A DNA stretch of 15,574 nt from Promethearchaeota archaeon (lineage in GTDB: Archaea > Asgardarchaeota > Lokiarchaeia > Sigyniarchaeales > SOKP01), in the NCBI GenBank assembly GCA_048938445.1, contig JBHLME010000107.1:1-15574 (forward strand). The letters are read 5' to 3'. Shown here one piece after another: positions 1-15,574 of the stretch (within the stretch, counting starts at the first letter, position 1; each line of letters starts with the position of its first letter). Made by a program: the position numbers and the translations under genes. The notes below the pieces were generated by a model. The model was not told where the DNA came from. It was given only the letters and a program-made list of their open reading frames with translations, and searched no databases.

Positions 1-24
1 ATTAGTAAAGAAGAATACATATAC

Positions 25-1125
25 ATGATCATTGATAATGTCTTAGTATTTGGTATTAATAGTGATCTACAAGGAGATACGTTACGAGCACATTTAGAAA
101 AGTTTGATGATAAAGTCATTAAAGCAGTTGCTGGTTTTAATCAAAAATTTCTTGAACATTTTTTAATAATTTCGAAAGGTAAGGACCCAAAAGATATTGA
201 TGAGGAAATACAAAAAATGGAAAAAATCTCCTTAATGATATCACCCATGGGAAATTTACATTATTTAAGAGATGATAATTTAGAATTTATTCTTACCAAA
301 TTAGGAGCTCTCAAGTTAGAAGAGATTACTGAAACAAAAATAATTAAAATTGTAGATGAACAATTAGAAAAACAATTTGGAGGAGCCGGACATTATACTG
401 AAGCAGCTGCCTTAGAAGGGCAGCTTCAGAGCGCCGCTTTTTATCTGTCAGGATTAGGATATCCTAGAACTGTTATTGAACAGAAATTGGATGAGGTAAG
501 AAAAGATCCATCAAAACTAGATGCTCTATTTAACGTACCAGAGATGGGTGCATTTGATCACCCTCCAGAATTCAGTAGTTCCAATTCTCAAAGTATAGAG
601 CAAAGTCAAGATGTAGACAATGCAATTGAGGGGTATATCGCATCATTAAAACCCGATATATCAGATGAAAGAGCAAAGAAGGCGGAAGAAATAATAATTG
701 AAATACGAGAAATAGCAGGAGAGCAAATGAATGAAAACTATGAAAAGGTATTTAAATTAATGCATCCTGATCGTCTTGCTAGAGCTGCTAAAATGTTAAG
801 GGGAGTAAAAAAAAAATCAAAGCGGATTAAACTTTACTTAGAATGGTTTTTCTGTACACATTTAATAAGTTCGGTAGAGTTTAAAGTTGAACACTGGCAA
901 GTTAGTTCCCATGCAGGTCATGGACAGGCAGGTGTTTATTCTGCGGGAATTGATTTTTCTCGTTATGATGTGATCGTGAGAGATTTTAATGATGGTAAAT
1001 TGACAAAAGTTATCAATATTACACGAAGAATATTACAAACCCCAAGTAAGAAAGCTGTACAAAAACTCGCGCAAGATCTCGTAGCTGAAACTGGTTTTGA
1101 TGAACACTTATATTTTACAGATTAA
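25..1125 (+). CDS. Hypothetical protein (366 aa), mostly helical, with a C-terminal His/Gly-rich motif
   Basis: Long ORF with ATG start and normal composition. No family recognised. Notable segment HWQVSSHAGHGQAGVYSAG. Confidence 0.8.
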   Translation: MIIDNVLVFGINSDLQGDTLRAHLEKFDDKVIKAVAGFNQKFLEHFLIISKGKDPKDIDEEIQKMEKISLMISPMGNLHYLRDDNLEFILTKLGALKLEEITETKIIKIVDEQLEKQFGGAGHYTEAAALEGQLQSAAFYLSGLGYPRTVIEQKLDEVRKDPSKLDALFNVPEMGAFDHPPEFSSSNSQSIEQSQDVDNAIEGYIASLKPDISDERAKKAEEIIIEIREIAGEQMNENYEKVFKLMHPDRLARAAKMLRGVKKKSKRIKLYLEWFFCTHLISSVEFKVEHWQVSSHAGHGQAGVYSAGIDFSRYDVIVRDFNDGKLTKVINITRRILQTPSKKAVQKLAQDLVAETGFDEHLYFTD

Positions 1126-1194
1126 AAAATGCATTTATTTTATCTTATTCATATCCTTTCTTTTAATTACTAACGTAAATTCCGTTTTCTATAG

Positions 1195-1210
1195 GAAACC
1201 TTTTTAAATA
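1195..1210 (+). promoter_or_regulatory. Putative archaeal BRE/TATA promoter for the serine hydrolase gene
   Basis: GAAACC-TTTTTAAATA in the intergenic region. An SD-like GAGAGGGAG lies just upstream of the ATG at 1341. Confidence 0.35.
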
Positions 1211-1340
1211 TTATGATATAATATACGAAATATGCATTTATTGAATAGAAATTCAATTATGCAGTAAAAAATGAAATTCAAATATAAAAGAAATCAAAAA
1301 ATAAATTAGTTAAATAATTAAAAGAGAGGGAGAATTTTAT

Positions 1341-2585
1341 ATGTCTCGTAAATCGAAATTGGTTATTTTAGGAATCTCTGTATTTAGCATCGTTCTTATT
1401 GCTTTATTTTCATATCCTGTAGTAGCGAATCCGGTTTTCAAGTACAATTATTTTCCATCTGATGATTGGGAAACTACAACTCCTGAAGCACAACGCATGA
1501 ACTCAACTGTTTTAGAGGAAATGTATGAGTATATATCAGATAATAGTGTCAATTTTCAATCTATGTTAATCATACGCAATGGTTATATAATTGAAGAAAC
1601 ATATCTCTTTAATGGCTCACGTGTACCCGGTAATGTATACGTTGCTCCTTTTGACGATTATGTTTTAGATCAGATACGATATGATCGATTACACCATATA
1701 TGGAGTGCTACTAAATCTATAACATCTCTTCTTGTTGGAATCGCCATTGAAATGGGTTTTATTGAAAGCGTGGACCAAACTTTTTTTGAAATCTTCCCTG
1801 ACAAGTGGAATCCCATTTATGGCAATGAATCCAAAAAGGATATAACTATAGAACATCTACTCACGCAAACATCTGGTTTTAATTGGACTGAATTAGAAGA
1901 TGCTTTTTATATTTGGCCAGCATTAGGTTATAGCCTCGATTATATTCTCACCAAACCTTTAGTAGCAGAACCAGGTTCAGTTTTCAATTACAATACTGGT
2001 AATCAAGAGCTTTTAGCAGCAATTCTCCAAAGAACAACAGGAATGAAACTTTCAGAATTTGCACGCCAATATCTTTTTGAACCTATTGGTATTGAAGATA
2101 ATGATTGGGAATGGGATGAATCTCCTTGGCCATGGGGTTCAGTAGATTTAGCAAACATAACTCATGGGGGCTTTGGTATATACATGACACCAAGAGCGAT
2201 GGCACGCATTGGTTTATTGTGCTTAAATGAGGGACAATGGGGTTGTAAACACGTGATCCCTGAGGATTGGATTGAAACATCAATAGAACCACACGTAACT
2301 GAAGGTATCTTCGATCCCACTAAAGATTATGGATACTTGTGGTGGCTTTCTTCTAATTACTATGCGGCTTCAGGATTTGCAGGTCAACGGATAATAGTAA
2401 TTCCAGAGCATGATATAATCGTGGTCATAACTGCTGAAATATTAGACGTGATAACTCCTGTATTTGATATCACAATCAATAATTATATAATAGAGGCAGT
2501 TCTACCACCAATTCCATGCAACTATTATACCATATGGTTATGGATCTATTACTTTTTCAAGAGATTATTTCAATGGTATGGTTAA
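1341..2585 (+). CDS. Secreted serine hydrolase, beta-lactamase class C/AmpC (6-aminohexanoate-dimer hydrolase-like) family
   Basis: SxxK (WSATKS), ITIEHLLTQTSG, YxN-like (FNYNTGN), YGYLWW and ASGFAGQ motifs. N-terminal signal peptide (basic, then hydrophobic, then VVA-N). Confidence 0.9.
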   Translation: MSRKSKLVILGISVFSIVLIALFSYPVVANPVFKYNYFPSDDWETTTPEAQRMNSTVLEEMYEYISDNSVNFQSMLIIRNGYIIEETYLFNGSRVPGNVYVAPFDDYVLDQIRYDRLHHIWSATKSITSLLVGIAIEMGFIESVDQTFFEIFPDKWNPIYGNESKKDITIEHLLTQTSGFNWTELEDAFYIWPALGYSLDYILTKPLVAEPGSVFNYNTGNQELLAAILQRTTGMKLSEFARQYLFEPIGIEDNDWEWDESPWPWGSVDLANITHGGFGIYMTPRAMARIGLLCLNEGQWGCKHVIPEDWIETSIEPHVTEGIFDPTKDYGYLWWLSSNYYAASGFAGQRIIVIPEHDIIVVITAEILDVITPVFDITINNYIIEAVLPPIPCNYYTIWLWIYYFFKRLFQWYG

Positions 2586-2626
2586 ATACAGCTAATAGTT
2601 AATAGCTTTAAATAAATAACTAATTC

Positions 2627-2637
2627 TTTTTTTTTTT
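2627..2637 (+). terminator. Oligo-T archaeal terminator candidate between convergent genes
   Basis: T11 tract about 40 nt after the stop of the 1341..2585 gene. Confidence 0.4.
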
Positions 2638-2668
2638 GATTTCTATTTTATATCTTTAAATAAAAACA

Positions 2669-3931
2669 TTACATAAAAGCAGCTTTAATGAATTTACCGC
2701 TTAAGGCTATTTTTGTTAGTGCAGGTAACATTGAAAATAATAACCTTCCAGCTCTTCTAGTCCCATTTAATGTATAATTTTCTAAATCATACATTCGGTA
2801 TGCTTCCCAGATTTCTCTTCTTAGTTGTTTATCTCTATTAATCAGATTTACATACGTGCTCCATAAAGTTTTCACGTGAGCACCTGCGCTATAAAATAGA
2901 TATTCTGAACCCTCACCATTCACAAAATAATTTTTCAGAAGAATACGGTGAAGTTCTCTATCATAACTGTTTAATTCATTCCGAGTGAAAATACTATCTT
3001 TTTCTAATAATGGTTTTATGGTCTTTACTGCTAGATCAGCTGAACACATTCCACATAATAATCCTTCATAAAAGAAAGCAGTAACTAATCCCGCAGCCTC
3101 TCCAAGAACCATCATTCTATCATTTGAAAAAAATTTGATGGGATGTTTAGATATATAAGTAACGACTGGATTTGGATCTCTTTTTAATCCTTTAACAATT
3201 GGTTGTATTCTTTTATAATTATTTAAAATTCTTTCCAATTTTGATACTAATTCTTTTGGAGTCTCTTTAGAATTTCCCATAAAACCAATTGGAATTCTTT
3301 CATATCCTTTTTCTAAGTAAAATGGACCATTTGTACTTATTTGTGGATTGATGTGAAAAATATAATTTGGAACCATTTGATCATTAATCTCATCTTGGTT
3401 GCCTCTCAAATGGGTATAAATTCCTAAATACCTATCAGGAGTTCCAAATCCTACAGAACGTTGTAATTCAAATCCAAGGGATCCAGTGGCAAGAACTAAT
3501 AATCGAGTAGAATATGATTCACCTTTATTATTGATAATTTCCACGTGATCAGCATGCTTTTCAATTCTCGTGATTTTTTCATTGAATTTTATAGTTCCAC
3601 CTTGATTTTCTGATTCATTTAATAACTTATCAATCAGTTTTTCAGTATGACAGACATATCCTAAAGGGGCTCCAAATTCATCGGAATTCACTATACCATC
3701 CTCTTCAGCAGCCATATAATTCATTTTTTCGTGAATAACTGGAAAAATCGATTTATCAGAATAGTCAAATTCCGTTAGAAATGCTTTATTATGCTCTGCA
3801 AATATATTTGTTGAGACGGGTAAGTCATTTTTGCTCCTGGCTTCAATTAACATTGCATTAGAAAACTTTGAAGCCTTGTAAGCAAAAGTTGCTCCTGAGA
3901 TACCCGCACCTATGACGATTACATCGTACAT
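2669..3931 (-). CDS. FAD-dependent oxidoreductase, geranylgeranyl reductase/FixC-like family (divergent)
   Basis: N-terminal Rossmann motif DVIVIGAGISG, LVLATG, and LGEAAGLV..F.YEG (variant of GDAAG...P..GEG). 420 aa. Confidence 0.85.
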   Translation of the reverse strand: MYDVIVIGAGISGATFAYKASKFSNAMLIEARSKNDLPVSTNIFAEHNKAFLTEFDYSDKSIFPVIHEKMNYMAAEEDGIVNSDEFGAPLGYVCHTEKLIDKLLNESENQGGTIKFNEKITRIEKHADHVEIINNKGESYSTRLLVLATGSLGFELQRSVGFGTPDRYLGIYTHLRGNQDEINDQMVPNYIFHINPQISTNGPFYLEKGYERIPIGFMGNSKETPKELVSKLERILNNYKRIQPIVKGLKRDPNPVVTYISKHPIKFFSNDRMMVLGEAAGLVTAFFYEGLLCGMCSADLAVKTIKPLLEKDSIFTRNELNSYDRELHRILLKNYFVNGEGSEYLFYSAGAHVKTLWSTYVNLINRDKQLRREIWEAYRMYDLENYTLNGTRRAGRLLFSMLPALTKIALSGKFIKAAFM

Positions 3932-4168
3932 TATTTTTCAAATTAAGAATTTATGATAATATCAATTCTTAATGCTTAAAAAATTTTAATCTTGTAAATT
4001 TTGAATACTGACGTAAATGTAATTATTTTATTTAATCATTTTAGATTTGATATTCAATTAAAAAACAAATTTATTGTAAACATTCAGTGAATTACTATAT
4101 GAGATAATAATAATGATTTCACAAGAATAATTCATTATAAGAAAAGATGTGAGATCTACTTCTATTTA

Positions 4169-5461
4169 TTATAAGATTTCGATTTTATCATTTTTAATAC
4201 GCCAATTACATCCACATCCAAATGCTCCACACACATATTTCTTGCCATACATGCGGGGATAAGCCATAATTATATTTGTTTTATCTAATTCCTCTCGAAT
4301 GAGATTTTTTTTTTGATTTCCGCAATTTGGACATTTTCTAATGCTATCTATAATTGGTTCATTCATGAATTTATGCTCTTCATGAATGATTTCTTCATTT
4401 TCACTTGTTAAAATTTCAGGTTCTGTGTCTAATTGTTGAGGAGTTACAGTTTTAGCTTCACTATCTATATATTCTTCAATCTCTTCTTTTGGTTCGGTAT
4501 CTAATACTAGTTGAGTTTCTACTTCTGCTTTAGTCTTTGCTTCAAAAATTCTACTAGGTTCTTCATATTCACTTGTATTTATGAGTGTTTGAATCTGTTT
4601 TTGGAGTTCAATTATTCTATTTTTATATTTCTTATTTTCTGCTTCTAAAGTTATTTTTATTTCAACAAATGAATTGTTCATATTTTCAATCTTGTCATCT
4701 AAAACCTTTATTTTATGTTCATAGGTGTTTATTAGTTTTTCCTGTTCATCATCAAATTTAAAACCTTCCTCAATTGCAATACTCTTTACATATTCAAGCT
4801 TATCTTGCAGTTCTTTTATTTTATCTTTATAGATTCTCTCTTTTTCAGATTCATCCTCATTAAATAAATAACTTTTATCATCAGCTGAATCGTTAGTAAA
4901 GTTTTCAAGTTTTTTTTCTAATATCTTTACTTTTGCCTTATATTTCTCTTTTTTTTCTGATAATTTTTCAATAAAATAGAGGGTTTCTTTTTCGTTTTCT
5001 TCATATTCCTTTTTTTCGTCAGTTAATTTTATGATTAGTTCTTTGGCATTATCTTCATTTACTTTATGCATATTTAATTCATTAGTCAATTTTTCAATCA
5101 TAGAACTTGCATCTGAAACTTGAGATCTTAAAGTTTTTAATTCTTTACTCTCTTTTTTATACTCATTCAATAACCCAATACTGTCCTTTAATGATTCTAA
5201 TTCTTCATCCTTTTCATTTAAAGCCTTTCTTTGAGAGACAATCATATCTTTAAGAATATCGATATCATCAGAAATATTATTTTCTTCCTTATCATTTGAC
5301 TTATCCAGTTGAAGGATTTTTTCCTGTTCATTTATTTTAAGATTAAGTCTTTTAATTTCCTCTTTTAGAATTTCAATTGCGTCAACCAATTCAGAACGTG
5401 AACTATCATTTACATCAATATCGTTGATTAAATTATTTGAAGGAGAGGGATCTTTATTCAT
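4169..5461 (-). CDS. Long coiled-coil protein with a C-terminal Zn-ribbon-like domain
   Basis: About 300 aa of E/K/L heptad-like sequence, an acidic linker, then RKCPNCG...YGKKYVCGAFGCG. Confidence 0.8.
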   Translation of the reverse strand: MNKDPSPSNNLINDIDVNDSSRSELVDAIEILKEEIKRLNLKINEQEKILQLDKSNDKEENNISDDIDILKDMIVSQRKALNEKDEELESLKDSIGLLNEYKKESKELKTLRSQVSDASSMIEKLTNELNMHKVNEDNAKELIIKLTDEKKEYEENEKETLYFIEKLSEKKEKYKAKVKILEKKLENFTNDSADDKSYLFNEDESEKERIYKDKIKELQDKLEYVKSIAIEEGFKFDDEQEKLINTYEHKIKVLDDKIENMNNSFVEIKITLEAENKKYKNRIIELQKQIQTLINTSEYEEPSRIFEAKTKAEVETQLVLDTEPKEEIEEYIDSEAKTVTPQQLDTEPEILTSENEEIIHEEHKFMNEPIIDSIRKCPNCGNQKKNLIREELDKTNIIMAYPRMYGKKYVCGAFGCGCNWRIKNDKIEIL

Positions 5462-5516
5462 TGTTTTATTAAGAAATATTATATTTCAAATCTTCGTAGA
5501 TATAATATTTTTCACT

Positions 5517-5529
5517 TTAATAAACTTTT
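5517..5529 (-). promoter_or_regulatory. Putative BRE/TATA promoter for the coiled-coil gene
   Basis: Minus strand reads AAAAGTTTATTAA about 55-70 nt upstream of the ATG at 5461. Confidence 0.4.
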
Positions 5530-5789
5530 AGGATTAAATTTTAAAAATATATTTAATTCGTAATAAAAGAACTTGAAAGAATTGAATAAATAATATATTA
5601 CATTGGAATTTTTTTCAATTTTTAAGATTTATATCTGGGGAACTCAAATGTTCACATAAATATTAAGATAAATCTTGAAGAAATAGAAAAACATCGAATA
5701 TCTTTCTGAGGATACAAATACGCTAAAAGATATAAAGAAAAAAAGGAGTATTTTTATTTTTAGAGATTTGAAAAATAAATAATAATTGA

Positions 5790-6395
5790 TTAAAACATAG
5801 CTCCACCACAATGTTCGCAAAATTTAGCAGATTTTTTTACGACTTTACCACATTCACTGCAAAATTTGGTTTCATTATCACCAGCTATTGTAGTAGTTCC
5901 ACCAACGTTTACATTAATAACTGAAACTGGTTGATCATATCCTCTCACAGGAACTATAAATTGGCTAGCATCTTTATCTGATCCTTTACTTGCTTTCAAG
6001 CTTGATTTTTGAACGAATTCAACACAGAGACGCCAGTTGGAATAAGCTTCTCCAGTTCTTGGGCTTATCCTGTTTGGTAATTCAATTTTGAATGGATAAT
6101 CTTTTGTTTCTCCGGAATGAATGAACTCATTTTCCGCGATGGGGTACTTTTTTAATACCTTTTTTTGAGGCCTCCACCCTGCACTAGCATGACCATACCC
6201 TGTATTATCATTATAGCTAGCATGTGCATAATATTTTTCAAATCTTTCTACAACGTGTATTTCTACTTTTTTTAGTTTTTTATCTTTTTTTGCATTACTT
6301 TCTATTGAAAAAACACCTGAAATTTCATCGTTTGGACCATATAATTCCTTTTGATCGTATATATCATAACTACATTTAATTTTTGTCAAATACAT
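5790..6395 (-). CDS. Arrestin/SpoOM-like beta-sandwich protein with a C-terminal double zinc ribbon
   Basis: YGPNDEISGVFSI...KVEIHV...GETKDYPFKIELP fits the arrestin N-domain pattern. C-terminal FCSECG...AKFCEHCG zinc ribbon. Confidence 0.7.
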   Translation of the reverse strand: MYLTKIKCSYDIYDQKELYGPNDEISGVFSIESNAKKDKKLKKVEIHVVERFEKYYAHASYNDNTGYGHASAGWRPQKKVLKKYPIAENEFIHSGETKDYPFKIELPNRISPRTGEAYSNWRLCVEFVQKSSLKASKGSDKDASQFIVPVRGYDQPVSVINVNVGGTTTIAGDNETKFCSECGKVVKKSAKFCEHCGGAMF

Positions 6396-6628
6396 CTACC
6401 ACTTTAATTAATTTAGATTTTATCTTCTAATGTGTATTATAACTAGAATTTCTATGATATATTTTAATATATCATCTATTTATAAATTTATTTAAAAACT
6501 ATATGTTTTTTCCTAATATTAGGTAAGTAATGTTAATATAATCTTTTGTAAATTCTATTTATTAAATTGTAGATCTAAATTCAGCAATTTTATTTAAAAA
6601 AATAGTATAAGTCAGTTCAATCTTTCGA

Positions 6629-6644
6629 TTTCCAGATCTGGAAA
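6629..6644. promoter_or_regulatory. Perfect 16-bp palindrome TTTCCAGATCTGGAAA, candidate operator
   Basis: Read directly from the sequence. Lies in the divergent intergenic region and is centred on GATC. Two more AGATCT palindromes at 6571 and 6664. Confidence 0.45.
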
Positions 6645-6759
6645 CTAATTTTTTAATATATAAAGATCTTTAATTTGATTAAATTAAACGATTATTAAAA
6701 ATATGCGTGTTTACAAATAAAACTTAAATTATTTACCTGATTTCAGTATACAGATTCAA

Positions 6760-7293
6760 ATGAATGATGTCCAAATTAGTAAATTCATATCTTACGTCCT
6801 TCGACATAATCCAAAAGGAAAAGTCATTTCAGAAGATGGGTGGATGGATTTGAAAGATTTATTAGAGCTCCTGAACATCGAATTTTCTTATACAATAGAA
6901 CTTGATGATGTTATGCGCGTTGTTTCTGAAAATGATAAACAGCGATTTAAGATAAATGAAAACAAAATCAGAGCAAGTCAAGGGCATACTCTTAAAAAAA
7001 TTAAAATAGAACTAATCCCTCGTACACCTCCAGATATCTTATATCATGGGACAAAAAAACAGATATTGAAGATTATTAAAAAGGAAGGTCTTAAGAAAAT
7101 GAATCGTCATCACGTCCATCTTAGCGCTGAACGCAAAACGGCAGAAATCGTTGCAAGGCGATGGCATCAAGGAATCTTAATTCTTGAAATTGATACAAGA
7201 TCCATGCATCTTGATGGGTATGTTTTTTATCTTAGCGATAATGGAGTGTGGCTTACGGATAAAATCCCTCCGAGATATATTAAATTCATGTAG
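6760..7293 (+). CDS. kptA: RNA 2'-phosphotransferase (Tpt1/KptA)
   Basis: SKFISYVLRH, DKQRF, IRASQGH, LYHGT, RHHVHLS and NGVWLT motifs. Confidence 0.95.
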   Translation: MNDVQISKFISYVLRHNPKGKVISEDGWMDLKDLLELLNIEFSYTIELDDVMRVVSENDKQRFKINENKIRASQGHTLKKIKIELIPRTPPDILYHGTKKQILKIIKKEGLKKMNRHHVHLSAERKTAEIVARRWHQGILILEIDTRSMHLDGYVFYLSDNGVWLTDKIPPRYIKFM

Positions 7294-7431
7294 ATTTTAT
7301 GATATTTTTACAATTAATAACTAATTTTTAAAATTAATAATTATTACTTATGAACAAAAAAAATAGAATTAATTATAAGAAATTATTTTTCTTTAACTAA
7401 AATTAATCATTCAATCTCAATTATTAATATT

Positions 7432-7612
7432 TTGCTAATAATTGAAGAAAGATCAATCATGAAAAATAAATCTTTAAATACTCCTCATCCTTTTGTCAAG
7501 TGGGCGGGAGGTAAGAGACAATTAATACATAAAATTGAGAGATACTTACCGAAAACATTTAATAAATATATTGAACCTTTTGTTGGAGGGGGAGCTTTAT
7601 TATATCTTTTAT
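7432..7612 (+). pseudogene. dam: 5' remnant of a Dam-family DNA adenine methyltransferase
   Basis: [12 protein letters not shown]...[11 protein letters not shown] (motifs X and I), after which homology is lost. No DPPY motif. The ORF runs on into sequence antisense to the LAGLIDADG gene. Confidence 0.85.
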
Positions 7613-7654
7613 TTATAATGAACCTCTTTTTTATATGTTTGAGATTTGATCTCT

Positions 7655-8971
7655 TTAGAAATTTAATAATTCATTTAACTCCCATTTTTCTTTTGATGGA
7701 GGTTCAACATAAAACTCTTTACATTTATCGGAAATTAAATCATAGGTAAATTCTAATTTATGGCCTAAGTTCCAAATATAATTTTGATATTGTATTTCAG
7801 AAATTTCACCTTTCTCATGTAAAATCTCTTTATTTCTTATTAAGTTATTAAAAGTATTAATTAATTTGTTACTAATTGCTTTTCTTTTCAATTTAAAGGA
7901 AAATTTATAATTATTTAACATCAAAAGCATTAAATCTCGACCTAACTCTAATTTATAAACAATTCCTTTAGAATTATCCTTCTTTATAAAAAAATCCCTC
8001 AAAATTTTATTGCTAATATCAAAATAATCTTTAATTTGCTTAAGAAAAGTATAACTCCCTGAAGAAACTTTTGTCCTACCTGTAGTCCCATCTCCGTCAT
8101 AGTAACCAAGTATAAATCCTAAATATAATTCTTTTTGAGATATTTTATTATTACTGACAAGCTTTGGTAATTCAATATTTAATGATTTTTTATTACCAAC
8201 AATAAATCCTTTATTTATTAAATGTTGTGCAAATCTACTATTCATAAAACGAGCTAAATATGACCAGGAATTTGATTTTTTATCTCTATATTTATTTAAA
8301 TATTTTTGATTGAATCCTATTGCTGAACAATAATCTCTTATTAACGTGAAGTTTTTTTTTGATTGTTTTAGCCCTATTTCATAATTAGCATATTTTTTTG
8401 AAATGTCAAAGGATTTAGAAATCCAACCCTCTGCCCATAATAATCCTAACCAATATGCTTTTTCTACAGTATCTATACTTTCAAAGTAGTTTTCTATTAA
8501 TTTAGGATGAAAATTTTTACTTCGATAACTATTTGAGAATGGAGGGTTATGGATTTTCTTATATTTATAGATGGTTTTATCTATAAAACTAGTAATAATT
8601 TGCTTTGGTATATTATAACTCAATAATAACACTCTCAATTTAAGTTCATATTTATGTAAGAAATTTAAAGAAATTATATAATTAGTATTAATAGTAGCCT
8701 TTCTTAGAATATTCTTTATATGATTTTTCTTTTGACCTAAAAGAACACTTAAATCTTCGCTTTTTATTTTAGGAATTTTAACATATTTATAGTAAAATTT
8801 AGTATTACTTGATATTCTATTCATCAATAGTATTGAAATCCCTTGTTTTAGAGTTTCTATAAACTCTAATGATGTACTAAAATCATGATTTTCTTCAAAC
8901 CAAATACATATATTTTTATATTTAGATTTTAGATTTTTTAAATTTAAATTATTGATTGATTCATTTTTCAT
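7655..8971 (-). CDS. Free-standing double-motif LAGLIDADG homing-endonuclease-like protein
   Basis: [23 protein letters not shown] (motif 1) and [11 protein letters not shown] (motif 2), plus GNKKS..IELP and SGS..FL..IK. About 150-aa N-terminal extension. Extremely AT-rich. Confidence 0.85.
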
Positions 8972-9341
8972 TTGAAATATAATTCATTTATGATATTATC
9001 TACAATTTTTTAAAATAAAGTGTTAAGAGTCTATAGGTTTTTTATAAAACCATAATAATATAATTAAAATCAATTGTTCTTGATTTTTAATCACTAAAGT
9101 TACTAATGAAGGAAAACTCTAATAAAATAAATTCATTCTGAACGAAACAAATAAAAGGATTAATTTTTTCTTTAATTTCTAATAATTTATAATATTTATA
9201 ATATTTTTTTGTCGTTACAGATTGAATTAGATTTAAATAAATGAAATGAGTATTAATAATTATATTCTAAAGTGAATTTATTATTTATAAACAAATAATT
9301 GGATGATTGTTTACCTTTAAAAAATATTGAGGGATTAATAT

Positions 9342-10235
9342 TTGCTAGAAAAAAATTTGTTATCCAAGCAAAAAGATATTTATGGTGAAATCATTACTTC
9401 TAATCCTAAACCATTTCTGAAATGGGCGGGAGGGAAAAGAAAATTGATAAAACAAATGAGTAAATTTTTTCCTCAAAATTTTAATAATTATATAGAACCC
9501 TTTGTAGGAGGAGGTGCTGTATTTTTTTATTTATATTCTAAAAGAAAGCTGAATAACAAAATAGTTTTAATAGATAATAATAAAGAATTAATTAATTGCT
9601 ATAAAGTAATAAAAAATAATATTGAAGAATTAATTGAACTTCTTTACCATCATAAAAATGAAAAAAAATATTATTATGAAATTAGATCAAAAGATCGTAA
9701 TCCTGAAATATATAAAAAAATGTCTGATGTTGAAAAGGCTTCAAGAACTATTTATATGAATAAATGTTGTTATAACGGGCTTTATAGAGTAAATAGTAAA
9801 GGCCAATTTAATACCCCTTTCGGTTCGTATAAAAATCCAAATTTTTGTGATAAAGATAATTTAAAAGCGGTGAACATTGCACTTAAAGATGTTGATATAC
9901 TACATGGTTCATTTAAATTGTGCTTGAATTATGCAAATGAAGGAGATTTTGTTTATTTAGACCCACCATATTTCCCATTATCAGATACTTCATCTTTTAC
10001 AAGTTATACCAAAGAAGAATTTGGAATCGAAAAACAAAAAAATCTTTATCATATATTTAAAGAATTAGATAAACGCGGTTGTAAAGTATTATTAAGCAAT
10101 TCCTACAGTGATTTTATTCTGAATTTATATCAAGATTACAATAAAATTACATTAAAAGCGTCTAGAGCTATAAATTGTAATGGCTCTAAAAGAGGAGAAA
10201 TCAATGAAATTTTAATCCATAATGATTATAACTAA
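9342..10235 (+). CDS. dam: Dam-family (alpha class, D12) N6-adenine DNA methyltransferase, probably GATC-specific
   Basis: [47 protein letters not shown] and LLSNS motifs. TTG start preceded by SD-like GAGGGA. Confidence 0.95.
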   Translation: MLEKNLLSKQKDIYGEIITSNPKPFLKWAGGKRKLIKQMSKFFPQNFNNYIEPFVGGGAVFFYLYSKRKLNNKIVLIDNNKELINCYKVIKNNIEELIELLYHHKNEKKYYYEIRSKDRNPEIYKKMSDVEKASRTIYMNKCCYNGLYRVNSKGQFNTPFGSYKNPNFCDKDNLKAVNIALKDVDILHGSFKLCLNYANEGDFVYLDPPYFPLSDTSSFTSYTKEEFGIEKQKNLYHIFKELDKRGCKVLLSNSYSDFILNLYQDYNKITLKASRAINCNGSKRGEINEILIHNDYN

Positions 10236-10312
10236 AAATCTTTTAACTCTCTATTTATAAATAAGTTTTGTCTATCAGATAGTAATAGTATAACAAGATT
10301 TTGATAATAAAT

Positions 10313-11213
10313 ATGAATTCTAATGATATTGAAAACTCCGAGGAACCTTTAAGAAGAACTTTTATTTTTTTATTTAAGCATTCTAGAACACCTGAAGCAT
10401 TTTCAAAAGAAGAATTCAAAGAATTTGCACGATATCCAAATCCAAGTAGTTTTGATACATATTTTTCAAAAAAGTTTAGACACTTTCTTGAAGAAGCACC
10501 AAATGAAAATAATAAATATTTAGTATCTGATATATTTAAGGAATATTCTAGATGGGAAAAATTTAAGATATTTTGTTCACAAAGTTCCAAGCTTAAAGTA
10601 AATTATTTCGAGGAATATTATAAGGATGTAATGATTTTTGAGTTTTTTTTACCATTAACTAATGAAAATAATTTGAGATCTACTTTAGATGATCTTTTTT
10701 ATAAAGATACTGTAAAATTGGCTCTAAATAAGATAATTAAAAGGGAATTACATAAAGTTTTTCTAAAAAAAAAAAGAAGAATCTGAAGAAGAGTATATTG
10801 AAGGATTATGTAAATGGATTTCAGATAGATTTGGTGGATATTCAATTAGTACAGTTCGGGGAAGATTTAAGACTGATGAATTAAAGTCATATCATGAGGT
10901 TGCTCTTAATAAGTCAAAAGGTTTCGATTATTTAATTGATGAAACTACTGCTATTGTGCGCTTTATTTTTCCTGTTAGCTCTCCAGTTAAGAATAATGCT
11001 ATTTATAATATAGAACAATTTCAAGAGAACATAGATGATTATATTGACAAGAAAGAGATACTAACAGAATCTAAGAAGATAAGATATTTATTCAAAAATT
11101 TATTTGTTAGAAAAATACTTGATTTAGTGAAGGGTGAGGATGAGATTTGGATGCTTGAAAGTGGTTTGAGGAATCAATTATATGTCTGGAAAAATGAATT
11201 TTTCAATAATTAA
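10313..11213 (+). pseudogene. Single hypothetical gene (~299 aa if repaired) split by a frameshift at an A11 run (10765-10775)
   Basis: Deleting one A joins ORF 10301..10786 to an open frame (EESEEEYIEGLCKWISDRFGGYSISTVRGRF...YLIDETTAIVRFIFP) that continues into ORF 10956..11213. Confidence 0.8.
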
Positions 11214-11232
11214 AAACAAATTAGTTATCAAA

Positions 11233-11790
11233 TCAAATGTCTTTAAACTCATCATCTATTAGATTCTTTAATTTAAAGCGCCCACTAAAATTCCAATATC
11301 TAATATCTTGTTCAATAAACATCCATTTTACAATTTTTAATATTACATCAATCTTCTCACCTTGAGAAAAAGAGACCTTTTTAGATACTAACCAATTTAA
11401 AATCCAATTATCATCTTCACAAATAAAAATTTTTTCTATACTTCTAATAAGATACCTAAAATCTTTCAGATTTTCTTCTTTCTTTATTTTTAAATCTTGA
11501 ATAATGTCTTGATAACTTGGCATTTTATCCTTATTAACTCTATTCCATTTTTCAACCCAAATTTGAAAATCAAATCCATATTTATATTGAGCAGGTCTAA
11601 CGAGATATAATATTCTCTGATCGATAAAATTTTCAACAATATATCTATACCTTGAAACTTTATTCCCAGTTCCTTTACCTGGATCCTCCTCCATAAATTT
11701 CAAAACAACGGATTTTCTTAATTCATTTCGAGAATTAAGCTTAGGAAGATTCCAACTAATTGTAATATAATTAAAAGGAATCTTTATCAT
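11233..11790 (-). CDS. Hypothetical protein, candidate Type II restriction endonuclease
   Basis: 185 aa with motif-like segments RPAQ...GFDF, PSY.DI..DL..KK and KWMFIEQDIRYWNFSGR. The functional call comes from context (between two MTases, next to Mig), not from a recognised catalytic motif. Confidence 0.5.
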   Translation of the reverse strand: MIKIPFNYITISWNLPKLNSRNELRKSVVLKFMEEDPGKGTGNKVSRYRYIVENFIDQRILYLVRPAQYKYGFDFQIWVEKWNRVNKDKMPSYQDIIQDLKIKKEENLKDFRYLIRSIEKIFICEDDNWILNWLVSKKVSFSQGEKIDVILKIVKWMFIEQDIRYWNFSGRFKLKNLIDDEFKDI

Positions 11791-11810
11791 CTCTAATAGA
11801 GTATTTTAAT

Positions 11811-11827
11811 ATTATTATAACTTTTTG
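11811..11827 (-). promoter_or_regulatory. Putative BRE/TATA promoter (leaderless spacing) for the 11790 gene
   Basis: Minus strand reads CAAAAAGTTATAATAAT about 21-37 nt upstream of the ATG. Confidence 0.35.
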
Positions 11828-11978
11828 TCATTATTTATTTATATTTAGATATTCTTATAAAAACATTTTAATTGATTATTATAAAAGCATTACCAAAATA
11901 TTATAATGATATAAATCTACAAATAAAATATAAAGAAGTCCTTGTTTTAAACGAATTTATTTAACTATTGAATAAAAA

Positions 11979-12629
11979 ATGAAATCTAAAGATAACCAGT
12001 TTGTTACAAATCTTCTTGAATGGTTCAAGGAAAATAAAAGACATTTTTCTTGGCGTAATTCAGATTTAACTCCATTTCAAATATTAATTGCAGAAATAAT
12101 GCTACAAAAAACAGGAGCTACACAAGTAGAAAAACTTTTTCCTGATTTCATTAAAGCATATCCTAATCCTAAAACAATTAATGAATTAAATATAAAAATT
12201 TTAGAAGAAATTTTACATCCATTAGGCTTATACCAGAGACGGGCAAGAGATATTAAAAAAACTGCTAAGAAGATTTGGGAAAATGGTAATAAGCTTCCAA
12301 AAACTAAAAAAGATTTAATGGCTTTACCCGGAGTAGGAGAATATATTGCCAATGCTATATTATGTTTTGCTTTCCAAGAACCTGTACCTATTATAGATGC
12401 TAATGTAGGGCGCGTAATAAAAAGAGTGTTTTCTTTTCCAGTTAAAAGTGCTCCTTCAAGAGATAAGAAACTATTAGAAAGAATGATGGACATAATTCCT
12501 GAGATAAATTATAAGGAATTTAATCTAGCAATTTTAGATTTTGCTGCTTTAATTTGTATCCCTAGAAATCCTCGATGTGAAAACTGTCCATTATCAAAGA
12601 TTTGCGAATTTAATGCAAAATATATATAA
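11979..12629 (+). CDS. mig: HhH-GPD [4Fe-4S] DNA glycosylase, Mig/TDG-type T/G-mismatch glycosylase
   Basis: WR...PFQILIAEIMLQKTGA, LPGVGEY (HhH), IIDANVGRV, FNLAILDF and the CxxxxxxCxxCxxxxxC cluster motif. 216 aa, with no MutY C-terminal domain. Confidence 0.8.
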   Translation: MKSKDNQFVTNLLEWFKENKRHFSWRNSDLTPFQILIAEIMLQKTGATQVEKLFPDFIKAYPNPKTINELNIKILEEILHPLGLYQRRARDIKKTAKKIWENGNKLPKTKKDLMALPGVGEYIANAILCFAFQEPVPIIDANVGRVIKRVFSFPVKSAPSRDKKLLERMMDIIPEINYKEFNLAILDFAALICIPRNPRCENCPLSKICEFNAKYI

Positions 12630-12661
12630 AGGAAAAAAATGAGTTAAAAATAAACTAAACT

Positions 12662-13087
12662 TTATGTCTCACTTTCAGAGCATGTGCAATTTTCACACGG
12701 ATTACCGCATCCCTCACACGGATCAGAACACCCGCATCCCCCACACATTGCCGCAAGAGTAACGGCTAGTGACAAAAATACTAAATACATTAGCCATAGG
12801 ATGATGAAAAAAACTATTTGAAATATTACAGTTCCGCTTCCAAGAATTATTCCTATTATTGCCATTGTTTTATTTTCCTCCTTTACAGCCCCAATAATTC
12901 CAAAGGTGATAGCTAGACCTGCTAAAATAAATCCAGTGATTATACAGAAGATTAATATATTGCTAAGGTAAGGTTCAACTATTGGTATAACTGAAGACAA
13001 AAATATGGCATATAAAATAAATGCTAGTAATGGTAAAAATGCGAGAATTCCCGTAATTAATGAGACAAGCCCATATCTACTCTTCAT
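12662..13087 (-). CDS. Small multi-TM membrane protein (DUF4190-like) with a Cys-rich C-terminal tail
   Basis: Three to four hydrophobic segments (GLVSLITGIL, LAITFGIIG...MAIIGIILG) and a tail with 8 Cys. Start more likely the ATG at 13087 than 13117. Confidence 0.75.
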   Translation of the reverse strand: MKSRYGLVSLITGILAFLPLLAFILYAIFLSSVIPIVEPYLSNILIFCIITGFILAGLAITFGIIGAVKEENKTMAIIGIILGSGTVIFQIVFFIILWLMYLVFLSLAVTLAAMCGGCGCSDPCEGCGNPCENCTCSESET

Positions 13088-13146
13088 TAAAATACCCTTC
13101 TTTTTTTTTTTTAACATTTTTGTAATTATATTAATTTTTTTTTTCT

Positions 13147-13163
13147 TTTAAATAAAGTTTTTC
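13147..13163 (-). promoter_or_regulatory. Putative BRE/TATA promoter for the Cys-tail membrane protein gene
   Basis: Minus strand reads GAAAAACTTTATTTAAA. Confidence 0.4.
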
Positions 13164-13430
13164 ATACAATTTTAGATATCAATTTTGATTAAATTTATTA
13201 CTCAAGAATGTATTAGACACGAAATAATAACGAGAATTATAAAAAAGGATTTTTTTATTGAAGAATAAATATGTGATTATTGATCATCTTATTGAATGTA
13301 GTAGAATTAGTCAATTTTTCACTAAAGTGGGTTTAAATATTTTAATTGCTAATGAAATATTGACTCGTGTTAAAGAGATATGTATACTTACCTATGGAGT
13401 TCATATTATTATCAATGAAGTTATTATCGT

Positions 13431-13742
13431 TCAATAACCTAAAATTACAAAAAAACTTCCAATATTACCTATTGCTGCAAAAAATCCTAATATTCCTCCT
13501 ATTGTAGCCATACTAGTTCCGGGTTCCAACTTAATTCCATACCAGCCAAATAAAATTGCAAGTAATCCGAAGGTAATTCCACTCATCATAATAATTATAA
13601 AAACAATTCTGGCAATATATATATGATAAGGATTTATTGGATAATTGCGCAATAAAACATAAAAAGCAATAATAGATAACAATCCCAATATTGCACAAAT
13701 TAATGAAGTTAGCCCACTTTTATTTTCCACTTTAAAGACCAT
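13431..13742 (-). CDS. Small 3-TM membrane protein (DUF4190-like), paralogue of 12662..13087
   Basis: GLTSLICAIL, LLAILFGWYG and SMATIGGILG align with the neighbouring gene. Confidence 0.75.
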   Translation of the reverse strand: MVFKVENKSGLTSLICAILGLLSIIAFYVLLRNYPINPYHIYIARIVFIIIMMSGITFGLLAILFGWYGIKLEPGTSMATIGGILGFFAAIGNIGSFFVILGY

Positions 13743-13912
13743 ATTTTTTTTTAAATACTTTTTGTCGTTTAAGTAATATTATAGTTATTATTTCCAACTA
13801 AATAAAGTTATTAATGAAATTTTAAAAATCTAAAAGGACTAAATTTATTTAAAACAAGCATTTATCAGAAATATATAAATATTTAACATTCAAATAATAG
13901 AGATTTTGTTTA

Positions 13913-15097
13913 TTGAAGAATAAATACACGGTCATTGATCTTTTTAGTGGATGTGGTGGATTTAGTCAAGGATTTTTAAAAGTAGGATATGAAATTATTG
14001 CGGCAAATGAAATATGGAATCCCGCTATAGAAACATATAGACTTAATCATGGAAAAGATATTATGATCGATGGAGATATAACATCTTTAGAAATAAAAAA
14101 AAAATTATATAACCGAGTCAAAGGAAAGAAAATTAACGTCATCATAGGTGGCCCTCCATGCCAAGGCTACTCCTCAGCGGGAAATAGAAATCCAGATGAT
14201 CCAAGAGGTCAATTATACTTAGATTTCGTGGAGATCATAGATCATCTCAAACCTGATATTTTTATCATGGAAAATGTAAAAGGTCTATTAAACATGAAGC
14301 ATATTAACTCAAAATTGGATTTGAATGAAAAAAATAAATTTAAACAAGATTGTAAAAGATTACAAAGATATAAGGATTTAAAACGATATAAAGCTCAAAG
14401 GGAGTTGGATGTTCAAGAATCCAAAGAATTTTTTGATTTAAGGGATAATTTAAAGACCATTAAAAATGATATTAACAAGCAATTAATCCCTTTATTAAAC
14501 AAGATATTGACAGCATTTAAAGAAATCAATTATATGGTCTCTTGGAAAATCCTCAATTCTGCGGATTATGGTGTCCCACAAACTCGAGAAAGAATTATTT
14601 TTATAGGAACTAGACATGATTATGTTAATATTTCTTTTCCAAAAGAAGAATTTGTTAAAACAAACACAAATTCAGTTAATAAAAAATTACATTTATGGAA
14701 AACAGCTTCGGAAGTATTAAAAAGATATGAAAACTGGCCTGAGGACAGTGAACGGAACCATTTATTCACAAAACATTCACCTAATTTTATTAAGAAAATT
14801 AAAAGCACTCAAATCGGAGATACTGTTTATAAGAATTATAATGATGCATGGTGGAGGTTAGATCCAGAAAAACCTGCCAGAACCGTTAAAGAAAACCATG
14901 GAGGTGTGTTTATACATTATAAATTCGATAGAGCGTGTACACCTAGAGAACTAGCAGCACTACAGTCATTTGATGATGATTTTATATTTAAAGGGACAAA
15001 AAGTGCGATTTTAAAACAAATTGGGAATGCTGTTCCACCATTAATGGCAAAAGCCATAGCATTGAATATTAAAAGTACTCTCGATAAATTAAAATAG
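13913..15097 (+). CDS. dcm: C5-cytosine DNA methyltransferase with a ~65-70 aa insertion after motif VI
   Basis: DLFSGCGG (I), GGPPCQGYS (IV), ENV (VI), YGVPQTRERII (VIII), TPRELAALQSF (IX) and QIGNAVPP (X). TRD contains RTVKENHGG. TTG start. Confidence 0.95.
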   Translation: MKNKYTVIDLFSGCGGFSQGFLKVGYEIIAANEIWNPAIETYRLNHGKDIMIDGDITSLEIKKKLYNRVKGKKINVIIGGPPCQGYSSAGNRNPDDPRGQLYLDFVEIIDHLKPDIFIMENVKGLLNMKHINSKLDLNEKNKFKQDCKRLQRYKDLKRYKAQRELDVQESKEFFDLRDNLKTIKNDINKQLIPLLNKILTAFKEINYMVSWKILNSADYGVPQTRERIIFIGTRHDYVNISFPKEEFVKTNTNSVNKKLHLWKTASEVLKRYENWPEDSERNHLFTKHSPNFIKKIKSTQIGDTVYKNYNDAWWRLDPEKPARTVKENHGGVFIHYKFDRACTPRELAALQSFDDDFIFKGTKSAILKQIGNAVPPLMAKAIALNIKSTLDKLK

Positions 15098-15301
15098 TAA
15101 TAATGTTGTAACTTTCAAAAATTAATTTGAAAAATTTCAAAAATAAATTGGAAAAGGTTTCATCGAACCTACAAAAGTCGATTTTTTGTAATTTTTTAAA
15201 ATAAACGAGAATTTCATAAATTTAAAATATTTATTATCGGAAAAAACTCTCACAGTTAATATGGGTGAGGATTAACTTCCTTGAATGATTCTTCAATAAC
15301 A

Positions 15302-15532
15302 TTAATATATTCTATTTCTTATATTATTATCAAAATCTTTCTCGATAGCGTTCACGAAATCTCCCAAGGTAGTTTTGAAGGAAAAACAGACGAACTCAGG
15401 GTTGTGTTTCACACCAATCTTCACATCGTTATGATTCGTGGGATCTGGCAGAATTACTTCGGCACCCATACACTCGAAGAAAGTCTTGAACGCCAGTCAC
15501 GAATTGCCCATATTTGGAAAAGAAACTTTCAT
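15302..15532 (-). pseudogene. Truncated pseudogene, N-terminus of a 'CoA protein activase'/2-hydroxyacyl-CoA dehydratase-related protein
   Basis: Hand translation: MKVSFPNMGNS*LAFKTFFECMGAEVILPDPTNHNDVKIGVKHNPEFVCFSFKTTLGDFVNAIEK. In-frame TGA at 15497-15499. Similarity and the higher GC both end near 15338. Confidence 0.7.
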
Positions 15533-15574
15533 AACAAAATAGCCTCTCAAAGGTTAAAAAGAGATCCGATATCA

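Follow-up and report, generated by a model that had tools for sequence, protein, structure and literature searches.

Much is known about the free-standing homing endonucleases of phages and organelles. To our knowledge, such enzymes have hardly been described as drivers of chromosomal gene replacement in archaea, and a literature search of limited scope found no endonuclease-led replacement of a methylase gene in archaea. Several described systems come close. In T4-like phages, free-standing endonuclease genes of the seg and mob groups spread together with flanking DNA and cut genomes that lack them, and in this intronless homing the linked allele is protected (cited passages of PMC2790892 and PMC2988022). 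Free-standing GIY-YIG or LAGLIDADG ORFs lie beside duplicated pseudogene pieces of atp6, cox1 and the atp9 N-terminus in fungal mitochondria (cited passages of PMC7487136). Cassettes that contain methylases have been seen as insertions or substitutions relative to empty-site genomes (excerpts of PMC2853133), and in actinophages the conserved regions of orphan methylase genes are invaded by LAGLIDADG elements, which also move from one methylase to another, divergent one (excerpts of PMC9957025). Finally, the cited part of PMC2993543 describes a 'molecular vaccination', by which a solitary methylase neutralises post-segregational killing if its specificity is the same, and reports that restriction-modification (R-M) systems and solitary methylases replace each other.

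The locus described here lies on a contig of 15,574 nt from a Promethearchaeota archaeon; the window, as used below, is this whole stretch of analysed DNA. We interpret the locus, with a probability of roughly 0.58, as the result of the invasion of a resident solitary dam gene by a composite selfish module, which is made up of a LAGLIDADG endonuclease gene of a clade that we term W, its own dam allele and two further genes, X and Y. The host now relies on the incoming dam, and on this interpretation the endonuclease-linked dam invasion is a new variant of intronless homing. The features are given below in window coordinates; G003, G004 and G005 are genomes of the same genus as the window, and G010 belongs to another genus.

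7423 to 7437, plus strand: 15-nt motif ATTAATATTTTGCTA upstream of the remnant, with an in-frame TTG inside; recurs at 9334-9347 and 12951-12965
7459 to 7612, plus strand: 5' dam remnant of the genus type, from ATG through motif I (FVGGGA), by homology and tree
7613 to 7654, no strand: left end of the block, about 40 nt from the break to the endonuclease stop codon; no empty-allele match
7655 to 8971, minus strand: free-standing single-chain LAGLIDADG endonuclease gene (clade W), 438 aa, intact, by Pfam, motifs, AlphaFold model and Foldseek
8972 to 9341, no strand: divergent spacer of 370 nt between the endonuclease gene and the new dam; spacing alike in G010 (365 nt), sequence not alignable
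9342 to 10235, plus strand: incoming intact dam, Dam-family N6-adenine methylase, by Pfam, TIGR00571 and tree
10301 to 11213, plus strand: gene X, disrupted by a +1 frameshift that lies in the A11 run 10766-10776; 304 aa when intact (G010)
11233 to 11790, minus strand: gene Y, 185 aa, always with X in A/B-type cassettes, by locus comparison
11791 to 11930, no strand: right end of the block, AT-rich; no match to G010 or to an empty allele
11931 to 11963, plus strand: 3' dam scrap, seven codons (KEVLVLN) exactly as at the C-terminus of the G004 dam, followed by a brief divergent stretch up to the stop; nucleotide homology to G004 resumes at 11931
11979 to 12629, plus strand: short MutY/EndoIII-like HhH-GPD glycosylase, the right flank common to the empty alleles; directly 3' of dam in G003, G004 and G005
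13913 to 15097, plus strand: C5 cytosine methylase, which belongs to the neighbourhood of dam, glycosylase and C5 methylase conserved in the genus, by locus comparison

As with the seg and mob genes, a free-standing endonuclease gene lies here between or beside other genes (cited passages of PMC2790892 and PMC2988022). However, the T4-like enzymes are of the GIY-YIG or HNH type and act in phage co-infections, whereas the window encodes a LAGLIDADG protein in an archaeal chromosome; they rely on homologous repair with co-conversion of near-identical flanks, whereas the junctions in the window are without donor homology; and in the window the target is partly deleted and its function taken over by a paralogue of 53-60% identity that the element carries. 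The fungal mitochondrial loci share with the window an endonuclease ORF that adjoins a duplicated gene piece turned pseudogene, but the duplicates in the cited passages of PMC7487136 are local, 90-100% identical and organellar, whereas the remnant and the intact gene of the window come from different lineages, the element brings extra genes, and sister species hold empty alleles. As for the cassettes of PMC2853133, the arrangement of a beta-class methylase in G010 (see below), with its 43 duplicated codons, resembles a long target duplication; the excerpts name integrases, transposases and repeats rather than homing endonucleases, whereas no integrase is present in the window, its block has no repeats, and the gene into which the block inserted encodes a methylase of the same family. 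The inteins and in-frame LAGLIDADG insertions described in the excerpts of PMC9957025 keep one continuous methylase, whereas in the window the endonuclease gene stands alone in antisense orientation, the target has been destroyed, and the block provides a second, complete methylase. The window would also be the converse of vaccination as set out in the cited part of PMC2993543, where a solitary methylase protects; here an incoming putative R-M cassette would eliminate the solitary methylase. The locus bears on how endonuclease genes mobilise adjoining cargo into a non-identical target, on the turnover of solitary dam genes and on methylase genes as possible preferred landing sites. It offers two independent pairs of filled and empty alleles, the motif-I region of dam as a candidate target and an allele that is a candidate for immunity, together with new LAGLIDADG enzymes that carry long N- and C-terminal DNA-binding extensions and whose natural targets may be inferable.

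The succession of a dam remnant, an antisense LAGLIDADG gene and an intact dam, which a sequence-only reading of the window had recognised, was recovered in full. The endonuclease matches Pfam LAGLIDADG_3 (E 2.2e-5, 25.1 bits against a cut-off of 22.5), and the best match in a PDB profile search was the I-DmoI/I-CreI chimera (E 7.3e-4). Its chain contains two LAGLIDADG motifs, each ending in an acidic residue (E181 and D294). The motif acidic residues are kept in all nine aligned relatives, with E181 replaced by D in G180 and G263, and D292-G293-D294-G295 is invariant in 9/9 sequences. The AlphaFold model (pLDDT 83.8) has a twofold pseudo-symmetric alpha-beta-beta-alpha-beta-beta-alpha core at residues 169-254 and 279-354. 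Foldseek returned 48 matches to this model at E<=0.001; every match listed is a LAGLIDADG enzyme or an intein that bears LAGLIDADG, with a probability of 1.00, and among them are the bI3 maturase, I-Tsp061I, PI-PfuI, I-SceI and I-DmoI. With an unbroken ORF in all three clade-W members, both catalytic acids and a modelled LAGLIDADG fold, the endonuclease looks competent. It is neither an intein nor part of an intron, as had been argued from the sequence, since the gene stands alone on the antisense strand and the second dam begins with an N-terminus of its own; no Rfam match, introns included, was found anywhere in the window.

The new dam is a complete gene. Its translation matches Pfam PF02086 (D12) over profile positions 1-253 (E 4.9e-64) and NCBIfam TIGR00571 with 290 bits against a cut-off of 114.85, and both FVGGGA and DPPYF are visible; TTG is the sole start type available to it. 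Membership of the Dam family suggests a GATC specificity. The remnant, from 7459 to about 7601 or 7612, corresponds to the first 48-52 or so codons of a dam gene. In the ORF 7432-7749, the Pfam MethyltransfD12 match is limited to residues 24-58 (E 3.4e-9), and identity to the intact dam is 47% across 60 aligned residues; at the DNA level the two form a direct repeat of 134 nt with 72% identity (7479-7612 and 9401-9534). The proposed TTG start at 7432 need not be the start of the remnant, since ATG 7459 aligns with the start of the same-genus dam. The break had been placed near 7612 and may instead lie at 7601/7602, as similarity to the empty allele fades between 7601 and 7612. The similar sequence context noted for the two dam starts, ATTAATAT(T)TTGCTA, is real, with three copies in the window (7423, 9334 and 12951) against none expected from 200 shuffles; the 15-nt motif was not found in the non-window loci examined at that stage.

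The origins of the two dam sequences were compared by identity and by a tree of 36 rows. The remnant clusters in the tree with the same-genus dams (SH-aLRT 94) and is identical to the G004 dam at 42/53 residues, compared with 28/53 for the new dam of the window; the differences counted for it fall 5/10/23 by codon position. The new dam is sister to the dam of G010 (SH-aLRT 90), and the segment of dam, X and Y has 73% nucleotide identity to G010 over 2420 nt, the best donor-like match found. Because the remnant resembles the G004 dam and the new dam pairs with that of G010, the remnant is, by these relationships, the resident gene and the new dam the foreign one.

The empty form of the locus was found in related genomes. 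An uninterrupted dam is present in three of five same-genus genomes (G003, G004 and G005), with the glycosylase directly 3' of it, and in G004 and G005 also with the C5 methylase. The sequence-only reading had expected kptA next to the empty dam, and in this respect it was not borne out: kptA was observed beside dam in none of these genomes, a different gene lies upstream of dam in G003, and in G005 kptA sits at a contig end, with downstream DNA that is unlike the start of the G005 dam contig and has no overlap with it. The window aligns to the empty-allele flanks with 74-75% nucleotide identity at 7405-7601 and then again from 11931. Between these points, about 660 bp of the resident dam (roughly from codon 49-53 to about codon 270) has been exchanged for a block of about 4.3 kb that contains the endonuclease gene, the foreign dam, X and Y. 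The last seven codons of the old dam persist at 11931-11951, a scrap that was overlooked in the first reading.

A chimeric contig near 7612, or a remnant that is only a diverged tandem copy of the 5' end of the present dam, could in principle produce a similar picture. The source genome is a MAG with 8% contamination, and the C5 methylase of the window shows an apparent old local duplication. A misassembly near 7612 is ruled against at the left junction by contigs of two studies: one of 5325 nt, from run X1, spans 6500-8996, and one of 267 nt, from a separate study (X8), spans 7502-7768 with 0 differences. For the right junction, the only bridging contig is one of 1969 nt from X1 (10894-12700), and since X1 may be the source sample, this support is not independent. 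In X4, one contig stops at 7599 and two more diverge after 7601; the branch continues as an uninterrupted dam reading (GGGALFFYLLPPKAI), over a matched length of maybe only about 31 nt. It hints at an empty allele that co-occurs, and not at an assembly error, but was given no weight as evidence. A local duplication does not account for the remnant, which together with 55-65 nt of its upstream DNA matches the same-genus locus and not the new dam, and the old 3' end is present at 11931-11951. We regard both as very improbable.

The borders of the block bear on how it entered. Neither junction has donor homology, hybrid sequence or repeats, and the block ends show no terminal repeats or target-site duplication, just AT-rich matches at the level of chance. 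Intronless homing in its classical form, by homologous repair, is contradicted by the loss of about 660 bp, by junctions without homology or terminal repeats, and by break points that differ between events. We propose instead that the endonuclease, expressed from the incoming DNA, would have cut the resident dam just past the motif-I coding sequence. The break would then have been resected and closed around the block, not through two-sided homologous repair but through one-ended copying or through end joining of the non-homologous or microhomology type. What could have spared the incoming dam from cutting is a lineage-specific insertion of five residues, at about nt 9534-9548, which lies at the position of the old-dam break; its 15 nt would split the site. 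Among 34 aligned dams, this insertion occurs in two, the new dam of the window and that of G010, both of which have an antisense endonuclease gene 365-370 nt upstream, and the 275 core columns of the alignment contain just one other rare insertion. The idea of a travelling resistant dam is thus favoured by an insertion at the break column, which fits an immune allele, although it is suggestive only. A later decay of X by frameshift would leave a new 'solitary' dam.

To place the endonuclease among its relatives, its family was searched for in 135 genomes, which gave 148 hits in 70 of them. Six hits lie within 3 kb of dam, including the query and its two closest relatives (48-50% identity; next best 44%). 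The prediction that homologues of the endonuclease neighbour dam genes holds for its closest kin: clade W has an SH-aLRT of 100, and its members touch dam sequence in three of three cases. A metagenome scan gave 34 loci, with only one clade-W locus, L114, which was left uncounted as its arrangement and identity figures repeat those of contig C114 of G263; the other 33 have no dam, X, Y or beta-methylase within the DNA examined. Viral contigs yielded only distant LAGLIDADG relatives (most 36% or less over the core), and no viral vehicle was identified. Two sets of further candidates were rejected: F17, a small ORF that in genus g11 occupies the place of the endonuclease gene in antisense, has no similarity that would make it a decayed endonuclease, and the extra dam fragments in G188 and in contig C396 of G177 are contig-end truncations rather than remnants.

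In G180, the arrangement of a sister endonuclease points to a second, independent dam replacement in another genus. Compared with G185 of its own genus (nucleotide identity of 88.7% across 1413 nt of the left flank and of 84.3% across 917 nt of the right flank), 605 bp is replaced by 4334 bp that contains, in order, dam_B (minus), X, Y (minus) and a clade-W endonuclease gene (minus), which adjoins what is left of the resident dam, its 3' 133 codons. The empty locus was seen in G185, G183 and G184 of this genus. The break follows FxGxG at about codon 50 in the window and FNxPFG at about codon 140 in G180, and because these points differ, a single conserved target site is not evident. The third clade-W gene, in G263, merely adjoins the 3' end of an intact dam, past the stop codon.

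A second cassette-linked clade of endonucleases, clade T, comprises members in G010, G232 and G189 (59-60% identical to that of G010; next best 48%) and is also found at the cassette. The endonucleases of the window and of G010 are 30-32% identical, compared with 65-70% for their dam, X and Y. The 3' end of the G010 endonuclease gene adjoins what remains of the 5' end of a beta-class methylase gene, which breaks off directly behind DPPYFLSN; an intact copy, diverged in sequence, lies downstream. This is the architecture of the window with another methylase, and these endonuclease-led elements appear to seek out methylase genes. The relatives are few in number and related to each other, so that such counts overstate independence.

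These comparisons also bear on the possibility that the endonuclease is a passenger. The dam-X-Y cassette would then replace dams by itself, by recombination anchored in conserved dam segments or by illegitimate integration of transferred DNA, and the LAGLIDADG genes would be independent parasites at cassette edges with no part in breaking dam. Cassettes free of the endonuclease exist (G190, G235, G175 and G026), and G175 has a small dam fragment beside X. The placement of the endonuclease gene varies (upstream of dam, after Y or after dam), its family is large and found mostly in unrelated contexts, and the breaks coincide with those coding motifs that are conserved best, at which nucleotide identity between dams peaks; the remnant and the G010 dam, for example, are 78% identical over 120 nt. 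Moreover, upstream of the C5 methylase of the window lies a decayed 5' remnant of it, and no endonuclease gene is close by, which indicates that 5' remnants of methylase genes can arise otherwise. Against a passenger role, the endonuclease gene is the terminal gene that adjoins the broken dam in both events with large remnants, and in G180 it adjoins the resident remnant and not the dam of the cassette. Both cassette-linked clades are confined to this neighbourhood among the 135 genomes, no chimeric dam of the kind expected from dam-to-dam recombination was found, and the insertion at the break point of the incoming dam is left unexplained. We therefore consider a passenger endonuclease possible but doubtful.

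A replacement in two steps would instead have a lone endonuclease gene kill the resident dam, after which a foreign dam with X and Y was gained beside it, selected to restore methylation, and the intervening DNA was deleted. The lone clade-W gene at the end of dam in G263 would suit such a history, as would G180, where the endonuclease gene touches the resident remnant and X and Y separate it from the cassette dam; the architecture of the block is also unlike between the window and G180. However, the window block (endonuclease gene, 370-nt spacer, dam, X and Y) has the same order and spacing as in G010, which indicates that it travelled as one piece, and no split dam with an endonuclease gene alone was found in the 135 genomes searched. 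A history in two steps thus appears unlikely, and the invasion by a composite module remains the preferred reading.

The nature of the cargo was assessed from genes X and Y. Neither had a match in Pfam, NCBIfam, PADLOC, PDB-sequence or ESM Atlas searches. The AlphaFold model of X (pLDDT 71) has a winged-helix domain and a ferredoxin-like domain, and no nuclease fold stands out in it by Foldseek or VIA-align. The best match, a phage SAM lyase (Z 7.4), falls in a range that is common for the tool, and no functional assignment was drawn from it. The sequence of X recurs identically in an X3 contig (10605-10963). The description of the locus as an R-M cassette is consequently unproven, given that X and Y match no family, the X model lacks a nuclease fold and X is frameshifted. 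Genomic context nevertheless favours a methylase partner for X. Homologues were found at eight more distant loci, with an adjoining D12 methylase at two and with beta-class adenine methylases that adjoin or lie within about 1.2 kb at two, and X is by its context a candidate for a putative restriction partner of dam. The more distant loci include bacterial contexts.

A broader extension of the preferred reading can be offered only tentatively, and we think it rather less than probable. An endonuclease and a methylase-linked, probably restriction, cassette would form one selfish unit that has as its homing target a solitary host methylase belonging to the same family, destroys this 'vaccine' gene and substitutes its own immune allele, on which the host would come to depend. 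Decay of the partner, as in X, would leave a solitary dam open to renewed invasion, which would amount to a cycle of methylase turnover in Asgard (Promethearchaeota) chromosomes; the beta-methylase remnant of G010 and clade T would represent the same strategy with a second methylase.

No relatives of X were found in viral contigs. An intact endonuclease gene does not adjoin X at seven of the 14 X-bearing loci examined; three of these seven are on contigs that end close to X, and G191 holds a remnant only. In eight genomes the cassette occupies one conserved chromosomal locus, which indicates that its history has to a considerable extent been vertical.

Gene calling on the window, which is an entire contig (15,574 nt) from a MAG of 4.6 Mb, gave the following features, X and Y being genes linked to the incoming dam:

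6760-7293: kptA (ORF listing and Pfam)
7432-7749: short ORF of 105 codons, residues 24-58 of which match the D12 methylase profile, at its positions 1-36 only
7655-8971, antisense: LAGLIDADG ORF of 438 aa (ORF listing and Pfam)
9342-10235: complete Dam-family methylase (TIGR00571, 290 bits versus 114.85)
10301-11213: X, interrupted, without family assignment
11233-11790, antisense: Y, without family assignment
11979-12629: HhH-GPD glycosylase (ORF listing and Pfam)
between the glycosylase and the C5 methylase: two small membrane-protein ORFs
13913-15097: C5 methylase (ORF listing and Pfam)

The sequence-only reading had placed a dam piece, an antisense LAGLIDADG gene and a complete dam at these positions. 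The ORFs and Pfam matches agree with it, and it was correct because the short ORF aligns with the intact dam over 60 residues (47% identity), where its likeness to dam ends, and because the DNA carries a direct repeat (7479-7612 versus 9401-9534, 72% identity).

That reading had also called for a search of related genomes for an empty allele, with kptA followed by an intact dam. We searched 40 relatives with dam, compared their ORFs, and found an empty allele in three same-genus genomes (G003, G004 and G005; loci L066, L067 and L068), each with a single dam followed directly by the same glycosylase; the adjacency of kptA to the intact dam is unconfirmed. The same C5 methylase comes after the glycosylase in G004 and G005; the contig of G003 is short. 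No dam match came from the remaining two genomes of the genus, which are 68% and 74% complete. Nucleotide homology to G004 covers window positions 7405-7601 at 75%, returns at 11931 and runs at 74% to 12614, and the in-frame codons for KEVLVLN at 11931-11951 are identical to the C-terminus of the G004 dam. The remnant, the 5' piece of the resident dam, shares 42/53 residues with the G004 dam, at most 34/53 with the other dams compared, and 28/53 with the intact dam of the window. Its differences from G004 fall 5, 10 and 23 at codon positions 1, 2 and 3, so most of its divergence built up under selection, before breakage. A dam tree was built by a quick IQ-TREE run from 36 rows: two pieces and 34 full genes, these cut back to the aligned region. 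Matches of fewer than 240 aligned residues were excluded. In this tree the remnant clusters with the same-genus dams (SH-aLRT 94), and the intact dam of the window is sister to the dam of G010, a genome of another genus (SH-aLRT 90). Because the G004 homology breaks and resumes in this way, and given the affinity of the remnant and the dam tree, the resident dam has lost ~660 bp, replaced by ~4.3 kb (7602/7613 to 11930).

A misassembly near 7612 had been named as a possible objection. The left junction is bridged by contigs from two sequencing runs, X1 (Logan; possibly the source sample), whose contigs span 6500-8996 and 10894-12700, and X8, from another study, with a contig spanning 7502-7768 at zero differences. 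Contigs of X3, from a third study, reproduce stretches of the endonuclease, of the new dam and of X, among them the frameshift region (10605-10963). No independent contig bridges the right junction, which is spanned by the possible-source run X1 only; with the left junction bridged twice, we regard an artefact as very improbable. In the sediment run X4, two contigs match to 7601 and then continue into an uninterrupted dam (…GGGALFFYLLPPKAI…), and another ends at 7599. These contigs may come from a close relative whose uninterrupted allele co-occurs in the sample; the match possibly extends over ~7570-7601 only.

A second event was found in G180, where the gene order is ATPase gene, dam_B (antisense; the full dam of its cassette), X, Y (antisense), an antisense endonuclease of the same clade as that of the window (clade W), a 133-codon 3' dam fragment and a pyruvate-formate-lyase-like (PFL-like) gene. 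Three genomes of the same genus (G185, G183 and G184) have one dam only between the ATPase and PFL-like genes. The aligned flanks of G180 and G185 (left, 88.7% over 1413 nt; right, 84.3% over 917 nt) enclose 4334 bp in G180 and 605 bp in G185. The fragment is 79% identical to the G185 dam and 56% to the full dam of G180, and it starts at YKNPNF, directly after the conserved FNxPFG; some 90-115 nt separate it from the start of the endonuclease. In the dam tree it clusters with G185/G184 (SH-aLRT 89), and the full dam clusters with that of G254 (SH-aLRT 99). Since window/G004 and G180/G185 each pair a filled with an empty allele, these comparisons show that two resident dams in two genera and two different chromosomal contexts have each been overwritten by a block of ~4.3 kb. 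Both blocks hold a foreign dam, X, Y and a clade-W endonuclease, which is terminal and lies beside the broken dam, so that replacement by an endonuclease-terminated block is shown twice.

The window block has a counterpart in G010, where its four genes recur with unchanged order and orientation and the spacer is likewise 365-370 nt. Dam, X and Y of the two are 65-70% identical as proteins and 73% identical as DNA over 2420 nt, and the endonucleases only 30-32%. The G010 endonuclease, of a second clade (T), overlaps at its 3' end with the end of a beta-class N6/N4 methylase remnant. This remnant is a 5' piece of 43 codons that breaks directly after DPPYFLSN and is identical at 28/43 positions to an intact beta-class methylase past Y. 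The loci are:

L064 (G010:C26), 7537-7665 and 11913-12749: beta-class methylase remnant and intact copy
L090, 6212-6289, and L092, 9908-10009: shorter beta-class remnants at the same cassette edge in G191 and G232

A search of 400 genomes of the phylum found X in 15, nearly all of one family, and the archaeal loci recovered with X are from Promethearchaeota (Asgard) MAGs. In 8 of the 15 the dam-X(-Y) cassette occupies one conserved chromosomal slot, bordered by a MoxR-type ATPase/VWA gene pair and a PFL-like gene. The window cassette sits outside that slot, within its genus's own dam, and has therefore moved. The dam-X-Y cassette of G190 (L088, G190:C85) has an IS605 OrfB/TnpB (Cas12f-like) gene as its neighbour, at 10474-11793. 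A cassette of the X-then-dam type in G175 (L097, G175:C4) has an internal piece of dam, 36-40 residues from the motif IV region, directly upstream of X at 8128-8247, with no endonuclease nearby.

Neither X nor Y had a match in family libraries, a PDB profile search or the Atlas. The model of X (pLDDT 71) has winged-helix and ferredoxin-like domains, with only middling structural matches. Among eight more distant loci, an X homologue adjoins a D12 methylase in Polyangiaceae and Pyrinomonadaceae records and a beta-class methylase in a Terriglobia record, lies about 1.2 kb from a beta-class methylase in another Promethearchaeota record, and stands beside AbiEii and a PD-(D/E)XK gene in a Vicinamibacterales record. 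The bacterial homologues (L158, L159 and L162-L164, from Polyangiaceae, Terriglobia, Pyrinomonadaceae, Vicinamibacterales and Colwellia) are 34-43% identical, and their neighbours are D12 or beta-class adenine methylases, a reverse transcriptase, or AbiEii with the PD-(D/E)XK gene. Gene context suggests that X is a methylase partner, and the data further suggest that it belongs to an uncharacterised family of defence or restriction proteins whose N-domain is a winged helix. Because X homologues neighbour methylases, the earlier label of an R-M cassette is reasonable; it is unproven, X and Y being unmatched in those searches. Relative to G010, X of the window is shifted by +1 within an A11 run (10766-10776), and a contig from another study shows the identical sequence; the frameshift could be simple decay or slippage-prone switching.

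The LAGLIDADG family search returned 148 matches in 70 of 135 genomes, which we compared by eye with all dam matches (61/135 genomes). Six lie on the same contig as a dam and within 3 kb of it: the window, G263:C114, G180:C6, G010:C26, G189:C147 and G232:C39. G263:C114 and G180:C6 are the two best matches of the window endonuclease (48-50% identity, E about 1e-120; next best 44%). Dam, X and Y were absent near the eight next-best loci fetched with flanks (L103-L110), and thirteen further homologues sit amid housekeeping genes. An endonuclease tree was computed from 24 rows, the six dam-adjacent and 18 other loci with intact frames, leaving out broken or short matches (L008-L010, L013, L019 and L020). 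Clades W (window, G263, G180; SH-aLRT 100) and T (G010, G232, G189; SH-aLRT 97) are wholly dam-adjacent, and no dam-adjacent row falls outside them. A search with the G010 protein gave G232 and G189 at 59-60% identity and then 48%, on a contig without dam, so clade T has no further members; G191 retains a clade-T remnant after Y. A metagenome scan added one clade-W locus that repeats the G263 arrangement and figures and was left uncounted. Clades W and T associate exclusively with this cassette, and the expectation that homologues would repeatedly neighbour dam was realised in them. The family is much expanded (up to seven per genome), and many matches lie within very long open frames (600-1358 aa), possible inteins or fusions; several of the matches contain stop codons.

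The window endonuclease conserves both motifs and both catalytic acids. Its model, a confident one (pLDDT 83.8), matches bI3 maturase, I-Tsp061I, PI-PfuI, I-SceI, I-AniI and I-DmoI, with about 150 N-terminal and about 80 C-terminal extra helical residues that may add DNA contacts. We favour, with a probability of roughly 0.6, an invasion of dam initiated by the endonuclease. The enzyme would break dam near the codons of a conserved motif, resection would strip several hundred bp, the block would be captured without two-sided homology, and its own dam would be immune. Just 2 of 34 aligned full dams have a 5-residue insertion (YSKRK / KKDLI region), namely that of G010 and the new one of the window, which are the two with an antisense endonuclease 365-370 nt upstream. 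It occupies the columns where the remnant ends, and only one other rare insertion occurs across 275 core columns. From what is established for the family, a 15-nt insertion within a LAGLIDADG site of ~20 bp would be expected to abolish recognition, and the insertion-bearing dam is a candidate immune allele. Alternatively, the endonuclease may be only a passenger of the cassette. This model is doubtful, and it stays alive because break points differ between the events, donor homology is lacking, cassettes without endonucleases exist, and the window holds the decayed 5' end of a C5-methylase copy without an endonuclease. A two-step compensation seems improbable.

Four known systems come closest: the intronless homing of T4-like phages, free-standing endonucleases of organelles that are accompanied by partial gene duplicates (PMC7487136), polymorphisms in which R-M systems are inserted or substituted (PMC2853133), and insertions of inteins and LAGLIDADG elements into the methylases of phages (PMC9957025). 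From all four, in the portions of these accounts available, the window locus differs in joining a free-standing LAGLIDADG gene and a carried replacement methylase with destruction of the resident methylase, in an archaeal chromosome; that combination is absent from them as there described.

The glycosylase at 11979-12629 is a 216-aa MutY/EndoIII-like protein without a NUDIX-type C-domain; it may be a mismatch glycosylase that works in the service of the C5 methylase. The decayed C5-methylase remnant (13246-13416, forward strand; 57 residues) shares 46% identity with the intact copy that lies at 13913, and its motif I is ruined (IDHLIECSRISQFF versus IDLFSGCGGFSQGF). It lies between paralogous small membrane-protein genes (12662-13117 and 13431-13742, both antisense), with no endonuclease nearby, and has the look of an old duplication in tandem, the unit being membrane gene plus methylase 5' end. 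A motif of 14-15 nt, ATTAATAT(N)TTGCTA, stands upstream of both dam starts, with a third copy inside a membrane-protein ORF (12951-12965, forward strand). It was absent from the non-window loci compared, and the exact motif from upstream of the G004 dam. The window has three copies versus 0 expected; the motif is a possible operator or promoter element.
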